Of a stretch of 64,000 nt of DNA, positions 1 to 64,000 are shown in pieces. The first letter of the stretch is position 1; every line of letters begins with the position of its first letter. The notes under the pieces were generated by a model that was not told where the DNA came from, searched no databases, and worked only from the letters and a program-made list of their open reading frames with translations. The stretch covers positions 2,760 through 66,759 of the forward strand of contig JAYSTI010000055.1 in NCBI GenBank assembly GCA_043719805.1. The letters are read 5' to 3'. Source of the DNA: Candidatus Lloydbacteria bacterium (GTDB taxonomy: Bacteria; Patescibacteriota; Minisyncoccia; Phycocordibacterales; UBA6899). A program made the position numbers and the translations under genes.

Positions 1-717
1 AGCTGAGTCGGTGATGCGCTTTCCCATCGCGTCGTAGAGGTAGACATCGTTCAATGTTGTGTCTGACGAGATACCTGTTCTCTTGAACTTGAGCATCGTC
101 ACCTTCGCAGCGGCTGAGCTACCATTCGAGATCTTGAAGACCGCGAGTGATGCTACGCCCTGAGGAGAGATGAGTGTGCGAGAGGTAGGAGAAGAAGCAT
201 CAAGTGACGCCATGACTCCGGTGCCCATAACGACAGGAGTTGTTCCTGGTGTTACTGGTGTTCCCGGTGTCACTACGACCACTGGTGCTGATGCATTCAG
301 TGCTGCGCGTGACTTAGGTCCAACATAGCCTGCTGCGGGCATGATGCCTGCTGCGGTCTGCCATGCTGCGACTGCTGATTTTGTGAGTCCTCCGAAATAT
401 CCCATCGCGACGCCGGCTGGCATCATGAGGTGACCTTTCGAAACGAGAAGTGTCTGAAGTGCGGTGACGTCTGCACCCTTCGATCCCAATGTGAGATCTG
501 CGGAGAAGACGTAGCCTGCAGTTACCGGAGTAACCGTTGTGCCACTCTGTGCAGCCTGAAGGGCTGACACCTGAGCAAGCAGCGCGTTGATCTGAGCTGT
601 AAGATCGCTGATAGCGTCTGCTGATGCGACCGATGGTCCCATCATCATGACTGCAGTTGCGATGCCTACGAATCCAGAAACGACTTTCGCCGTTTTCGTA
701 TTCTTAAAATTCATCAT
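1..717 (-). CDS. Secreted peptidoglycan-binding-domain protein, 3' end cut by the window edge. The N-terminus carries a signal peptide and a PG_binding_1-like motif (LTLGSKGADVTALQTLL...GYFGGLTKSAVAAWQ).
   Basis: By-hand minus-strand translation from the tandem ATGs at 717..712 gives MMNFKNTKTAKVVSGFVGIATAVMMMGPSVASADA..., a hydrophobic signal region followed by a putative PG-binding repeat. The ORF runs off coordinate 1 and is absent from the ORF track because it has no stop in the window. Confidence 0.5.
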   Translation of the reverse strand, partial: MMNFKNTKTAKVVSGFVGIATAVMMMGPSVASADAISDLTAQINALLAQVSALQAAQSGTTVTPVTAGYVFSADLTLGSKGADVTALQTLLVSKGHLMMPAGVAMGYFGGLTKSAVAAWQTAAGIMPAAGYVGPKSRAALNASAPVVVVTPGTPVTPGTTPVVMGTGVMASLDASSPTSRTLISPQGVASLAVFKISNGSSAAAKVTMLKFKRTGISSDTTLNDVYLYDAMGKRITDSA

Positions 718-1360
718 ATATTGTCTGCTTGTTAATGTGCTGTAGATAATACAGCGGCGAACCTACTAATAACTTTCTTATAATCACGGTTAAGTAGTGC
801 ACGATGATATTTCTTTCTCACTGCCGCAAGGCTGGAGCAGAAAATATTTTTCGTCACTGGTCGTTCATTGAATTGAACGAATAACAGAATCCGTGATCCC
901 CTGATTGCTCAGAGAACCATACATCCGCTATTCAGTTTTCAATGAGCTATCCATTTTGCTTTCCTCCATACGGTTCTTCTCGCATTACTGCAAGAAAATG
1001 TATCGCGTTGTTATCTGTACAAACATACAAAGACAGAATAACTCTGCTCTCGAAAGCACAATATAATTATAGTATTTCCCTCACTTTTTCGCTAAGCAAA
1101 TAACGATAAGATTGTGGATAACATTTCGTACAGTAACGCACTGTTTTTAATGCCCCAAAAGAGAATACTTGCGTGCACCATCCCTGGCACACGCAGGGGC
1201 ATAGTACACGCAAGTCCATAGGTAGGTCAAACGATTCTACGGCCTGCCTGCGATGTATTTAGGACGTTCCGGCGGGTCTATCGGACATTAAGGTGCTCAG
1301 CTCTTAACGGTTTCGCCCACCAAAGCCAACGTGGGACCTTTGGCGGCCCCATGCCATAAA

Positions 1361-1392
1361 AGACACTCGCAAAAGTGTCTTTTATTTATGTC
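1361..1392. terminator. Bidirectional intrinsic terminator hairpin (AGACACTC-GCAAAA-GTGTCT) with A-run upstream and T-run downstream
   Basis: Perfect 7-8 bp stem with flanking A/T runs on both strands. It lies about 90 nt downstream of the minus-strand gene ending at 1482. Confidence 0.5.
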
Positions 1393-1481
1393 TTTTATGT
1401 GGGTATTTTGGTACCTAGAAATAGGGCACAAAATATGGGGTATATTCAAGGACTAAATGCCTCCAACGCCCCTCCTAATGC

Positions 1482-2447
1482 CTAGCCTTCGCGGAGGGAG
1501 TATGTAGACCAGCGGCGTTCTCCTTTCTTTACTAGTGTTCCCTCTTCAACCATGGAGAGGAGTTCGCGCTGAATGGTCTTCTCGGAGATACCGGGGATGC
1601 TCTTTGCGATGTCGCCGACAGTGATGGCGGGCTTCTGCTTGATGAGGGCGAGGATGATTTTGCGTCTGTCGTCGCGGGTCACATCGGGGCGCGAGCGGGC
1701 GATGACGTCGCGGTCGGAGATAACGAGGCGAGGGGCAGCCCAAGTACGCTCGGGTTGGGGAGTTGGAATGCTGGGTGCTCGCGGGGAGACTACCGGGATT
1801 TGTTGCATGGGAAATGAAGTGCTTTCCTCTATTGGTATTTTAGGTGCCATTGGTGGAACTACCGGGGTTTGCGACATCGCCAAGGTGACACCTTCCAGGG
1901 CCAAGGAATCACCTTTGCGCTGCGCCGAGACGACACCTTGGGGCTGTGTTGGGGTGAAGTGCTTCTCCTCCCTCACAATTGGCTCTTCCAGTGCAGGCGC
2001 ATCGTGCGGTACTTCAAAGAAACGCTCACTGAGAATCGTCTTGCTGCGCTCTTGCATGCGGCTCCATTCTGCCTCAACACCATCTTTGAGCGCGAGGTAT
2101 TCTTTGCGAAGCATGGAGGCATTCATCTCACTCACCAAATGCGTTGAGGTCGCGACGTCGAGAAAAGAAACGAGCTTCTCAATCTTCTTTAGGACAACGC
2201 GGAGCATGCTCATTTTCTCGCTCGAAGAAGTGGCCGCGGCAACGGTTATGTCGGAAAGTACTTCGACGCCAACCTCACGTGTCTTCCATTTCATCGGCTC
2301 CTTGTCCGGAAGAATGTCTGTGACGATATAAAGCGCGGTGGTAAGCTTCTCGGCCTTTCGGACAATATACCCATAGCCATGAAAGGCTTTTGGCTCATGT
2401 CCAGTGTTATTGCTTCTGTTCTGCTGATTGTCCTTTTGATGTTCCAT
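1482..2447 (-). CDS. DNA-binding protein with a C-terminal winged-helix HTH (DeoR/MarR-like). The N-terminal domain is of unknown function.
   Basis: The C-terminus RKIILALIKQKPAITVGDIAKSIPGISEKTIQRELLSMVEEGTLVKKGERRWSTYSL is a typical wHTH. The plus-strand ORFs overlapping it look like shadow ORFs. Confidence 0.55.
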   Translation of the reverse strand: MEHQKDNQQNRSNNTGHEPKAFHGYGYIVRKAEKLTTALYIVTDILPDKEPMKWKTREVGVEVLSDITVAAATSSSEKMSMLRVVLKKIEKLVSFLDVATSTHLVSEMNASMLRKEYLALKDGVEAEWSRMQERSKTILSERFFEVPHDAPALEEPIVREEKHFTPTQPQGVVSAQRKGDSLALEGVTLAMSQTPVVPPMAPKIPIEESTSFPMQQIPVVSPRAPSIPTPQPERTWAAPRLVISDRDVIARSRPDVTRDDRRKIILALIKQKPAITVGDIAKSIPGISEKTIQRELLSMVEEGTLVKKGERRWSTYSLREG

Positions 2448-2667
2448 ATAGTGTCCTTAAATTGTCCTTACGTAATATCACACATTGTAATAAAAGTCAA
2501 ACGATATCTGTTTTTGTGTCCTTGAACACGGCAGGAGCAATAATTTATGTCTATCATACTCACTGATGCTCAAATGTCCAATAGTGTCTTATTGGGGTGT
2601 GGAATATGATAAAGACTACCTGTGGATAAGTGGCGCTCCGGCAATACACTACTGCGGGACACGCCTT

Positions 2668-2689
2668 CAATTGCCCCAGCGGGCAATTG
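2668..2689. repeat. 22-bp hairpin palindrome CAATTGCCC-cagc-GGGCAATTG in a 700-bp non-coding region between divergent genes. Candidate operator.
   Basis: Perfect 9-bp inverted repeat read directly. It lies in the divergent promoter region between the wHTH regulator gene (minus) and ftsK (plus). Confidence 0.4.
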
Positions 2690-3147
2690 TTGCTCTGCTC
2701 GGTCGGGCGACTTTTCTCAAAGCAGAAAAGACCATGCTCGCCCTTCCCTGCGCAAGTCCCCGCAGCAGTGTATTGCCTCCGCTAGGAGAAAATTCGAATG
2801 TATATCTGTGGGGTCTCTGGCAATGACGTACCGTCCTCACTGGAAAGAGAATGCTGCCGCGGTCCGTGGCCTCTCAAAAAACAATCCCTCGCTCCGCAAG
2901 AACTTATACCATCCCCAACTAATCATTTCCGACAATCCTTCAGAATCTTGGGCTACGATGAGGAGAAAAATCCTCGACATATCCCGATATGCCTCGTATT
3001 TTTCTCACCATCTCGCCACAAGATTCTGAACGCTATCAGAAAGCATTAATTGGGGGTGGTATTATTTGAATATTCATTTTGAAAAAGGAAATTTATCTGT
3101 GAGAATTAACCATGAGGTGCTAAAATCAGAGCAAATTAAATACTGCT

Positions 3148-5466
3148 ATGGCAAAAAAAATAAAAAAGCGAATAGAGAAGAATGGGGAGAAAAAAGAGCG
3201 AAAGAATAACGCTGACTCCACATCAAAAAAGAAAGGGCTCTGGGGAGGACTCCGCGAGGAGACGAGAAATTCTATCATTGGAATTTTGATGTTCATCGTC
3301 GCGGTGGTGTTGCTCTTTTCTGCAATCGGGAACGGCGGGAAACTTGGCGGGACTGTCTACAAGGGAATTCATTTTTTGTTCGGGCTCGGCTACTACGTCG
3401 TGCCGCTTCTCTTTGTGCTTCTCGGCATCAACTTCTTTCGTGCAAGAGAGCGTAGCTTCGCAATGCCCGCGCTTGTGGCAGGGCCATTCTTTATTCTGTC
3501 AGCACTTGGATTGCTTTCGGAAATGAGCATAGCGAGTGGAACTTTGGGATACGGTGGATTCGTCGGCTACTACATTGCGATGCCGATGATAGCACTCTTT
3601 GCCTCCACTCTCACCGCAATCATGCTTGTGACGGTACTCCTCATCGCAGTACTGATTCTCTTTGATATGCCGCTGCATCTTGGGTTTGTACTTTCATTAT
3701 TTAAATTATTGCGCCCGACGAAGCGCGACGAGCTTGTCGGCGATGAGATCGATACAAGCATCGACCCTGAGGAAGCTGCGACCGTGACTATCTCGCTCAA
3801 AAATCCGCCGATAGAGGCGGAGGTTCCTGATGTGGGAGAGATCTCTCCGGCGCCAAAGGCATCGCTTTTTGCGAAGACAAACAAGACTGAGGCAAAAGTA
3901 AGAGCCGACGATGTGCCGTTCCGCTTCAACTCGACACTCCACTCCACATACATTCCTCCCCCGCTCGCACTCCTTGCGCACGATAAGGGAAAGCCGGGAT
4001 TTGGGGACATCAAGGCGAATGCGAACATCATCAAGCGTTCGTTTCAGAACTTCGGCATCCACGTCGAAATGGACGAGGTGTCGGTCGGGCCATCCATCAC
4101 GCGCTATGCGCTCAAGCCAGCAGAGGGAGTGCGCCTTTCGAAGATAACGACACTCCAACACGACCTCGAGCTTGCGCTTGCCGCGGCTCCTATTCGCATC
4201 GAGGCGCCCATCCCGGGGAAATCGCTCGTGGGTATTGAAATGCCGAACACCACAAAGTCGACGGTTGGCCTCGGGACGCTTCTCGCAGAAGCAGAGTGGG
4301 CGGCGAATCCGAATCCACTTTATGTCCCCCTAGGAAAAGGCATCTCCGGACAAGCGCAATTCATGAATATCGCAAAGATGCCGCACGTCATGGTCGCAGG
4401 GGCAACTGGCTCGGGAAAGTCTGTGACGATGCACACCATCATTACCGCGCTGCTGTACAGAAATTCCCCGGAGCTACTGCGCTTCATCATGGTGGACCCA
4501 AAACGCGTTGAGCTTACCCTCTATAATGGTATCCCCCACCTCCTTACCCCAGTCGTGACCGAAGCAAAGAAGGCCATTCTCACACTCAAGTGGGCCACAA
4601 AAGAGATGGACAGACGATATGACGTACTTCAAGAAAACAAAGTGCGAGATGTCGCTTCGTACCATAAAACGATTCTTCAACCGGCGCTTGAAAAATTTGA
4701 GAAACAAAAGGCGGAAGGAAAGATCGGTGAGGGAGAGGAGCCGGAACTGCCGGAACTCATGCCATATATTGTCATAATCATCGATGAATTGGCGGACCTC
4801 ATGTCGGCATATCCTCGCGAGCTTGAGGCGGCCATTGTGCGATTGGCGCAGATGAGCCGCGCTGTGGGAATACATTTGATGATTGCGACACAGCGACCAT
4901 CGGTCAACGTCATCACGGGACTCATCAAGGCAAATATCCCCGCTCGTATCGCACTACAGGTCGCGTCACAGATAGATTCGCGCACCATTCTTGATACATC
5001 GGGAGCGGAAAATCTGTTGGGTGCGGGCGACATGCTTTATCTTTCTGCGGAAATGCCGAAACCTATCCGTCTACAGTCCGCGTTTATTTCCGAGAACGAA
5101 GTGAAGAACGTCGTGAAATTCCTTAAGGATCACTACGACGGGACTTTGGGCGATGAGATAAATGTCACGAAAGATACCGAAAACAGGAACGCCTACTTTG
5201 ACGGCATCCCCGAGGGTGAGATATCGCCGGACAATGACGATGAAGGGGAAGATGACAAATATGATGCGGCAAAAGAACTCGTGATGAAGGAGGGCAAGGC
5301 TTCGACGTCATATTTGCAACGACGACTCGGACTCGGATATGCGCGCGCAGCACGCATCATGGATATTCTTGAGGAAAAAGGAGTAATCGGGCCGGGCGAG
5401 GGGGCGAAACCGCGAACAGTATTGCAGCGAAATGGAGATGAAGGGTTTGGGCGCGAGCCAGAATAG
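3148..5466 (+). CDS. ftsK: DNA translocase FtsK/SpoIIIE
   Basis: N-terminal TM helices, Walker A MVAGATGSGKSV, an FtsK motor region and a C-terminal gamma winged-helix (TSYLQRRLGLGYARAARIMDILEEKGVIGP). Confidence 0.9.
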   Translation: MAKKIKKRIEKNGEKKERKNNADSTSKKKGLWGGLREETRNSIIGILMFIVAVVLLFSAIGNGGKLGGTVYKGIHFLFGLGYYVVPLLFVLLGINFFRARERSFAMPALVAGPFFILSALGLLSEMSIASGTLGYGGFVGYYIAMPMIALFASTLTAIMLVTVLLIAVLILFDMPLHLGFVLSLFKLLRPTKRDELVGDEIDTSIDPEEAATVTISLKNPPIEAEVPDVGEISPAPKASLFAKTNKTEAKVRADDVPFRFNSTLHSTYIPPPLALLAHDKGKPGFGDIKANANIIKRSFQNFGIHVEMDEVSVGPSITRYALKPAEGVRLSKITTLQHDLELALAAAPIRIEAPIPGKSLVGIEMPNTTKSTVGLGTLLAEAEWAANPNPLYVPLGKGISGQAQFMNIAKMPHVMVAGATGSGKSVTMHTIITALLYRNSPELLRFIMVDPKRVELTLYNGIPHLLTPVVTEAKKAILTLKWATKEMDRRYDVLQENKVRDVASYHKTILQPALEKFEKQKAEGKIGEGEEPELPELMPYIVIIIDELADLMSAYPRELEAAIVRLAQMSRAVGIHLMIATQRPSVNVITGLIKANIPARIALQVASQIDSRTILDTSGAENLLGAGDMLYLSAEMPKPIRLQSAFISENEVKNVVKFLKDHYDGTLGDEINVTKDTENRNAYFDGIPEGEISPDNDDEGEDDKYDAAKELVMKEGKASTSYLQRRLGLGYARAARIMDILEEKGVIGPGEGAKPRTVLQRNGDEGFGREPE

Positions 5467-5502
5467 CGCTCGGGCTATCGTGTTTTGAAACTCATGTCAG
5501 TC

Positions 5503-5563
5503 GTCGTACCAACGCAGTACACCTTTTGGCTATTCCAGAAAATAGCTCAAAAGGTCTTGCGCC
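5503..5563. repeat. Copy 1 of an approximately 60-nt direct repeat with an internal hairpin (CCTTTTGG...CTATT/AATAG...CAAAAGG)
   Basis: cgtaccaacgcaGTACACCTTTTGGctattccagaaaatagCTCAAAAGGTCTTGCGCc. The outer stem CCTTTTG/CAAAAGG and inner stem CTATT/AATAG are read directly from the sequence. Confidence 0.5.
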
Positions 5564-5670
5564 ACTCGCCCATCAGAATGGGACCCTCAATCGTGGCTCA
5601 CCCCAGCCGGCGACTGCATTCTCTCTCGAAGGAAAATCCTGCCTCGGAAGGCAGGAACCATGCTTTTCCC

Positions 5671-5730
5671 TCCGTACCGGAGCTGTACACCTTTTGGAGA
5701 TTTCTGAAAATCTCTCAAAAGGTCTTGCGC
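5671..5730. repeat. Copy 2 of the same repeat. The inner stem carries compensatory changes (AGATTT/AAATCT).
   Basis: cgtaccggagctGTACACCTTTTGGagatttctgaaaatctcTCAAAAGGTCTTGCGCt. The outer stem is identical to copy 1 and the inner stem covaries. Confidence 0.5.
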
Positions 5731-5839
5731 TGTGGCACCCACAAAGCTGGGTACCCAATAGCCACAGCTCACTCCTCGGCGGTTTCAAAACTCGATAACC
5801 CTCGCCAAAGAGCCTCGTGGACAGAGTGGATAGAGAAAG

Positions 5840-5878
5840 GAAAAAGAAAAAACCGCGCCATCTTGATGGTGCGGTTTT
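5840..5878 (-). terminator. Intrinsic terminator, strongest on the minus strand: a 10-bp stem followed by TTTTTTCTTTTT on the minus strand
   Basis: aaaaagaaaaaACCGCGCCATcttgATGGTGCGGTtttgg. On the minus strand the hairpin immediately follows the stop codon of the small ORF ending at 5881. Confidence 0.5.
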
Positions 5879-5880
5879 GG

Positions 5881-6108
5881 TTAACGCTTGCGGCGGGCGA
5901 CCTGCTTCGCCTTCTTCTTTTGCCGGCGCTTGAGTGCGATGCGAACGGCCGACGCATTTCCCCTCCCATTTTTGGGCGGGCTTTGATTGGGAAAAAGGCT
6001 GTTCCCCAGGTGCAGCAGTGGTGCCGATTGCGCCGCACTGCCCGCAAAAAGCGTTACAGCAAGTGCTGCGATGGACCTGAAAATTGAAAAGTGGGACATC
6101 GGTGCCAT
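5881..6108 (-). CDS. Small (about 75 aa) predicted secreted peptide with a signal peptide (AQSA cleavage-like site) and a highly basic C-terminus (ALKRRQKKKAKQVARRKR)
   Basis: The ORF ends exactly at the strong minus-strand terminator. The start is uncertain (ATG at 6108 with AAGAGGA immediately upstream, or an upstream GTG), and it overlaps the 3' end of the 6114..6539 gene if the longer start is used. Confidence 0.3.
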   Translation of the reverse strand: MAPMSHFSIFRSIAALAVTLFAGSAAQSAPLLHLGNSLFPNQSPPKNGRGNASAVRIALKRRQKKKAKQVARRKR

Positions 6109-6113
6109 TCCTC

Positions 6114-6539
6114 TTAGGCACCCGACACGCACTGAAGAATCGTGTGCGCATAGGCTTCGATTTCAGCAACGCGCCTTTCAGTGAGCCTCATTTCGGCAAG
6201 CTCAGTCTTGGCAAAATCAACGCAAGCGCTGAGTGACGACTGGAGCTCAACAAACACCTTGTCCTCCATTTCACGGAGCGGAGCAAGTACGGCCTCCACG
6301 CGGAGAGCGAAGGCCTCCTGCTCTGCCATGAGGCGCTCCCAAACGGTCTGTGCGTATTCGTTGGCGGAGTTGTTGGCGTACATCTGCCCTCTCGTCAACT
6401 GAAAGTGCACTTCATTGGAGAGGCCGGTTTCTTTGGCCGAAAAACGAGTGATTTGCATTGCGGTTCCTTCTGTTGTGATGTGCGAGAATTCTGACGCAAT
6501 TATGCTTGCTTTCACATATTTGTCAAACAATTTCCGCAC
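6114..6539 (-). CDS. Hypothetical protein (141 aa)
   Basis: Clean ORF with no recognisable motifs. Confidence 0.45.
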   Translation of the reverse strand: MRKLFDKYVKASIIASEFSHITTEGTAMQITRFSAKETGLSNEVHFQLTRGQMYANNSANEYAQTVWERLMAEQEAFALRVEAVLAPLREMEDKVFVELQSSLSACVDFAKTELAEMRLTERRVAEIEAYAHTILQCVSGA

Positions 6540-6608
6540 ACGGGGGCATGTGTAGGGTACCCCTATACAAGATTTCCGATTTTAGGCATGCTCGTGTATA
6601 TATAGAGC

Positions 6609-6980
6609 ATGAGACTTACGTTCAAAAAGATACTTTCGGTCGGTTCCGGACTCCTCATTGTCCTAATCATCGTGTTCTATGCGTACTATCAATCCCGCTC
6701 CATCATCGCCGGCCCGATTATCGTGCTCTCGGAACCCGAAAACAATACTACGTCGAAAACCGCACTTATTGTCGTGCGCGGCGTTGCAACACACGCAAAG
6801 GAACTAACGCTTCAGGGGCGGCAGATATTCATCGACCTTGAAGGTAGGTTTGCCGAGCAGTTGTTGCTCTCCCCCGGCTACAATATAATAGAACTCACCG
6901 CACGCGACACCTCGGGAAGACAGATAGTAAAAAATCTCGAACTCGTGTACCAGCCCGTTGCGAGTAGTACGCAAATTTAA
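6609..6980 (+). CDS. Hypothetical membrane-anchored protein (N-terminal TM) immediately upstream of recA
   Basis: N-terminal hydrophobic helix SVGSGLLIVLIIVFYAYY followed by a small soluble domain. It is co-oriented with recA, 23 nt upstream. Confidence 0.5.
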   Translation: MRLTFKKILSVGSGLLIVLIIVFYAYYQSRSIIAGPIIVLSEPENNTTSKTALIVVRGVATHAKELTLQGRQIFIDLEGRFAEQLLLSPGYNIIELTARDTSGRQIVKNLELVYQPVASSTQI

Positions 6981-7002
6981 TATTATTTTTAATTAAAATT
7001 TC

Positions 7003-8088
7003 ATGGCAGGTTTTGTAAAAAAAGTGAAAAAGGAGAAATCAGAAGCAGAGCGCTCAGGTACGATGGGTATCGACGCGACCATAAAATCAATCCAGACAAA
7101 ATTCGGCGAAGGGGCAATCATCAAACTGGGAGACGCGCCGAAGGTGAACATCGACTCTATCTCGACCGGCTCTATCGGGCTTGATCACGCACTCGGCGTG
7201 GGCGGGATTCCTCAGGGTCGCATCGTGGAAATATTCGGACCGGAGTCCTCAGGAAAGACGACACTCGCACTCCATATCGTCGCGGAAGCACAAAAGAAGG
7301 GCGGAGTCGCGGCATTCATTGATGCCGAGCACGCACTCGACCCGGACTACGCAAAGAAACTCGGCGTGAAGATTGATCAGTTGCTTCTCGCACAGCCGGA
7401 CACCGGAGAGCAGGCACTCGAAATCTGCGAGTCGCTCGTGCGCTCAGGAAATGTTTCCGTCATCGTCATCGACTCTGTCGCCGCACTTACTCCAAAGGAT
7501 GAAATCGAAGGAGACATGGGTGCGCAGCACGTCGGCAAACAAGCACGGCTCATGTCACAAGCACTCCGTAAATTGACGGCAATCGTTTCCAAGACTCATA
7601 CCACCGTCATCTTCATCAATCAGATACGCATGCAAATCGGCGTAATGTTTGGTAACCCCGAGACCACCCCGGGAGGAAAGGCGCTCAAGTTTTACACCTC
7701 GGTGCGCATCGACATTCGTAAAATTGCGCAGATAAAAAAGGGCGAGGATGTCATCGGTAGCCGCACACGTGCCAAGGTAGTCAAAAATAAAGTTGCGGCG
7801 CCGTTCAAGCAAGCGGAATTCGACCTTGTGTACAACGAAGGCATCTCTCGAGAAAGTGAAATGCTGATGTTCGGAGAAAAGTACGGTCTCATCAAGAAAA
7901 TGGGTTCATCGTATTCGTACGGAGACCTCAAGATTGGACGCGGATATGATTCAGCCCGAGTGTTTCTCAAGGAAAACAAGGCTGTATCGAAAGAAATAGT
8001 AAAAGAGATATTGAAGCAGATGAAGACTGATGATTCTTTCAGCGTTTCGGGAAGTGCGGCGGAGAAAGAAGAGGGGGCGCCCGAATAG
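7003..8088 (+). CDS. recA: Recombinase RecA
   Basis: [36 protein letters not shown], Walker A, and full-length conservation of RecA. Confidence 0.95.
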
Positions 8089-8317
8089 TGGTCACTCGGG
8101 AAGTAAGTGATTTCGGAGCAACCTTGCCACCTCCCTGCGGGTGGCAAGGCGGTCCTCGACGAATTTCGCCAGCTGCTGGCGAACCAGGCAATTCGTCTGT
8201 GGAGTCTCCAAAATCACTTACTCCCCTCGCTTAAGAGGAAGATTCTCCCGGCAGGCAAACCCGTGCGGAAATTCACAAAACTAACCACCATCATTTTAAA
8301 GCAATGTATTAAAAAGA

Positions 8318-8345
8318 CCCCCACTTGTGCGGGGGTTTTTGCTGT
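8318..8345 (+). terminator. recA terminator: G/C hairpin (CCCCCAC...GCGGGGG) followed by TTTTTGCTG
   Basis: aaagaCCCCCACttgtGCGGGGGtttttgctg, located 230 nt after the recA stop. Confidence 0.45.
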
Positions 8346-8359
8346 CTGTGTCTCGAATG

Positions 8360-8713
8360 TTATGGATAGTGGTCTTCGAGCTCCACCGTTGCCTTCATGC
8401 TCGCATCGTATACCGCGCGATCGAAAACGGAGAGTGACGATTCATCAGAAACGCTAAACTGCAGAAGGATGTAGGCCGAATGACGCTGGAGCGCATCAAA
8501 TATCCGCCTCATGTGCAACGAGAGCTCCGCCTTCTGTGCGTGCGGGAGCGCTGAAAGCGACTCCGCTTTGTAGTGCGAGAGAAAATCTCTCATTGCCTTG
8601 CATTGCGGAACACCTGCATATTCTCGCACCGCAGTTCGGTATGTGGCAGCAAGACTGGAAGCGGCAAACTGCAACCGCATGTCAACGACGTCGCCCATGA
8701 TGGCACTCCTCAA
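8360..8713 (-). CDS. Hypothetical protein (117 aa)
   Basis: ORF only. Confidence 0.4.
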   Translation of the reverse strand: MRSAIMGDVVDMRLQFAASSLAATYRTAVREYAGVPQCKAMRDFLSHYKAESLSALPHAQKAELSLHMRRIFDALQRHSAYILLQFSVSDESSLSVFDRAVYDASMKATVELEDHYP

Positions 8714-8833
8714 AAAATGTCTCTATTTGCATTAAAGCACCACGGCGGCAATTGTCCATGGGTATTCATAAAAAACAAAAAAACGCTTGGATGGGGCGCT
8801 TTTTTGACAATATATGATGTGGGTCCGAACTTG

Positions 8834-9187
8834 TTAAAAATAGGAGTGCCGAGTTTTCCCAAGAAAGTCTGATGCGAGCCAAGCAAGAAGGACCATTGCA
8901 CCGAAGAAGAGCCCTACTGCCGTCACCTCCGCATTCATAAATGCATCGCGCATAAATGCGAGGTTGCGAGGAACGTCGGTTAGGCTTGGTACGTTCTCTA
9001 GTACGTTTAAGTACGAGATGTAGGCCGTCGAACGCCAGAAAAAGACAATTGCGATGAGCGCCTTCAGAAACAACGGATTCAGCACGGTGCGAATTGCATA
9101 CACGAAGTAGATGCGACGCATGATACGTTTCGTGAGTCTGTTATTCATCTTTTCGATAGAGTCGTTCATTTTTTTGCCAATTGGCAT
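8834..9187 (-). CDS. Small membrane protein translationally coupled to the ECF sigma factor. Putative anti-sigma factor.
   Basis: Its start overlaps the sigma-factor stop (ATGA at 9187), and it has two predicted TM segments. Confidence 0.45.
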   Translation of the reverse strand: MPIGKKMNDSIEKMNNRLTKRIMRRIYFVYAIRTVLNPLFLKALIAIVFFWRSTAYISYLNVLENVPSLTDVPRNLAFMRDAFMNAEVTAVGLFFGAMVLLAWLASDFLGKTRHSYF

Positions 9188-9771
9188 TATGCTCTTTCCT
9201 TTTCGCTCGCTAATAATCGCTCGAATTCCCTCTTCGCACGATAGATCTTTGTCTTCACAGCTGAGACGGTCGTCCCTTCCATGTCGGCAATTTCTTTCTG
9301 CGAATACTCCTCGAGGAAGTGGAGCTTGAGTGGCCTGGCGAGCTGTGCGGGCATTTTGGAGAGAAATGAAGCGACATAATCGCGCATAACCTCTTCTTCC
9401 CTATGGTTCGCCGGGTCGGGGAGCGTTTCATAAAACTCAGGCTCGAGTTCGATGTGTGTGGCTCCCTTCTTCTTTAACTTTTGATAGTGCGTAAAGGTGG
9501 TATTCATCAGGATTTTGTACCCCCAAGACTTGAAGGACGCCCCTTCTACGGTCTTAAACCTACGTGCATTGAAGTAGATCTTGGTGAAGGTCTCCTGCAC
9601 GATGTCTTCCGCCTCCTCGCGGCTGTGGATAACACCCTCTGCCTTCCGAAGAAACGCGTCCTGGTAGCGCGAAACCAGCACGGCAAAAAGGCTCGGATGA
9701 TCTATCGAGTTTTCGAGGATGACCTCGTCTCTTAATTCATTTGCGGGAATTTCGTTGTCGTCCAGTAACAT
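9187..9771 (-). CDS. RNA polymerase sigma factor, ECF (sigma-70 family group 4)
   Basis: Region-2-like IVQETFTKIYFNARRF and region-4 HTH LSQKEIADMEGTTVSAVKTKIYRAKREF. Confidence 0.8.
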   Translation of the reverse strand: MLLDDNEIPANELRDEVILENSIDHPSLFAVLVSRYQDAFLRKAEGVIHSREEAEDIVQETFTKIYFNARRFKTVEGASFKSWGYKILMNTTFTHYQKLKKKGATHIELEPEFYETLPDPANHREEEVMRDYVASFLSKMPAQLARPLKLHFLEEYSQKEIADMEGTTVSAVKTKIYRAKREFERLLASEKERA

Positions 9772-9786
9772 GTTTTGTATTGTTGC

Positions 9787-10701
9787 TCAGAATCCCCATT
9801 CTCGCAAGAGCTCGGCCATGCCGTCCTCAAACTTCACCTCGGGCTCCCAGCCGAGCAAGGCTTTTGCTTTTTGATTGTCGGCGAGGCTGTGCCTTGCCTC
9901 TTTTGCCGCCTCTAAATATTCAATGTCTCCCCCGATGATGTTCGCAAGTTCTTTTATCGAAATGCTCATACCACTACCAATATTGAGCACTTCCCCATGC
10001 CCAACGAGCGATGAAGTTGCCGCGAGAAGGTTTGCACGAGCAACATCTGCGACGTGCACAAAGTCTCGCGTCTGCTCGCCGTCACCATTCACGCGTAGTG
10101 GGAGTCCTTGTTGTTTTCTTTTCACAAATGCTCCGATGACCGCAGCGTATGGGCCGTCCAAATTCATGCGTGGGCCGTAGACATTAAAATACCGCAGTGA
10201 AGCCGTTTCGATGCCGTGAAGTGTGCTATATATGCGCATGTGATGCTCATTGGCATATTTTTGGACGCCATAGGGATTCACCGGCTCGGGGAGGAGATTC
10301 TCGGCGAGCGGGAGTGTCGGATTATTTCCATACGCCGCGCTTGATGCGGAATACACCACGCGGCCCGCACCTGCCGTACGCGCAGCTTCAAGTAGCGACA
10401 ATGTGCCGCCAACGTTAATCTCGTGCGACTCCTTTGGGTGCAGAATTGAATATGGAACGCTCGGAAGCGCTGCAAGGTGAAAAATGATGTCGCCTTTTTT
10501 GAAGATTGTTCCGAGGGCATCCGTGTCGCGTACGTCCATTTCAAAAAGTTTTGCTTTGGGATTGATGCGCTCACGCTTCCCTGCCGACATATTGTCGACA
10601 ATGTCTACTTCGTAACCATCTTTGATAAGCATGTCGACAACGTGGGAGCCTATGAACCCTGCACCACCCGTCACCACCGCGCGCTTTATGTTTTGTCCCA
10701 T
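9787..10701 (-). CDS. NAD-dependent epimerase/dehydratase (UDP-glucose 4-epimerase-like, SDR family)
   Basis: VVTGGAGFIGSHVVD Rossmann motif, catalytic YxxxK (YGVQKYANEH) and SASSAAYG. The start was chosen at MGQNIKRAVV (ATG 10701) rather than the longer ORF-track start. Confidence 0.8.
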   Translation of the reverse strand: MGQNIKRAVVTGGAGFIGSHVVDMLIKDGYEVDIVDNMSAGKRERINPKAKLFEMDVRDTDALGTIFKKGDIIFHLAALPSVPYSILHPKESHEINVGGTLSLLEAARTAGAGRVVYSASSAAYGNNPTLPLAENLLPEPVNPYGVQKYANEHHMRIYSTLHGIETASLRYFNVYGPRMNLDGPYAAVIGAFVKRKQQGLPLRVNGDGEQTRDFVHVADVARANLLAATSSLVGHGEVLNIGSGMSISIKELANIIGGDIEYLEAAKEARHSLADNQKAKALLGWEPEVKFEDGMAELLREWGF

Positions 10702-10803
10702 ATATAGATAGTACACGCAAAATGCAGAGAATGTTTCATTTAAATCGGTTGACACGACTGCGTTTCTGTAGAAAATAGTGTTCAGAGTTACATGGAGTGA
10801 AAC

Positions 10804-11202
10804 ATGCAAAAACGTAGTGTCGGTTTACTCGTCCCCATCTACGTCGCAGCAATACTTTCCGGAGTAACGCTGAGCTGGATCGGGATTCTTGTTGTTGCGG
10901 CCATCTACCTGGTTTGTTTTTTGGAGAGAATTCGTAAAAATCCGTTCTTCGCGCCCATGTCCACCTGGCAGATAAACTATGCAGTGGCCCTTTTCCTCGC
11001 CAGCCTGCTCATGTTTCTGGCCTGCTTCCTGTCGCACCGATATGGCATGGGAAACACCTCTCAGCTCTTGAGCACACTTTTCTGCGCCAATGAACACATC
11101 CCCCACCAGGGGGATTTTTGTACCAAAAGGCAAGGCTTTTTTCCTCGACAAATCGCCGAAGATGGCCTAAAATGGCCGCATTATGGCAATACTCAATTAT
11201 AG
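10804..11202 (+). CDS. Small hypothetical membrane protein (3-4 TM helices)
   Basis: GGAG 6 nt upstream of ATG 10804 and a hydrophobic helical composition. It overlaps the efp start by 20 nt, and a competing ORF exists on the minus strand. Confidence 0.35.
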   Translation: MQKRSVGLLVPIYVAAILSGVTLSWIGILVVAAIYLVCFLERIRKNPFFAPMSTWQINYAVALFLASLLMFLACFLSHRYGMGNTSQLLSTLFCANEHIPHQGDFCTKRQGFFPRQIAEDGLKWPHYGNTQL

Positions 11203-11758
11203 TGAAATCCTTCCGCGCAGAATTATTCTTATCGACGACCAGCCTTACGAGGTCTTGGATGCGCACGTGTTTCAGAAGCAAAAGTCACGCCCCGTGAATC
11301 ACACGAAGGTAAAAAATCTTTTGAGCGGGAACGTCAAAGAGGTCGTATTCCATCAATTCGAGAAGGCAGAAGAGGCGGACATGGGCACAAAAGAAGTGAA
11401 ATATCTCTACGCAAACAAAGGAGAGTACTGGTTTTGCGATGCCAAAGATGCCGCTGACCGCTTCAAGCTCACCGCAGAGCAGCTCGGCAACAGCATCAAA
11501 TTCATCAAGACCAACACCATCATCGATTCCACAACGTTCAATGATGACATCATTGGTCTTAAATACCCGATCAAAGTCGAACTCAAAATTACCGAGGCGC
11601 CACCTGCGGTGCGCGGCAATACTTCGGGCAATGCAACAAAAGCAGTTGTTACAGAAACGGGGGCAACTATTTATGTGCCGATGTTCATCAACGAGGGAGA
11701 TATTGTGCGGATTAATACTGACACTGGCGATTACGCCGAGCGCGTAGAAAAAGCCTAA
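11183..11758 (+). CDS. efp: Translation elongation factor P
   Basis: Full-length EF-P-like sequence with the KOW-like N-terminal domain and the VRGNTSGNATKAVVTETGA motif. Confidence 0.9.
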   Translation: MAILNYSEILPRRIILIDDQPYEVLDAHVFQKQKSRPVNHTKVKNLLSGNVKEVVFHQFEKAEEADMGTKEVKYLYANKGEYWFCDAKDAADRFKLTAEQLGNSIKFIKTNTIIDSTTFNDDIIGLKYPIKVELKITEAPPAVRGNTSGNATKAVVTETGATIYVPMFINEGDIVRINTDTGDYAERVEKA

Positions 11759-12066
11759 AGTTTAAGCAAAAACACCCCGACTGCTTTGTTGCGGGCCCCA
11801 AACGACTCGGTCGACATATATGAATACGCCTTCCTCGTCGTTTCCCCCGCGCCTCGCATTCGAGGCGTTTATGCATAAACTTAGAACTTTTTGCAAATTA
11901 CTCTGCCGGCTGCGTCGGAGCTTGGCAGACGTATCACTCATGCGTCTGCTCAAGTCTCACAACTTGCCGCCTCGTGCTCATCAAATTTTAAGCCTTTTCA
12001 GCGAGAAAGCGTAACGCTCGGAGAAGAGAGTTCGAGTTTGAAAAGTAAATTATCGAAATAGAAAAA

Positions 12067-12095
12067 CCCACTGCGATTTGCAGTGGGTTTTGTTT
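12067..12095. terminator. Bidirectional intrinsic terminator CCCACTGC-gattt-GCAGTGGG flanked by A and T runs
   Basis: gaaaaaCCCACTGCgatttGCAGTGGGttttgttt. It serves convergent efp (+) and the 12094..12627 gene (-). Confidence 0.55.
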
Positions 12096-12627
12096 ACGGA
12101 TGGGTGAGGCCGTGGGAGGCGAGGATCTGCTTGTAGAGGTCATCGGGATACGGCTCGATACGGAGCTTGAGTGCGAGGCCCTGTGCGCGCTCCCAGCACG
12201 TGCCGGTCGAGAACTCCCACCCCGGAAGAAAGTACAGAGTACCGATGAGTCCGCTCTCGAACAGCGGAAGATAGATGTCGGTGAGAATTGGCCAGCAGTA
12301 GCCGGTATTTGCCGGATTGCTCTTCCATTTTTCCCACATGCGAACAAGTCCTTCTTCGAGTGGCGTCTGATCAAACACGTGGTCGCCCCGTTCACGGAGC
12401 AGGCGCACAGCTTCAGAAAACACGAGGAAATTCAGCTTCACGGAATTGAACCCGCCGGTGGTGATAGGCCCGCACACCTGAATGATTGAACCGTGCTTCC
12501 GCTTGGGAAAACTCCGAAGCACGCACTGTGCGACGTCACTGATATCGGCGAATGAATCCGCGGCAAGCACGGACGAACGTAGCGCCTTCGTCCAATGTGG
12601 ACATTTTTTCATCACGGCTCCTGTCAA
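12094..12627 (-). CDS. DUF4406-like protein (nucleoside 2-deoxyribosyltransferase-like fold) with an N-terminal extension
   Basis: SIIQVCGPITTGGFNSVKLNFLVFSEAVRLLRERGDHVFDQ resembles the (I/V)Y(I/L)xGPxTG...N...F...L...GxxVxxP pattern I recall for DUF4406. The family call is from memory, not a search. Confidence 0.4.
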   Translation of the reverse strand: MTGAVMKKCPHWTKALRSSVLAADSFADISDVAQCVLRSFPKRKHGSIIQVCGPITTGGFNSVKLNFLVFSEAVRLLRERGDHVFDQTPLEEGLVRMWEKWKSNPANTGYCWPILTDIYLPLFESGLIGTLYFLPGWEFSTGTCWERAQGLALKLRIEPYPDDLYKQILASHGLTHP

Positions 12628-12671
12628 AAGTCCTTACCCAAGCTAGCATAATTTCAGAAATTTACAAAAAA

Positions 12672-12700
12672 ATACCCCCTCGGGGGTATTTTTTGAAACA
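12672..12700. terminator. Bidirectional terminator AAAAAATACCCCCTCGGGGGTATTTTTT
   Basis: Perfect palindromic G/C stem with symmetric A/T runs. Confidence 0.55.
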
Positions 12701-12734
12701 CATAAATCATATTAGGAAGCAATATGGAGCTAAA

Positions 12735-12762
12735 ACAAAAAATGCTCGAAAGCATTTTTTGT
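12735..12762 (-). terminator. Terminator hairpin AAAAAATGCTCGAAAGCATTTTTTGTT directly downstream of rpsR
   Basis: Stem ATGCT/AGCAT with flanking T runs. It lies 15 nt after the rpsR stop (minus strand). Confidence 0.5.
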
Positions 12763-12774
12763 TCGCCCGATTGC

Positions 12775-12981
12775 CTATGAGGCAATATAGGGAAGGAGGC
12801 CCATGAATCGTGAGCGCTTCACTGCAGTCGCAAGCGCGCGCTGCTGCTTCTGGCCAAGGCCCGAGCGCTTGTGACCCACAACCTGTCCATGAGGGGTGAG
12901 GAACATGCGAAGCAACTCGACGTCTTTGTAGTCGATGTACTTGATGTTATTTGCCGAAAGGTAGTCTTGCTGTTTCTTCAT
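12775..12981 (-). CDS. rpsR: 30S ribosomal protein S18
   Basis: MKKQQDYLSANNIKYIDYKDVELLRMFLTPHGQVVGHKRSGLGQKQQRALATAVKRSRFMGLLPY. Confidence 0.9.
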   Translation of the reverse strand: MKKQQDYLSANNIKYIDYKDVELLRMFLTPHGQVVGHKRSGLGQKQQRALATAVKRSRFMGLLPYIAS

Positions 12982-12991
12982 GGTGGTTTAA

Positions 12992-13480
12992 TTAAAATGG
13001 AATGTCTTCTAGGTTAATATCTTCGTCGGGGTAGTCAATTGTTGCGAGTTCCGGTGATTGCGGCTGTGCGGTGGCTTTTGCTTTCGGTGCAGCTACCTTC
13101 GGACTTCCGGTAGCCTTCGCCTCGCTTGGTGTGAACTCTCCGGCTGCTCCGGGTTTTGGTCCAAACTGGAAATTCTCAACAACAATCTCTGTACGGTATT
13201 TCTTTTCTCCGGTGACCTTATCATCCCAACTACGATTTTGGATGCGACCCTCGACAAAAATCGGGGAACCCTTTCTCAGGTATTGGTGAATCAATTCAGC
13301 GGGCTTCTGGAAGGCAACAACATTGTGAAAATCAACAGACTCCTGCTTTGCGCCATTCTTGTCTTTCCATGTACGATTCGTGGCGACACCAAATGAAACA
13401 ACCGGGACACCGGACGGAAGCGCCTTGAGTTCAGGGTCTTTCGTCAGGTTGCCGTAGATGAATGCCTTGTTGATATACAT
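12992..13480 (-). CDS. ssb: Single-stranded DNA-binding protein
   Basis: OB-fold SSB sequence with the C-terminal acidic tail ...EDINLEDIPF. Confidence 0.9.
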   Translation of the reverse strand: MYINKAFIYGNLTKDPELKALPSGVPVVSFGVATNRTWKDKNGAKQESVDFHNVVAFQKPAELIHQYLRKGSPIFVEGRIQNRSWDDKVTGEKKYRTEIVVENFQFGPKPGAAGEFTPSEAKATGSPKVAAPKAKATAQPQSPELATIDYPDEDINLEDIPF

Positions 13481-13487
13481 GAAGTTT

Positions 13488-13976
13488 CTAGCTTATGACG
13501 AGGTCCTCAATGGTCTTATCAATCTCGGCTTCGGTGAGTACTGGCTTGTCCTCCACCTTCTCGTTGACTACCACCTCTTCACCCCGCTTTTGCTGAAGAA
13601 CCTTCTTTGGCACCATCGTGTTCTCGCGAACGGTCTTCACGACGATGAAGCGGAGAATAAGATCATCTGCCTTCAACTTTTCCTGAATGGCCTTCGCACC
13701 ACTTGGTTCAACCTCAAATTTCATCCATCCGAAATATGCGGAATGATGCAACGCGCGCTTGTTTGCGGCAACCTTTAGCATCGGATAGGCGAGTTCCATG
13801 TGACGAGGGAATTCGTCTGCAATCATACTTCCTCCGGCTGCTTCAATGATGTCGCGAATAGCGGTCACGCGTACACCCAAATCAACCTCTGCGACAATTG
13901 GGACAATGTGAAATCCGACCTCGTAAACTCCGCGGTCCTTTCCTATTGCGTCAACGTTTATATCCTTGTTTTCCAT
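13488..13976 (-). CDS. rpsF: 30S ribosomal protein S6
   Basis: YEVGFHIVP...LAYPM...LILRFIVVKT pattern and the conserved rpsF-ssb-rpsR gene order. Start taken at MENKD. Confidence 0.75.
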   Translation of the reverse strand: MENKDINVDAIGKDRGVYEVGFHIVPIVAEVDLGVRVTAIRDIIEAAGGSMIADEFPRHMELAYPMLKVAANKRALHHSAYFGWMKFEVEPSGAKAIQEKLKADDLILRFIVVKTVRENTMVPKKVLQQKRGEEVVVNEKVEDKPVLTEAEIDKTIEDLVIS

Positions 13977-14047
13977 AGATGAGGGCATACTAGCAAAGCG
14001 CTCTCAATATGTCAAAAGATGCGGTAAATTCATGCTTTTTTCGGCTT

Positions 14048-14875
14048 TTATGCCGTTTTGAGCCCAAAAACTCGAATGGCGTTTTTCTGTAATGCATCGA
14101 TAACAACCTCTATGTCTATGCCCTTAATTTCAGCAATTGCGCGAATTGTCTCTACCACAAAGGCCGGCTCGTTGCGCTTCCCGCGATATGGAATGGGGGC
14201 GACATACGGAGCATCGGTCTCGGCATGAATTGATTCGAGCGGAATGTACTTGAGTACATAATCATAATCATGCGAAAAAGTGAGGACTCCAGTAAACGAC
14301 ATGGTAAAACCACAATCGAGAAACTGCTTCGCTATCTTGGTATCGCCGACAAAAAAGTGGACATTGCCACGCACGTTGCCACCGTATCGCTCTTGCCCGC
14401 TCTTTAGTATGTGCAAAATATCCTCATAGGCATCCATACTCCCCTTCTCCGGCCTGCCGTGAATCATGAGCGGCTTATCGACGGAAGCGGCGAGTTCCAT
14501 TTGTCGCGAAAATAACTCGTGCTGGCGGTCAGCCTCCCTGTCCATATTCTCGATACGACCCCTCGCGCGATTGTCTTCCAATCGAAAATAATCAATACCA
14601 CATTCCCCAATGGCAACGACGCGCGGATGCTTGGCCATTTTACAAAATGCCGCTTCGTCGTATACCTCCTTTGGGTCGTCGGTCGGATGCACACCGATGG
14701 TAGCCCAGATATCAGGATGCGCTTCTGCGAGTTCTACCGCACGTTCGGACATTTTCTTGTCGGTGCCGACGACAATGGATGCAACTCCCGCCTCTCGCAT
14801 GCGCAAAAGCGCGTCGTCCATGTCATCGAGAAAACGTGCGTCGTTTAAGTGGGAATGAATATCAAAATATTTCAT
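14048..14875 (-). CDS. tatD: TatD-family metal-dependent hydrolase (DNase)
   Basis: MKYFDIHSHLND, GECGIDY, the PLMIHGR motif and the C-terminal HAETDAPY. Confidence 0.85.
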   Translation of the reverse strand: MKYFDIHSHLNDARFLDDMDDALLRMREAGVASIVVGTDKKMSERAVELAEAHPDIWATIGVHPTDDPKEVYDEAAFCKMAKHPRVVAIGECGIDYFRLEDNRARGRIENMDREADRQHELFSRQMELAASVDKPLMIHGRPEKGSMDAYEDILHILKSGQERYGGNVRGNVHFFVGDTKIAKQFLDCGFTMSFTGVLTFSHDYDYVLKYIPLESIHAETDAPYVAPIPYRGKRNEPAFVVETIRAIAEIKGIDIEVVIDALQKNAIRVFGLKTA

Positions 14876-14950
14876 CTGAGAATATCCTCATGTTACCAGA
14901 AAACAATAAAACCGCTCATGCGGTCTTATAAAGAAGCGAACATTCAATTA

Positions 14951-15256
14951 TTAATTTGGGGTATTTTGGTCCGCTACTAATTTTTTTGCATACGCCTCAT
15001 ACGCTGCATCCTCCTCGGGCGTTGTGGTTTTCTCAAAGACTGGCACCACCTTCCCCGAGCGCTTGTATACAAGCTCCATGCTCCTTCTGTGGGCGACCTG
15101 ATATCTTTCAACATCTTCCGGTGTTGCCGTACCAGCATTCTTTCTCCCCATCAGCTCAAACATATCTGCATCTAACTGCAGCACCTCTGCTTCATCTTCT
15201 TGAGTAAATGTATTTACGGATTCTGATGAGTTTGGCATTTGTCCTTCTTGTGTCAT
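14951..15256 (-). CDS. Hypothetical acidic protein (101 aa)
   Basis: ORF only. Confidence 0.4.
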   Translation of the reverse strand: MTQEGQMPNSSESVNTFTQEDEAEVLQLDADMFELMGRKNAGTATPEDVERYQVAHRRSMELVYKRSGKVVPVFEKTTTPEEDAAYEAYAKKLVADQNTPN

Positions 15257-15304
15257 ATATTTTATGTTAACTTATAATGTATTATATACGAAAACCCGAA
15301 TTTG

Positions 15305-15634
15305 TCAAGCACAAACTATTTGGTAAACATGGGCGCATTCATGGGCTGCTTTCACCATCAGTTGTTCTGTCTCGGTGGCCGCTCCCCACTGAAAAAGGAG
15401 ATCTTTATCTTCCGGCAGTTGCTTCCTGCCAACCACCACAACTGGGGTACCTGTCCGATTATCAGTCACAGAATCCCAGCCACGCTCATTTATGGTCATT
15501 GGTGTAACCCGCTCACCCTCCACGGGTATATTCATTCTTATAAAACGAAGCGAGGGGTCACTGCGGACAAATTTATCCACAATATCGGTAAAATCAAAAC
15601 GCTCTGGCGGAGATTCTTGATGTGCTCCTTCCAT
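15305..15634 (-). CDS. Hypothetical protein (109 aa) containing an HExxH motif (AAHECAHV)
   Basis: It is co-oriented in the operon between tatD and metG. The minus-strand frame looks more protein-like than the plus-strand alternative. Confidence 0.4.
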   Translation of the reverse strand: MEGAHQESPPERFDFTDIVDKFVRSDPSLRFIRMNIPVEGERVTPMTINERGWDSVTDNRTGTPVVVVGRKQLPEDKDLLFQWGAATETEQLMVKAAHECAHVYQIVCA

Positions 15635-15646
15635 ATAAAAATATCC

Positions 15647-17095
15647 CTACGGAAGCCTGTTAAATAAAGGTTTTTCGGGCATTTGGTGTTCGCGGATGAG
15701 GCGAAGAATTTCTTCTGCAGTACGAGGGAGGAATGGAAGAAGCAGGGTTGCGATGCGATGGAGACGTTCGACCATTTCCACGATAAGCACTTCGCCGTCC
15801 TCGACGTTCACTTTTATGACCTTGAACGGTGCGGTTTCTTGAATATACGCATCGAGCTCGCCCACTGCGGACATGACATGCTCTAATGCGCGCTTGATGT
15901 CGAAATCGTTAAACGCCTTATCAATCACGTTGAGATGCTCCGTTTCGTGAATTTCAACCGGTCCATCGAGGTGCGTCGTCGCCATCTTCATGATGCGGCT
16001 GACAAGATTGCCGATGCCATTTTGCAAATGCGCCGCATAGCTTGCCTTCACTCCATCAAGGGTAAGGTCGCCGTCTTCAAACGAAGGGATGTCGTGGAGC
16101 AATGCGAAACGAAGCACGTCCTCGGGGAACGGTGTATGCGGTCGGAAAAACCCAATGACGTCGAACGGGTTGATGACGTTGCCAAGCGACTTGGACATCT
16201 TTTGCCCGCCGCTCATGATAAAGCCGTCGATAATGATGTGCTTGGACGGCGGGAGTTTTGCAGACATGAGCATCGCCTGCCACATTGCTGACTGCTGGCG
16301 GTTGTTGTCCTTCCCACAATACTGGATGACGGGCCACCAATCGCTGAAGCGCGCCATGTCGTCAGGCCAACCGATTGCAGAAATATAATTCACGAGCGCG
16401 TCGAACCAAACATACATGACGTGCGCATCATCATCGGGAACCGCAACTCCCCACGGCATCTTTGACTTGAGGCGTGAGATACTGAAGTCTTCAAGTCCAC
16501 GCTCCACAAATGCCCTCGTCTCATTGAGGCGAAACGACGGGATAACAAAGTCCGGATGGGCATCGTAGTGTGCGAGGAGTGGCTTTTGATAATTAGACCA
16601 TTTGAAAAAATAATTCTCCTCCTCGCGAATCTCTACTTCACGATTGGGATGGACCGGGCACTTGCCGCTTTCAAGCTCCGAGTCCGTCTTTTCGAGTTCG
16701 CAGCCGATGCAATACTTCACCCGATAGAGTTTTTTGTAGATGTCTCCGCTTGCGGCACAGCGCTTCCAAAATTCCTGTGCAGCCATTACGTGGTGCGGGT
16801 CGGTCGTGCGGACAAAATTATCTACGGAAAGATTGAGCAGGTCCTTTAGCTCACGAAACCTCGCCGCATAACGGTCGGTGTATTCCTGTGGCGAGACACC
16901 CTCTTTGGTGGCGGCTTCATGAATCTTCGCACCATGCTCATCGGTACCGGTATTGAAAAAAATCTTTTTTCCTGTGCGCCGATAATATCGGGAAAGCGCA
17001 TCTGCGCGAATAATTTCCATTGCAAACCCGACATGCGGGTCGGCATTCACATAAGGAAGAGTGGTCGTTATATAAACGTTTTCATCTTTCGCCAT
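15647..17095 (-). CDS. metG: Methionyl-tRNA synthetase (short form)
   Basis: HIGH-region TTTLPYVNADPHVGFAMEII, the KMSKSLGN motif and the zinc-knuckle region. Confidence 0.9.
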   Translation of the reverse strand: MAKDENVYITTTLPYVNADPHVGFAMEIIRADALSRYYRRTGKKIFFNTGTDEHGAKIHEAATKEGVSPQEYTDRYAARFRELKDLLNLSVDNFVRTTDPHHVMAAQEFWKRCAASGDIYKKLYRVKYCIGCELEKTDSELESGKCPVHPNREVEIREEENYFFKWSNYQKPLLAHYDAHPDFVIPSFRLNETRAFVERGLEDFSISRLKSKMPWGVAVPDDDAHVMYVWFDALVNYISAIGWPDDMARFSDWWPVIQYCGKDNNRQQSAMWQAMLMSAKLPPSKHIIIDGFIMSGGQKMSKSLGNVINPFDVIGFFRPHTPFPEDVLRFALLHDIPSFEDGDLTLDGVKASYAAHLQNGIGNLVSRIMKMATTHLDGPVEIHETEHLNVIDKAFNDFDIKRALEHVMSAVGELDAYIQETAPFKVIKVNVEDGEVLIVEMVERLHRIATLLLPFLPRTAEEILRLIREHQMPEKPLFNRLP

Positions 17096-17107
17096 AAATA
17101 GTTTTAG

Positions 17108-18250
17108 CTATGGAACGTCGTCAAATATTTTTCTTTCCTTTGCGACGTCATTCAAAAATTCCATGAGTATTGCGGTGATGGGGACCGCGAGAATAATGCC
17201 AAGGAAACCGGCCATTTTTGCGCCAACCACTAATGCGATAATGACCAGTACGGGGGGAATGCCGACTATCTTACGCACGACCTCAGGATAGATGACATGG
17301 CTTTCAATCTGCTGGATGACAAAATAAATCGCCATCACGATGAGTGCGGCATTCACGCCGGGGGCAACTGCGAGTGCGTGCGCGAGAGGGTTGATGCCGT
17401 TGACGAAAGCGAGAGAGACCGCAGGAATCGCAGCGAGTATCGGACCGAAGACGGGGATGAGTTCAAACATCATCGCGATGACGGCTAAAAAGAGCGCGGA
17501 CGGTATGCCGAGAATCGTCATAATGAGAAAGACAAGGACTCCGACAACGACGCCAAGCATCATTTGCCCCTGAGCCCATAACCCAATCTTTGCCTGTGAG
17601 CGCTTCCAGAGATCAACAACATACGACCGCGACTTTACCGGAGAAATGAGGCGTAAGAAATTCTCAATTCCACGCTCCTGCGACGAAAGATAAAACGAGA
17701 GCACGATGATAAGTATGAAAGAGAGCACGCCACCAAAGAAGATACTTGCGGAATGAAGTGCTCCCCCACCTTCAATACTACTCTTAAAAATATCCAGAAT
17801 GTTCGCACTCTCAAGTAGGCCTTTCTGCAATTCAGCTGTCTGCGGAACAAGCACGCCTGCAGTAACGTCGGTCGTGGCCGGGCCGGTCATAGAAAAAATA
17901 CCTGATGTGTCGATGACTCCGGGAAGCGTGCGCACCAGCTGACTCACGTCAGTGATAATGGCGGGAACAAAAAAGTAAAAGACCCCGATAAGCGAGAGCG
18001 CGCCAAAGCCGTATACCATAACGAGTGCAAGTAGCCGCGGAATATGCTTTTCAATTAGCGGCACCTTTTTTTTCAAAAGGAAGTGCACTGCCGGCTCAAT
18101 GGCTGACGCGAGCACGATGGCCGTAAGCACAATCAACACGACGTCCCGCAAAAACCAGGCGAGCGCAAAAAGCACCATGATAAAGATCGTGCGCACAATG
18201 GTTCCTGTGGAAATATGAATATGGGAGGCGGTGTCCTCTATTTTCTTCAT
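17108..18250 (-). CDS. AI-2E family transporter (PerM/UPF0118)
   Basis: A polytopic membrane protein of the length and topology typical of AI-2E permeases. Confidence 0.75.
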   Translation of the reverse strand: MKKIEDTASHIHISTGTIVRTIFIMVLFALAWFLRDVVLIVLTAIVLASAIEPAVHFLLKKKVPLIEKHIPRLLALVMVYGFGALSLIGVFYFFVPAIITDVSQLVRTLPGVIDTSGIFSMTGPATTDVTAGVLVPQTAELQKGLLESANILDIFKSSIEGGGALHSASIFFGGVLSFILIIVLSFYLSSQERGIENFLRLISPVKSRSYVVDLWKRSQAKIGLWAQGQMMLGVVVGVLVFLIMTILGIPSALFLAVIAMMFELIPVFGPILAAIPAVSLAFVNGINPLAHALAVAPGVNAALIVMAIYFVIQQIESHVIYPEVVRKIVGIPPVLVIIALVVGAKMAGFLGIILAVPITAILMEFLNDVAKERKIFDDVP

Positions 18251-18369
18251 TTGTCCATCATAGCATCAGAAGAGTGGAGACTCAATTAAGCGCACGGTGG
18301 ATGCTTTTTGCCACCCGGCAGCCACACAAAGAAGAGCGGCTTCTTCCGGTCGGCAAGCAAAGGTATGTG

Positions 18370-19641
18370 CTACAACTTAAGGAGCTCAAGGAACTTTTTG
18401 TCCTCCTTCCATGGACCGATAAGCGCCAGGTTTAGATGTTCGGTCACAAATATCTCTTTTGCCACGCGCAAGATATCTTTTGCGGTTACCTTGCGTATTT
18501 GCACCACCAAATCCTCGGGGGTGTTCATCTTATTGCGCAATATCTCCTGAAAACCAAAGAATTCAGCAATTTCATCCGAGGATTCGAGTCCGAGCATAAG
18601 CCTCCCTGCCATCATGTCCTTTGCTTTTTGTAGCTCAATCTCAGGTACGAGGTCGGTCTTCAGACGCTTCAGCTCGGCAATTATTGCCGCGACGGCCTCA
18701 AGTGCGCGCTCGTTGACCACGCCGGCGGAAGCCGCGAACATTCCGTGGTCGGTAAATGAATCGTTCGCTGCGCGAACATAATAACCCAGGCCCATCTCCG
18801 TGCGCACTTTTTGAAAGAGGCGCGAGCTCATTCCCCCACCCAGCACTGCGCTCATCACCCCGAGGATGGGATATGATTTATGCATCAGCGAAAAACTCCG
18901 AACACCGACAATGAGATGCGTCTGGTCAGACTCTTTATATTTCACGAGTACGGCGGGTTGTGATTGCGTATCTACGACCGGAAGTTTTGAATATTTCTTC
19001 ACCTTCTTAAGACTCGCAAAATGCTTCTTAATGGACGACTCTACTTTTTTCACATTAAATTTTCCCGTAACAACAAGCATCGTTGCGGACGGGACGTAGT
19101 GCATCGTACGGTACGCAACAAAATCCGCACGCGTGAATGTCTTGACCAACTCTTTGGGGCCAGCTATTTCCCAGCCGGCCGGCTGATCGCCGTATGCCAA
19201 TGACATGAAGAGGTCGCCCACCTTTCGCATCGGCATGTCCTCATACATATCTATCTCACCGATGATTGCACCACGCTCCTGTTCGATGTCCTCTTCTCTG
19301 AGGAGTGAATTGCAATATACATCGGAAATGAGGTCGAGCGCATTGGGAAGGTGGTCGGCGGCGACCTTTACGTAGTAGCCCGTATATTCATGTCCCGTAA
19401 ATGCATTGTATTCAGCACCCATGCCGTCGAGCTCGTGGCTGATGATGAGCTGATTGGGACGATTCGAAGTTCCCTTGAAGCACATATGCTCCAGAAAATG
19501 CGAAATGCCATTCTTCTCTTTCGTCTCATATTTTGAGCCGGTTTCCACCAACACAAGCGCGGTGGCAGTGCGTTGGTCATTCATCGGCACCAGAAGTAAC
19601 TTCATTCCGTTGGCGAGTTTTTTTATCGTTGGTTTTTTCAT
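18370..19641 (-). CDS. Peptidase M16 family (insulinase-like zinc protease)
   Basis: Inverted zincin motif HFLEHM in GISHFLEHMCFKGT. Start taken at MKKPTIKK. Confidence 0.8.
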   Translation of the reverse strand: MKKPTIKKLANGMKLLLVPMNDQRTATALVLVETGSKYETKEKNGISHFLEHMCFKGTSNRPNQLIISHELDGMGAEYNAFTGHEYTGYYVKVAADHLPNALDLISDVYCNSLLREEDIEQERGAIIGEIDMYEDMPMRKVGDLFMSLAYGDQPAGWEIAGPKELVKTFTRADFVAYRTMHYVPSATMLVVTGKFNVKKVESSIKKHFASLKKVKKYSKLPVVDTQSQPAVLVKYKESDQTHLIVGVRSFSLMHKSYPILGVMSAVLGGGMSSRLFQKVRTEMGLGYYVRAANDSFTDHGMFAASAGVVNERALEAVAAIIAELKRLKTDLVPEIELQKAKDMMAGRLMLGLESSDEIAEFFGFQEILRNKMNTPEDLVVQIRKVTAKDILRVAKEIFVTEHLNLALIGPWKEDKKFLELLKL

Positions 19642-19668
19642 AGCGAAATTATAACATGCGAACATCCG

Positions 19669-20889
19669 TTACTGTGGCCGTCGATATATGAGTCTAGCTC
19701 CCACGAAAAGGAGTACCGAGGAAATCGCAATGACAGCAAAGCTCATTCGGACGGCGATCTCCCCTTCACCAACGACGTACACGAGGAGTGCAAAAGCACC
19801 AAGCGCGGCCACCCTCCAAACACCAAATGCCATGTCGCGGAGTATCATCGTCGGAAAAAAGTCTCTTCCCTCTTTTCCCAACGTCTCCATTGTCTCAAGG
19901 TCGATGACGTGCGCGGAAACCCTTGATAGCGGACTCACCACAACAGAGAGGAGCGAAAAAATAATGAACGCGGTGAGATCAAAGCGCAGCGCCATGAACG
20001 ATGCAATGAGCGCAGATGCAAGTGTCGTCCAAAATAAAAATTTCATACGAGAACCTCCGTGACGATATTTCGAAAGTGCCAAAAGCGCCCCAACCGATAG
20101 CGCAGCAAAAACGGTACTGTACAAGCCGACATGCTTTGCACTTCCGAGAAAGATGATAGCGGCGAGTGGCAACGCAACTCGTGAAAAAGCAAAATTTGCT
20201 GAACCTGCAAAAAGATATATTTGTGCATGTCGATTTCTGCGGTCATGGAAAAAATGTTTCAAATCTCCGCGGTCCATCGGCTCCGGCCGATAAGAGCGAA
20301 TATTGCGGAAAAGCGGGATGCCGGAAAGATAGATGAGGGGTGACACCGCAAAGAGCAAGGTGTACGTTCCGACATTGAATACGTCATCAGAAAGATAAAA
20401 CAAAGCCGTTGCGAATGCCGGTGCTGCAAGATTGATGACCTGGTCACCGGCGGAAAGCACGGAAGAATAATAATCGCGTTCGTGATTGATTGTCTCCGTC
20501 AGCTCGAAAGTATGCAAGGTCAGCCAATACAAACCGAGCCCGAAGCCGTTCGTGAACATAAACATGAGCGCATCCATCGTCGTCACGTTGCCGTAGAGGA
20601 ACAGAAAACTCGCACAGAGTGCGACAAAGGCTGCAACATACCCCCACTTCATGTTGAGGCGATACCAGGACGCGACGGCACCGACCAAGCTAAAACCGAG
20701 CGCGCAGCCGGTGAAATAAAACATCAGTCCGATGACATTGAAGGTTACACTACCAAAACGCTGATAGAGGTATATCTGCACGAACATACCAGTAAGTGAG
20801 CCGACGAATCCGTAGGTCCAATGGAGATAGACCATTGCGCGTACGGCGGGACGCAGGGCACGAAAGTGGCTAATCGTTGTCCTCAGCAT
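19669..20889 (-). CDS. Polytopic membrane protein, MFS-like transporter
   Basis: Approximately 12 predicted TM helices. The family assignment is tentative. Confidence 0.5.
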   Translation of the reverse strand: MLRTTISHFRALRPAVRAMVYLHWTYGFVGSLTGMFVQIYLYQRFGSVTFNVIGLMFYFTGCALGFSLVGAVASWYRLNMKWGYVAAFVALCASFLFLYGNVTTMDALMFMFTNGFGLGLYWLTLHTFELTETINHERDYYSSVLSAGDQVINLAAPAFATALFYLSDDVFNVGTYTLLFAVSPLIYLSGIPLFRNIRSYRPEPMDRGDLKHFFHDRRNRHAQIYLFAGSANFAFSRVALPLAAIIFLGSAKHVGLYSTVFAALSVGALLALSKYRHGGSRMKFLFWTTLASALIASFMALRFDLTAFIIFSLLSVVVSPLSRVSAHVIDLETMETLGKEGRDFFPTMILRDMAFGVWRVAALGAFALLVYVVGEGEIAVRMSFAVIAISSVLLFVGARLIYRRPQ

Positions 20890-20932
20890 GCGCCCATATT
20901 AACACAAACGACCCGTTTGGGCCGTGCAGTGT

Positions 20933-22276
20933 TTATCCGCGGAATTTTTGCAAAAGGTCTGCAATGGCGATGCGTTCCTGGGTTCCGGTATCACGATTGC
21001 GGAGTGTCACGGTGTTGAGCAATGCGGGATTCTCTCCGAGGGTGTCGAAGTCGATGGTCACGCACCATGGAGTCCCTATTTCGTCCTGCCTGCGATAGCG
21101 CTTGCCGATGTTGCCGTTGTCATCAAAGCTCACACGACCGAGAGCCTTCTTGAGCTCCGCATATACTTCGCGAGCCTTGGCGACGAGTTCCGGTTTATTT
21201 TTGAGCAATGGAAATACTGCGGCGAGCACGGGGGCGACATCGGCATTCAACTTGAGGTACACGCGCTTTTCGCCTCCCATCTCGTCCTCGGTGTATGCCT
21301 CACTTAAGACAGCGAGTATCGTACGCCCGACGCCGAGTGACGGCTCAATGACGTGTGGCAAAAACTTTTCCTTCTTTTCTTCATCAAAATATTCTAAGTT
21401 CTGCTTACTCCCCTCCTGATGACTGCGGAGGTCGAAATCGGTACGATAGGCGAGACCGTAAAGTTCTTTGCGTCCGAACGGAAAATCATATTCGAAATCA
21501 ACCGTCCGCTCTGAATAATGCGCTCGGTCGCCATCGGCGACTTCAAGCTCGTACACGTGGCCTTTGTCGATTCCCAGTGCTTCGATAAATTTCCACATCT
21601 CCAGTCGCCATGTCTCAAAATGTTCCTTCCAAGTATCGGGGTGCACAAAATATTCAACTTCCATCTGCTCTAGCTCGCGCACACGAAAAATAAAATCACG
21701 CGGAGCAATCTCATTCCTAAATGCTTTCCCTATCTGGCCAAGGCCGAACGGAAGTTTCGGATGAAATGAATCAACAACATTCTTATAATTCACGAACATC
21801 CCACCGGCAGTTTCAGGACGGAGATACGTCACACTGCCCTCACCCTCAGTTGCGCCGACGTTCGTCTTAAACATCATGTTGAACTGACGTTCTTCGCCGA
21901 GTGCGCCACCGCATTCCGGACATTTTGCCTTATCGGCAAGATGGTCTGCGCGGAATCGTTTTTTGCATTTCGTACACTCAACCAGCGGGTCAGAAAATCC
22001 TCCGACATGCCCGGATGTGACCCAAGCCTGTGGATTCATCAGGATTGCCGCATCGATTCCGTACATGTCCTCACGGTCGTCGACGAACATCTTCCACCAC
22101 AAATTTTCGATATTCTTTTTGAGTGTCACGCCTAACGGGCCGTAGTCCCATGTTCCCGCGAGCCCACCGTAAATCTCCGAGCCTTGATAGACAAAACCGC
22201 GGCGTTTGCAAAGTGCGATGATTGCCTCCATTTTTTCATTTGGCTGACTCTTTGGTTGTTTTTTTTCTTCAGACAT
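20933..22276 (-). CDS. glyQS: Glycyl-tRNA synthetase, class II dimeric (archaeal/eukaryote-type GlyQS)
   Basis: RRGFVYQGSEIYGGLAGTWDYGPLG with class II motifs. The protein is about 447 aa. Confidence 0.9.
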   Translation of the reverse strand: MSEEKKQPKSQPNEKMEAIIALCKRRGFVYQGSEIYGGLAGTWDYGPLGVTLKKNIENLWWKMFVDDREDMYGIDAAILMNPQAWVTSGHVGGFSDPLVECTKCKKRFRADHLADKAKCPECGGALGEERQFNMMFKTNVGATEGEGSVTYLRPETAGGMFVNYKNVVDSFHPKLPFGLGQIGKAFRNEIAPRDFIFRVRELEQMEVEYFVHPDTWKEHFETWRLEMWKFIEALGIDKGHVYELEVADGDRAHYSERTVDFEYDFPFGRKELYGLAYRTDFDLRSHQEGSKQNLEYFDEEKKEKFLPHVIEPSLGVGRTILAVLSEAYTEDEMGGEKRVYLKLNADVAPVLAAVFPLLKNKPELVAKAREVYAELKKALGRVSFDDNGNIGKRYRRQDEIGTPWCVTIDFDTLGENPALLNTVTLRNRDTGTQERIAIADLLQKFRG

Positions 22277-22302
22277 ATTTTTCTATCCTACAGGAGCAGT
22301 GG

Positions 22303-24237
22303 CTACTCGACAACCGAACCGGCAAACATCGGCGCCCTCGGATCGGTGGAGAGCTCTGTCGTCACATCCTTGGCAGCTTTCATTATCGTCGCATTTGTGA
22401 AGGAATCAAGCGCAGTAAACTCTATGCCACTCACAATTACCGGCGTTTTTGCGACCTGCGATAGACTCGGCATGAGGAGCACCTGGAAAGCGACCTCGCG
22501 TGGGGGCTTTGCAATACCCGTCCCCGCCGGAATGCTCCCGGGAACCCACACAACTTCGTTTGTTGTCGGATTGTAAGATATGTTTTCCGACGCCGGGAAT
22601 GCCGCACCGTACCACTTCACGTAAGAAGGAAGAATTCCTCGGACGCGTCCGTCTACGATATTATTTGAGGTGTTCACGATGCTCCAAATGATTGTGTAGG
22701 TCGTTTCCCGTTCCACCTTTGGTGGAATTGGCCCTGAGTTGGCAAATGGGCCGTCATAATACACCCCGCGCGCCACAAACTGTGCCTCCGATGACATGCG
22801 TACTGTTTGCGACAAGACAGTCTTTATTTCTTCAGGAACCTTTGTCGGATCATCGGACGGACGTTTTCCGCGCACCGTCACCTCGGCGGTAATTTCAGGG
22901 TTTGTAATTACTTTATTGCCGGATACTGCCGGAAGCGGGCTGAGCAAAAATGTCACCGTGCCGGACTCCCCGGATTCCAGAACGGACAAGGACGTGTCTC
23001 CGCGTTCATCCCAAAAAACGGTGTTATCAATGGAACGATAAAATCCTCCTTTTGTCGCACCAATTGACGAGCGGTCAAGCACCGTTCCACGAAGTTTTAC
23101 TTCAATCTGCGCATTGGTGATTCTTGTCGGCAAGTTGTTCCGCCACGTAATAACTCCGTCGATGCGCTGGCCGTATGCAGCGATCGCCTCACCGGCAGGC
23201 TTACCATTTATCAAAAGTGAAATGCCGATAAACGGGCGCTTCACGGTGATACCAGAAACGACTTTTCCGTAAAATGCCGATATTTCGCGCTCAGTCTTGT
23301 CGCTCCCAACTCCAATATTTGTGTGAAACACTTTCTGCTGCGTATCAGACCCCTCAAGAATTCCATGAAGCGCAACGTTAAATTCCCCCGTCGGACTAAG
23401 TGTGCCGACGCGCCAAATATTATTTCCAAAGGTTGGCTTTGGGTCGGCGCTAGTGAAGGTAAATCCTTGCGGGTATTCAACGGTAATAAAAACATCGCGT
23501 AGCGGCATAACGGTATTAGAAATAGCACTAATCGACAGATCAAGGCGTTGCCCGGCGTTTATTTCTTTGAGCGTAGTCACAACAAGGTTTATTGGCGCAG
23601 CAAGCAGTCGTACGGGGCGCAGCTCTTCTTTTGTGAGAATGGAGCTGACTCCCTCAAAACGATACTCAAGTACTGCGCGAATATCTTTTTCTTCATTTTC
23701 CTCGCCAAGAAAAATTGCTTTTCCGCGAAACTCCACCGATTCTCCAGACTTAATTGTCCCAAGAACCTTCTTTTGGTCATGCATATCCTTATCGGGATTG
23801 TTGCCGTCGCGCGTTCCGGACGGATAAAGAATGGCGAGATTGGCGTATTCGAGTCCGACGCGATTTTGATTAGTGATATGTACCACAATATCCGCAGGCG
23901 CTCCGGGGGCAACTCCAACCGGTGTATCGAAGGTAATAAAAATATTCTTGTCTGAAAGCTGACGAAGCGGATCAAAATATTGATACAGGAGGTAAAGGAC
24001 GGAAGAGGCGGTAGTAAGCACTGCGAGTGCGACAATTACCTTCAAAAACGTATCAACGCGAGGTCTATGCGTGCGCTCTTTCCTCTCGGTTATAATTTCG
24101 GTGTCGCCCCAGTCATTTTCCACATCGACGCGTGAAGGGGAAAGTTCCGCAAATTTTTCGCTCGCCTTCTCTTCTCCCGGTTTGTACAACCCGCGCTTCA
24201 GGCGTTCCAGGTGGCTTTTGTCATACTCAGTATCCAT
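22303..24237 (-). CDS. Large membrane-anchored extracytoplasmic protein of unknown function (single N-terminal TM, about 540-aa external region)
   Basis: TM segment VIVALAVLTTASSVLYLLY followed by a long beta-rich region. Start taken at MDTEYDK, and the ORF overlaps the recO 3' end if a longer start is used. Confidence 0.55.
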   Translation of the reverse strand: MDTEYDKSHLERLKRGLYKPGEEKASEKFAELSPSRVDVENDWGDTEIITERKERTHRPRVDTFLKVIVALAVLTTASSVLYLLYQYFDPLRQLSDKNIFITFDTPVGVAPGAPADIVVHITNQNRVGLEYANLAILYPSGTRDGNNPDKDMHDQKKVLGTIKSGESVEFRGKAIFLGEENEEKDIRAVLEYRFEGVSSILTKEELRPVRLLAAPINLVVTTLKEINAGQRLDLSISAISNTVMPLRDVFITVEYPQGFTFTSADPKPTFGNNIWRVGTLSPTGEFNVALHGILEGSDTQQKVFHTNIGVGSDKTEREISAFYGKVVSGITVKRPFIGISLLINGKPAGEAIAAYGQRIDGVITWRNNLPTRITNAQIEVKLRGTVLDRSSIGATKGGFYRSIDNTVFWDERGDTSLSVLESGESGTVTFLLSPLPAVSGNKVITNPEITAEVTVRGKRPSDDPTKVPEEIKTVLSQTVRMSSEAQFVARGVYYDGPFANSGPIPPKVERETTYTIIWSIVNTSNNIVDGRVRGILPSYVKWYGAAFPASENISYNPTTNEVVWVPGSIPAGTGIAKPPREVAFQVLLMPSLSQVAKTPVIVSGIEFTALDSFTNATIMKAAKDVTTELSTDPRAPMFAGSVVE

Positions 24238-24292
24238 GCTTAAAAAATTATACCACGTGCGGCAAAAGATGTTGAATAGGCAGGAGCGAAAA

Positions 24293-24880
24293 CTATAATT
24301 GTGTTGAGTCGAGCGCACGATTCACTCCGGCTACTATTTCACTCCGCAGCGGACGAATCTTTTCGAGGTCATCCGCAGAAAATGTCACTCCGGCGAATAC
24401 GGGAACGAGTTCTTTTTGCTCGCCCCAGTAACCGAGCGCGTCGAGTAATCGCACAACAAGTAGTAATTCTGCGTCCTTCTGTGATTCACGGTCGAAGACG
24501 GTCGAAAGTAGTGTAAGCCCTTTTAAGAGGTCATCGAACAGCAACTCGTGACGCTCTTCTCCTTGAATAAGGCGCCGCGCAAGGTGAAGGTGCTCCGCCG
24601 CAATACGACGCCTCCCTACGTCCGACCAGAGGTGGCGAAACGAGGAAATCGGTGTTGCGGAAATAAGTTTCCACCCGTATTTTCCGCGAATAAGGTCGAC
24701 CTGTGCATGGGAAAATAATTGCAGTGCATAACGAAGCCGAGAGCGCGACTCACGTATACTCCGCGCATGTGCGACCACGAACCCAAGGTCGCGGGTATAG
24801 CAATACAGCAGGCTGTCTCCCTCGCCGTGTGGGCGCGTGCCAAGGATTATCGCTTCGGTGTGGTAGATATGGTGGGACAC
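24293..24880 (-). CDS. recO: DNA repair protein RecO (short form)
   Basis: N-terminal OB region EAIILGTRPHGEGDSLLYCYTRDLGFVVAHARSIRESRSRLRYALQLFSH matches the RecO pattern. Confidence 0.6.
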   Translation of the reverse strand: MSHHIYHTEAIILGTRPHGEGDSLLYCYTRDLGFVVAHARSIRESRSRLRYALQLFSHAQVDLIRGKYGWKLISATPISSFRHLWSDVGRRRIAAEHLHLARRLIQGEERHELLFDDLLKGLTLLSTVFDRESQKDAELLLVVRLLDALGYWGEQKELVPVFAGVTFSADDLEKIRPLRSEIVAGVNRALDSTQL

Positions 24881-24949
24881 AAGAAGATTATATCACTGTT
24901 CAGCTGGGTCTTGTTGTACGTCTTCGTCGATTCCCGCACCAAGAATGAC

Positions 24950-27900
24950 CTAGGACTTTGTGATGACGAGTGCATCGCCGGCACTAAAGCTATCGGCGCC
25001 GATGATGGAAGTGGCTTCCGTGCGATATTTTTCGAGGAGGGCAAACTGTTCCTTTGGTGCGGAGACGGTGATGCGGTCGCTCGGATTGAGGCCGGCCTTC
25101 TTGCGCATGTCCTGAATGGTGCGGACGAGGTCACGGAGCTGGCCCTCTTCTTTGAGTTCCGGCGTAAGCGCAATATTGAGCGACACGAGCAATCCCGCAT
25201 TTTCACTTAATTTATGCTCACTGTTGTTTTCGGCGGTCACACGAATCTCTTCGTCAAAGATGACCTGCTTTACGTTCACTTCGTCACGGATGATGCCGAG
25301 CATTTCATCACTGATGGGTTTTTTGTCTGCAGTCTTGTATGAAAGTTCGGAAAGCGGTTGTCGCACCTTCATCCCGGCCTCGGCGCGAAGCGCGAGTGCA
25401 GCTTCGACAATTTTTCTGGTGGTCTCCATCTCATCAAGAATACTACTCGCGGCAACACCGACATCGGACCAACTTTCAAGATGGATGCTCTCTTTCTTCT
25501 CTTCAATCGTGAGGCGCTGATAGAGGTCCTCGGCAATGAACGGCATGAAGGGTGCAATGAGTTTCGAGAATTGAAGCAATATCCATCCCGTTGTTTCTGC
25601 TGCCGCCGCACGATCATCCGCGTCATCAGATTTAAAGCGGTCGCGGGAGCGGCGCAGGTACCACGTCGAAAGATCATCCAGGAACGGCATGATGGGGCGC
25701 GTAGCACGGTCGAGCTCATGTGTGTCGAGATGATGCGTGACTTCGGCGTGCATTTCAAACCAGCGCGCAACAATCCAACGATCAAGCACATTCCTCGACT
25801 CAGGCTGAAGTCGCGTGATGATGGAATCTTTCGCATACATCTCAAGGAAAGAGCGGACGTTGTCGAGGCGAATGGTGATCTTCTTGTACACCTCATCAAC
25901 GCCGAGCACGGAAAAACGCAATTCTTCGCCTCGTACAATGGGCGAGTTTATCATGTAGAATCGCAGTGCATCTGCGCCGTATTTCTCCGCGACTTCCATC
26001 GGGTCGGGATAATTCTTTAGCCTCTTCGACATCTTTGCCCCATCTTCAGCAAGGATAAGCCCGGTCGTAATGACGCTCTTGAATGCCGCACGATCAAAAA
26101 GTCCGACTGAAAGTATCAGCATCGTGTAGAACCAGCCTCGCGTCTGATCGACCGCCTCGGCAATAAAGTCTGCGGGAAAATTCTTCACGAACATTTTCCC
26201 GTCTGGAGTTGTCTCATCGCCCAAGTAATGAAATTGTGCAAAAGGCATGGAGCCGGACTCAAACCAGCAATCAAAAACTTCCGGGATACGATTCATGGTC
26301 CCTAGCTCGCAAGAGCATTGATAACTCACCTTATCGATATGTGGACGATGATAGTCGAGCTCGTAGCGCTCATTGTGTGGGACGTTCACGAAGGAAAGAG
26401 CACGCACTTCGGCATAATTCACATAATCATCCCCTCCGCGATCGCGCATCTCTGCCGCCTCCTCGTTGGTCGCACCGAGAGCCACGGCCTCCATCATCCA
26501 CGTGCCATACTCATGCGTGACGAGGAGAATATTTTTCCCCTTATACTTCCCTTCAATGTCATAAAGAAATTCAGCAACACGCATGCGCATGTGCTCCATC
26601 GTTTCACCTCCGGGTGGTTCCTTGGTGAACTTCTCAAGCGTGTTCGCAAAGTAGTTACGATACATATCGATATTCTGACCGTTGAAGTCTCCCGTGTTTA
26701 CCTCTGCAATACGCGAATCAACAACAATATCACCCACAGGAATACCGTGGGCCTCCGCGACAATGGCCGCAGTTTCTCTTGTGCGCTGCACGGGCGAAGT
26801 GATGATGAGGTCAAACTTGCGATCTTTCAGCTTCGTTGCAGCAGCCTTCACTTGCGCACGACCCTTTTCAGTCAGATGAATGTCGTCCTCTTCTTTGCAG
26901 CTGATGATGTTCTGCGTATTCGAGTCGGCTTCCCCGTGACGCATGAATGTGTAAGTATTCGCGCTTCCGATGTTTTTTTTAAGGTCGCCCAATGAACCAA
27001 TCACGTCCACTTTGCCGCACTTATTGCATTTCCACACAGGCAAAGGTGCGCCCCAGTAGCGTGAACGTGAGATTGCCCAGTCACGTGCGCCCTCAAGCCA
27101 TTTACCGAAACGTCCGTCGCGAAAATTCTCGGGAATCCAATTGATTTCCTTGTTCTCTTCGATGAGGCGGGGCTTGAGCGCGGTCACATTTACGAACCAC
27201 GACGACGCTGCATAATTTAAAAGCGGGGTATCGCAGCGCCAGCAATGAGGATAAGAGTGGGTAAGATTTTCTTTTGCAAAAAAAGTTCCATGCTCCTGAA
27301 GATACTTGAGCACGGCAATGTCAGTTGTGAGTCGGACTTTGTCGTCGTCGCTTTTTGGTTTGACGTGCATGCCAGCAAAATCTTTTACCTCAGACTTCAT
27401 CGTGCCGTCCATCTTGACGTGCTGAATCATTGGAAGCTTTAATTTTTTCGCAAGCTCCATGTCTTCTTCGCCGAACGCCGGTGCTTCGTGAACAATACCC
27501 GTGCCGCTCTCGACGGTCACAAAGTCTGCGCCGACAACCTTCCATCCGTTCTCACGATTCTCAAGCTTTTCATCGGACGTGTAATAATCAAAAAGCGGTT
27601 TATACGAAAGTCCGATGAACTCCTTGCCCTTTCGCTCCTCCACAACTTCGTGATCTTTGTCTTTGAATACGCGCGTCACAAGATCCTTCGCAACAACGTA
27701 GCGCTTGCCCGAATAGAGCACAATGGCATACACAAACGCCGGATTGACGGCGACGGCAACATTGCCCGGCAATGTCCACGGTGTCGTCGTCCAAGCGATA
27801 AGATGCGTACCCGGCTCTAGGACAAGCTCAAATGTGACGTAGACGGAAATATCTTTGATGTCCTTGTACCCCTGTGAAACCTCAGAAGCGGCGAGTGTTG

Positions 27901-28465
27901 TCTCGCATCGCGGACAAATGTGCATCGATTTGAATCCATCGTAAATCAGTTTTTTGGCGTGAAGTGTTTTGAACGCCCACCAGACACTCTCGGTGTACGA
28001 GGAGTCCATTGTTTTGTATGCATGCTCCATGTCCACGAAGCGCCCCATGCGCGGGACAATACTTTTCCACTCTTTGTCATACGTCATGACACTTTCTTTT
28101 GCCTTCTGATTGAATGCGCCGATGCCGTAGGCCTCGATATCACTCTTTTGTTTTAGTCCCAACTCTTTCTCAACGAGATTCTCAATCGGCAACCCATGGC
28201 AGTCCCACCCCCACTCTCGGCGTACGTAGCGACCGCGCATCGTCTGATAACGCGGAATGAGGTCTTTGATGGTTCCCTGGAGGAGATGCCCGTGGTGAGG
28301 GAGCCCTGTCGCGAACGGAGGTCCGTCATAAAAAACGTAGGATTCTTTCCCTTCGTTCTGCTTCAGTGACTTCTCAAAGATATTCCGCTCTTTCCAAAGT
28401 GCGAGGACGGCCTTCTCGCGTTCACTGATCGATTGTTTCTTGTCATTTATCGGCGTTTCATCCAT
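24950..28465 (-). CDS. ileS: Isoleucyl-tRNA synthetase (type 2) carrying an inserted histidine-phosphatase domain (RHGEADSN...H) of about 200 aa
   Basis: HIGH motif (PHHGHLL), CP1 editing domain, WAISRSRYWGAPLPVW and KMSKRL. The insertion FMRHGEADSN...TSPVQRTRETA...LLVTHEYG lies between the CNKCG and CSCELG zinc-knuckle halves. Confidence 0.9.
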   Translation of the reverse strand: MDETPINDKKQSISEREKAVLALWKERNIFEKSLKQNEGKESYVFYDGPPFATGLPHHGHLLQGTIKDLIPRYQTMRGRYVRREWGWDCHGLPIENLVEKELGLKQKSDIEAYGIGAFNQKAKESVMTYDKEWKSIVPRMGRFVDMEHAYKTMDSSYTESVWWAFKTLHAKKLIYDGFKSMHICPRCETTLAASEVSQGYKDIKDISVYVTFELVLEPGTHLIAWTTTPWTLPGNVAVAVNPAFVYAIVLYSGKRYVVAKDLVTRVFKDKDHEVVEERKGKEFIGLSYKPLFDYYTSDEKLENRENGWKVVGADFVTVESGTGIVHEAPAFGEEDMELAKKLKLPMIQHVKMDGTMKSEVKDFAGMHVKPKSDDDKVRLTTDIAVLKYLQEHGTFFAKENLTHSYPHCWRCDTPLLNYAASSWFVNVTALKPRLIEENKEINWIPENFRDGRFGKWLEGARDWAISRSRYWGAPLPVWKCNKCGKVDVIGSLGDLKKNIGSANTYTFMRHGEADSNTQNIISCKEEDDIHLTEKGRAQVKAAATKLKDRKFDLIITSPVQRTRETAAIVAEAHGIPVGDIVVDSRIAEVNTGDFNGQNIDMYRNYFANTLEKFTKEPPGGETMEHMRMRVAEFLYDIEGKYKGKNILLVTHEYGTWMMEAVALGATNEEAAEMRDRGGDDYVNYAEVRALSFVNVPHNERYELDYHRPHIDKVSYQCSCELGTMNRIPEVFDCWFESGSMPFAQFHYLGDETTPDGKMFVKNFPADFIAEAVDQTRGWFYTMLILSVGLFDRAAFKSVITTGLILAEDGAKMSKRLKNYPDPMEVAEKYGADALRFYMINSPIVRGEELRFSVLGVDEVYKKITIRLDNVRSFLEMYAKDSIITRLQPESRNVLDRWIVARWFEMHAEVTHHLDTHELDRATRPIMPFLDDLSTWYLRRSRDRFKSDDADDRAAAAETTGWILLQFSKLIAPFMPFIAEDLYQRLTIEEKKESIHLESWSDVGVAASSILDEMETTRKIVEAALALRAEAGMKVRQPLSELSYKTADKKPISDEMLGIIRDEVNVKQVIFDEEIRVTAENNSEHKLSENAGLLVSLNIALTPELKEEGQLRDLVRTIQDMRKKAGLNPSDRITVSAPKEQFALLEKYRTEATSIIGADSFSAGDALVITKS

Positions 28466-28517
28466 AGATAGGGATTATACTATATGTTTTTCCGCTTTGG
28501 AGCAAAAAACAGCAAAA

Positions 28518-28544
28518 ATACGCGCAACATGATGTTGCGCGTAT
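28518..28544 (-). terminator. 27-bp perfect palindrome ATACGCGCAACAT-g-ATGTTGCGCGTAT followed on the minus strand by a T-rich run. Terminator for the hesB-like gene and/or operator upstream of ileS.
   Basis: Read directly from the sequence. The minus-strand downstream sequence is TTTTGCTGTTTTTTGC. Confidence 0.5.
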
Positions 28545-28550
28545 GCATGA

Positions 28551-28889
28551 CTAGCTCTTTGGTATTGCGGCACTTTCTCCGCAACCGCACAGATGCGCAC
28601 CATTCGGGACGACGATGACCTTCTTGGAAGCAAATGCGCCCCCACCGGAATGAATGAGCTCGACTGACGCGTGCTCAAATTCAGGACAGAGTAGGAAGTC
28701 ACACAGAAGCGACATCCCAAAACCCTCTACAAGCGTGTCGCCGGGACCCTGCATGCCGCCCGGAAGAAATTGTGAGGCGATGTCGCCGCAGCCCGCCCGC
28801 ATGTCTTTCACGAGGCGTAGTGGCATCTGATCCTTCGGGACCCGCATCAGAATGTATCGCGCTGCATCTTCCGTGATGAGTAGACTCAT
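28551..28889 (-). CDS. Divergent HesB/IscA-family protein (C-terminal CGCGES)
   Basis: RAGCGDI and C-terminal HLCGCGES. Start taken at MSLLITEDAARYI. Confidence 0.5.
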   Translation of the reverse strand: MSLLITEDAARYILMRVPKDQMPLRLVKDMRAGCGDIASQFLPGGMQGPGDTLVEGFGMSLLCDFLLCPEFEHASVELIHSGGGAFASKKVIVVPNGAHLCGCGESAAIPKS

Positions 28890-28914
28890 GATGACTCCTT
28901 CTGTGTTTGCAATA

Positions 28915-29265
28915 TCAGACGCTGAAACTCGAACCGCAGCCGCAAGTCGAGGCAGCATTGGGATTCGTGATAACGAAGCGCGCATCGAGAAATTCGTCCC
29001 GGTAATCTACCGTCGCACCGTCAAGATACTGCGCACTCATCACATCAATGAGCAAAGTGATGCCGTCTTTTTCGACGAGAACATCGTCGTCGTTCGCGAA
29101 ATCATCAAAGGCAAATCCATATTGAAACCCGGAGCATCCCCCACCGGAGACATAGACACGCAACTTCAGGTTTGGCGTTCCGTCTTCAGCGATCATGTCC
29201 TTCACCTTCGAGAGAGCAGCGTCAGTGAGCGTCACCATCGGCATTGGTCCGTTCATGTGTATCAT
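28915..29265 (-). CDS. Iron-sulfur cluster insertion protein, IscA/ErpA/HesB family
   Basis: [13 protein letters not shown] and C-terminal CGCGSSFSV. Confidence 0.8.
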
Positions 29266-29346
29266 CCTTTTGTACAGAAAACTCTCTCGCTATTCTACGC
29301 ACAACCCCGCAAAAAGAAAACCCCGCGTTCAGGCGGGGCGTATCGG

Positions 29347-30123
29347 TCATTGTTTCATTTCCAACATCATTTTGGCAACGGACTTTTTCAGTCGGCGCTC
29401 AAAACTTTTTCGTGTTCCGTTATTCGTGACGACGGCATGTGCATGCGGGCGTAGAAGGCGGATCTGTTCCTCTGCTTCAGCTTTTCCCAACTCAAGGAAT
29501 TGCGCATACGAGAGCTCGCTATCGCCCGGCTTTTCATTTCTCAGCACGTGGCGAGCGAAACGAACCTTCGGGTCCGCCTCGACATACATGAGACGGAAAG
29601 GATTGTACGCATCACTCATGAGCGTGGTGATGTCGACCAATCGACGAATGCCCTCGATGATGACGCACGTGCAATCATCCCCTGCTTGTGCGACGCGAAA
29701 TTTGACCGCACGCTCGAGCGTGTCTTCACCGAAAAATCGTCGCACTGCGGTCGAGAGCGTCTGCAGGTCGGCAGTACTCGCGCCGTTCGGCCAAACTCCG
29801 CTGTGTTCCGGCATAAACCGTCCGACAAGCCAGTATTCAAACTCGCGAAACTGAATGTAGCAAGCACCTGATGCACCGAGGTCAGAACCGAATGCATGTT
29901 TCAAAATATCGACGAGGTGCGGACCAAGACGATCTCCAAAAAGCGCAGGGGTTTTGTTCTCGCGCAAATGCGGAAAATTTTCAAGGAGTAGTCGATAGAA
30001 TTCGCGCAGTGAATCCGAAAAACGGAATGACGGCGTACCCGGATACCACGCCTTGACCAGGTCGGTAGCTGAACCCTTACCGCTGGACATTTCGCCGGCG
30101 AATCCCAACATCAGTTTTTGCAT
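29347..30123 (-). CDS. P-loop nucleotide kinase, T4 dNMP-kinase-like, long paralog with a C-terminal extension
   Basis: LGFAGEMSSGKGSA Walker A and CVIIEGIRRLVDITTL. It is a paralog of the 32714..33271 gene. Confidence 0.5.
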   Translation of the reverse strand: MQKLMLGFAGEMSSGKGSATDLVKAWYPGTPSFRFSDSLREFYRLLLENFPHLRENKTPALFGDRLGPHLVDILKHAFGSDLGASGACYIQFREFEYWLVGRFMPEHSGVWPNGASTADLQTLSTAVRRFFGEDTLERAVKFRVAQAGDDCTCVIIEGIRRLVDITTLMSDAYNPFRLMYVEADPKVRFARHVLRNEKPGDSELSYAQFLELGKAEAEEQIRLLRPHAHAVVTNNGTRKSFERRLKKSVAKMMLEMKQ

Positions 30124-30192
30124 TACGCGCTCCTGTGTACTTCTTGCTCCATCGTATTGGAATCAGTCTGAAAAACAAGTTGACCGAGGTCA

Positions 30193-31890
30193 TCACATTC
30201 GCTCTGGTGCGGTGATGCCCAAAAGGTCGAGCCCGCGCAGAAGAATACGTGAGGTCATCTGCACAAGAGCGAGCTTGTAGCCCTCGTCGCTGCTTCCTAT
30301 CACCTGACTATTCGCATAAAAGGCGTTAAACTCGCGGGCGAGCTCTATAAGATACGTTGCGATGTGGTGCGGCTCACGGCTCATTTCCGCGCGCAATACC
30401 GCTTCGGGAAAACGTAAAATATATTTATGCAATGAAATGATTTCATCATCGGCCATGCTCGCGACATTCAACTTCTCCCCTCCCGCCTTTGCAAATAGAG
30501 ACTTCGTGCGTGCGTAGGTGTATTGCAAGTACGGGCCGGAGTCCCCCTCGAAGGAGAGCGATTGTTCAAAATCAAAAATGATATCTTTGCCTGCCGCCTG
30601 TCGAAGGATGGAATACTTAATGGCTCCAATCGCGACCTGTTCAGCAATCTCATCTTTTTCCACATCAGAAAATGCACTCGTAAATTTCGTGAGTGCTTTT
30701 TCTTTTGTCTCACCAATGAGCGCCATTGCAGTGATCACGCTACCCGTTCTCGATGACATTTTTCCTGAAGGAAGTCGCAAAATACCATGACCAATATGGA
30801 GCGTCACGCCTGCGATAGCAGGCATTATTTCTTGCATCGCACGAAGAACTACCTTAAAGTAGTCATTTTGCTCATTCGCAGTTATGATAATCGAAATATC
30901 GGGGTGGTATGTATTAAGCTTCCAAAGATTAAGTCCCATCTCCTTTGATTCGTATGTAGGTAGACCCTCTTTGCTTATAAAAACGCGCGTATGTAGCCCG
31001 TTTTTTTGCTCTGAGTAAATGATAGCCCCACCATCTCCTTTCTCAAAAATCCCTTCTTGTACTGCCACAAACACAATTCTCTTTCCGTCCTCCGTTATCT
31101 CACTTTCCCCCTTTGCCACGTCAAAGTTACTTCCAAGGAGTTCGTATATTTCTCCAAGGTGCGCGAGACTCCATTTTTTCCCCTTATCATAGAGTTCATT
31201 AATGACGGGGTCAGATCGCTCGTGAATCTTCTTATTTATTTCTCTTACCTCAAGGGCAACTTCTTCACTTTCTTCCGACATTCTCACTCCATGCGGATAA
31301 GCTTCTCCCAAAAATTCAATGCACGCAAAAACACCTGCATCATGGGACGGCATCTTTTCCCGCAATGCATTCATCCCCCAGACAGCCTTCGCAATATTGA
31401 GCCCCGAATCAGAGTAGTAGTTCATGCGCACAACATCCGCTCCGCTCGCAGCAAAAAGACGTGAGATTGACTCTCCGATTGCATTGCTCATCAAGTGACC
31501 GATGTGAAATGGCTTTAAGACATTCGGGTCGGTGTATTCGACGATGACTTTTTTGCCCTTCAGCCGCTCGTTGTTGCCGTACTTTTCAATCGCGAGCGCG
31601 GCTTCAAGTTCCCGGACGAAATATGCTTTCGAAAGTTTGATATTGATGAACCCTGGACCGGCTATCTCAACCATAGAAATATCCGTATCTTTTTGTGCTT
31701 CAAGTTTCATCTTTATCTCTTCTGCTAGTGCGCGAGGATTCTTGCCCGCCTTTTTCGCACCCGCCATTGCGGCATTCGTCGACCAGTCGCCGTTTACCAT
31801 ATCCGCCGGCCGTTCAACGACAAAAGTCGCCTCGGTAATGCCGAGATCGAGAAGTGCCAAGTCTATGTATTCTCTCAATTTTTGCTCCAT
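30193..31890 (-). CDS. argS: Arginyl-tRNA synthetase
   Basis: HIGH-like PFHIGHLMSNAIGESISRL, the anticodon-binding domain and C-terminus ...GITAPERM. Start taken at MEQKLREYI. Confidence 0.9.
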   Translation of the reverse strand: MEQKLREYIDLALLDLGITEATFVVERPADMVNGDWSTNAAMAGAKKAGKNPRALAEEIKMKLEAQKDTDISMVEIAGPGFINIKLSKAYFVRELEAALAIEKYGNNERLKGKKVIVEYTDPNVLKPFHIGHLMSNAIGESISRLFAASGADVVRMNYYSDSGLNIAKAVWGMNALREKMPSHDAGVFACIEFLGEAYPHGVRMSEESEEVALEVREINKKIHERSDPVINELYDKGKKWSLAHLGEIYELLGSNFDVAKGESEITEDGKRIVFVAVQEGIFEKGDGGAIIYSEQKNGLHTRVFISKEGLPTYESKEMGLNLWKLNTYHPDISIIITANEQNDYFKVVLRAMQEIMPAIAGVTLHIGHGILRLPSGKMSSRTGSVITAMALIGETKEKALTKFTSAFSDVEKDEIAEQVAIGAIKYSILRQAAGKDIIFDFEQSLSFEGDSGPYLQYTYARTKSLFAKAGGEKLNVASMADDEIISLHKYILRFPEAVLRAEMSREPHHIATYLIELAREFNAFYANSQVIGSSDEGYKLALVQMTSRILLRGLDLLGITAPERM

Positions 31891-31952
31891 AATACAGTGA
31901 TAGTAACAGAGCGGCGGGAAAACAAAAAGTCCGACCATTGGTCGGACTGTCA

Positions 31953-32642
31953 TCAGAAAATTTTCTGCTGTTTTAGGTATGCGTAGATCTCCTCGTGGAT
32001 GTCTTCCTCGGAGCGCATGGTCGCGCCGCCATGCATCATGCAATCGATGACCTTCCAACCCTCACTCTTTGCAACCTCAAGATAGGACGCGGACGCCTGA
32101 CGCAAATGCTCGATGTTCGCCTCGTGCAAATCACGCTGCTTCCCTTGGGTATATTCGCGTGCCGCCTTTTTGTCGACAAGCTGCTGTCCGACCTCGGGTG
32201 GAACGTAGAGAAGAATATTCGCGTCCGGATGTGGCAATTCGAGAATTCCATACTCAAGTCCCTTCAACCAATCAATGCACTCCGCGCGCTCTTTGGGATT
32301 AGCAATCTTTCCCGCCTGATGCCCCATATTCGATGAAACATAGCGATTGCTGATGATGATGCCTCCTGCCGCGAGCCACTCACGCATCGCGAAAGATGCA
32401 TCGTAGCGGTCGAGCGCATAAAAGAGCGACGCCTTTTTTGCGCCGATTGTTTCGAGAGCGCCATATTCACCACGAAGATATTTTTCGACAAAATATGCGG
32501 AGGTACTTCCATACTGAGGAAAATCACTAAGCTTCACCTGCTTGCCCTCGCGCACGAGACGTTCAATCAGCATGCGAGACTGTGTCCCCTTTCCGGAGCC
32601 GTCCGTTCCATCAATCACAACGAGTTTTCCGAGCGTACTCAT
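31953..32642 (-). CDS. tmk: Thymidylate kinase
   Basis: LVVIDGTDGSGKGTQSRMLIERL P-loop with typical Tmk length and LID region. Confidence 0.9.
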   Translation of the reverse strand: MSTLGKLVVIDGTDGSGKGTQSRMLIERLVREGKQVKLSDFPQYGSTSAYFVEKYLRGEYGALETIGAKKASLFYALDRYDASFAMREWLAAGGIIISNRYVSSNMGHQAGKIANPKERAECIDWLKGLEYGILELPHPDANILLYVPPEVGQQLVDKKAAREYTQGKQRDLHEANIEHLRQASASYLEVAKSEGWKVIDCMMHGGATMRSEEDIHEEIYAYLKQQKIF

Positions 32643-32713
32643 GTCAGTTTTTCCAAATAAAAGATACTTCTGCTAATATTCTCGCACAAAAAAGTGACAT
32701 TGTGATATTTCTA

Positions 32714-33271
32714 TCATTCGCCGTATTTTTTGACGATGGCGTCAAGCTGCTGCTTAAGTTCGGGCATTGTCCCGGCGTTGTCGATGACCTCCGCGGCAAA
32801 CGCTTCGAGCTTCGTTATCTCGCGCTCGGGCTCCCCTTCGTGGTCATCTTCAAACTGCATGAACGTCTTTGACGAATCATCGGCATTTTCTCCCCGAATA
32901 ATGAGCCGCTCATAGCGTATCTTCATTGGCGCGGTAATGTAGCAAAGCTTAAACTCGGGAATTTCACGAAGATACTTTACGTCCTCGAGGCGCCTCACGC
33001 CGTCGACAATGATAAGCTGGTGTTCGTCCTTCTTTGCGTCTTCAAACATCACCTTCGCCATCAAATCCTCACCGAATTCTTTTCGCAAAAGCGTCGATGT
33101 GCGCTGCATAGTTGCGCGGTCCTGGGGTAGGTGCAGGCGACTGAGGATGTCGCGAAGCATCGTTGAGAATCGATAGGTGACCGCACCATGGTGTTCTGCC
33201 AAATATTTTGCCGCAGTTCCTTTCCCCGCCGCCATTTCCCCCGCAAAACCGAGAATCAATTTTTTCGCCAT
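32714..33271 (-). CDS. P-loop nucleotide kinase, T4 dNMP-kinase-like (185 aa)
   Basis: LILGFAGEMAAGKGTAAKYL and QLIIVDGVRRLEDVKYLREIPEFKLCYITAP resemble the phage dNMP kinase pattern (xSGKDT ... DVRF..E...). The family call is from memory. Confidence 0.5.
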   Translation of the reverse strand: MAKKLILGFAGEMAAGKGTAAKYLAEHHGAVTYRFSTMLRDILSRLHLPQDRATMQRTSTLLRKEFGEDLMAKVMFEDAKKDEHQLIIVDGVRRLEDVKYLREIPEFKLCYITAPMKIRYERLIIRGENADDSSKTFMQFEDDHEGEPEREITKLEAFAAEVIDNAGTMPELKQQLDAIVKKYGE

Positions 33272-33293
33272 AAAATAATACTATGAATATCTC

Positions 33294-33794
33294 CTACATG
33301 TTCTCATACGTTTCCATGTCGCCCGAGAGCAATTCCAAAAGCACGCCGGCATCTTTAAAAACCTTCTTCGACTGCGTAGCGCCGTGATAATCTTTTGCGC
33401 ATACGACCCTCACAATCCCGACATTGATAATCATCTTCGCGCACACGTAGCACGGAGCCATGTGCGTATAGAGTGTCGCACCTTCGAGCGAGACTCCGAC
33501 ACGCGCGGCCTGCACTATCGCGTTCTGCTCGGAGTGCGTCGTGCGGATGCAGTGTTGTGATTCCTTGCCGTCAACTTGAATAACCGTGTGAAGTTCATGG
33601 TCAAGCTCATCACACGAGGGGAGGCCGACCGGTGAGCCGACGTATCCCGTGGTAAGCATACGCTTGTTCTTTACGGTGACCGTCCCCGCGCGCCCACGGT
33701 CGCACGTTGCCCGTGTGCCAACAACCTCAGCAATCTGCATAAAATATTCGTCCCACGAAGGTCGCCGATATGCTTTTTTTTCCTCATCTTTCAT
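33294..33794 (-). CDS. dCMP deaminase (CMP/dCMP deaminase zinc-binding family)
   Basis: HSEQNAI...PCYVCAKMI (H-x-E ... PCxxC). Confidence 0.8.
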   Translation of the reverse strand: MKDEEKKAYRRPSWDEYFMQIAEVVGTRATCDRGRAGTVTVKNKRMLTTGYVGSPVGLPSCDELDHELHTVIQVDGKESQHCIRTTHSEQNAIVQAARVGVSLEGATLYTHMAPCYVCAKMIINVGIVRVVCAKDYHGATQSKKVFKDAGVLLELLSGDMETYENM

Positions 33795-33909
33795 CTGTAG
33801 AGTATAGCAAATCAGTATATTTCAAATCTGTGCACAAGCTGGGGAGATGTCTCAGCATGAGTCCAGTGCTCGCGCACGAAGGATTCAGGAAGCAAATACC
33901 CCCACAATA

Positions 33910-33937
33910 TTGACAAAACTCAATTTGAATGTACTAT
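33910..33937 (+). promoter_or_regulatory. Sigma-70-like promoter TTGACA-16-TACTAT
   Basis: Near-consensus -35/-10 pair 35-60 nt upstream of ATG 33971, with GGAGA as the RBS. Confidence 0.35.
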
Positions 33938-33970
33938 GAATGAAGCTGTTCAACCCCTATTGGAGACGAC

Positions 33971-34216
33971 ATGAAGCCGTTTTGGGTCTTGGTATTTGGT
34001 GCGGTCGCCGCAACTGTCCTGCTGTCGCAAAAGCGGACTCCCCGCCTCGCCGTGAGCAACTCGGATACGCCGGAAATCACGAGAATCCGCGCGGAGATCG
34101 CGGCCCTCGAGGCCGAACTCGTCAGACTCGACGCGAAGGCGCCGGTCGCGGAAGAAGATGCCGATCCGCGCTTCTTCACATCGCACACTCCGAAGCCGAT
34201 TACGTATCTGCAATGA
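33971..34216 (+). CDS. Small secreted or membrane-anchored protein (81 aa) with a signal-peptide/TM N-terminus and a coiled-coil-like segment
   Basis: A promoter, an RBS and a downstream intrinsic terminator are all present on the plus strand. Confidence 0.5.
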   Translation: MKPFWVLVFGAVAATVLLSQKRTPRLAVSNSDTPEITRIRAEIAALEAELVRLDAKAPVAEEDADPRFFTSHTPKPITYLQ

Positions 34217-34252
34217 GACCTCATCCATTTGGATGAACGAGTCCCAAGCAAA

Positions 34253-34281
34253 ACTGCCCCAAAGTAGGGCAGTCTTTTTTA
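34253..34281 (+). terminator. Intrinsic terminator ACTGCCC-caaagta-GGGCAGT followed by CTTTTTT
   Basis: Read directly from the sequence. Confidence 0.6.
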
Positions 34282-34301
34282 TTACGATGGAAATTGTCCA
34301 A

Positions 34302-34727
34302 CTAGTCAGCAACGGTGACACCCATCGAGCGGGCGGTTCCTGCGACAGTCTTCATTGCGGCTTCAATGGAAGCGGCATTCAAGTCCGGCATTTTCTTTTC
34401 GGCAATTTCGCGAACCTGAGCCTTGGTGATGGAGCCGGCCTTTTGTGTCCCCGGCTTGTTCGATGCCTTGTCCTTACCCATCGCCTTCAAGATGAGGCGT
34501 GAAACAGGAGAGACCTTCAGAATAAAGGTGAATGTGCGGTCTTCGTAGACGGTAATCTCGACAGGAACGATGTCGCCCATCATCTTTGCGCTAGCCGCAT
34601 TGAATTTTGTGACGAAGTCTCCGATGTTGATTCCGGCCTGTCCGAGTGCGGGGCCTACCGGTGGAGCAGGTGTTGCCTTGCCTCCGGAGATCTGCAATTT
34701 AAGCTTTTTGGTGATTTTTTTTGCCAT
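34302..34727 (-). CDS. rplK: 50S ribosomal protein L11
   Basis: [35 protein letters not shown]. Confidence 0.95.
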
Positions 34728-34796
34728 ATGAATTTAAACTATATATTGAGTTCTGTGCGTAGCAAGTAGAAGCCATACTACGCGCTTGATACTACG

Positions 34797-35360
34797 TTAA
34801 ATCTTTTTTATCTGCAAGAAGTCGAGTTCCACGGGTGTTTCGCGGCCGAACATGGGGACCATGACCTTCACGCGCCCACGCTCGGTATCCACTTCGCCGA
34901 CGCGTCCCTCAAGCTCCTTGAACGGTCCGTCGGTAATAATGACCGATTCGCCAACTATGAGGTCAATTGCGTGCTTCACCATCTTTGAACCCATGCGTCC
35001 GAACAATGCGTCGATCTCTTTTTGATTGAGAGGTACAGGAACGACACCGGCGCCAACGAAGCCCGTTACGCGCGGAGTGTTGCGCACGACATACCAAGAG
35101 TCGGGATCATAAATCATGTTCACAAGCACGTAGCCCGGATATATTTCCTCTTCGACTTCAGCGCGCTTGCCGGCCTTCATCTTAATCTTCTTTTCCTTTG
35201 GGACGACAACATCAAAAATCTTGTCTTCCATGCCGAGTGACTCGATGCGCTGTCGCAAATTGCGTACAACCGCATTCTCATACCCTGAGTATGTGTGGAT
35301 GGCATACCACTGACGCGTCGGGGCTGCGGGCGTCTCGGGAACGTTGTTCTCTTCTTCCAT
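34797..35360 (-). CDS. nusG: Transcription termination/antitermination factor NusG
   Basis: NGN domain WYAIHTYSGYENAV plus a C-terminal KOW motif. Confidence 0.9.
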   Translation of the reverse strand: MEEENNVPETPAAPTRQWYAIHTYSGYENAVVRNLRQRIESLGMEDKIFDVVVPKEKKIKMKAGKRAEVEEEIYPGYVLVNMIYDPDSWYVVRNTPRVTGFVGAGVVPVPLNQKEIDALFGRMGSKMVKHAIDLIVGESVIITDGPFKELEGRVGEVDTERGRVKVMVPMFGRETPVELDFLQIKKI

Positions 35361-35380
35361 AATGAGTTTCTGGTGAATGA

Positions 35381-35569
35381 TTAATTAACGCCCATGAACT
35401 GCTTGATTCCGCTGGAGAACACGAAATCGAGTAAACCGAGAAAGAGTCCTGTTCCTATAGAAATAGAAATAACGATAAGCGTATAGCTGACGGCTTCTTG
35501 GCGCGTTGGCCACGTCACGTGTCGCATCTCCGCCCTTGTGTCCTTCAAATAATTGATGAATCCCATCAT
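35381..35569 (-). CDS. secE: Preprotein translocase subunit SecE
   Basis: FINYLKDTRAEMRHVTWPTRQEAVSYTLIVI plus a single TM helix. Start taken at the tandem ATGs (MMGFIN). Confidence 0.75.
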   Translation of the reverse strand: MMGFINYLKDTRAEMRHVTWPTRQEAVSYTLIVISISIGTGLFLGLLDFVFSSGIKQFMGVN

Positions 35570-35705
35570 ACAAGTGAAATTAACCTCATAATTGCCCCTA
35601 AGAAAAAACCCCCTCGGGGTGTCATTGATTTGCTTAGTATATGCGCCCCTCCGCAAAAGTCAAGGACGAAAAACTCGGCTAAAACATTGGGGAATGTTCG
35701 GTCGC

Positions 35706-35733
35706 GGAAAGAAAAAAGGTCCCCGAAGGGACC
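35706..35733 (-). terminator. Minus-strand terminator GGTCCC-ttcg-GGGACC followed by TTTTTTCTTTC, at the 3' end of the high-GC island
   Basis: Plus strand reads gaaagaaaaaaGGTCCCcgaaGGGACC. It lies 40 nt downstream of the gene ending at 35772. Confidence 0.5.
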
Positions 35734-35771
35734 CTGGAAATGCTTGAACGATTGAACGAACGAAAGAACGG

Positions 35772-36227
35772 TCAGTTGGCGCGCGTCGGACGAGAGCGGC
35801 GCGGATGCATCTCGTCGTAGTAGTCGACGCCGTCGAGGATGATGTCGGCCCAGCCCGAGAGCATCTCGTTGTGCTCTTTCGGGAGACGATCATAGTCGCA
35901 CTTGCCCCACAACACGCAGGACGGGAGGAACGGCTTCCGCTCACCCTGCTCGGGGAGCGAAACGGTGACGATGTGGTCGCCATCCTTCCAGCGGGAATAC
36001 GGGTAGACGCGGATCACCATGCGCCCACGGCGGTAGTCGAAGAACGAAGTGACGCGAATGTACACGATTTCGTGCATCGCCGGATAGACGACGTAAATGC
36101 CGGGAACACCGAGGCGGGCCTTCCAGAGACGCTCGTCTGCGACGTCTTCGAGTTCGATCTCCGGAGCAGCGCGCTCCGTATTACGACGAGGAAAGTCCAC
36201 CACGCGGGAAACACTCAGATTGGACAT
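35772..36227 (-). CDS. Hypothetical protein (151 aa), high-GC island gene 1
   Basis: GC-rich codon usage. GAAGGA RBS 6 nt before ATG 36227. Confidence 0.55.
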   Translation of the reverse strand: MSNLSVSRVVDFPRRNTERAAPEIELEDVADERLWKARLGVPGIYVVYPAMHEIVYIRVTSFFDYRRGRMVIRVYPYSRWKDGDHIVTVSLPEQGERKPFLPSCVLWGKCDYDRLPKEHNEMLSGWADIILDGVDYYDEMHPRRSRPTRAN

Positions 36228-36315
36228 GTCAGTTCCTTCAGAAACGTTTTGAATAGGTTGAAGTACCCACGACGCGCCGCTTGTGACGGCGAATCGTGGG
36301 CAGGAGGTTGCCTGA

Positions 36316-36999
36316 TCAGCGAACGCCCATGATGGAGAGCGCCATCTCGAGGTATCCCTTCAGGCCGCGAGTGCTCGCGAAGCGTGCCTTCGGCGCCTCG
36401 GTGTGCCCGAAGAGCTCATCGCGAAAGAAACTGCACCTCGCGAAGAGGACTAGCGGATGACCGACGCCACCGAGCACCGTCATCTTCACGCGCTCGCCGT
36501 GCTTGCCCGAAACCACTTCGAGGCCAAAGTCGATGCGGGAGTGAGCCCTCTCGACGTTGATCCCGAAGCTCACCACAGGCCGCTTGCCGTTCGCCCTGAT
36601 TGCGCGAACGAGGACCGAGAGGGTGCCGGTGTCGAACTCATCGAACTGCTTGAACGGGACTTCGTCCCAGACAGCATTGTCCGAGAGCTCGTCCACGTGC
36701 GGCGCCTTCGGCTTCGGTGCGGGCTTGGCGGGCGCCGTGATGACCTCGACGAGCACTGCGGCTTCCGGTGCGGACGCGGCGGGTTCGGCGAGCGCGACAA
36801 CGAACACGCCGTGTTCATCATCGGCGATCGGCAGAGCCGTCGGGTCGGTGGCGACAGTCGCGTCGACGACGGGCTCGTCATCGGGCGGAAGGTCGTTGCC
36901 GAAACCGGCGAGCGCGAACGCAGTGGCGAGTGCGGGGGTGAAGGGAGCGACACCGTCTTCGAGGTCGCGACGGTCAATGTTTCGTGACTTGTTGCTCAT
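36316..36999 (-). CDS. Hypothetical protein (about 227 aa) with an Ala/Pro-rich linker (PAKPAPKPKAP), high-GC island gene 2
   Basis: Start at MSNKSRNID, with GGAGTCTCTACC immediately upstream of the ATG. Confidence 0.55.
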   Translation of the reverse strand: MSNKSRNIDRRDLEDGVAPFTPALATAFALAGFGNDLPPDDEPVVDATVATDPTALPIADDEHGVFVVALAEPAASAPEAAVLVEVITAPAKPAPKPKAPHVDELSDNAVWDEVPFKQFDEFDTGTLSVLVRAIRANGKRPVVSFGINVERAHSRIDFGLEVVSGKHGERVKMTVLGGVGHPLVLFARCSFFRDELFGHTEAPKARFASTRGLKGYLEMALSIMGVR

Positions 37000-37221
37000 G
37001 GTAGAGACTCCTGGTGGTTGAAAATCAAAAAATAAACACGGATTGACAAGGAAACGGACGCACAAAATACTCACTTCGGGTTTAATCCCCAAGAGAACAT
37101 TTCTAGAATCCTCAACAATTGTAGCAGAATTTCAGTAAAAGTCAAGTGTATTTCCATACGCATTGCGAGCACCAAAACTGCAGAGGACGGGCTTCTGCAG
37201 TTTTGGAAACGCTGTGTGAAA

Positions 37222-37248
37222 AAACGCCGTATTTCAGGCGTTTTTGGG
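37222..37248. terminator. Bidirectional hairpin AAAACGCC-gtatttca-GGCGTTTT, a terminator downstream of island gene 3. A second 13-bp inverted repeat lies at 37176-37210.
   Basis: Read directly from the sequence. Confidence 0.45.
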
Positions 37249-37325
37249 GACTAACGAATGGCGGGCGCATTCATTGAATCGGTGTGCACAAGGAGAATTA
37301 CTTCCCGCCCCCTCTTTTGTTGGTG

Positions 37326-38510
37326 CTAGGTCGGAGTCGCGGGAAGAATCTTCACCACACATCCCGTGGAATTGACGATTCCCATAAAAGTTTTGCCCGC
37401 TTCAAAGTCGGCCGAATATCCCTCTGTTTTTTGAGAAAACGCATAACGCCGCCCAGCTCCATCTTGCGTAACGGCGTAGCCGAGTTCAAGTTCTGGACTG
37501 AAAGTAACGATCTTTAGCAAGAACGGCTCGGAAGAGCGGTGCGGACGGATTGTCGCCGTTGAAGCGTTTGCGGGTGCAACCACTGCGTCATCGGAAAAAT
37601 ACTTGAAGTTGAGCTTCTCTGCTCCTGCGGGAGTGGTTGCTGTGGGCGCTGACCAAGGAGCTGATGCGGGCTGACCGGCTCCTCCGCAACATTTGCCGGT
37701 ATCGCAAGAACATTGCATAGATGCACAACCATTTTCGCCGCAACATGATTTCGGTGTGACGACATCAGTGGGACGCGTCGCCTCAATCTCCGAGAGCGAG
37801 GAGGGCATTCCGCTCATTCGCTGGCCTCCGGAAGTCGCGATTGGGTCGTCATAGAGACGATGCTCTTTTAGCTCATCGAGTTCGCAATCACGCACATCCC
37901 GTACTTTCCTCTCGGCAAGGCGCCATCGCAGCAGGAGAAAAGCGCACAACGCAAACATCGACAGCGCGACGAGGCCCATCAATGAAAATTGAAGTTGGCC
38001 TTGCTGGTTCGCTTCCTTCAGACTCGCAATCATCTGTGACATCTCTGCGAGATCAGCTTTCAAAGCAGCACGCTCTGCTGCAAATTGCGCAACGTCTCTC
38101 CGAATCTCGTCTGCAAAAATTGCCGACTGGTTTCTCTGGACGGTGACCACAACTCCAACAGAAAGGTGTCTCCACGCTCGGTCGGTGTGATTGACGCCCG
38201 AAAGCGCTGAAGCGTCTTTCCAGTACTTCTCCCACTCGTGGAGCGGGCGCTTTTGTGCGATGAAGTACGCCCAGAGTGACTTCCACTCACCGAGTGAAAA
38301 GTTTTCCGTTGTCGCAATCGGGGGAAGTACTGCGACTTCAGCCACGTCCGACATTACGAGCTTACGTCCTGTCACAACGACGACCTGGGATTCCGGCACA
38401 GCCGATGCGGCAGGCGCCTCGGCGGATTGCACTATGCCGATTGCGGATGCTGACGATACAAGACACAGCGCGGCGAAGAAAGTCGCGAGTGAACGAATAA
38501 TGCTCCTCAT
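37326..38510 (-). CDS. Hypothetical signal-peptide protein with a central TM helix and a Cys-rich cluster (SCCGENGCASMQCSCDTGKCCGG), high-GC island gene 3
   Basis: Signal peptide MRSIIRSLATFFAALCLVSSASA. Strong RBS AAGGAG-tctcta-ATG at 38510. TM segment LMGLVALSMFALCAFLLL. Confidence 0.55.
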   Translation of the reverse strand: MRSIIRSLATFFAALCLVSSASAIGIVQSAEAPAASAVPESQVVVVTGRKLVMSDVAEVAVLPPIATTENFSLGEWKSLWAYFIAQKRPLHEWEKYWKDASALSGVNHTDRAWRHLSVGVVVTVQRNQSAIFADEIRRDVAQFAAERAALKADLAEMSQMIASLKEANQQGQLQFSLMGLVALSMFALCAFLLLRWRLAERKVRDVRDCELDELKEHRLYDDPIATSGGQRMSGMPSSLSEIEATRPTDVVTPKSCCGENGCASMQCSCDTGKCCGGAGQPASAPWSAPTATTPAGAEKLNFKYFSDDAVVAPANASTATIRPHRSSEPFLLKIVTFSPELELGYAVTQDGAGRRYAFSQKTEGYSADFEAGKTFMGIVNSTGCVVKILPATPT

Positions 38511-38656
38511 TAGAGACTCCTTTTTGAATTTACATCTCAAGAAACTCTACTCGGTATCATTTCTGATGTAAAGATAGTCTTTGTTTCGTCGTCGCTCGGC
38601 TCGAGCGCACATGGCACATGCACACTGAGACCTCGCTAGACGAAATCAAAATAAAA

Positions 38657-38680
38657 TAGCCCCTTGTGGGGGCTATTTTT
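38657..38680. terminator. Bidirectional terminator TAGCCCC-ttgt-GGGGCTA with flanking A/T runs
   Basis: aaaataaaaTAGCCCCttgtGGGGGCTAttttt. Confidence 0.55.
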
Positions 38681-38704
38681 GGATATGATTCAACGTGTCC
38701 CTTT

Positions 38705-39544
38705 CTAGCGCACCTCGTAGGTGATGGTCACACTGGAGGTGTACTTATTCTCTCCTGCGGGAATATTTGCAGCCTCCGGTGCAACATCAGCCGACGTTGC
38801 CTTCATTTCCATTCCCCCGCGCGCATAATTATACGTAGGGTAGTTACTTCCCTCGCTGAAAGAAGTAATACGCACAATGTCGACACCGAGCTGCGCTGCG
38901 AGTTTCTTTGCTTTTGCCTGCGCCTTCTCTATTGCTTCTTTGCGTGCCGACTCCTTCACGACGTCTTCGTCGTCAACGGTGAAAGTGAGCCCGCTTACAT
39001 ACGATGCACCTTTGTCGGAAAGTCCGCCGAGGACGAGTCCGGCATCATCAATCTCGTGGATACGCACGTCTACGGACTGCGTCACTTCATACCCGACGAG
39101 CACCTGCTTCCCCTCCTGTGGCGGGCAATTATATCCCAAAGCACATGGGACGTAAGCGCCGGTCTTCTGCCACTCATATTTTGGATTCAGGTTATATGCG
39201 GTCGTTTTAATATCCTTATCTTCAACCTTCGATTCCTCAAGAAAAGCGTGGATGGCTTTCATCTTTCCATCAACCAGCTTCCGTGCCTCAGGGGCAGTCT
39301 TTGCTTCGTCGGTAATTGAAAACGAAATCTCCGCGATATCAGGAATCGCATATGCTTCGCCTTCCCCCGTGACATTGATGGAAGTCTGCTCACCCGGCAC
39401 ATCTCTCCCGATAAACTGATAGGACTTTAATTCTCCCACAAAGAGTGCAAGCAAAAAGAGCGAGCCCGACACGATAAGGAGTAAGGCTCCCGCGACGACG
39501 GGCTTCTTCCAACACTTACCGGTGCAAGGACCCTTGCAGCCCAT
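38705..39544 (-). CDS. SIMPL-domain (BP26/DUF541) protein with a Cys-rich N-terminus and a TM anchor
   Basis: The central and C-terminal regions match the SIMPL pattern (INVTGEGEA...AEISFSI...). N-terminus MGCKGPCTGKCW. Start taken at M12, which has a GAGGAAG RBS. Confidence 0.7.
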   Translation of the reverse strand: MGCKGPCTGKCWKKPVVAGALLLIVSGSLFLLALFVGELKSYQFIGRDVPGEQTSINVTGEGEAYAIPDIAEISFSITDEAKTAPEARKLVDGKMKAIHAFLEESKVEDKDIKTTAYNLNPKYEWQKTGAYVPCALGYNCPPQEGKQVLVGYEVTQSVDVRIHEIDDAGLVLGGLSDKGASYVSGLTFTVDDEDVVKESARKEAIEKAQAKAKKLAAQLGVDIVRITSFSEGSNYPTYNYARGGMEMKATSADVAPEAANIPAGENKYTSSVTITYEVR

Positions 39545-39713
39545 ACACACTTCCTCGACATGATTTTCTGTTGCCATATGAATTGTAAATTAGTAAATAA
39601 TAAGCTGATTTGCATCAATTATAACACAGCAACAACAGGATTGTGACACGTGCGGGCTAAGGGGTAGAAATAGCTTTATTTTATTGACTTTCGTGTGGAA
39701 AAGAATTAAATGG

Positions 39714-40163
39714 ATGCGTTGTCCTGGTGGCAACTGCGGTGGGGATGGTCCCTGCGGCAAACTTCTTGGAGAAGTTGAAATGGTAAAAAGTTTACGCTGG
39801 ACTCAATACACATCGCGAGCGGAAGCATTCGCAGAGGAGGCGTTGCGACAGGTGCTTGGTACGCAAAAAACCTTGCTCTGGCTCTATCGCGAATGTGAGC
39901 AGGAGGAAATAGAAGAGTCGCAGGAGGAACGGAGTAGTGGCGCGACAAAACGCTACATTAACATCTCTGGCACACTCCACGAAGGGCAACGCATAAGGAT
40001 TTCCATCTTCATCGAGCGACTAGCTCGAGAGTGGCCCTTCCTCGTGAAGTATGTCGAAGTGCGGGTGAAGAACAGTCAGGAACATGCGAACGTGCACGGG
40101 GAGAAGTCGCGACTGAGGGTCTTCCTTGCACCTGAAAGCGAATTCGCGAGTCTCTTCGCATAA
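39714..40163 (+). CDS. Hypothetical protein with an N-terminal Cys/Gly-rich motif (CPGGNCGGDGPCGK)
   Basis: An intrinsic terminator follows the ORF. The start is uncertain. Confidence 0.4.
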   Translation: MRCPGGNCGGDGPCGKLLGEVEMVKSLRWTQYTSRAEAFAEEALRQVLGTQKTLLWLYRECEQEEIEESQEERSSGATKRYINISGTLHEGQRIRISIFIERLAREWPFLVKYVEVRVKNSQEHANVHGEKSRLRVFLAPESEFASLFA

Positions 40164-40170
40164 GCAGCAC

Positions 40171-40199
40171 ATCGCCCCACATGGGGCGATCTTTTATTT
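40171..40199 (+). terminator. Intrinsic terminator ATCGCCCC-acat-GGGGCGAT followed by CTTTTATTT
   Basis: Read directly from the sequence. Confidence 0.6.
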
Positions 40200-41990
40200 C
40201 ACCGTCACCGATTTCGCGAGATTGCGCGGTTTGTCGGGATCGTTACCGCGGAGTACCGCGAGATGATAGGCAAGGAGCTGTACGGGGATGATGCTTGCGA
40301 TTGGGGACGCAATACCGAGGTCGGGCACTTTAATCCATTCGTCGAAGAGCTTGCTGTTGTCGGGTGCGATACCGATGACGTACGCACCACGACTCTTAAT
40401 CTCCATCGTGTTCGACTCCATGTCACGCTTGGTCTCATCGTTTGGAATGAGTGCGATGACCAGTGTTCCCTTCTCGATGAGTGCAATTGGCCCGTGCTTT
40501 AATTCTCCGCCGGGAAATCCCTCCGCGTGAATATACGAAACTTCTTGTATTTTAATTGCCGCCTCCTGCGCGACGGGGGCGTTCAGTCCACGCCCGATGA
40601 TGTAGAGGTCGTTCTGCTTCACGAGTTTTCCAGCGATTTTTTTTATCTCATGCGAAACATCAGGGGTGAGCCACGCTTTGATATCTTTCACGGCACCGCG
40701 CATAATGTGTTTTCCTTCAGCGAGTTTTTTACCGAGTGCATGCGCGATGAGAATCAGCACGGCAATCTGCGCGGTCGCCGCCTTCGTTGAAGCCACGGCA
40801 ATCTCCGGTCCGGCGTTCAGGAACAGTGTCTTCTTAGACATACGGTCAATTGATGAGCCGACGACATTGAGGAGTGCGAGGATGCGCGCGCCCTCCTTCT
40901 CTGCGACGCGAAGTCCCTCGAGTACATCCGCAGTCTCCCCGCTCTGCGACACGGCGACAATCGTACTTTTTTTATTGAGGAACTGCCCGTAGGCGGCAAA
41001 CTCGCTCCCGACATAGGCGTTCGTCAGCTTTCCCGCGACGCGCGCCGCATAGAGCTCACCGAGCTTTGCCATCTTTGCCGCCGTTCCACAGCCAATAAAG
41101 AAAAGATGCTCCGACTCTTTCATCAGTCGTGCGAATTCCTCAAGCTTCGCATCCTCCTGGTGAATTGCCTTGTCGAGGGACTGCCCCTGTTCCATTATTT
41201 CCTTCAGCATGAAATGCGGGTAGCCCTCTTTGGTGGCGCTCGCCTTATCCCACGTTACGGTGACCCACTCGTGGTCGACTTTCTTTCCCGTTCGGAGCTC
41301 ACGAATCATGATGCTGTCGGCGGAAACCTTCATGTATTCCTGGTCCCCGGGGTAGAGCACGGTACGCGTGTGGTCAATAAAAGCAGGCACATCGGACGCA
41401 AGGAAGAATTCATGTGCACCTTTCCCCACCACGAGTGGTGAGCCGTCACGCATCGCGAGGAGATACGGCTCCCCAAGCTTCATCACGACAACGGCAAACC
41501 TGCCTTCGAGCATTTTCCCCGCATCGACGAACGCGGTCTCAAAATTTTTCTTTTCATGAGTTATGAAATATTCGATGAGGTGCGGGATGACCTCTGTATC
41601 TGTTTCGGAAACAAAAAGTTCGTTCGCCGCGGCGCCAAGCTTTGAGCGCAAAAAAGTCCGTATCTCTTCATGGTTCTCGACGATGCCGTTGTGGATGACC
41701 GCGATGGTCTTGGCTTTGTTGAAATGCGGGTGAGCATTCAGCTCCGTAACTGCGCCGTGCGTCGCCCATCGCGAATGACCAATTGCCATTTTGCCCATTA
41801 ACCCTTTCACGTCAGAGAGCGGTGCACCCGATATCTTTCCCGCGGCCTTAACCGAAAACATTCCGGAGTCAGTTTCCGCGGCGATACCCCACGAGTCGTA
41901 GCCGCGATACTCGAGTTCACAAAGCGCCCGATTGGTCATGAGTGCCACCTCTTTTTTCTTATCACCGATGTATCCAAATATTCCACACAT
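40194..41990 (-). CDS. glmS: Glutamine--fructose-6-phosphate aminotransferase
   Basis: N-terminal MCGIFGYIG (Ntn Cys), two SIS domains and a typical C-terminus. Confidence 0.95.
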   Translation of the reverse strand: MCGIFGYIGDKKKEVALMTNRALCELEYRGYDSWGIAAETDSGMFSVKAAGKISGAPLSDVKGLMGKMAIGHSRWATHGAVTELNAHPHFNKAKTIAVIHNGIVENHEEIRTFLRSKLGAAANELFVSETDTEVIPHLIEYFITHEKKNFETAFVDAGKMLEGRFAVVVMKLGEPYLLAMRDGSPLVVGKGAHEFFLASDVPAFIDHTRTVLYPGDQEYMKVSADSIMIRELRTGKKVDHEWVTVTWDKASATKEGYPHFMLKEIMEQGQSLDKAIHQEDAKLEEFARLMKESEHLFFIGCGTAAKMAKLGELYAARVAGKLTNAYVGSEFAAYGQFLNKKSTIVAVSQSGETADVLEGLRVAEKEGARILALLNVVGSSIDRMSKKTLFLNAGPEIAVASTKAATAQIAVLILIAHALGKKLAEGKHIMRGAVKDIKAWLTPDVSHEIKKIAGKLVKQNDLYIIGRGLNAPVAQEAAIKIQEVSYIHAEGFPGGELKHGPIALIEKGTLVIALIPNDETKRDMESNTMEIKSRGAYVIGIAPDNSKLFDEWIKVPDLGIASPIASIIPVQLLAYHLAVLRGNDPDKPRNLAKSVTVK

Positions 41991-42101
41991 GTTCGTCTAT
42001 TATAACGTTGCGGTAAGCAAAACGTTACTTTTTCGCCAATCCTTGCATTGCAAATAAATGTGTTGTAGTTTTTGTGAGGCTCAACTTGCACAAAGGTAAA
42101 A

Positions 42102-42494
42102 ATGGAAAAGCACGCTGTCCGAATTCCGCACATGATTCCGTTGCTCGATTGGAGCACGAACGGCACCTGGCAGGACACACTCAGGGAGGAGCTACTCGCA
42201 CTCCCCGCAGACACCCTCACCATGTGCATCAAAAGCGTGTCTGCCATCAATCAGGTGGGATACCCGTATGTCTTCGGTCTTCATGGGCACTCACGTGGCG
42301 GGCTATGGGAACCCATCGCAAAACTCCCCGGTTACGAGTACTGCTGGGAAACCATCGACGGGCGCACGCTCGATGAGCTGAATATTTTCGGTCCCTTTGA
42401 TGCGACACTCTTGAGTCAGATCATCGAGAGATTCGAGGCCAAGGGACTCAAGCTCGACGACCGATGGAGCCTCCTCGTCACCTTCGGGACATAG
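42102..42494 (+). CDS. Hypothetical protein (130 aa)
   Basis: Clean ORF followed by an intrinsic terminator. Confidence 0.5.
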   Translation: MEKHAVRIPHMIPLLDWSTNGTWQDTLREELLALPADTLTMCIKSVSAINQVGYPYVFGLHGHSRGGLWEPIAKLPGYEYCWETIDGRTLDELNIFGPFDATLLSQIIERFEAKGLKLDDRWSLLVTFGT

Positions 42495-42511
42495 CCGCAT
42501 TCTTTTACCCC

Positions 42512-42540
42512 CACCCGCATCACGCGGGTGTTTTTATTTT
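42512..42540 (+). terminator. Intrinsic terminator CACCCGC-atcac-GCGGGTG followed by TTTTTATTTT
   Basis: Read directly from the sequence. Confidence 0.6.
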
Positions 42541-44012
42541 GTGTATTTTTTCACCAATTTATTAAACTGCTCTCCGCGATCGAATTCGTGGAGGAATTTT
42601 TCAAAGCTCGCCGCCCCAGGAGAGAAGAGTATCGTCACGTTTCCCTCACTATTTTTTGCCTTCCCGCCGGTGGTTTTGAGGAGGATTTTCGCCACGCGAA
42701 ATGCCTCGACCACGCAGAAATCAAGGTTTTTGAGCACTTTTATGTCAAGGAGAGTCCTTGACATTTTTTGTTGATGGAACGATTTTTGGAGCTTTGTTGA
42801 AGCAGAGCCTTCAAGGATGATGAGTCGGTCGACGGGAATATGCTTCGTGATTACTTTCGCGAGTTCCGCAAACTCGAGTTCTTTGTCGGTTCCGCCGGCA
42901 ATGAGGACGATGTTGCTCGTTTTGCGGAAGCGTTCTATTGCCGCGATGGTGCCGTCGGGTGAGGTGGAGCAACTGTCGTTCACCACCATTAGTCTTCCCT
43001 TCTCGAATATTTTTTCTTGGCGCATCTTTGGAGTAGGCAGTCGCAGTACGTCGCGCTCACTGACTATGACCATAGGATCGAAAAGTTTCACTGCGAGTAC
43101 CGCATTCATCAGATTCTCGAGATTGTGTGCGCCGCGCGTTGCGATAAATTTTTTCACGGAGAAAAGTTTTTGTTCGATTCCGTCGAAGCGAAACACCAGT
43201 GCATCGTTCTTCACGTAGAGCCCGTGCAAACTTTTCGGAAGCGTTTTTTTGCTGATGAAGAAAAGAATTGCTTTGGGTTTCTTTTTCAAAAAATGTGCAG
43301 TCCAAAAGTTATCGTGATTAAGTACTAAAAAATCATCAGATTTCTGGAGTGCAAATATATTTGCCTTTGCATTCGCGTAATTTTTTATTCCGTCGTAGCG
43401 ATTAAGGTGGTCTGGGTACAGGTTCGTAATGACCGAAACATGTGGAGCACGCCCACCCGAAGAAAGGTGCTCAAGCTGCCACGACGACATCTCGGCGACA
43501 ACAGGTGTACCCTTTCCGCTCACCCGCTCAAACTCTTTGAGGAATGCATTGTCGGGAGTGTTGCCCGACGAACGAACGTCGTGATATTTTTTTTGAAGCA
43601 ACGTTGCGGCCCAGAGTGTCGTCGTCGTCTTACCCCTCGTTCCCGTCACTGCGATGACCGGGTTATCGCAATAGCGGAAAAACAAGCTCGCGTCGTTTTC
43701 AATGCGCGCCCCCGCTTTTGCCGCTGTGTACAAATACTCACTCTCGCGCGGGACTCCCGGATTTACCACGACGATGTCCTGTTTTTCAAAATCCTTGTGA
43801 CGGTGCTCACCCAGCACATAGCGAACGGGGAGATTTTTGAGCGCAGCAATCGATGAAGCGAGCACCTCTTTTGTGCGTTTGTCAGTCGCCGTGACGCGTG
43901 CGCCGTGCTTTATAAGCCACTTCGCCGTCGCGACTCCGCCACCATGGAGCCCTAGTCCCATGACCAATGCGCGCCTGCCAGAAAAATAGTTTTGTACTTC
44001 CTTCCTTATCAT
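42534..44012 (-). CDS. murD: UDP-N-acetylmuramoyl-L-alanine--D-glutamate ligase
   Basis: ALVMGLGLHGGGVATAKWL, IAVTGTRGKTTTT, NLYPDHLNRY and SPGAASFEKF...FDRGEQF. Confidence 0.85.
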   Translation of the reverse strand: MIRKEVQNYFSGRRALVMGLGLHGGGVATAKWLIKHGARVTATDKRTKEVLASSIAALKNLPVRYVLGEHRHKDFEKQDIVVVNPGVPRESEYLYTAAKAGARIENDASLFFRYCDNPVIAVTGTRGKTTTTLWAATLLQKKYHDVRSSGNTPDNAFLKEFERVSGKGTPVVAEMSSWQLEHLSSGGRAPHVSVITNLYPDHLNRYDGIKNYANAKANIFALQKSDDFLVLNHDNFWTAHFLKKKPKAILFFISKKTLPKSLHGLYVKNDALVFRFDGIEQKLFSVKKFIATRGAHNLENLMNAVLAVKLFDPMVIVSERDVLRLPTPKMRQEKIFEKGRLMVVNDSCSTSPDGTIAAIERFRKTSNIVLIAGGTDKELEFAELAKVITKHIPVDRLIILEGSASTKLQKSFHQQKMSRTLLDIKVLKNLDFCVVEAFRVAKILLKTTGGKAKNSEGNVTILFSPGAASFEKFLHEFDRGEQFNKLVKKYTK

Positions 44013-44127
44013 CTGTACATTCTAACACAGCAAAAACACCTCAAAAATTGACACCCCGCCCTAGTATGGTTGAGTGAGTAGCAGTATCAAGTGTACTTTG
44101 TAATTCTTTATTCCGAGGAGGGATATT

Positions 44128-46101
44128 GTGAACAAACAATGGCTTTTGAGAATGGCAATGTGGGCACTAGCCGCCTTCATGCTTGTTTCTGTTTTGAAGT
44201 CGCTAAAAAATAGCGAACTGACAGAAAACGGCGAGGTGTCCTATTCTGTTTTCCTCGAGGAAGTGCAGAAGAAGCACATCAAGGCAGTTCAACTACAGGA
44301 AGTCGTTGGCGGCACCAAGGTAATGGCACTCACAAAGGACGACAAGCGGTTTTTCACGATTGCGACTCATCTAGATCGCGGACTGATTGGTGACCTTATC
44401 AACAATGGCGTCCAATTCGATGTCAGAGTACCCGAGCAGCCGTCTCTCTTTGTGACAATACTCGTCAGCTGGGCACCGATGCTCCTCATGATTGGTGTAA
44501 TGATCTATTTCTTTCGCAAGATGTCCGGAGGCGGTTCCGGTAGCATTGGTGGCTTCGGAAAATCCAAGGCCCGAATGCTCGACCCTTCGACCAACAACAT
44601 CACCTTCGCGGATGTCGCAGGATGTGACGAAGCAAAAGAAGAAGTGATGGAACTCGTGCAATTCCTGCGTGACCCTGCCCAATTTCAAAAACTGGGCGGA
44701 CGTATTCCGCGGGGATGTTTGCTCGTTGGCCCTCCGGGAACAGGCAAGACCCTGATTGCAAAAGCTATCGCCGGGGAAGCCAAAGTTCCCTTCTTCACGA
44801 TTTCGGGTTCCGATTTCGTCGAAATGTATGTCGGCGTCGGCGCCGCTCGTGTGCGCGACATGTTCGTGGAAGCAAAGAAGGCTGCGCCCTGCATCCTCTT
44901 CATGGATGAAATCGACGCCGTCGGACGCCAGCGCGGAGCAGGGCTCGGCGGCGGCAATGATGAACGCGAACAAACGCTGAATCAGATGCTTGTGGAGATG
45001 GATGGCTTCGAGACCAACACCGGCGTCATCGTCGTGGCCGCAACAAACCGCCCCGACATTCTCGACCCGGCACTACTGCGCCCCGGACGTTTCGACCGGC
45101 AAGTCTACGTGACGCTGCCTGATGTACGCGGTCGTGAGCAGGTCTTGAACGTGCACATTCGCAAAGTGGCGCTGGGCAAAGACATCCATACCGACATTTT
45201 GGCTCGGGGCACACCCGGATTCTCAGGTGCGGACCTCGCAAACCTAGTGAACGAAGCGGCACTCTTTGCCGCGCGACGCAAGGCATCGGTCGTCGAGATG
45301 GCCGACTTTGAAAAGGCCAAAGAAAAAATCATGATGGGCCCCGAGCGGAAGTCGATGATCATGCCGGAAAGCGAACGCAGGAACACCGCGTACCACGAAT
45401 CGGGGCACGTGCTCGTCGCACGACTCATGCCGAAGACCGATCCGGTGCACAAGGTCACAATCATTCCTCGCGGACGCGCGCTGGGCGTCACCATGCAACT
45501 TCCCGAAGCTGACCGTTATAGCTCGGACAAGATTCGCATGCTTTCGACGCTTGCCGTCCTCTTTGGAGGCCGCATAGCCGAAGAAGTCTTCATGCAGGAA
45601 ATGACGACCGGCGCTTCGAACGATTTCGAACGCGCAACGCAAATCGCTCGCGAGATGGTGACCCGCTACGGCATGAGCGACAAAATCGGCGTCATGGTCT
45701 ATGCGGAAAACGACGGGGAAGTATTCCTCGGTCGCTCGGTGACTCAGAGCAAGAACGTCAGCGAAGAAACACTGCGGACCATTGAAGTCGAGGTCAAGAG
45801 AATTCTCGACGAGCAATACGCAGTGGCCCGAGCCCTTATCGAAGCCAATCAGGACAAAATGCACGTCATGGCCAAAACCCTCCTCGAATGGGAGACGCTT
45901 GATGCCCATCAAATCGACGACATCATGAATGATCGTCCGCCACGTCCGCCGCCTCCGGTCCCCCCCGTCGTCGACGTGAAGCCAGGCAGGCCCTCATTGC
46001 TCCACGTTCCGGGAATCGATCCCGAAGCAGCCAAGATGGCTGCGCAGTTGGGCATGCAACCCATCAGTCCGGACGACAAAGAAAAAGAAGAAAAGAAGTG
46101 A
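44128..46101 (+). CDS. ftsH: ATP-dependent zinc metalloprotease FtsH
   Basis: AAA module GPPGTGKTL with the second region of homology, plus HESGH zinc-binding. GTG start with a GAGGAGGG RBS. Confidence 0.95.
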
Positions 46102-46106
46102 AAGCA

Positions 46107-46134
46107 ACGCCGACAACCTGCCGGCGTTTTTTTA
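46107..46134 (+). terminator. ftsH terminator ACGCCG-acaacctgc-CGGCGT followed by TTTTTTT
   Basis: Read directly from the sequence. Confidence 0.55.
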
Positions 46135-46318
46135 TTCTGTATTTTTGGGATGACAAAGGGCTTTATAAATGTTCGTCAATCTGGCATAATTTCACCATGA
46201 ATGAAGAGACTCACAGCATTGTCGAAGAGGGACCGGAAATGAATACCGCCGAGCGGTTCGCGGAACTTGTCAGGCGATATGGGGAGAACCCATAGGTTGG
46301 AATTGCGCAACAACAATT

Positions 46319-46347
46319 GACTAATTACATAATTCGTTATATACTGA
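46319..46347 (+). promoter_or_regulatory. Near-consensus sigma-70 promoter TTGACT-17-TATACT
   Basis: Located 40-65 nt upstream of the GGAGAG RBS and ATG at 46386. Confidence 0.4.
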
Positions 46348-46385
46348 ATTTAGCTATCTGTTCCAACTACCACCGGAGAGAAATC

Positions 46386-46688
46386 ATGGGTCAATACACG
46401 CTCGCATCGATCCCCCACGACCTCGCACATAGAATCGAAGATGACCCCTCTTTTGGCGCTCGTCTCATTCGCGCAATCATGGGGCGACGTAACCCCAATA
46501 CCCCCGAGAGTGTCCCCGAGGTGCACTCCGTGCAACTTGGACCGCAGTTTCATTCACACGATACATTCGTGGTGTCCGTCGAAGAAGGCACCATTGTGCG
46601 CCTCACGTCGGAAGAGCAGTTCTACGTCACGGAAGCACTGCGCCGGTTTCGCAAGAAGCAAGTGAAACAAGCTGCGTCCGCCGAGTGA
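46386..46688 (+). CDS. Hypothetical protein (100 aa)
   Basis: A promoter, an RBS and a terminator are all present. No recognisable motifs. Confidence 0.5.
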   Translation: MGQYTLASIPHDLAHRIEDDPSFGARLIRAIMGRRNPNTPESVPEVHSVQLGPQFHSHDTFVVSVEEGTIVRLTSEEQFYVTEALRRFRKKQVKQAASAE

Positions 46689-46714
46689 CTCGAGTAGAAA
46701 CTCCCACCTCAACC

Positions 46715-46746
46715 CGCCGACCTCGTGTCGGCGGCGTTTTATTTTC
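46715..46746 (+). terminator. Intrinsic terminator CCGCCGAC-ctcgt-GTCGGCGG followed by CGTTTTATTTT
   Basis: Read directly from the sequence. Confidence 0.6.
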
Positions 46747-46789
46747 TCAACAAACTCAAACTCCGTTCCTCCTAAGCGGGGGCTTATCA

Positions 46790-46901
46790 CTTTTGAAAGG
46801 ACTCTCGCAGGGCAATTGGCTTGGTCCTCATTCTGATGAGGCAATTGGCCGAGAGTGACAACGGCCCCAGCAGGAGGGGCCGACTGTGTGCCTTTCAAAA
46901 G
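46790..46901. ncRNA. Candidate structured RNA element. An 11-bp closing stem (CTTTTGAAAGG/CCTTTCAAAAG) encloses an inner 6-bp stem with a hairpin, plus a second hairpin GGCCCC-agcagga-GGGGCC.
   Basis: The nested inverted repeats are read directly. It lies intergenic, between a terminator and the 3' end of guaB. Strand and identity are unknown. Confidence 0.3.
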
Positions 46902-46918
46902 TTGATAAACCCGAGCGG

Positions 46919-48343
46919 CTATTTTACGCCGTGGGGGCCCGATTCGGTAAGGCCAGCATTACTCATCTTGATGAACTCCGCATTCTTTTCTAATTGTTCG
47001 AGGTTCTTTGCGCCGAGATAGCTCATTGAGGAACGTAGTCCGCCGATGAGGTCCATGACGACCATGTTTGCCTCGCCGCGATATGCAACACGCCCTGATG
47101 CTCCCTCTGGCGAACGGAACGTGCCGTCTGTTCCGCCGTCTACTTCGATTTTTTCACGCGTGGCATCATAGGAAGCCATGCCGCGATAATATTTGTATGC
47201 GACACCACGGTCGAGAATATATTCTCCCGGTGACTCCTTGCATCCGGCAAGAAGATTGCCGATCATAACCGTATTCGCGCCCGCCGCCATTGCCTTGGAA
47301 AAATCACCAGAATTTTTTATTCCTCCGTCTGCGATGAATGGAATGCCAAGCTTCTTTGCTTCTTTTGCGACATCCATGATTGCAGTCAATTGTGGCACGC
47401 CAACGCCGGTCACAATGCGAGTTGTACACGCAGCACCCGGGCCGATACCCACCTTGAGTCCGTCCGCTCCGGCTTTTGCAAGGTCGCGCGCCGCCTCGGG
47501 GGTGGCGATGTTTCCCGCAATAATCTCTATGCTTTTACCAAATGTTTTACGCAGCAATCGCGTGGTCTGAATTGCTCGCTCGTTGTGCCCATGGGCTATG
47601 TCGATGACGATAACGTCCGCTCCCGCTTTGAGAAGTGCGTCGGTACGTGAAATCGTATCTTCTTTTACGCCAACCGCAGCACCCACCATCAGCCTCCCTC
47701 TCTTGTCCTTCGTCGACATAGGATTTTGCATGCGCTCGATGATATCGCAGAGCGTGATGAGCCCGACAAGATAACCCTCTTTTGTGGTGAGGGGAAGTTT
47801 TTCGATGCGATAGTCATGCAAAATTTCTCTTGCCTTTTCAAGTGTGACATTGGGGCGCGCAGTGATGAGGTCGGTACTCATGAGCGACGACACTTTCTTG
47901 CGGTCATCAGTTTCGAAGAGCAGGTCTCGGGCGGTCAAAATGCCGACAAGCAATGTTTTGCCTGCCTTCTCCTTCACAACAAGCACGCCGGAAACTCCCT
48001 CGCGCCGCATGTAACTTTTTGCCTCACCGAGCGTTATGTCCGGATGTACAGTAAAAGGATCCTCAATGATAACGTTTTCTGCGCGTTTCACCTTTTTTAC
48101 TTCCTCAATCTGACGCTCGATGGAGAGGAATCGATGAATGATGCCGATGCCGCCCATGCGCGCCATTGCGCGAGCCATTCCCGATTCGGTCACCGTGTCC
48201 ATGTTCGCCGAAACGAGAGGGATGTTGAGAGAAATATTTTTAGAAAGCTGCGCCTTTGTTGATGTGTCTTTGCGCGAAAATACCGCGGAGCGTCGCGGCA
48301 GGAGGAGCACATCGTCAAACGTCAGTCCTTCACGGATATTCAT
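46919..48343 (-). CDS. guaB: Inosine-5'-monophosphate dehydrogenase (with CBS domains)
   Basis: Catalytic loop [20 protein letters not shown] with a CBS pair inserted in the TIM barrel. Confidence 0.9.
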
Positions 48344-48429
48344 ACGTCGGTATTATACTCCATCAGAATGAAACGACCAAAAACACCCAGCCGGGCGGGA
48401 GTTCTGTGTTATGCCGAAGTAACCAGAAA

Positions 48430-48891
48430 CTATTCAGCGGTGCCCTCCTTGAGCGTCGAGAGATAGTTGAAGTCTGCATTTTTTACGCTCGCGTTTTGGT
48501 TCAAGGTGGCGATAGCTTTCGTGGCGCCCTTGCCGTCACCCTCATCCTTCACTTGCACCAAGAAAAGCGGTGCCATGGTAAAACGCTGCAGCATTTTCCC
48601 GCCTACACCATCGATAATACTGAGTGATGCTTCCTCCGAAACGCCGGGCCGAAATTCAACAATAATCTGATTTGATACATATTCACGCCCCGTTTTTTCA
48701 TCCTTAATGACGTTATTGACGGACTCAGGGTCCATGAGCGGAACTCCTGCCGGTGGTATGCCGCTTCCACTATTATTTCCCGAAAGCGCGGCGTCGGCAA
48801 GACCAGTCTTTTCCTGTTTCGCATAATAAGCACCCCCGAGAAGGAGCGCCAGCCCGAGTACGATAACAATATTTTTTTTCATTTGGTCCAT
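48430..48891 (-). CDS. Secreted protein with an N-terminal signal/TM segment and a subtilisin-propeptide (inhibitor I9)-like region
   Basis: MKKNIVIVLGLALLLGGAYYA, then IIVEFRPGVSEEASLSII. The I9-like call is tentative. Confidence 0.45.
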   Translation of the reverse strand: MDQMKKNIVIVLGLALLLGGAYYAKQEKTGLADAALSGNNSGSGIPPAGVPLMDPESVNNVIKDEKTGREYVSNQIIVEFRPGVSEEASLSIIDGVGGKMLQRFTMAPLFLVQVKDEGDGKGATKAIATLNQNASVKNADFNYLSTLKEGTAE

Positions 48892-49003
48892 TGCACTATC
48901 ATAACGCCAGCGACCATCGGAAGCAAACTGTTCTATTCACGGTTGCACTATCATCACAATATGTTTACATGGGCCTAGATGTACCCACCCAAAGGAGATA
49001 TCA

Positions 49004-50014
49004 ATGAGCAGGATGCCCTCTCTCAATTCAAAACGGATTGCCGCACTTGCCGCATATGCACAAACGGCAATCATTCCGCCGCCACTCAATTTCTACAGTG
49101 TGACCGTTCGCGAGGGAATGGAATATATTTTCGAAGACATGTACCCTCCGCTTCATGCGCCGGGGACGCTCGATTTCTTTTTCTTCGCAATGATCCACAA
49201 TTACGGCTTCTGGACTGACGACGGAAAAAAGTATGTTTCACCGCTCTTTGGAAAGTTGAACGGGAGGGGCGGAGTCAAAGGTTCTGACCTTCTTTGGGGG
49301 GTCCTTCATTCTGCGTGGAAGAAGGACCCGAAATGTTTTTCCTCGCAGCGTCTTGCGACGATTTCCGATGCGGAATTCGCGACGATGTTTTCCGACGATG
49401 ACGGGCCGATTCCCCTCTTCAATACCCCGCGACGCATTGCACTCACGCGAGACTATGCAAGATGGTTTCGCACTCCGCGTTGGGCAGGACGATCACCCTC
49501 GGACCTCGTTGAATTTTCCAATGAAAGTTGTGACCCAGTAGGAACTTTGCGTGATATTCTCACACATCCGGAGAATGGAGTGCCGGGCTATCGTGAAGAC
49601 CCGCTCGGAAAGAAGGCAGAGCTTTTGCTCATGGCACTTGCGAATCGCCCGGAGAAACTGCTCGGTACATCGGAGAAGACCGTCTGGCATCCGATAATTG
49701 ATTACCACGTCATGCGTCTCGCACTACGCATGGGACTTACCTCAATGTCCCCAGCGTGGCGGGATGAAAATATCGCACGCCAACTGACTTCGCCTACGCG
49801 TGAAGAAGCAATCCGAGGGGCTGTGAAAAAGGGAGTCGAGAGCGTAATAAGGCTGTCGGGAAGAACGATGGCCGAAGTCGACAACCTCATGTGGTCGGCG
49901 CGCGCGTTCTGCCCCGAGGTCGCGGAACCGAATTGCGGCGCATGCTTATTGCAAAGTGTTTGCGAGAGAAAGACGGCCCTCTTCCAGCCCATCAGGCGTA
50001 CAACGTTCTACTAG
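49004..50014 (+). CDS. HhH-GPD superfamily protein, endonuclease III-like, with a 4Fe-4S cluster loop and a long N-terminal extension
   Basis: IIDYHVMRLALRMGL resembles the EndoIII VDTHVFRVxNRLGL segment. The C-terminus has C-x7-C-x2-C-x5-C (CPEVAEPNCGACLLQSVC) ending ...CERK. Confidence 0.5.
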   Translation: MSRMPSLNSKRIAALAAYAQTAIIPPPLNFYSVTVREGMEYIFEDMYPPLHAPGTLDFFFFAMIHNYGFWTDDGKKYVSPLFGKLNGRGGVKGSDLLWGVLHSAWKKDPKCFSSQRLATISDAEFATMFSDDDGPIPLFNTPRRIALTRDYARWFRTPRWAGRSPSDLVEFSNESCDPVGTLRDILTHPENGVPGYREDPLGKKAELLLMALANRPEKLLGTSEKTVWHPIIDYHVMRLALRMGLTSMSPAWRDENIARQLTSPTREEAIRGAVKKGVESVIRLSGRTMAEVDNLMWSARAFCPEVAEPNCGACLLQSVCERKTALFQPIRRTTFY

Positions 50015-50059
50015 ACCAATCGAAAAACAAAAAACCGCGAGCAGTGCTCGCGGTTATTT

Positions 50060-50470
50060 TCATGACTTTCTATTCAGGTCCAGTGCCGGAAACAACTCAT
50101 CGACCACGGCATGATTTGAAATGTCAGCACCTTCGGTCTTTAGGTACGGATTCAATATGCACATGAGTAGCGTGTCGGCTGAATCTCTCTCTTCGCATCC
50201 AAACAGCGTTAGGAGCCTCTCGGGTGTGAGCTTGTACACCGACATAAGCCCGGCGAGTGTGGCCGAGATTACGTACTTTGTCGCCAAAACATTGGTGCCG
50301 GCCTGAAATACGCTATTGCGCGTTTCGGGCGGAAGCAAGCAGTCCCCCTTCTTCCTGCGCTCCATCTCGCGAAGCACCTCAAGATACGAATACCCATTCT
50401 GGGGTCGACGCTTCTGCCATTCCACATCACCTGGGACTGTCAGTGAGGAGCCATTTATTGTCTTGGTCAT
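50060..50470 (-). CDS. Hypothetical protein (136 aa)
   Basis: ORF only. Confidence 0.4.
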   Translation of the reverse strand: MTKTINGSSLTVPGDVEWQKRRPQNGYSYLEVLREMERRKKGDCLLPPETRNSVFQAGTNVLATKYVISATLAGLMSVYKLTPERLLTLFGCEERDSADTLLMCILNPYLKTEGADISNHAVVDELFPALDLNRKS

Positions 50471-50558
50471 GCTCTACTCCTATTTCAATTGCATCCTTAC
50501 CAAGACTAACGCTTGCACCTCCCCCCGTCAAACATGTTACGATAGTGAGGTGAAAAAT

Positions 50559-51209
50559 GTGCACCCCATCATCTGGATATTGGGAGCAACCCTCCTTTGG
50601 GGTATTTGGCAAATAACTTCTGCGATACTGAATTACCATCCGATTAAAAACTATCCGCCAAAAGGTACTCATATTGTTGCGCTTGGTGACAGCCTCACGG
50701 TAGGAGTTGGAGCATCAAGTCCTGAAAAGGGATTTATTCCGGTGCTCGCAAAACGCCTCGACGCGACCATCGTGAACAAGGGTGTCAGTGGCGACACGAC
50801 GCACGACGCACTGCTGCGACTTTCGAGTGACGTATTGAGTGAACGCCCAAACATCGTCATCGTGCTCCTTGGCGGAAACGATTATCTCAAGCAAGTCGAA
50901 AGAGAAAAAACATTCTCGAATCTCCGCCTAATTATTAACAACATACAGTCGAATGGTGCGGTCGTCTTCTTACTCGGCATACGAGGGGGCCTCCTCGCGG
51001 ACCACTACGACAGCGACTTAGCTGCGCTGGCAAATGAAACGGGCTCTTTTTATGTCTCAAACGTACTCGAGGGACTCATCGGGAATAATTTGTTTATGTC
51101 CGACGAGATACATCCGAACGACAGAGGATATGAGAAAATTGTCGACCGCATCGCGCCAACTCTCGAAGGTATCATTGCGGCAGCGCCGCCGAAACCCGCT
51201 ACTCTGTAA
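50559..51209 (+). CDS. SGNH/GDSL-family hydrolase (lipase/esterase-like)
   Basis: GDSL block ALGDSLTVG, GGNDY and DEIHPN (DxxH). N-terminal TM helix. GTG start with a GAGG RBS. Confidence 0.7.
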   Translation: MHPIIWILGATLLWGIWQITSAILNYHPIKNYPPKGTHIVALGDSLTVGVGASSPEKGFIPVLAKRLDATIVNKGVSGDTTHDALLRLSSDVLSERPNIVIVLLGGNDYLKQVEREKTFSNLRLIINNIQSNGAVVFLLGIRGGLLADHYDSDLAALANETGSFYVSNVLEGLIGNNLFMSDEIHPNDRGYEKIVDRIAPTLEGIIAAAPPKPATL

Positions 51210-51699
51210 CAGTGCGTACTTCCCCCAATCGTGAGAAATACAATACCGTCTCTTCCCCCTCGTTGCGGAACGTCAAAAAAAGATTTCCGGATGGGAGGGC
51301 AAATGACATGCGCACCACATCGCGATCATCCTCGATCAGCACAATCTGATTTGCCTTCGCATAATTGCGATAAAATGTGCGAACGTCATTTTCACTTTGG
51401 CTGGTGACGTAGATCCATGTCGTATCATGAATAATCGGATTTCGTTCAATTGCATATCGTGCCGACGGCGGTGTCGCAAGTAACGCCTCAAACGTCTGCC
51501 TGCCTCCGTCCACATAGAAACCCCCCCATACCACGGCCCCTCCTGCAGCGACGAGGAACAGCGTATTAAACCAATACAAGCCGTGGTCAGGATGCCCCGG
51601 GGCCATTCGCCAAAGGATGGCCACCTCACGAAGTGAGAGCAGAACGAGAACGAATGCAATCAACCCAATGACGACCCAATATATTTCCACGGAGTTCAT
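51199..51699 (-). CDS. Membrane-anchored hypothetical protein, last gene of the L,D-transpeptidase operon
   Basis: N-terminal TM helix. Its start overlaps the upstream gene's stop (ATGA). Confidence 0.5.
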   Translation of the reverse strand: MNSVEIYWVVIGLIAFVLVLLSLREVAILWRMAPGHPDHGLYWFNTLFLVAAGGAVVWGGFYVDGGRQTFEALLATPPSARYAIERNPIIHDTTWIYVTSQSENDVRTFYRNYAKANQIVLIEDDRDVVRMSFALPSGNLFLTFRNEGEETVLYFSRLGEVRTVTE

Positions 51700-53174
51700 A
51701 CTTCGCGTTTATAGACAACTTCATCCTGAAGCAACATTTCAAGATTCATTAACTCTTTTACCCGTTGAAGTAGATTTGGTGTCGGATCTTCTGTCTCTCT
51801 TATAAATGCGCCCCCTTCTCGTTCAACGCCGTAAACGAAATGCTCACCAATGAACCGACGAAGTGCGCTGATGTCACCCGCCACGTCATCCGAATCCATT
51901 ATCACGAATGCTATAGTGCGCGGACCAAACTCTGCGAGTGGCAGGTCAAAAAGAAGCATCGCTCCGCTATGTCCCGAAGGATCATTCGCCACAAGTCCTC
52001 CACGGAACGCACCATCACCCGAGAGCACCCATGGATTCTTATTCGTCCAATTATATCGCTCATCTCCGTCGACATCAGTGAGCGTCTGCTCTCTAGCAAG
52101 TGTAACGTCTAGGAGGAAGTGTTTGCGTTCGTTCACATAGCGCAACAGCGTCATGAGGTCACGAGCGGTCGTTGTTGACTCATCGCTTGATAACGCGCCA
52201 CCAAATATTGTGTCGTTCATTCCGATGGCTCTACTTTTTTCATTCATGTACGTAACAAATTGCTTTGTCCCGTGCTCTTTCGCAAACACCCTCGCGGCAG
52301 TATCACTTCCGTCGAATAGGAGTGGGTACATCAGCGTTCCTGCGGGCATTTCATCAATGGCACCAATGGAATACTTTCGGAGTATCGCACTGCCCATGAG
52401 TAATTCGCTCATGCGCACAAGCTTGTATTGATTGACGGTCTCGACTGCGGTAAGCCCCGATGCAAGCAACGCCAACCCCTTAGGCCCCTTGAGGTCTCGC
52501 GCTCGTCTCTCCCACAATGTCGCACCCGTATTGGCGTCCGCAACGACGAATGATGACGCAGAAATTTTCGGCAGATGGCCTTCCCCGTGGAGATAGTAGC
52601 GCGAGGAGGTCGCAAATTCGTCGTCTTTTACGCCGGAGAGCACCATTATCTTTGCACCGCGCGGAATGAACTCGTAGACCATGCGGGCGTCCTCCGTTGC
52701 GAGGCGGATACAACCACCGGAGTACCCGACAGGAACATCCTTTCCATTCACATAAGTCGGCCAACCGTGAATGAAAAAGTTGCCGTAAAACTGCATACTG
52801 TACGGCATCCACGTTCCGCCAATTGACGAATAATGCTTCACTTCTTTTGCCTGGATTGTATATGCGCCGGTCGGCGTCTCCCACGGTGTTCCGGGACGCC
52901 CCTTCGAAAGAATGGGAAATATATTCTTTACCACACCACCGTCATACAGCGAAACTTGCATCGACTCGAGGTCGGCAATGAGCACCCTCCCAATCGGTGA
53001 TATCCCGGACTGAGTCGAGGCGGGCACATTCGCAGCAAATTTGTACAGGAGTGCGGTCGAGCGCTCGCTGACGGTTTTTTGTACAGGCTGGAGCAGGCTT
53101 CCCCCGATGATAAGCGCAACGAGAGAGAGGCACGCACCAGCAAACAAGAGCAAGCGGGCGTACGTCTTGTTCAT
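51696..53174 (-). CDS. L,D-transpeptidase (YkuD domain) fused to a C-terminal D-Ala-D-Ala carboxypeptidase-like (penicillin-binding fold) domain. The carboxypeptidase domain is possibly degenerate.
   Basis: Catalytic HGW...YSGGCIRLATEDARMVY. The downstream domain resembles S11 carboxypeptidases but no SxxK could be located by eye. Start at MNKTYARLL (ATG 53174). Confidence 0.7.
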   Translation of the reverse strand: MNKTYARLLLFAGACLSLVALIIGGSLLQPVQKTVSERSTALLYKFAANVPASTQSGISPIGRVLIADLESMQVSLYDGGVVKNIFPILSKGRPGTPWETPTGAYTIQAKEVKHYSSIGGTWMPYSMQFYGNFFIHGWPTYVNGKDVPVGYSGGCIRLATEDARMVYEFIPRGAKIMVLSGVKDDEFATSSRYYLHGEGHLPKISASSFVVADANTGATLWERRARDLKGPKGLALLASGLTAVETVNQYKLVRMSELLMGSAILRKYSIGAIDEMPAGTLMYPLLFDGSDTAARVFAKEHGTKQFVTYMNEKSRAIGMNDTIFGGALSSDESTTTARDLMTLLRYVNERKHFLLDVTLAREQTLTDVDGDERYNWTNKNPWVLSGDGAFRGGLVANDPSGHSGAMLLFDLPLAEFGPRTIAFVIMDSDDVAGDISALRRFIGEHFVYGVEREGGAFIRETEDPTPNLLQRVKELMNLEMLLQDEVVYKREV

Positions 53175-53815
53175 GACTTGTGCGAAAGGAGTGTGCGTAG
53201 TCGACGGAACCCGTTCATCCAGAAAAAGAATATCATCGCAACAACGGCGCCGAGCGTGTCCGCCAGCATGTCCTTCTGTGCATCCCAGATGTCTCCCTGA
53301 CTTCCAAGATAGTCGTCTGCGGCAGCTCCACCGTACCCCGACGCATATAGCCACTCAATCAGTTCATAGCTCATTGCGGCGGTTGCGATAACAAATATCG
53401 GATACGTAAATAACAAAAAACGATTTACCACGAGGCGTTTTACGAGCAGCCATTCAGCTATTGCAAAGGCGTAGAAACCAACGGAGAAATGAGCAATGCG
53501 ATCGTAATGGTTTCGCTCGAAGCCGAAAAAATCTGTAAACCAGTCAAAAGGGACTTTTGCAAACGTATAATGTCCACCCACGGTATGCAAAAAAATGAGT
53601 ACTGCCATTAAGGCGTACGCGGTATTGGAAAAACGCACCTTCAGCACATACAAAAGGGCGAGTACTCCCACAATGATGAGTACGGTGAGATTCTCGGCGA
53701 ACCACGTCTGCCGGTCAACCGGGTTGATAGCGAGCAAAGCAAAAAGACACGCATAAAGAACGAGGAGCGCGAGAGGAAATTGCGAAGGGCGCTGAACTGA
53801 GTTGTGTTGTTGCAT
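53171..53815 (-). CDS. Polytopic membrane protein (YjdF/DUF2238-like; family tentative)
   Basis: Approximately 6 TM helices. Translationally coupled to the L,D-transpeptidase gene. Confidence 0.45.
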   Translation of the reverse strand: MQQHNSVQRPSQFPLALLVLYACLFALLAINPVDRQTWFAENLTVLIIVGVLALLYVLKVRFSNTAYALMAVLIFLHTVGGHYTFAKVPFDWFTDFFGFERNHYDRIAHFSVGFYAFAIAEWLLVKRLVVNRFLLFTYPIFVIATAAMSYELIEWLYASGYGGAAADDYLGSQGDIWDAQKDMLADTLGAVVAMIFFFWMNGFRRLRTLLSHKS

Positions 53816-53838
53816 ATACTATAGAGTATAGCAAAATT

Positions 53839-54447
53839 TCACTTACTATGAGTACGTTTGTGTTTCTCCGATTTCTCGAGAAGAAGACGCTCGCGCCGTC
53901 TACGGAACCATGCGATTGTCTGGATAACCACAGTAACCAAGATAATTGCCGCAACGATGCCCCCCTCAAACTTCTTCATATTTCCCAAAAATCGTTCTAT
54001 CGCACCACCAAACGCATACCCACCAAAAACGAACAAATGCGCCCACACAATGGCGCCCATCAGATTGAGTATGAAATAGCGGATTCCGGAGACCTTGCTT
54101 GTGCCAATCACTACCGGAATAATCGCCCGAAAGCCATAGAGAAAGCGTGAGCCAAAGATTAGCCAATCCTGATAGCGCACCATCCATACGTGAATCTTTT
54201 CCACGCGGTCGTGCCACTCGGGATGGCGTCGGAGTATGGTTCGCCCCTTGAGGCGTCCAAAATAAAAAAACGACTGGTCACCGATGACCGCTCCGGCTAT
54301 CGCAATCGGAATCAACAGTCCCAATTCAAGCCCCCCCTGATATGCGACAAATCCCGCAAGTGCAACAACTATCTCGCCCTCAAGCAATGTGCCGATGAAC
54401 ACGATGTAATAACCGTAGTTATGTATTAGTTCCACTAGAAAATCCAT
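53839..54447 (-). CDS. DedA/SNARE-associated family membrane protein
   Basis: VALAGFVAYQG...GRLKGRTILRR...FLYGFRAIIPVV matches the DedA pattern. Start taken at MDFLVEL. Confidence 0.8.
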   Translation of the reverse strand: MDFLVELIHNYGYYIVFIGTLLEGEIVVALAGFVAYQGGLELGLLIPIAIAGAVIGDQSFFYFGRLKGRTILRRHPEWHDRVEKIHVWMVRYQDWLIFGSRFLYGFRAIIPVVIGTSKVSGIRYFILNLMGAIVWAHLFVFGGYAFGGAIERFLGNMKKFEGGIVAAIILVTVVIQTIAWFRRRRERLLLEKSEKHKRTHSK

Positions 54448-54497
54448 GCGAAAATTATAGCATAAAACAGGAATTGCCCTGCGCGAAACACTTCCTT

Positions 54498-54872
54498 CTA
54501 TTTCTTGAGCAAGTCGCGAATCTCTATAAGGAGTTTTTCTTCGGGCGACGGCTCTACGGAAATGACCGGTTGTATGACTTCTTCTTTTTTGCGGAGCACG
54601 ATGACAGCCTTTACGACAAAGAAAAGTGCCCACGCAATAATCATGAAGCTAAATATGCTTTGAAGGAATTTTCCGTACAATACGGAGACGTCCCCCATCT
54701 GAATGTGCAATCCGGTAAAGTCGATGTTTCCGGTAAGTGCGCCGACAAGAGGCATGATGACATCCCCCACCAAAGAGTTCACAATGGCGCCAAACGCCGT
54801 ACCAATGACAACTCCAACGGCGAGGTCGACGACATTCCCCCTCATGGCAAACATTTTAAATTCGTGGAGCAT
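54498..54872 (-). CDS. mscL: Large-conductance mechanosensitive channel MscL
   Basis: [41 protein letters not shown]. Confidence 0.85.
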
Positions 54873-54957
54873 AAAATAGTATTTTATTAGTGATGAAAGT
54901 ATTTTAACATACGAAAATAAAAAACCCCTCCTGCCTGCATAGGCAGGAAAGGTGGGG

Positions 54958-56031
54958 CTAGCGCTTCTTCCAGTGAAACAATGTGTGAAACAAGTCGCCA
55001 CGCACATTCCAGAGCAAGGTGATGATGCGACGTCCAAGATCGAGAAAAATGTGCACGAGTTCTTCGAATCGCTCCTCAAGCTTCCCCTGCTCGCTATGAA
55101 TGCGGACGACGGTATCCTTGGCGAGTTTGACGCGAATCTTTCCCCACTTCACGATGTCCTGTATCGCATGACGATGCTTCTGGAGTACCAGGTGGTCGAT
55201 GTGCGGATACACAATCTTGTCCGCATCGTCACGTGGTGTCGAAACATTGCCGAATGCATGCTCCATGTCTTCAAGTGGCGCAGTGGCATCGTCCGCCCCG
55301 TGAATGAAAAGCACGGGAACGAATATCTTGTACATATTGTCACGTGCCTTTTCTGAGGCGATGAGGATCTGATTTGCCGTCCACGCGCTCATCGCCCCCT
55401 TAAAGTGTCGGGGGTCATCGCGGGAAAATTCATCTTCCTCATATGTTGCCACAGACATTCTTGGATGCACGCGGACCATAAGCTTAAAGAACGGCTTCAC
55501 CACTTTTTTCCATCGAAGAATTTCCTTCCTTGCGTTGTGGTCCACGCGTAGCGGCACAGCGATAAGCACGATGCCTGCAATGTACTTCTGCAGGTACGGA
55601 TAGATCTGCAACAGGCGCAGTATCACGAGTGCGCCGATGCTGTATCCGACCAATATCGTCGGCACCTTGCTCTTGGATTTCGACTCGAGCATCGCAAACA
55701 ACATCGACTTCAACGTGCGAATAAGTACCGCAAACGAGGCAATCTGCCCCTCAAGTTCAGGGCGCTCATTCCGACTCTTGCCGAAATTCGGAAGGTCGAA
55801 TGATGCGATATTGAACTGCGCATCGTCGAACGCATTCGCAAGGTCCTTGAAGTGCGGGGCGCGCACATTTCCACGGTAGCCGTGGACAATAATGGCATTC
55901 CCTTCCATCAAGGACTCTTTTTGATCGTGCCAAGTGCGATAGACACCGGCGCGAACCTTCTTCTCTACCTGCTTGCGGTAGTCCTCCATAAACTCAGGCG
56001 TGAGCTTTGGCATGGGGTTCTCCTGTGTCAA
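54958..56031 (-). CDS. Alpha/beta-fold hydrolase (lysophospholipase/esterase-like)
   Basis: GxSxG nucleophile elbow VGYSIGA, with HGADD and downstream His. Confidence 0.7.
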
Positions 56032-56156
56032 GAAACTACTCTACATTTAGACTAGTCCTCTTGACCTATTCGGTCAATCATTTTGTGGTCTTGCAATTGT
56101 TTACCTGGGTGCTAGGGTTGAGGGAGAAAAATTCTTTCAACTTCAAAGGCAAATAA

Positions 56157-56759
56157 ATGACCCCGCTCTTGATGATCTTGCTTGTCGGGCTCCTGGCAGT
56201 GCTCCCGGTTGTTTACGCCGTGACGGTGGTCCTCGCAAATCACCGCAGAGATGCACGCCTGCGGGCACTCTGCGTTCGGGATATTCTTCAGCACATCCAT
56301 GCCGTACTACAGAACCCGAAGGCTCCCGTCGTGCTCGCACACCAAAACAAAACGACTGCCGGTGCAATATTCTCGGGGCGCAACTTCTTTTGTGACTGCA
56401 TGTGGCCGGTTTCCTCGTCCGGTACAGTCAGCAGCGACGATGGCAGTGCAATATTGCGCTCACTCGACGGATATCTGGGATTTGCGGAAAAAGACGCGCT
56501 GAGGGAACGCCTCGAGTATTTCGGGGTTCACGCAGAGCGCGATGCCACGCTCAAATTTCTCATACAGGGAGATGCTGGGAGAAATGCCGCTGTGCGCAAG
56601 CAACACGGTATCTGCTACAAGGTCGACGCGGAGCATGCTTCCGGGGACATCACACCTGTGATATATGGGGTTCTCCCACGGGCAATCCTCGAAGACATCG
56701 ACGATGACGAGCTCCTCGAAGACATATTCGCAGTACTTCAGTCGTACAGTAAAAGCTGA
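56157..56759 (+). CDS. Hypothetical membrane-anchored protein (200 aa)
   Basis: N-terminal TM helix. Followed by an intrinsic terminator. Confidence 0.45.
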   Translation: MTPLLMILLVGLLAVLPVVYAVTVVLANHRRDARLRALCVRDILQHIHAVLQNPKAPVVLAHQNKTTAGAIFSGRNFFCDCMWPVSSSGTVSSDDGSAILRSLDGYLGFAEKDALRERLEYFGVHAERDATLKFLIQGDAGRNAAVRKQHGICYKVDAEHASGDITPVIYGVLPRAILEDIDDDELLEDIFAVLQSYSKS

Positions 56760-56769
56760 AACACCGTTC

Positions 56770-56793
56770 AACCCCGCTATGGCGGGGTTTTTT
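56770..56793 (+). terminator. Intrinsic terminator CCCCGC-tatg-GCGGGG followed by TTTTTTGC
   Basis: Read directly from the sequence. Confidence 0.6.
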
Positions 56794-56851
56794 GCTTGCA
56801 GGAATTCTTCATCATGATAACGTAAGAGGAGAAATTTACCGGAGGAATTTC

Positions 56852-57352
56852 ATGGAATCTCTGCTGAAAATACTGCTCATTCTCTCGCTCATATTTGGCT
56901 TCTTTCATTGGTGGCCGAGAAACCGTCGAAGGGCAGACCTCGTAGAGCATCTCACGCTCGTCTTGGGTGAAATTAAATCCGGTAAGTACGCCGTCGTGGT
57001 AAATGATGCTGCCGGGGTTCAAACCATTGAACTCAAAAATTCGATGTCGAGACACCTGTATGAGCTACATGCAGCACACGAATCTCTCTCCTGTAATTGC
57101 TTCTTTGCCGACAAAGAGGACTCAGGGGCGAATGTCACCTTCGTTTCACGACCATCCGGCGGTGGGGGTAACAGAAAAGTAACATTCTTGCGCAACAACA
57201 CGCTCATGGGTCGGACGCTCTATCACCAAACCGGATCGACGCGTAAAAAAGCGGTCCATAAATTGTTCGATGATATTTTCGAGCAAGTGGCCATCCTTTA
57301 CGCAACAAACCCCGTCGACAACCGTAACGTTGGGTTTGCCAAGGATTCATGA
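56852..57352 (+). CDS. Hypothetical membrane-anchored protein (about 166 aa)
   Basis: GGAGG RBS followed by ATG 56852. TM segment LLKILLILSLIFGFF. Followed by a terminator. Confidence 0.45.
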   Translation: MESLLKILLILSLIFGFFHWWPRNRRRADLVEHLTLVLGEIKSGKYAVVVNDAAGVQTIELKNSMSRHLYELHAAHESLSCNCFFADKEDSGANVTFVSRPSGGGGNRKVTFLRNNTLMGRTLYHQTGSTRKKAVHKLFDDIFEQVAILYATNPVDNRNVGFAKDS

Positions 57353-57401
57353 GGACCGACCACCACAAGGTGGTCTTTTGCATCACGTGACCTACGGCCA
57401 A

Positions 57402-57436
57402 TTTATAGAAACAAAAACATCCGCCTCAAGCGGATG
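57402..57436. terminator. Bidirectional terminator ACATCCGC-ctcaa-GCGGATGT with A/T flanks
   Basis: Serves convergent genes. Confidence 0.55.
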
Positions 57437-57460
57437 TTTTCTTTATATCGAGACTAATCG

Positions 57461-58075
57461 TTACCGATATTCAAATAAGTCGCTCTCTGCGAATCGGAAT
57501 TTCGGAAATGCGGGTTCTGCCGCCCTGAATCCGACCGTCATATACGCAACTGAGCGCAGATGTGCAGGAAGTCCGAGCACTTTGTCGACCTCGGCATTTG
57601 TGAATCCCTCCATCGGACATGCATCGACACCGAGTTCCGCGGCCGCGGCGAGTCCGAATCCTAGTGCGATATACGCCTGCTTCGACGCCCACGCAATCGT
57701 GCCTGTTTGTGCATCGAGTGCACCATGCATCATATCTTGGTAACCCTTCATGGCGGCTTTTGCGTCGGCATTTCCCCCGGTCACTTCCTCAAAATACTGA
57801 TCCACGCGAGGTGTCACATCAGTGCGTGCACAGAAAATAAACAGCTGCGACGCATCGGTCACCTGCGACTGATCGTATGATACCGCACGAAGTGCCTTGC
57901 GAAGCGCTGGGTCGGTTACCACCACGACGTGAAGCGGCTGAACACCATACGATGTCGGCGCGAATCGCACCGCGCGAGTGATCTCTGCTAATTGCTCACT
58001 AGTAAGTTTTTTGGCCGCATCAAATTTCTTTGTTGCGAAACGCCAGTCAAGGCGTGATAAAAATGTGTTGGTCAT
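57461..58075 (-). CDS. Nitroreductase-family NAD(P)H oxidoreductase
   Basis: NfsB-like pattern RFAPTSYGVQPLHVVVV... at dimeric nitroreductase length. Confidence 0.75.
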   Translation of the reverse strand: MTNTFLSRLDWRFATKKFDAAKKLTSEQLAEITRAVRFAPTSYGVQPLHVVVVTDPALRKALRAVSYDQSQVTDASQLFIFCARTDVTPRVDQYFEEVTGGNADAKAAMKGYQDMMHGALDAQTGTIAWASKQAYIALGFGLAAAAELGVDACPMEGFTNAEVDKVLGLPAHLRSVAYMTVGFRAAEPAFPKFRFAESDLFEYR

Positions 58076-58230
58076 GCGGGAATCTTAGCATGCGAAGTAT
58101 TGATTGTGAAGATTGTCGACCGGGTCTTCCTGCGCTCCGGTCATGGAGAAAAATACGTTGAAGCAGGGCCGTAAATTAGAGGTGCTACTCGCGGTAGCTT
58201 CTCCTTGTAACCTTTTCACGCTAGCATCAC

Positions 58231-58818
58231 ATGATAATGGAGAAGAAAGCAATGGCACAAAAAGACGCGTTACACGAATGCATACGGAGGGCGAGTGCGG
58301 GCGACAAAAACGCATTCCAAGGTATTTTTGACGCAACCAATGACAAAGTCTTTCGTTTTCTTCTTGGCCAGCTTCGTGACCGCGACCAGGCACTCGACAC
58401 CCTCCAGGACGTGTTCATTGATTTCTGGAAGGGTCTTCCGAAGTTCCAATACCACAGCGAAGAAGAGTTTTGGGGATTTATCTTTTTAATTGCGCGGCGA
58501 AAGGTCTATGCGCACAGGAGGGGTGCAGAAAAACTTCCCATAGCACTAGAAAGCGAAACACTTGAGTTCCTTCACGAAGCGACACATCCCGGCGTCTCTC
58601 CTCACGAAGACTACCGAATACTCGAATCTGCGATGTGTAAAATCAGCGCACTCTCGAAGGAGGTCATCACGATGCGACATTGGTCAGAATTGTCTTTCAA
58701 GGAGATTGCCATCGCAACCAACACCACTGAAAATAACGCCAAAGTACGCCACCACCGCGCGTTGAAAGAATTACAAGCCTATCTCCCAAAAGCCTATGTC
58801 GAACAACGATACATATAA
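58231..58818 (+). CDS. RNA polymerase sigma factor, ECF family
   Basis: Region 2 DVFIDFWKGLPKF and region 4 LSFKEIAIATNTTENNAKVRHHRALKELQ. Confidence 0.75.
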   Translation: MIMEKKAMAQKDALHECIRRASAGDKNAFQGIFDATNDKVFRFLLGQLRDRDQALDTLQDVFIDFWKGLPKFQYHSEEEFWGFIFLIARRKVYAHRRGAEKLPIALESETLEFLHEATHPGVSPHEDYRILESAMCKISALSKEVITMRHWSELSFKEIAIATNTTENNAKVRHHRALKELQAYLPKAYVEQRYI

Positions 58819-58819
58819 T

Positions 58820-59704
58820 ATGGAACAACACATCCGCCACAACAAACCGACCGGCATGACTAAGGGAGAGAAGATTCGCTCATGGAATGCGATTGAGCAA
58901 GGACTCACCCTGCAATCTTCACCTTTTTCATACGTCACATTCCTGAAGCGCGCACACAACAAGATTATTGCCGCGATTCTCGGCATCCTTATCTTAGGTG
59001 GCGGTGCAGCAACTGCATACGCAAGCAATGCCAAACCCGGAGACATTCTGTTTCCTGTCGCCATCGCAAAAGAAAAAACACAAATTCTCTTTGCGGGAAG
59101 CACGGAAAAGAAAAAAGCACTTCAAGTGCGATTTGCTCAAAGGCGCCTCGCAGAGGTGCGTGAACTTGCGTCACTCGCGGAGTCATCAGAAGAAGATGCC
59201 TCGAGTCCGAACATCGCAGCGGGAACTCCCGTAACCACTTCGAGGGAGTCGGCAAAGAGAAAAGATCGGGCGAGGCACGGTGCAGAAGTTGCACTACGCG
59301 AACTCCACGCAACACGCGACATTCTTAGCCATGATGAAAATCAAGATGCGACGAACTCTGTCGACGATATTATTTCAGAGGTCAGCGCTGTTTCTCTTCA
59401 TGGAGGGCGAGGTGGCAAGAACAGAGAGCGCAGGGGCAAACAGAATACTCCCGACGAATCATCAACGACAACACCTTCGTCTCAACGCCAATACGACCAA
59501 AAGGAAGATCGCGGTGCGAAAACTGAGACCGAGACGCATGCTGATGACTCAGAAAAAAATAGTGACAACGCCGAAGTTAAAACAAGGAGCAGTAGAGGGC
59601 GTTATGAATACAAAAATGAGACGGCTGATGGAGAAGTGAGATTTCAGACACCCGCATCAACAGACGCTAGCGGCCATGAGGAGTCGGATGACGAAGACCG
59701 GTAG
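58820..59704 (+). CDS. Putative anti-sigma factor or membrane partner of the ECF sigma (single TM, low-complexity acidic C-terminus)
   Basis: It starts 2 nt after the sigma-factor stop. TM segment IIAAILGILILGGGAATAYA. Confidence 0.5.
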   Translation: MEQHIRHNKPTGMTKGEKIRSWNAIEQGLTLQSSPFSYVTFLKRAHNKIIAAILGILILGGGAATAYASNAKPGDILFPVAIAKEKTQILFAGSTEKKKALQVRFAQRRLAEVRELASLAESSEEDASSPNIAAGTPVTTSRESAKRKDRARHGAEVALRELHATRDILSHDENQDATNSVDDIISEVSAVSLHGGRGGKNRERRGKQNTPDESSTTTPSSQRQYDQKEDRGAKTETETHADDSEKNSDNAEVKTRSSRGRYEYKNETADGEVRFQTPASTDASGHEESDDEDR

Positions 59705-59781
59705 CAGTTTATCCACAGTTTATCAGAAGCTTTTCCACAGACTTACGCACTCAACCACGTAAGCATGAAATTGTCGCAAAA

Positions 59782-60984
59782 TTAGACGACGAATTCTTTT
59801 TCTACCTCAATCAACCGCTCGTACTTCACCCGCCGTTCTTTTTGCGTCGGTGCGCCGGCTTTTAATCCGTACGCGCCAATACCAACAGCGAGATCCGCAA
59901 TGAAGGAATCCTCAGTCTCCCCCGAGCGATGACTCGCGACCAGCTTCCACCCTGCGTCCCTTGTAAGTCGCACGGTCGCAAACACCTCTGTGAGTGTCCC
60001 CACTTGATTGGGTTTGATAATCATTGCGTTCGCGCGGCTTTCATCAATCATTTCTTTGGTGATTGCGGGATTGGTAACCGTGAGGTCATCTCCAATGATA
60101 AGCGTGCGAGCACCAAGCTCAGCGGTGATGCGTCGGAACGCAGGGAAATCTTTCTCATCAAACGGGTCTTCAATGCTCCTCAGGTGAAATTTATTGACAA
60201 GGTTTTCATAAACATCAAAAAGTTCGTCACTACTATGTGGTGCACCCTCAAGGATATATTTCCCGTCATGGAAAAATTCTGATGCCGCCGCATCAATTGC
60301 GAGAAACGCCGCGGCCTCGGCCCCCATCGCTTCGCTTAACAGTGCGAACGGTGTTTCAATGCCATTCAAATTTGGTGAATATCCACCTTCATCGCCCATG
60401 GGAACTTCGCCGTAACGCTCCTTAATAAGCGTACCGAGTGTTTCAAATATCGCATTTGCTTTTGCGTATGATTCCGAGGGGCCCGCAGCACCAACTGCGA
60501 CAATGTATTCCTGAAACGGAAGCCGAAATGATGCATGCGCTCCGCCGTTCAACATGTTCATGTAAAGACGAGGGAGCGACGGGGTAAATCCGCCGATATC
60601 CGCGAGACATTTCCACACAGGAACTCCTCTCTCTTGCGCAGCAAGTCGCATGGCAGCAACGGAAACTCCAAGCATCGCATTCGCACCGAGGTGCGTCTTC
60701 GTCGGAGTACCGTCAATCGCGATGAGTTTCTCGTCGATTGCGGTGGGGTCAAGCTGCGCACCACGAAGTGCATCATTGATGAGCGTATTCACGTTTGCGA
60801 TTGCAGTGGTGACACCTCTTCCGTCTGCATCACGCAACTCACATGCCTCGCGCGTTCCCGCGCTTTTTCCCGAGGGAACAGAAGAACAAGCGGAGAATTC
60901 TCCGCTTGTCATCGTCACTTCTAAGGTCGGACTTCCTCGTGAATCAAGAACTTCTTTCGCCCGTACTCCGGTGATTATCGCCAT
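59782..60984 (-). CDS. eno: Enolase
   Basis: AKEVLDSRGSPTLEV and SHRSGETEDSFIADLAV. Confidence 0.95.
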   Translation of the reverse strand: MAIITGVRAKEVLDSRGSPTLEVTMTSGEFSACSSVPSGKSAGTREACELRDADGRGVTTAIANVNTLINDALRGAQLDPTAIDEKLIAIDGTPTKTHLGANAMLGVSVAAMRLAAQERGVPVWKCLADIGGFTPSLPRLYMNMLNGGAHASFRLPFQEYIVAVGAAGPSESYAKANAIFETLGTLIKERYGEVPMGDEGGYSPNLNGIETPFALLSEAMGAEAAAFLAIDAAASEFFHDGKYILEGAPHSSDELFDVYENLVNKFHLRSIEDPFDEKDFPAFRRITAELGARTLIIGDDLTVTNPAITKEMIDESRANAMIIKPNQVGTLTEVFATVRLTRDAGWKLVASHRSGETEDSFIADLAVGIGAYGLKAGAPTQKERRVKYERLIEVEKEFVV

Positions 60985-60990
60985 ATTGCG

Positions 60991-63405
60991 CTATCGGCCG
61001 AGACGCTTTTCCTCCTCCGCGACCTCAAAGAGCATCGGTATAATAGAGTCCGGGTTAAGAGAAACCGTTTCGATCCCCTCCTGAATAAGGAAGCGTAAGA
61101 AATCGGGGAAGTCTGATGGTGCCTGTCCGCAAATGCCGATATATTTCCCGCGTATCTTACATGCCTTGATGGCCATCGAGATAAGCATCTTCACTGAAGG
61201 ATCTTTTTCGTTTGTGATGCCGGCAACAATTCCTGAATCACGGTCCGAGCCGACGGTGCACTGAGTCAAATCGTTGGAGCCAATAGAGAAACCATCAAAG
61301 ATATCGAGAAACTCGTCAGCGCGAAGCACGTTTGAAGGAATTTCACACATCACGTAGACATGTAATCCGTCCTCGTCCTTGCGTAGTCCGAATTCCGCCA
61401 TTGTCGCGAGCACCTTCTTTCCTTCATCTGGAGTACGGCAGAACGGGACCATCACATGTGTATTTTTAAGTCCGTAAGTATTGCGGACGCGAAGTATCGC
61501 ATCACACTCAAGCTTGAATGCATCCTTAAATTTTGGATCGTAGTAACGGGATGCACCGCGCCATCCGAGCATTGGATTCTCTTCCGAGGGCTCGTACGCT
61601 TCTCCTCCAAGCAGTGTCCGATATTCATTGGTCTTAAAGTCCGAAAAACGAACGATGACCTGATGCGGGTAGGAGGCTGCGGCAATTTGCGCAATTCCCT
61701 CTGCGAGCTTTTGAACGTAGAACTCCACCTTGTCGGGGTACCCTATCGTGCGTGCATCGATCTTCTTCCGTAGCTCAGGGGCGAGCTTCGCATAATCGAG
61801 AAGGGCCTTTGGATGGATGCCGATCTGCGACATGATGATGAATTCCTCGCGCGCTAATCCGACGCCTTTATGTGGAAGATGTGCGTACATAAATGCAGCC
61901 TCGGGGCTTCCGACATTCATTGCAATCTTTGTCTTTGTCTCCGGAACCTGCGAAAGGTCTTCGACTCGCTCTTCCCATTCCAATTTTCCGGGATAGATAT
62001 AGCCGACTGAACCTGATGATGCATCTACTGTTAGCACCATTCCGGTCTTCAGCTTATCCATCTCTTCCATTCCGATACCGATGACGGCGGGGATGCCGAG
62101 CTCACGAGAAACGATAGCTGCATGCGATGTGCGCCCACCTTTTGCGGTGATGATAGCGGATGCCATCTTCATGATGGGCTCCCAATCCGGGTCGGTCATT
62201 TCGGTAATCAAAATTTCTCCCTTCTTGAATTCCTCGAGCTTGGACGCCGACAGAATTACGCGCGCAGTTCCGGTGGCAATCTTTCCGCCAACGCAGATTC
62301 CGTGCGTAATTGCCGGGGGGGCATTCTTCTGCAAAAGATACTCGGTGATTGAAAGACCCTTCTTCTCAGACTGCACCGTCTCGGGACGCGCCTGTACAAT
62401 ATAGAGTTTTCCGTCAACGCCATCCTTTGCCCACTCGATATCCATCGGTGTTGGCTTGCCGAAGCGCGCTGTGTAATGTTCCTCAATGATCATTCCCCAC
62501 TGCGCGAGCTCGATGACCTCGTCGTCTGAAAGTGAAAATCGTATTTGATCTGCGAGTGGGACAGCGACCTCCTTGACCGGAGAATCCTGTTTTTCCGTAT
62601 ACACCATCATCATTTTCTTTTCACCGAGTGACTTCTTCACGATAGATTTGAATCCCTCACGCAATGTCGGCTTGAAAAGCATGAACTCATCCGGTGTTAC
62701 CTTGCCCTGAACGACCATCTCGCCGAGTCCATATGATGAATTTATCTCAATGACATCCTTAAAGCCGGTTTCCGTATCGATAGTGAACATGACTCCAGAT
62801 GTCCCCTTGTCTGAGCGGGCCATCTTCTGAACACCCACAGAAAGAGCGACGTCAAAATGACTGAATCCCTTGTCGACGCGGTATGAAATGGCACGGTCAT
62901 TGAAAAGAGACGCCATTGCCTCACGGGTCTTTTTGATGACCTGCTCTGCCCCGTAAACGTTGAGATAAGTCTCGTGCTCGCCGGCGAACGATGCACCGGG
63001 AAGATCTTCGGCTGTAGCAGATGAGCGCACTGCGACATCAGCCTCTTTGACGCCGTATGACTTGGAGATTTCTCCGTATGCCTTGGTGATATCATCGCGT
63101 AGGACCTGAGGAAATTCTACCTTCAAGAATGCAGCACGCACGGTTTTGCCGGCGTTCTGCAAAGCCTTGATATTCGTCGTATCAAGACCCGTAAGCTCTT
63201 TCTTTATGATTTCAGCGAGTCCTGAGTTATTGATGAAATCGCGATATGCCTTTGCGGTCACGATGAATCCGTTCGGGACACGAATTCCCTTACTCGCGAG
63301 TGCGGTATACATTTCGCCAAGGGAAGCGTTCTTCCCGCCAACTATCTGCACATCGTCATTGCCCACCTGATCGAACCATAGAATCGTTTGTTCTGTTTTG
63401 ATCAT
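60991..63405 (-). CDS. ppsA: Phosphoenolpyruvate synthase (pyruvate, water dikinase)
   Basis: N-terminal ATP-grasp region, phosphohistidine domain GGRTSHAAIVSRELGIPAVIG and a C-terminal PEP-utilizing TIM barrel. Length 804 aa. Confidence 0.85.
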   Translation of the reverse strand: MIKTEQTILWFDQVGNDDVQIVGGKNASLGEMYTALASKGIRVPNGFIVTAKAYRDFINNSGLAEIIKKELTGLDTTNIKALQNAGKTVRAAFLKVEFPQVLRDDITKAYGEISKSYGVKEADVAVRSSATAEDLPGASFAGEHETYLNVYGAEQVIKKTREAMASLFNDRAISYRVDKGFSHFDVALSVGVQKMARSDKGTSGVMFTIDTETGFKDVIEINSSYGLGEMVVQGKVTPDEFMLFKPTLREGFKSIVKKSLGEKKMMMVYTEKQDSPVKEVAVPLADQIRFSLSDDEVIELAQWGMIIEEHYTARFGKPTPMDIEWAKDGVDGKLYIVQARPETVQSEKKGLSITEYLLQKNAPPAITHGICVGGKIATGTARVILSASKLEEFKKGEILITEMTDPDWEPIMKMASAIITAKGGRTSHAAIVSRELGIPAVIGIGMEEMDKLKTGMVLTVDASSGSVGYIYPGKLEWEERVEDLSQVPETKTKIAMNVGSPEAAFMYAHLPHKGVGLAREEFIIMSQIGIHPKALLDYAKLAPELRKKIDARTIGYPDKVEFYVQKLAEGIAQIAAASYPHQVIVRFSDFKTNEYRTLLGGEAYEPSEENPMLGWRGASRYYDPKFKDAFKLECDAILRVRNTYGLKNTHVMVPFCRTPDEGKKVLATMAEFGLRKDEDGLHVYVMCEIPSNVLRADEFLDIFDGFSIGSNDLTQCTVGSDRDSGIVAGITNEKDPSVKMLISMAIKACKIRGKYIGICGQAPSDFPDFLRFLIQEGIETVSLNPDSIIPMLFEVAEEEKRLGR

Positions 63406-63456
63406 ATCGTTTTAACTAATCTCCTAATAATTTCGCCCATTTTTAATTTACAAACG

Positions 63457-64000
63457 TCACCCCTTGTCACTTAATATTAAATAAAAATCCGCCACATTGA
63501 TTCCGGTACGTCCGGTCACAATCGCTCCGCCATTCGTCTTCCAAAAATGATAGGAATCGTTAGCGCGGAGAAAGGTGTTCGGATCGAGGTGGGCATTTTT
63601 TGCACGCTCACGATCTCCCGCATCCACGATTGCCCCCGCAATGCTCGTATTATCCCACCCATCAGATGCGGCCGCAATGATAACCATGTGATGAGGAATA
63701 TGTGCCACTGCGCCTAGAGCCAATTCCTGATTACGCCCTCCCTCACCCGCGTTTTTTGTGAGACGCACCGTCGTCTCTCCGCCGTAGAGATAGCAGGAGC
63801 CCGGCGGTATGGGCACCGTCGTGAACGCCGCACCAAGGTCAGCGGCAATTCCCTCAAGTGCCGTATCGCGAATTTCTGCGTGGTATCCCAACGCCTTCGC
63901 TCTTGCCTCCATGGCAGTGAGCGCGATGCTGTTCGTCACCATAAGAATGTTCGTCACTTTTTTGAAGTACTTCTCATCTTTCGGCGTCTCGGACACCCGG
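63457..64000 (-). CDS. Glycerate kinase, MOFRL-family C-terminal domain. The 5' end of the gene runs off the window.
   Basis: GGETTVRLTKNAGEGGRNQELALG. The ORF continues past 64000. Confidence 0.6.
   Translation of the reverse strand, partial: RVSETPKDEKYFKKVTNILMVTNSIALTAMEARAKALGYHAEIRDTALEGIAADLGAAFTTVPIPPGSCYLYGGETTVRLTKNAGEGGRNQELALGAVAHIPHHMVIIAAASDGWDNTSIAGAIVDAGDRERAKNAHLDPNTFLRANDSYHFWKTNGGAIVTGRTGINVADFYLILSDKG

What the first reader, a model, noticed from the sequence alone, without database searches (positions are those of the whole stretch)
5503..5730. Two ~60-nt direct repeats downstream of ftsK, each folding into a hairpin whose inner stem covaries
Copy 1 (5503-5563) and copy 2 (5671-5730) share cgtacc-N6-GTACACCTTTTGG ... 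CTCAAAAGGTCTTGCGC. In both copies CCTTTTG pairs with CAAAAGG. The inner stems differ but stay self-complementary in each copy (CTATT/AATAG versus AGATTT/AAATCT). Those are compensatory changes, which argues for selection on a hairpin structure rather than on a protein sequence. A plus-strand ORF (5485-6087) translates both copies as YTFWLFQKIAQKVLR / YTFWRFLKISQKVLR, which is almost certainly an artefact of the repeat. Between the copies sits a further hairpin, CCTGCC-tcggaa-GGCAGG. This could be a REP-like element, a protein-binding site pair, or a small structured RNA in the ftsK 3' region. The motif was not seen elsewhere in the window.
Basis: seen in the sequence. Interest (0 to 1): 0.55.

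Follow-up and report, generated by a model that had tools for sequence, protein, structure and literature searches.

The report
Structured interspersed repeat of Paceibacteria
The two repeats after ftsK are copies of a roughly 105-base, three-hairpin repeat element found at over a hundred sites in Paceibacteria (candidate-phyla-radiation) genomes, apparently undescribed, which behaves like an inserted selfish element and not like a regulator of ftsK.

Summary
Each repeat is a unit of about 105 nt (5498-5604 and 5666-5775) with three hairpins and conserved junctions, and the better-paired strand is the minus strand.

The motif is not unique.

Covariation is very strong: 96% of cells pair, all 33 pairs show changes on both sides, and there are 828 compensatory cells against 200 in shuffles. 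No Rfam family matches. The 200-aa ORF across the repeats has no homologue.

Several results point to insertion:
- The closest relative (FtsK C-terminus 90% identical) runs from the ftsK stop straight into the shared terminator and lacks about 360 nt. An orthologous locus has one copy.
- 80 related ftsK loci have none downstream.
- Elsewhere copies sit inside decayed tRNA duplicates next to the intact tRNA.
- Copies also sit in frame in mnmA (both orientations) and in recG.
- No transposase gene is nearby, and there are no terminal inverted repeats or target-site duplications.

Best reading: a non-autonomous, strand-specific structured mobile repeat that works like REP, RPE and hairpin-ended IS200/IS605 derivatives but is a member of none of them. 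How it moves is unknown.

The parts
5498..5604 (-). Element copy 1. On the + strand the order is P0 hairpin 5502-5514 (CGTCG-TAC-CAACG), linker CAGTAC, P1 hairpin 5521-5555, linker CTTGC, P2 hairpin 5561-5597 with inner hairpin 5569-5582, then TCAC(CCC) 5598-5604.
   Evidence: Covariance model R1 scores 92.3 bits, E 9.5e-22, on the minus strand. The C.A mismatch in P0 on the + strand becomes a G.U pair on the minus strand (read).
5666..5775 (-). Element copy 2. P0 5670-5682 (CTCCG-TAC-CGGAG), linker CTGTAC, P1 5689-5723, linker CTTGC, P2 5729-5768 (GCTGTGGC/GCCACAGC) with inner hairpin 5737-5752, then TCAC 5769-5772.
   Evidence: R1 scores 115.3 bits, E 1.4e-27, on the minus strand. Minus-strand fold is -46.2 kcal/mol, z -4.1.
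5637..5656 (-). On the minus strand it is terminator-like: an 8-bp stem followed by UUUUCCUU, directly after copy 2 as read on the minus strand.
   Evidence: Terminator scan. It is not a conserved feature of the family, because the flanks of the element carry no information.
5472..5491 (.). Left arm of a 20-nt inverted repeat (GGGCTATCGTGTTTTGAAAC) that starts the block absent from the nearest relative.
   Evidence: the repeat finder pair I1, 90% complementary. It occurs only at this locus among all held sequences.
5782..5801 (.). Right arm of the same inverted repeat (GTTTCAAAACTCGATAACCC). Both element copies lie between the two arms.
5472..5830 (.). Block present in the window but absent from the closest relative, L126, where the ftsK stop is followed after about 24 nt by the shared terminator. 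The ends are approximate.
   Evidence: Alignment with L126 and reading of its sequence. L126 FtsK C-terminus is 90% identical.
5849..5878 (.). Two-way intrinsic terminator between ftsK and the convergent small gene. It is conserved in L126 and L128.
   Evidence: Inverted repeat I3. Homologous hairpins are seen in L126 and L128.
3148..5466 (+). ftsK, the upstream neighbour. It is context only.
   Evidence: Pfam FtsK_SpoIIIE, FtsK_alpha and FtsK_gamma.
5881..6132 (-). Convergent 83-aa ORF with a basic tail. It is probably real and is context only.
   Evidence: tblastn hit in L126, 57% over 56 aa, E 2e-11.
5485..6087 (+). Spurious 200-aa ORF that runs through both copies, the terminator and the convergent gene.
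   Evidence: No Pfam hit. Its only match in 5.8e9 proteins is itself. The + strand of the element family is open in all three frames in 63-75% of copies, which explains why such ORFs arise.

Best explanation
The two repeats are copies of a non-autonomous, structured interspersed repeat of Paceibacteria. They arrived at this site by insertion, as part of a block of about 360 nt bounded by a 20-nt inverted repeat.

The unit has sharp ends. Read on the window's minus strand it is 5'-(G)GUGAG, then hairpin P2' (about 8 bp, loop with GGGA, with or without an inner hairpin), GCAAG, hairpin P1' (ACCUUUUG-A-G plus a variable distal stem), GUAC(A/U)G, and hairpin P0' (5 bp with a GUA triloop)-3'.

Shown here:
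- The fold is conserved through compensatory changes across more than 130 copies.
- One strand pairs better than the other.
- Copies are present or absent at orthologous sites.
- Copies lie in intergenic DNA, inside decayed duplicates of tRNA genes, and in frame in coding sequence in either orientation.
- There are no terminal inverted repeats and no target-site duplication. One to four target bases are lost at the junctions.
- No enzyme gene travels with the element.

Inferred:
- The fold is what an enzyme encoded elsewhere recognises on a single-stranded form of the minus strand. My leading guess is single-stranded DNA, as for REP/RAYT and IS200/IS605 ends. An RNA intermediate is the alternative.
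- Lineages that keep the fold are the ones that keep spreading or being copied by gene conversion.
- Hairpin loops and tRNA genes are favoured landing sites.

At this locus the copies most likely do nothing for ftsK. They sit harmlessly between two convergent genes.
For: Family and fold:
Nearly all are labelled Paceibacteria/Patescibacteria or are unclassified MAGs.
- The model finds 136 hits in 100 loci, including about 30 diverged copies.
- 96.4% of cells pair, 33 of 33 pairs change on both sides, and there are 828 compensatory cells against 200+-14 in shuffles and 69-215 in slid controls. On a MAFFT alignment not fitted to the model the figures are 96.3%, 20 of 33 pairs and 158 against 37.
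- Information content starts exactly at P0 and stops 2 nt after CTCAC.

Strand:
- A.C mismatches on the + strand outnumber G.U: 26:4 in P2 and 22:11 in the distal P1 stem. There are also 12 C.A at the fifth P0 pair.

Insertion at this locus:
- L126 (FtsK C-terminus 90% identical) lacks the block.
- L032 (FtsK 78%, RecA 96% identical) has one copy with a different P2.
- None of 80 related ftsK loci has a copy downstream.

Insertion elsewhere:
- The mnmA loop is 23-30 aa when empty, 64 aa with the element, and 72 aa with the element inverted.
- recG carries a copy in frame.
- Copies sit inside pseudo-tRNAs at positions 13/14, 17, 24-26, 39-43 and 52-54, next to the intact tRNA.
- One pair of copies is 99% identical at unrelated loci in the same genome.
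- 7 of 114 copies lie between inverted flanks of 9 nt or more, against about 1 expected.

Other:
- No protein family is shared by more than 7 of 118 loci, and the shared ones are housekeeping genes.
- Metagenome contigs carrying the identical FtsK all end inside copy 2, as expected for a repeat.
- There is a weak bias for the structured strand to be the G-rich strand: 64:42, p 0.04.
Against: - No mobilising enzyme has been identified, and no excision or circle junction has been seen.
- Most copies within a genome are only 65-85% identical. That is unlike a recent burst of a MITE and closer to a gene family or a long-lived REPIN-like population.
- In five mnmA orthologues the element is nearly invariant while flanking codons vary at third positions, and the changes in P0 and P2 are compensatory. 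In L122 a change that removes a stop codon is compensated in the helix. Selection therefore appears to act on the fold in place, which a dead passenger would not show. Gene conversion or repeated re-insertion would have to explain it.
- Most copies were collected with an exact 23-base pattern, so the conservation of P1 is partly an artefact of how they were found.
- No conserved target motif was found at the junctions.
Confidence: 0.6

Rival explanations
1. A family of host small RNAs or cis-acting RNA modules. The minus-strand RNA would be the functional product, for example released from tRNA leaders by RNase P, or acting as a processing, stability or protein-binding module. Its dispersal would be secondary.
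For: - The level of covariation is typical of functional RNAs.
- The pairing bias points to one strand.
- 33 of 38 tRNA-proximal copies are in the same orientation as the tRNA (p 4e-6), and they lie between a promoter-like TGnTATATT and the tRNA.
- The fold is kept in place inside mnmA.
- A terminator-like hairpin follows copy 2 on the minus strand in the window.
Against: - There is no conserved promoter or terminator at any fixed distance. Flank information is about 0 bits.
- Orientation is random with respect to neighbouring protein genes: 30 co-directional, 27 antisense, 17 convergent and 14 divergent.
- Copies sit inside coding sequence and are translated.
- The element is absent from the nearest relative at this locus and from 80 related ftsK loci.
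- Copy number varies widely between genomes.
- No Rfam family matches.
Confidence: 0.2
2. A DNA-level site bound by a host protein, in the manner proposed for REP/BIME sequences (gyrase, IHF, nucleoid or segregation proteins). It would be kept because the host uses it.
For: - The proximal P1 helix is conserved in sequence, not only in pairing, and GTAC recurs in the linker and in loops.
- Copies occur in any transcriptional context.
- Conservation persists inside mnmA.
Against: - A double-stranded DNA site would not give a one-strand excess of G.U-compatible mismatches.
- It would not require three helices of free sequence to covary.
- The element is dispensable at this locus.
- At roughly one site per 64 kb here, and one hit in 342 kb of related loci, it is sparse for an architectural site.
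Confidence: 0.1
3. A small intron, either self-splicing or removed by an enzyme, that invades tRNA and protein genes.
For: - Copies occur in tRNA sequences at several positions, in the same orientation as the tRNA, and in protein genes.
- The core is conserved, the peripheral helices vary, and the ends are sharp, beginning GUGAG on the structured strand.
Against: - The tRNA copies that host the element are truncated pseudogenes beside an intact copy.
- In mnmA and recG the frame stays open through the element in either orientation.
- In L122 the in-frame UGA of the consensus has been removed by a compensated change, which implies that the element is translated and not spliced out.
- In most mnmA genes the structured strand is antisense to the mRNA.
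- No Rfam intron or ribozyme model matches.
Confidence: 0.04
4. The + strand ORF 5485-6087 encodes a real repeat-containing protein.
For: An open frame of 200 codons exists. A sequence 100% identical over 99% of the query is held in the protein collection with NCBI listed as its source.
Against: - It has no homologue other than itself and no Pfam domain.
- It runs across a two-way terminator and a convergent gene that is conserved in L126.
- The region is absent from the nearest relative.
- Substitutions between the two copies preserve base pairing, not amino acids.
Confidence: 0.01

Closest known systems
Rickettsia palindromic elements (RPE; Ogata et al. 2000, recalled from my own knowledge, not read here)
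   Same: Both are structured repeats of about 100-150 nt in a reduced genome with no transposase of their own. Both are found in intergenic DNA, in RNA genes, and in frame inside protein-coding genes, where they are translated as extra loops.
   Different: The host phylum differs and the sequences were not compared. This element has three helices that covary independently, conserved junction bases and a clear strand asymmetry. It sits repeatedly inside tRNA duplicates and is shared across many Paceibacteria lineages, not a single genus.
REP / BIME / REPIN elements with their RAYT transposases (PMC2817692, PMC3116915 and PMC3733652 appeared in search results; only their abstracts were seen)
   Same: Both are short structured repeats with a conserved tetranucleotide next to a hairpin. 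Both persist as long-lived populations within a genome in which the hairpin is maintained. Both are thought to be handled as single-stranded DNA by an enzyme encoded elsewhere, and both often occur in tandem clusters.
   Different: REPs are single palindromes of 20-40 nt tagged GTAG or CGTC, strictly extragenic, and present in hundreds of copies. This element is 85-110 nt with three hairpins, carries GTAC, also occurs inside genes, and has far fewer copies. No RAYT was seen in 118 loci.
Non-autonomous derivatives of IS200/IS605 (palindrome-associated transposable elements); mechanism recalled from Barabas 2008 and Ton-Hoang 2010, my own knowledge
   Same: Neither has terminal inverted repeats or a target-site duplication. 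Both have hairpins close to both ends and one active strand. There is a weak bias here for that strand to be the G-rich one, which is the lagging-strand template.
   Different: No conserved target tetra- or pentanucleotide lies beside the left end. One to four target bases are lost at the junctions. No TnpA or TnpB gene is nearby. The middle hairpin is the most conserved part.
Classical bacterial MITEs, for example the Coxiella QMITEs (PMC5896051, seen in search results)
   Same: Both are small, non-autonomous and dispersed, and both can lie inside ORFs and small RNA genes.
   Different: MITEs are defined by terminal inverted repeats and target-site duplications. Neither is present in the unit. 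Only the 330-nt block in this window has 20-nt inverted ends.

Membership tests
REP / BIME | A single imperfect palindrome of 20-40 nt | tested here: not met
   The unit is 85-110 nt with three separate helices.
REP / BIME | A conserved GTAG or CGTC tetranucleotide at one end of the palindrome | tested here: not met
   The conserved linker is C(A/T)GTAC on the + strand, GUAC(A/U)G on the minus strand. There is no GTAG or CGTC.
REP / BIME | Strictly extragenic location | tested here: not met
   Copies lie in frame in mnmA and recG.
REP / BIME | A RAYT (Y1 HUH transposase) gene in the genome, typically flanked by REPs | not tested
   No recurrent ORF was found near 118 loci. Whole genomes could not be scanned with these tools.
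Rickettsia palindromic elements | In-frame insertion into protein-coding genes, with the frame kept open | tested here: met
   This is seen in mnmA (64-aa against 23-30-aa loop, both orientations) and in recG.
Rickettsia palindromic elements | Sequence homology to RPE families | not tested
The hosts belong to unrelated phyla.
MITE | Terminal inverted repeats | tested here: not met
   The ends of the unit (the P0 stem and CTCAC) are not inverted copies of one another. Only the composite block in the window has 20-nt inverted ends.
MITE | Target-site duplication | tested here: not met
   Filled and intact tRNA copies compared side by side show no duplication and a loss of 1-4 nt (reading).
IS200/IS605-derived hairpin elements | No terminal inverted repeats, no target-site duplication, hairpins near the ends, one active strand | tested here: met
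IS200/IS605-derived hairpin elements | Insertion 3' of a fixed tetra- or pentanucleotide that abuts the left end | tested here: not met
   Flank information is about 0 bits on both sides. The ten junctions read by eye share no motif.
IS200/IS605-derived hairpin elements | A cognate TnpA (Y1) gene in the genome | not tested
   None was seen near the copies. Whole genomes were not available.
Described structured RNA family (Rfam) | A match to a curated covariance model | tested here: not met
   There were 0 hits at gathering score in the window. The best sub-threshold hit over the region had E 0.2, to an unrelated hairpin.
Group I, group II or bulge-helix-bulge intron | Removal restores a functional host gene, so the frame inside the intron is not constrained | tested here: not met
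   The host tRNAs are truncated. The frames are kept open, and in L122 a consensus stop codon has been repaired.

The most novel reading that the evidence does not exclude
This is a previously undescribed class of strand-specific mobile element, or mobile RNA, of the candidate phyla radiation. It would spread without a linked enzyme gene, land preferentially in hairpin loops and in tRNA genes in the tRNA's own orientation, and leave a decayed tRNA copy beside an intact one. Its three-helix fold would be maintained by selection even inside protein-coding genes. That would imply either a new single-strand DNA or RNA mobilisation pathway or a host-domesticated function of the fold.
Probability: 0.3. 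Interest if true: 0.8.

Novelty: new variant of a known kind. Interest (0 to 1): 0.6.

Why it matters
Paceibacteria have very small, gene-dense genomes, and little is known about their mobile DNA or non-coding RNA. A conserved element with strong covariation would be a new handle on genome dynamics in this large uncultured group. The element recurs across many lineages, marks tRNA genes with decayed duplicates, and is tolerated inside enzymes such as MnmA and RecG.

There are practical consequences too:
- It breaks assemblies. Three independent contigs end inside copy 2.
- It generates spurious ORFs. A protein matching the one here is held in the collection with NCBI as its source.
- It adds 30-40-aa loops to real proteins, which could be misread as lineage-specific domains.

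If the fold turns out to be recognised by a new enzyme or to act as an RNA, the covariance model built here gives a ready search tool.

Tried and rejected
- **Rfam.** Scans at gathering score and at E up to 10 gave nothing relevant.
- **tRNA intron.** This was suggested by tRNA halves abutting copies in L094 and L108. It was rejected because the host tRNAs are truncated and an intact copy lies beside them.
- **Promoter in the element.** Hexamers read by eye do not fit, and no conserved spacing to tRNAs exists (18-54 nt).
- **A linked transposase, integrase or reverse transcriptase.** All-against-all clustering of 877 ORFs from the loci found only housekeeping neighbours.
- **Phage origin.** There were 0 matches in viral contigs.
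- **P0 5' half derived from the target (IS608-style guide pairing).** Rejected because the empty tRNA sites do not contain it (reading).
- **Conserved target motif, or CACC direct repeats as ends.** These were not consistent across junctions.
- **Conserved 3' extension after CTCAC.** It is seen in the window and a few loci but not across the family.
- **Looking up the annotated ORF product (P0001) to name the source contig.** It is not on record.
- **Literature.** Five searches found no description of such an element in Patescibacteria.
- **Single-sequence folding.** It cannot tell the strands apart, because both fold well.

Full report
**1. The observation**

Two direct copies lie at 5505-5562 and 5673-5730, 83% identical and 168 nt apart. 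They share GTACACCTTTTGG and CTCAAAAGGTCTTGCGC. Their inner stems differ but stay self-complementary, and a CCTGCC/GGCAGG hairpin lies between them.

The description is incomplete in three ways:
- Similarity extends to about 118 nt per copy.
- After CTTGC comes a second hairpin that also differs compensatorily between the copies: GCCAC/GTGGC against GCTGTGGC/GCCACAGC, each with an inner CCCA/TGGG hairpin. It is followed by TCAC.
- The upstream 'cgtacc' is the loop region of a third small hairpin (5502-5514 and 5670-5682).

**2. It is a large family**

Nearly all come from Paceibacteria/Parcubacteria-type MAGs (Lloyd-, Taylor-, Nomura-, Kaiser-, Yonath- and Zambryskibacteria), from unclassified 'MAG: bacterium' records, or from MAGs labelled 'uncultured Candidatus Saccharibacteria'. 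One is labelled Doudnabacteria and one Azotimanducaceae. Several genomes contribute 5-9 loci.

All copies share one plan. On the + strand this is:
- a 5-bp hairpin with a TAC loop,
- C(A/T)GTA,
- a long hairpin whose base is ACCTTTTGG/C-T-CAAAAGGT and whose distal stem is free to vary,
- CTTGC,
- a third hairpin of free sequence, in a short or a long form,
- then (C)TCAC(C).

Position-wise information begins exactly at the first hairpin and ends two bases after CTCAC, so the unit has sharp ends and is 85-110 nt long. Rfam has nothing like it.

**3. Structure and strand**

I aligned 39 long-form copies with MAFFT, independently of any model. On that alignment 96.3% of cells form standard pairs, and 20 of 33 pairs change on both sides. 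There are 158 compensatory cells, against 37+-4 in shuffles and 10-33 when partners are slid.

A covariance model built from this alignment (R1) found 136 hits in 100 loci, including about 30 diverged copies that the exact pattern had missed. On that model-fitted alignment all 33 pairs show changes on both sides, with 828 compensatory cells against 200+-14.

Mismatches are asymmetric. The fifth pair of the small hairpin is C.A in 12 copies. All of these become G.U on the opposite strand. The strand that is selected to fold is therefore the window's minus strand. Folding single sequences cannot show this, because both strands fold well.

A caveat applies. Most copies were collected with an exact 23-base pattern, so the invariance of the proximal helix is partly built in. 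The covariation in the other helices is not.

**4. This locus**

R1 with filters off finds only the two copies in the 64 kb: 115 and 92 bits on the minus strand.

- **No copy.** A metagenome scan with the FtsK C-terminus returned 80 related loci. The model finds no copy downstream of ftsK in any of them, and only one hit in 342 kb. In the closest, L126 (90% identical over the FtsK C-terminus), the ftsK stop codon is followed after about 24 nt by the same two-way terminator and the same convergent small gene as in the window. L128 also runs from the stop codon into a terminator-like hairpin.
- **One copy.** L032 is an orthologous locus (FtsK 78%, RecA 96% identical). It has a single copy with a short third hairpin and flanks that cannot be aligned.
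- **Two copies.** The window therefore carries an extra block of about 360 nt (roughly 5472-5830). The block begins and ends with a 20-nt inverted repeat (5472-5491 and 5782-5801), and both copies lie inside it.

Zero, one and two copies at one site, together with the absence from 80 related ftsK loci, rule out a conserved role at the ftsK 3' end. Three metagenome contigs that encode the identical FtsK all end inside copy 2, as expected for a repeat.

The + strand ORF across the region has no homologue but itself. It is explained by a property of the family: the + strand is free of stop codons in all three frames in 63-75% of copies.

**5. Contexts elsewhere**

*tRNA genes.* About 38 copies lie within a few hundred bases of a tRNA gene, and in 33 of them the structured strand is the tRNA's strand (p 4e-6). 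Read in that orientation, the element sits inside a decayed second copy of the same tRNA, 20-60 nt from the intact gene. The position differs from case to case:

| Position in the tRNA | tRNA | Loci |
|---|---|---|
| 13/14 | Pro | L111 |
| 17 | Ser-GGA | L113, L064, L098, L023 |
| 24-26 | Asn, Cys | L099, L038, L006, L040 |
| 39-43 | Glu, Arg | L104, L039 |
| 52-54 | Gly-CCC | L117, L118, L092 |

Comparing the filled and intact copies shows no target duplication and a loss of 1-4 target bases. In L094 and L108 the element lies in the opposite orientation within tRNA-Glu fragments.

*Coding sequence.* In mnmA the loop between GHYA and KDQSYF takes several forms:
- 23-30 aa in 'empty' genes,
- 64 aa with the element (+ strand in sense),
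- 72 aa with the element inverted (L122, model score 57.7 bits on the sense strand),
- 53-55 aa in variants that carry a mini-hairpin.

recG of L086 carries a copy in frame.

*Other contexts.* Orientation is random with respect to neighbouring protein genes. Seven of 114 copies lie between inverted flanks of 9 nt or more, against about one expected, as does the pair in the window.

No ORF family recurs near the copies. The most frequent neighbours are RF2, IF2, IleRS, PilB, the CCA-adding enzyme and PolA. There were no viral matches.

**6. What it most likely is**

The variable occupancy, the insertions into genes and tRNA copies, the sharp ends, the tandem and nested arrangements, and one 99%-identical pair at unrelated loci of the same genome all mark an element that has moved. 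The lack of any linked enzyme makes it non-autonomous.

The one-strand fold, the absence of inverted ends and target duplication, the preference for hairpin loops, and a weak tendency for the structured strand to be the G-rich strand (64:42) fit best with an element handled as single-stranded DNA by an enzyme encoded elsewhere. REP/RAYT and IS200/IS605 ends work this way. That step is inference, and an RNA intermediate is not excluded.

**7. What does not fit a simple selfish passenger**

- Copies within a genome are mostly old, at 65-85% identity, yet they still fold.
- In five mnmA orthologues the element is almost invariant while flanking codons vary at third positions, and the changes in two helices are compensatory.
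- In L122 the consensus UUUUGAG would give an in-frame UGA. It reads UUUUUAG instead, with the partner base changed to match.
- The same site can hold a long-form or a short-form copy in related genomes: window against L032, and L113 against L064.

Either the fold is under selection where it sits, through a host or element function, or copies are regularly overwritten by conversion or re-insertion. This keeps the RNA-function rival alive at about 0.2.

Against that rival stand the lack of any conserved promoter or terminator, the random orientation to protein genes, translation through the element, and its dispensability at this locus.

An intron is unlikely. The host tRNAs are truncated, the frames are kept open, and in most mnmA genes the structured strand is antisense to the mRNA.

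**8. Comparison with known elements, and novelty**

The element works like RPEs (in-frame insertions in a reduced genome), like REP/REPIN populations (maintained hairpins and an enzyme acting in trans), and like hairpin-ended IS200/IS605 derivatives. It fails the defining tests of REP (size, tag, extragenic location), of MITEs (inverted ends, target duplication), and of IS200/IS605 derivatives (a fixed target motif).

Five literature searches found no description of it in Patescibacteria, and Rfam 15 has no model for it. I rate it a new variant of a known kind, the structured interspersed repeat. There is a real chance, about 0.3, that the mobilisation route or a function of the fold is new.

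Noticed in passing
L122:489-586, L123, L124, L125 (mnmA genes); proteins P0002-P0121: The MnmA loop between GHYA and KDQSYF is an insertion hot spot in Nomurabacteria-type genomes. It is empty at 23-30 aa. It carries the element in either orientation, or shorter mini-hairpin variants (CCGTTTTTGG-GTAC-..CAAAAACGG) in either orientation. Several other unrelated-looking 43-60-aa inserts also occur, for example SPLLVEEGVGGG... and NLISPCQGGVPE....
   Followed up: partly
L117:3740-4300, L040:5050-5480, L111, L039, L121, L098 (regions downstream of tRNA genes): Many Paceibacteria tRNA genes are followed by a terminator hairpin. After that comes a reverse-complement copy of the tRNA's own 3' end, often split by a GAAAG..CUUUC hairpin, and then a direct copy of the 3' end preceded by a degenerate element. 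tRNA neighbourhoods look like graveyards of tRNA fragments.
   Followed up: partly
window 6114-6539 (minus strand): This 141-aa ORF has no Pfam hit and no counterpart in L126, L032 or the other related ftsK loci, where the conserved 123-aa gene (window 6609-6980) follows much sooner. It may be a second window-specific insertion.
   Followed up: partly
window 5485-6087: A protein 100% identical to this spurious ORF over 99% of its length (P0001, 197 aa, contig of 121,222 nt) is held in the protein collection with NCBI as its source. The element family tends to create such false genes because its + strand lacks stop codons.
   Followed up: yes
L015:1167-4802: An isoleucyl-tRNA synthetase-like ORF of 1211 aa has a histidine phosphatase (His_Phos_1) domain embedded at residues 555-716.
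   Followed up: no
L062 (JBLHGD010000009.1): A contig labelled Candidatus Azotimanducaceae carries a typical element next to a tRNA-Thr. This may be a mis-binned Paceibacteria contig or a transfer.
   Followed up: no
L076:5750-6250, L071:6140-6360, L082:4330-4560: These loci hold composite and rearranged copies. The first hairpin is separated from the second by an insert of about 90 nt, and a further recurrent module (..CGCCTCGC-hairpin-CGCTCCGGCTTTCGAATCC) follows CTCAC in a subset of loci (L101, L102, L105, L109, L115, L027). Its end resembles a reversed T-arm.
   Followed up: no
L109:4101-4189 and L115:5727-5815: Two copies in one genome (RS_8_2) are 99% identical and have unrelated flanks. 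This is the only clear sign of recent copying in the sample.
   Followed up: partly

Follow-up and report, generated by a model that had tools for sequence, protein, structure and literature searches.

Two kinds of described system come closest to the locus analyzed here. The first are strain- or clade-variable islets at conserved junctions, i.e., non-integrative regions exchanged by flank homology, which combine a fixed insertion point, presence/absence variation, atypical composition and orphan cargo with evidence of recombination and no integrase or tRNA. The second is the recombination-associated elevation of GC3 in bacteria, in which recombining genes reportedly tend to have a higher GC3. 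In this study, a module of three genes (g3, g2, and g1) was analyzed in the window, i.e., a 64 kb stretch of a Candidatus Lloydbacteria (Patescibacteria) contig with 50.8% GC; members of this lineage are tiny uncultured bacteria. The module shares this combination of islet traits, but unlike typical variable islets it comprises only 3.1 kb and three genes, is old (protein identity among its members is only 27–60%) and is atypical in only part of its composition. With recombination-associated GC3 elevation it has in common a local excess at synonymous sites, demonstrable recombination and persistence beyond saturation, and it differs from the general case in that a single 1.25-kb operon is affected and the two strands are to some extent shifted unequally (A to C). 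On balance we favour, with moderate confidence, the reading that g3-g2-g1 is a taxonomically restricted accessory module at a fixed site in one Ca. Lloydbacteria subclade, as opposed to a mobile element or an island recently acquired from a foreign source.

The three minus-strand hypothetical genes described in a sequence-only reading of the window were recovered as ORFs without family assignment, in the order g3-g2-g1, between a SIMPL gene and secE and co-oriented with the latter (Table 1). They follow the terminator of SIMPL and precede the promoter candidate of secE, with SIMPL, secE, nusG, and glmS as neighbours, and the secE-nusG-rplK synteny is kept in all loci compared. The terminator hairpins proposed earlier were found both 3' of g3, in a region containing a perfect 13-nt inverted repeat (I9), and at the end of the g2-g1 operon. 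The promoter candidates of g2-g1 and secE have 13 of 15 nt of their −35 regions in common (repeat D9). The leader described as unusual and shared by g2 and g3 does exist, as the window contains exactly two copies of GGAGTCTCTA, directly 5' of these genes, but it is no more than AGGAG, a strong Shine-Dalgarno sequence, with its spacer, and relatives carry AGGAG followed by variable bases at this position; a regulatory element was thus rejected. An Rfam scan of 34.0–40.5 kb returned only one sub-threshold chance match.

Table 1. Features of the SIMPL-secE junction and its flanks, with positions counted from the first nucleotide of the window
Feature	Position	Strand	Evidence or property
SIMPL/DUF541 gene, membrane-anchored, upstream flank	38705..39577	-	Pfam PF04402, E 1.5e-47
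Intrinsic terminator of SIMPL gene	38653..38679	-	11-bp stem + U-tract; fold -16.7 kcal/mol, z = -4.3
Candidate sigma-70-like promoter of g3, TTTACA-17-TAGAGT	38544..38572	-	Consensus scan 9/12; weak
g3, 394 aa, bitopic envelope protein (supported)	37326..38510	-	54.6% GC
Tandem intrinsic terminators 3' of g3	37172..37245 (37245-37220; 37206-37172)	-	Two hairpins, -34 kcal/mol total, z = -4.87
Candidate sigma-70-like promoter of g2-g1 operon, TTGACT-16-TG-TACAAT	37118..37145	-	10/12, extended -10
g2, 227 aa, cytoplasmic orphan protein	36316..36999	-	64.9% GC, GC3 79.8%
g2 C-terminal domain cassette, swapped vs close strain L006	36316..36700	-	Nucleotide identity drop
g1, 151 aa, cytoplasmic orphan protein	35772..36227	-	61.0% GC, GC3 77.6%
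Intrinsic terminator closing g2-g1 operon	35716..35735	-	8-bp stem (5 G-C pairs) + U-tract; fold -13.6 kcal/mol, z = -1.45
secE-nusG promoter candidate, TTGACT-16-TATACT, downstream flank	35636..35663	-	Consensus scan 10/12
secE, downstream flank	35381..35569	-	Pfam SecE, E 1.1e-19
nusG, downstream of secE	34797-35360		
rplK, downstream of nusG	34302-34727		

The module had first been perceived as an island of 65–70% GC extending from 35.75 to 38.55 kb. The outlier is real at 35.75–37.0 kb (61–65% GC), where g1 and g2 deviate in GC more strongly than any other part of the 64 kb (z about 5): the best 1230-bp segment reaches 62.7% GC (z = 5.15; mean of the window 50.8%), the best 450-bp segment 66.9%, and the tetranucleotide distance has z = 6.2. 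The GC3 values of g1 and g2 (Table 1) lie at z = 4.0 and 4.4 from a background of 57.0 ± 5.2%, computed on 54 genes. g3 is not distinct, with an ordinary GC content (z = 1.4) and a GC3 of 54.7% (z = -0.4). Of the four spacers, previously described as AT-rich and host-like, three are AT-richer (43–47% GC), whereas the 88-bp one between g2 and g1 has 54.5%. An assembly chimera or binning contaminant could be suspected from the abrupt compositional change in what is a metagenome-assembled genome, but the composition of spacers and flanks is continuous and host-like, the arrangement recurs identically in Logan assemblies made independently from two runs, and MAGs of many unconnected studies have homologous modules at this junction, so we consider such an artefact extremely improbable.

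At least 15 related genomes carry g3-g2-g1 in this arrangement between SIMPL and secE, always in the orientation of secE; all g1/g2 relatives with context checked were located at this junction, and g3 accompanies g2/g1 at every locus that reaches far enough. The gap between SIMPL and secE is only 130–160 bp in many Paceibacteria, among them the Lloydbacteria genomes L010, L020, L025, L026, and L076 and more distant members, and because SIMPL directly adjoins secE in so many relatives, the three genes are an insertion into an ancestral SIMPL-secE adjacency. In a rough marker tree the module-bearing genomes fall together and the empty-site outgroups outside, while several genomes whose junctions are empty or short, i.e., L013 and the L010/L020/L018/L023 group, are placed within the clade that carries the module. 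Such a history requires that the module was cleanly lost more than once or else spread laterally through homology of the flanks. An HMM search of the gaps in L013, L018, and L023 detected no module remnants.

In the one pair tested, dS was 1.63 for g1 and 1.64 for the flanking nusG, and thus g1 was inherited together with its flanks in this pair and is no recent import. The marks of a recently transferred gene, i.e., a homologue in a donor lineage and a dS discordant with the flanks (g1 vs. nusG), were both missing. The reading as a horizontally acquired island is also largely contradicted by the occurrence of the module at one locus in so many relatives, most of them with a GC excess. The dN/dS ratios of g1 (0.17–0.29), g2 (0.16–0.18, in relatives) and g3 (0.28), compared with 0.01–0.06 in nusG/rplK/SIMPL, indicate that all three are coding genes under purifying selection, far weaker than that on the neighbouring housekeeping genes; the module proteins therefore diverge very fast.

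The excess GC of g2-g1 resides mainly at synonymous sites and recurs, as raised GC3, in most relatives whatever their background GC, and g3 never shows it. Sister lineages differ widely in its size, between +21 points and 0, the exceptions being L005 (about 0) and L008, where it is reversed (GC3 of g1 32.5% vs. a 45% background). Since synonymous sites are saturated between lineages (dS about 1.6), the excess is no donor relic and must be maintained locally, which argues for a locus-specific force and not for leftover donor composition. The sequence-only reading had seen an old horizontally acquired module here; its insertion part is upheld by the empty junctions, its foreign part is not. Ancient transfer from a high-GC donor (e.g., an actinobacterium), with g1 and g2 retaining incompletely ameliorated donor composition, would agree with the DNA having been inserted at some point into a junction that is empty in outgroups, with the strongly deviating composition and tetranucleotide usage of both genes, and with the Ala/Pro-rich linker of g2. 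We nevertheless consider this origin unlikely, given that searches of 1.84 and 5.8 billion proteins returned no homologue from beyond the clade, the co-occurring g3 lacks a GC excess in every genome, relic composition should have been erased at a saturated dS equal to that of the flanks, the excess differs between sister lineages, and integrase, tRNA and direct repeats are all missing. The linker, PAKPAPKPKAP, is present as had been noted. The searches point to no high-GC donor of the module, be it actinobacterial or of another lineage.

GC-biased gene conversion tied to frequent recombination, or else selection acting on the mRNA or codons of g2-g1, is the most likely cause of the excess. The excess generally avoids A and favours C and G. 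At four-fold sites of g1 and g2 in the window C makes up 50% and A 1–7%, and the shift there is asymmetric, from A to C with G barely altered, an asymmetry for which codon selection accounts no less well than biased gene conversion does. When substitutions were polarised to look for GC gain along the lineage of the window, 3 vs. 1 sites remained, too few to be informative. The view that translational or mRNA selection is responsible, g2-g1 being very highly expressed and using the C-ending codons preferred in highly expressed genes, draws on the strong Shine-Dalgarno sequence and the near-consensus extended -10 promoter candidate before g2, and on the C enrichment at four-fold sites of rplK, nusG, and ftsH (42–45% vs. 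32%), in whose direction g1 and g2 go further. Enolase, normally highly expressed, has however no such C bias, the g2/g1 copies of relatives have more G, and not only more C, than nusG/rplK at four-fold sites, and fast-evolving orphans with dN/dS around 0.2 are atypical of top-expressed genes, so that we hold this explanation to be unlikely.

Recombination at the locus was demonstrated for one event, in g2. Between the window and L006 nucleotide identity drops from ~90% in the flanks to ~45% in the cassette that encodes the C-terminal domain. The L006 domain (type B) is 70–77% identical to those of L003/L005/L007 and 20% identical to that of the window (type A), and hence a divergent allele, which further lineages carry as well, has taken the place of the domain, i.e., the locus recombines. 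The neighbouring g1 remains 91% identical between the window and L006 despite the swap.

Such a swap, together with the presence/absence polymorphism inside the clade and the fast evolution, could also be expected of a mobile-element or prophage remnant, or of a defence or toxin-immunity islet spreading laterally among Lloydbacteria. The module is, however, always found at one chromosomal junction, and scans of g1–g3 against Pfam, NCBIfam, PHROGs, and PADLOC gave nothing significant (no PADLOC-DB match at E ≤ 1, on which grounds a known anti-phage defence system was rejected). No match was obtained with any of the three proteins by tblastn against 50,697 phage records, nor with the g1 alignment in IMG/VR. 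A polymorphic toxin-immunity pair g2-g1 was rejected as well, as g1 does not co-vary with the swapped g2 C-terminus and no toxin or defence profile matched. The earlier remark that neither tRNA nor integrase is visible holds: the 64 kb contain no tRNA, none was detected at the junction of 11 close relatives, and no integrase or recombinase among g1–g3 (Pfam, NCBIfam, PHROG) or the neighbours. No meaningful direct repeats bracket 35.7 and 38.6 kb, the supposed island edges. We therefore regard a mobile or defence islet as very improbable. Among the characteristics of an integrative genomic island, atypical composition is seen in g1 and g2 only and an empty site in relatives; with no integrase, tRNA/tmRNA insertion site or att-like repeats, this class was rejected.

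Judging by these scans, g1, g2, and g3 appear to be three small, clade-restricted families without annotation. Sequence searches of the PDB with single proteins and profiles (g1, g2, g3, and the g3 ectodomain) found nothing. A profile search retrieved 26 cluster representatives of g1 among 1.84 billion and eight matches of g2, whose family comprises 13 loci, among 5.8 billion; g1 patterns had no match in a JGI metagenome scan, and a profile-profile comparison showed g1 and g2 to be unrelated. g1 has a confidently predicted alpha/beta domain and an Arg-rich C-terminal tail, and its AF2 model reached a mean pLDDT of 89.8 with a 29-sequence alignment (54.9 with 6 sequences). This model had no Foldseek match in PDB or BFVD, and the only invariant residues of the family are Arg, Gly, Leu, Pro, and Ala, none of catalytic type. 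In g2 the N-terminal half is disordered, rich in Ala and Pro and acidic (pI 4.2), and the C-terminal domain is basic (pI 9.35). The g2 linker followed by a putative alpha/beta domain of ~120 aa resembles the Pro/Lys-rich spacer and small C-terminal domain of TonB, but unlike TonB it has no N-terminal TM (no hydrophobic 19-mer above threshold) and no match to TonB_C or any other Pfam family, and the linker sequence is not kept in relatives; for want of a TM anchor and a Pfam match, membership in the TonB family was rejected.

The architecture outlined earlier for g3, with a signal peptide, a mid-protein TM and a cytoplasmic Cys cluster, was confirmed, and it supports g3 as an envelope protein. 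In order, the protein has a signal-peptide-like segment (residues 9–27), an ectodomain with a conserved W/C motif, a coiled coil, a TM (residues 176–194, followed by RWRLAERKVR), a cytoplasmic tail with the Cys cluster SCCGENGCASMQCSCDTGKCCGG, and a C-terminal domain of ~65 aa. Family members were found in L005, L007, L021, L017, L009, L019, L022, L078, and L077. The Cys cluster occurs in the window, L005, and L007, is vestigial in L022 and absent from L009, L019, L021, L017, L077, and L078. A metallothionein-like or metal-binding reading of the tail was rejected on this account; of the envelope-associated or metal-handling system once suggested, the envelope part stands, whereas a metal-handling role is weak because the cluster is not conserved across the family. 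The ectodomain resembles LysM (PF01476) in a hydrophobic strand, a helix with LW..A.AQ and a following L.VG.V...P, and differs from it in carrying an insertion of ~12 residues and a conserved pair of Cys residues, the latter lost in the window's copy. The Pfam LysM profile matched one of 11 family members (L021, 22.1 bits), covering only profile positions 2–18 of 43; the g3 of the window had no match at E ≤ 1, nine other members had none either, and the ectodomain family profile retrieved no LysM chain from the PDB.

Under the accessory-module reading, the genes would have entered the SIMPL-secE junction and then been inherited with their flanks, and the GC of g2-g1 would be kept high locally by biased gene conversion at a polymorphic locus or by mRNA/codon selection. 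g3 may serve as a surface-exposed membrane anchor whose ectodomain touches the cell wall or a host surface, and its variable cytoplasmic tail could join with g2 and g1, both presumably cytoplasmic and non-enzymatic, in a lineage-specific envelope-associated complex. This putative arrangement is tentative and we think it doubtful. Fast evolution, allelic dimorphism and presence/absence variation together suggest an interface of interaction or conflict. A bolder proposal, which we consider decidedly unlikely in its entirety, is an undescribed envelope-to-cytoplasm interaction module specific to a Lloydbacteria subclade, in which the fold of g1 would be new and balancing selection would keep the g2 domain dimorphic, with frequent inter-lineage recombination and GC-biased repair both diversifying the module and raising its GC3 far above that of the genome. 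If true, the module would naturally mark the interface of CPR episymbionts with their hosts or with phages, and biased gene conversion could be seen in it cleanly, on a small scale and in a reduced genome.

The GC/GC3 spike was read as a sign of horizontal transfer, yet the genes are conserved within a clade at one locus and diverge with their flanks, so composition alone mis-assigned their origin. As a 1.25-kb locus with a demonstrable domain swap, g2-g1 offers a test case for separating recombination-associated GC bias from codon selection in the streamlined genomes of CPR, and the three families may be candidates for lineage-specific surface or host-interaction functions.

The three minus-strand orphan genes g3, g2 and g1, located between the SIMPL gene and secE, form a real feature of an ordinary kind, namely a small islet of fast-evolving genes that is restricted to one clade and sits at a conserved junction. 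The NusG of the window was 86–96% identical to those of MAGs labelled Candidatus Lloydbacteria (Patescibacteria/Paceibacteria), and the same locus was retrieved by exact-sequence look-ups from two independent Logan assemblies, which excludes a chimera. The order of genes, terminators and promoter-like sites indicates that the insertion comprises two transcription units, one with g3 alone and one bicistronic for g2 and g1. The terminators, the spacers, the g3 topology, the Cys cluster and the Pro/Lys linker match what the sequence-only reading had described, and the absence of a tRNA was borne out: neither tRNA nor tmRNA genes were found by ARAGORN in the whole 64-kb window, and no tRNA occurs at this junction in relatives. 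Direct repeats bracketing the module were searched for and none were found. The shared leader GGAGTCTCTA was dismissed as a special element, being a Shine-Dalgarno (SD) sequence plus spacer (AGGAG followed by variable bases in relatives).

Features of the SIMPL-secE junction in minus-strand reading order, followed by other features of the window (GC3, GC at third codon positions)
Feature	Position	Strand	GC (%)	GC3 (%)
SIMPL/DUF541 gene	38705-39577	-		
Terminator of SIMPL gene	38679-38653	-		
g3, 394 aa	37326-38510	-	54.6 (z = 1.4)	54.7 (z = -0.4)
Tandem terminators, 3' of g3	37245-37172	-		
Promoter-like site, 5' of g2	37145-37118	-		
-35 region, g2 candidate	37132-37146	-		
g2, 227 aa	36316-36999	-	64.9	79.8 (z = 4.4)
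g2-g1 spacer, 88 bp		-		
g1, 151 aa	35772-36227	-	61.0	77.6 (z = 4.0)
Terminator, 3' of g1	35735-35716	-		
secE promoter-like site	35663-35636	-		
-35 region, secE candidate	35650-35664	-		
secE-nusG leader hairpin	35608-35620	-		
secE, nusG, rplK		-		
Background (GC3, 54 genes)			50.8 (window mean)	57.0±5.2
tRNA synthetase, 1171 aa	24950-28465	-		
P-loop gene 1	29347-30123	-		
P-loop gene 2	32714-33271	-		
Cys-rich ORF	39684-40163	+		
ftsH	44128-46101	+		

The promoter candidates of secE and g2 have -35 regions that agree in 13 of 15 nt (CTTGACTTTTGCGGA vs CTTGACTTTTACTGA). The secE-nusG 5' leader carries, between the promoter-like site and the start codon, a terminator-like hairpin with a U-tract (ACCCCGAGGGGGT TTTTTC) whose context is kept in two relatives (L003 and L005); it could be an attenuator, but its fold was no better than that of shuffled sequences (z = -0.24). 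Further along the window, an isoleucyl-type class I tRNA synthetase contains a histidine-phosphatase-superfamily domain (PF00300, E 7e-36, residues 507-671) that splits the catalytic tRNA-synt_1 domain in two halves, an architecture shared by L003 and L004. Two P-loop paralogues have the N-terminal motif LGFAGEM..GKG in common; gene 2 matches AAA_17/AAA_18 and, weakly, a dNMP kinase family, while gene 1 had no Pfam match at E ≤ 0.001.

The surroundings of NusG were surveyed in 70 related genomes. SIMPL and secE lie 130–160 bp apart in many Paceibacteria, including Lloydbacteria L010, L020, L025, L026 and L076, and this arrangement is ancestral. In a subclade (loci L003-L009, L011, L016, L017, L019, L021, L022, L024, L077 and L078) the gap widens to 1.6–3.9 kb and holds g3-g2-g1 homologues in unchanged order and orientation. 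The content is somewhat plastic: L011 has no recognisable g1, L024 has no g1, and L017 and L022 carry an unrelated middle gene; ORFs unrecognised by the family HMMs occupy the g1 or g2 position in L011 (7073-7609), L017 (6217-6969) and L022 (5675-6796), so the gene content of the module is not fixed. In a rough NJ tree of six markers, the module-bearing genomes grouped together above the empty-site L025, with L013 and the L010/L020/L018/L023 group nested within them, and the history thus includes clean losses or lateral spread via flank homology. The short gaps contained no detectable remnants of the module.

Between the window and L003, the one pair compared, the module diverged in step with its flanks, dS being 1.63 for g1, 1.64 for nusG and 1.11 for rplK. 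Protein identity to the window fell to 57–64% (g1), ~41–43% (g3) and ≤ 40% or undetectable (g2) in genomes with NusG 96–97% and GlmS 88–91% identical. With dN/dS of 0.17–0.29 (g1), 0.16–0.18 (g2) and 0.28 (g3) vs. 0.01–0.06 in nusG, rplK and SIMPL, the three are genuine, weakly constrained coding genes.

The C-terminal domain of g2 exists in two types, A (...FRDE.FG..., in the window) and B (...FPVGTAITLEEVR...). L006, a closely related strain of the same run series, carries type B: its nucleotide identity to the window is ~90% over the 3' end of g3, the spacer and g1 (91% for the g1 protein), and falls to ~45% over this domain (36700-36260). The L006 type B is 70–77% identical to that of L003/L005/L007 (dS ~1.0), with g1 only 57–62% identical (dS ~1.9), so lineages have exchanged an allele the size of a domain. 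That g1 does not change along with the swapped domain speaks against a toxin-immunity logic for g2-g1.

The sequence-only reading had proposed a high-GC island of three genes (35.75-38.55 kb), acquired horizontally long ago. An anomaly in composition does exist, over a shorter stretch and to a milder degree than claimed: it covers g2 and g1, g3 being ordinary on both GC and GC3. The best 1230-bp segment (from 35751; 62.7% GC, z = 5.15) was the strongest deviation in 64 kb, with a tetranucleotide distance of z = 6.2. The second-highest GC segment is the conserved housekeeping gene ftsH (up to ~60% GC, z above 2.5), also enriched in C at four-fold sites. Two ORFs without Pfam match (42102-42494, +; 12094-12627, -) had the top GC3 among background genes (0.71 and 0.67), a hint that the lineage-specific genes of this genome may more generally have raised GC3.

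In most relatives, too, GC3 of g2 and g1 is above that of the local background (76%, 61% and 50%, respectively, in L009; 85%, 84% and 66% in L078; 66%, 66% and 51% in L004; 65%, 68% for the unrelated ORF at the g1 position, and 48% in L011); L005 and L021 show an excess of about zero, g1 of L008 shows a reversed one, and g3 had none in any of the genomes compared. Donor composition was rejected as its source: synonymous sites are saturated between module-bearing lineages, so a relic should have decayed, in g3 too, and profile searches retrieved no donor for g1 (1.84 billion proteins, 26 cluster representatives) or g2 (5.8 billion proteins, 8 matches), every relative with genomic context checked having its copy at the SIMPL-secE junction. 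The excess requires a locally maintained force. At four-fold sites of the window g1/g2 (background in brackets), A accounts for 1–7% (21%), C for 50% (32%) and G for 27–30% (26%); in relatives, C and G are both raised and A lowered in g2/g1 vs. nusG/rplK. One candidate is GC-biased gene conversion, which would be tied to the recombination demonstrated at the locus; a generally higher GC3 of recombining bacterial genes was reportedly described by Lassalle et al. in 2015. The other would be selection acting on the codons or the mRNA of an operon with strong expression; in its favour are a strong SD, an extended -10 promoter and the same C-preference in rplK, nusG and ftsH.

For g1, an AF2 model from 29 family sequences was confident (mean pLDDT 89.8, pTM 0.77). 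It starts with a disordered N-terminus and two short helices, continues into a four-stranded antiparallel sheet (43-88) and a conserved PFLPSCVLWGK.DYDRLP loop, and closes with a long C-terminal helix (117-140) and a tail rich in Arg. Only Ala, Arg, Gly, Leu and Pro are found at the near-invariant positions of g1, which suits a structural or binding protein better than an enzyme. The g2 protein has no TM segment and combines an acidic, Ala/Pro-rich N-terminal half (pI 4.2) bearing a conserved short PFA.ALA motif with a basic C-terminal domain (pI 9.35). The g3 protein begins with a signal peptide and an ectodomain, from which a coiled coil and then a TM segment lead to a variable tail in the cytoplasm. 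The conserved ectodomain motif (W...H.W...W...C...I.CTD.AW+.L..G.V...P) is LysM-like; the Pfam LysM threshold was reached by one family member alone, covering just half the model, and the family profile retrieved no LysM chain in the PDB. The Cys cluster occurs in a few family members only, and the ~65-aa C-terminal domain is confined to the window, L006, L009 and L078. Short Cys-rich segments are present in the g3 tail (SCCGENGCASMQCSCDTGKCCGG, residues 263-285), in the SIMPL N-terminus immediately before the TM (CMGCKGPCTGKC; similar in L005) and in the Cys-rich ORF (CPGGNCGGDGPCG). In a tentative and rather unlikely working model, g3 would be envelope-anchored, with g2 and g1 as its cytoplasmic partners. 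The islet is of interest for its three unannotated families, one with a confident model and no Foldseek match in the PDB, for the domain swap in g2, and for a persistent GC3 excess limited to one operon.
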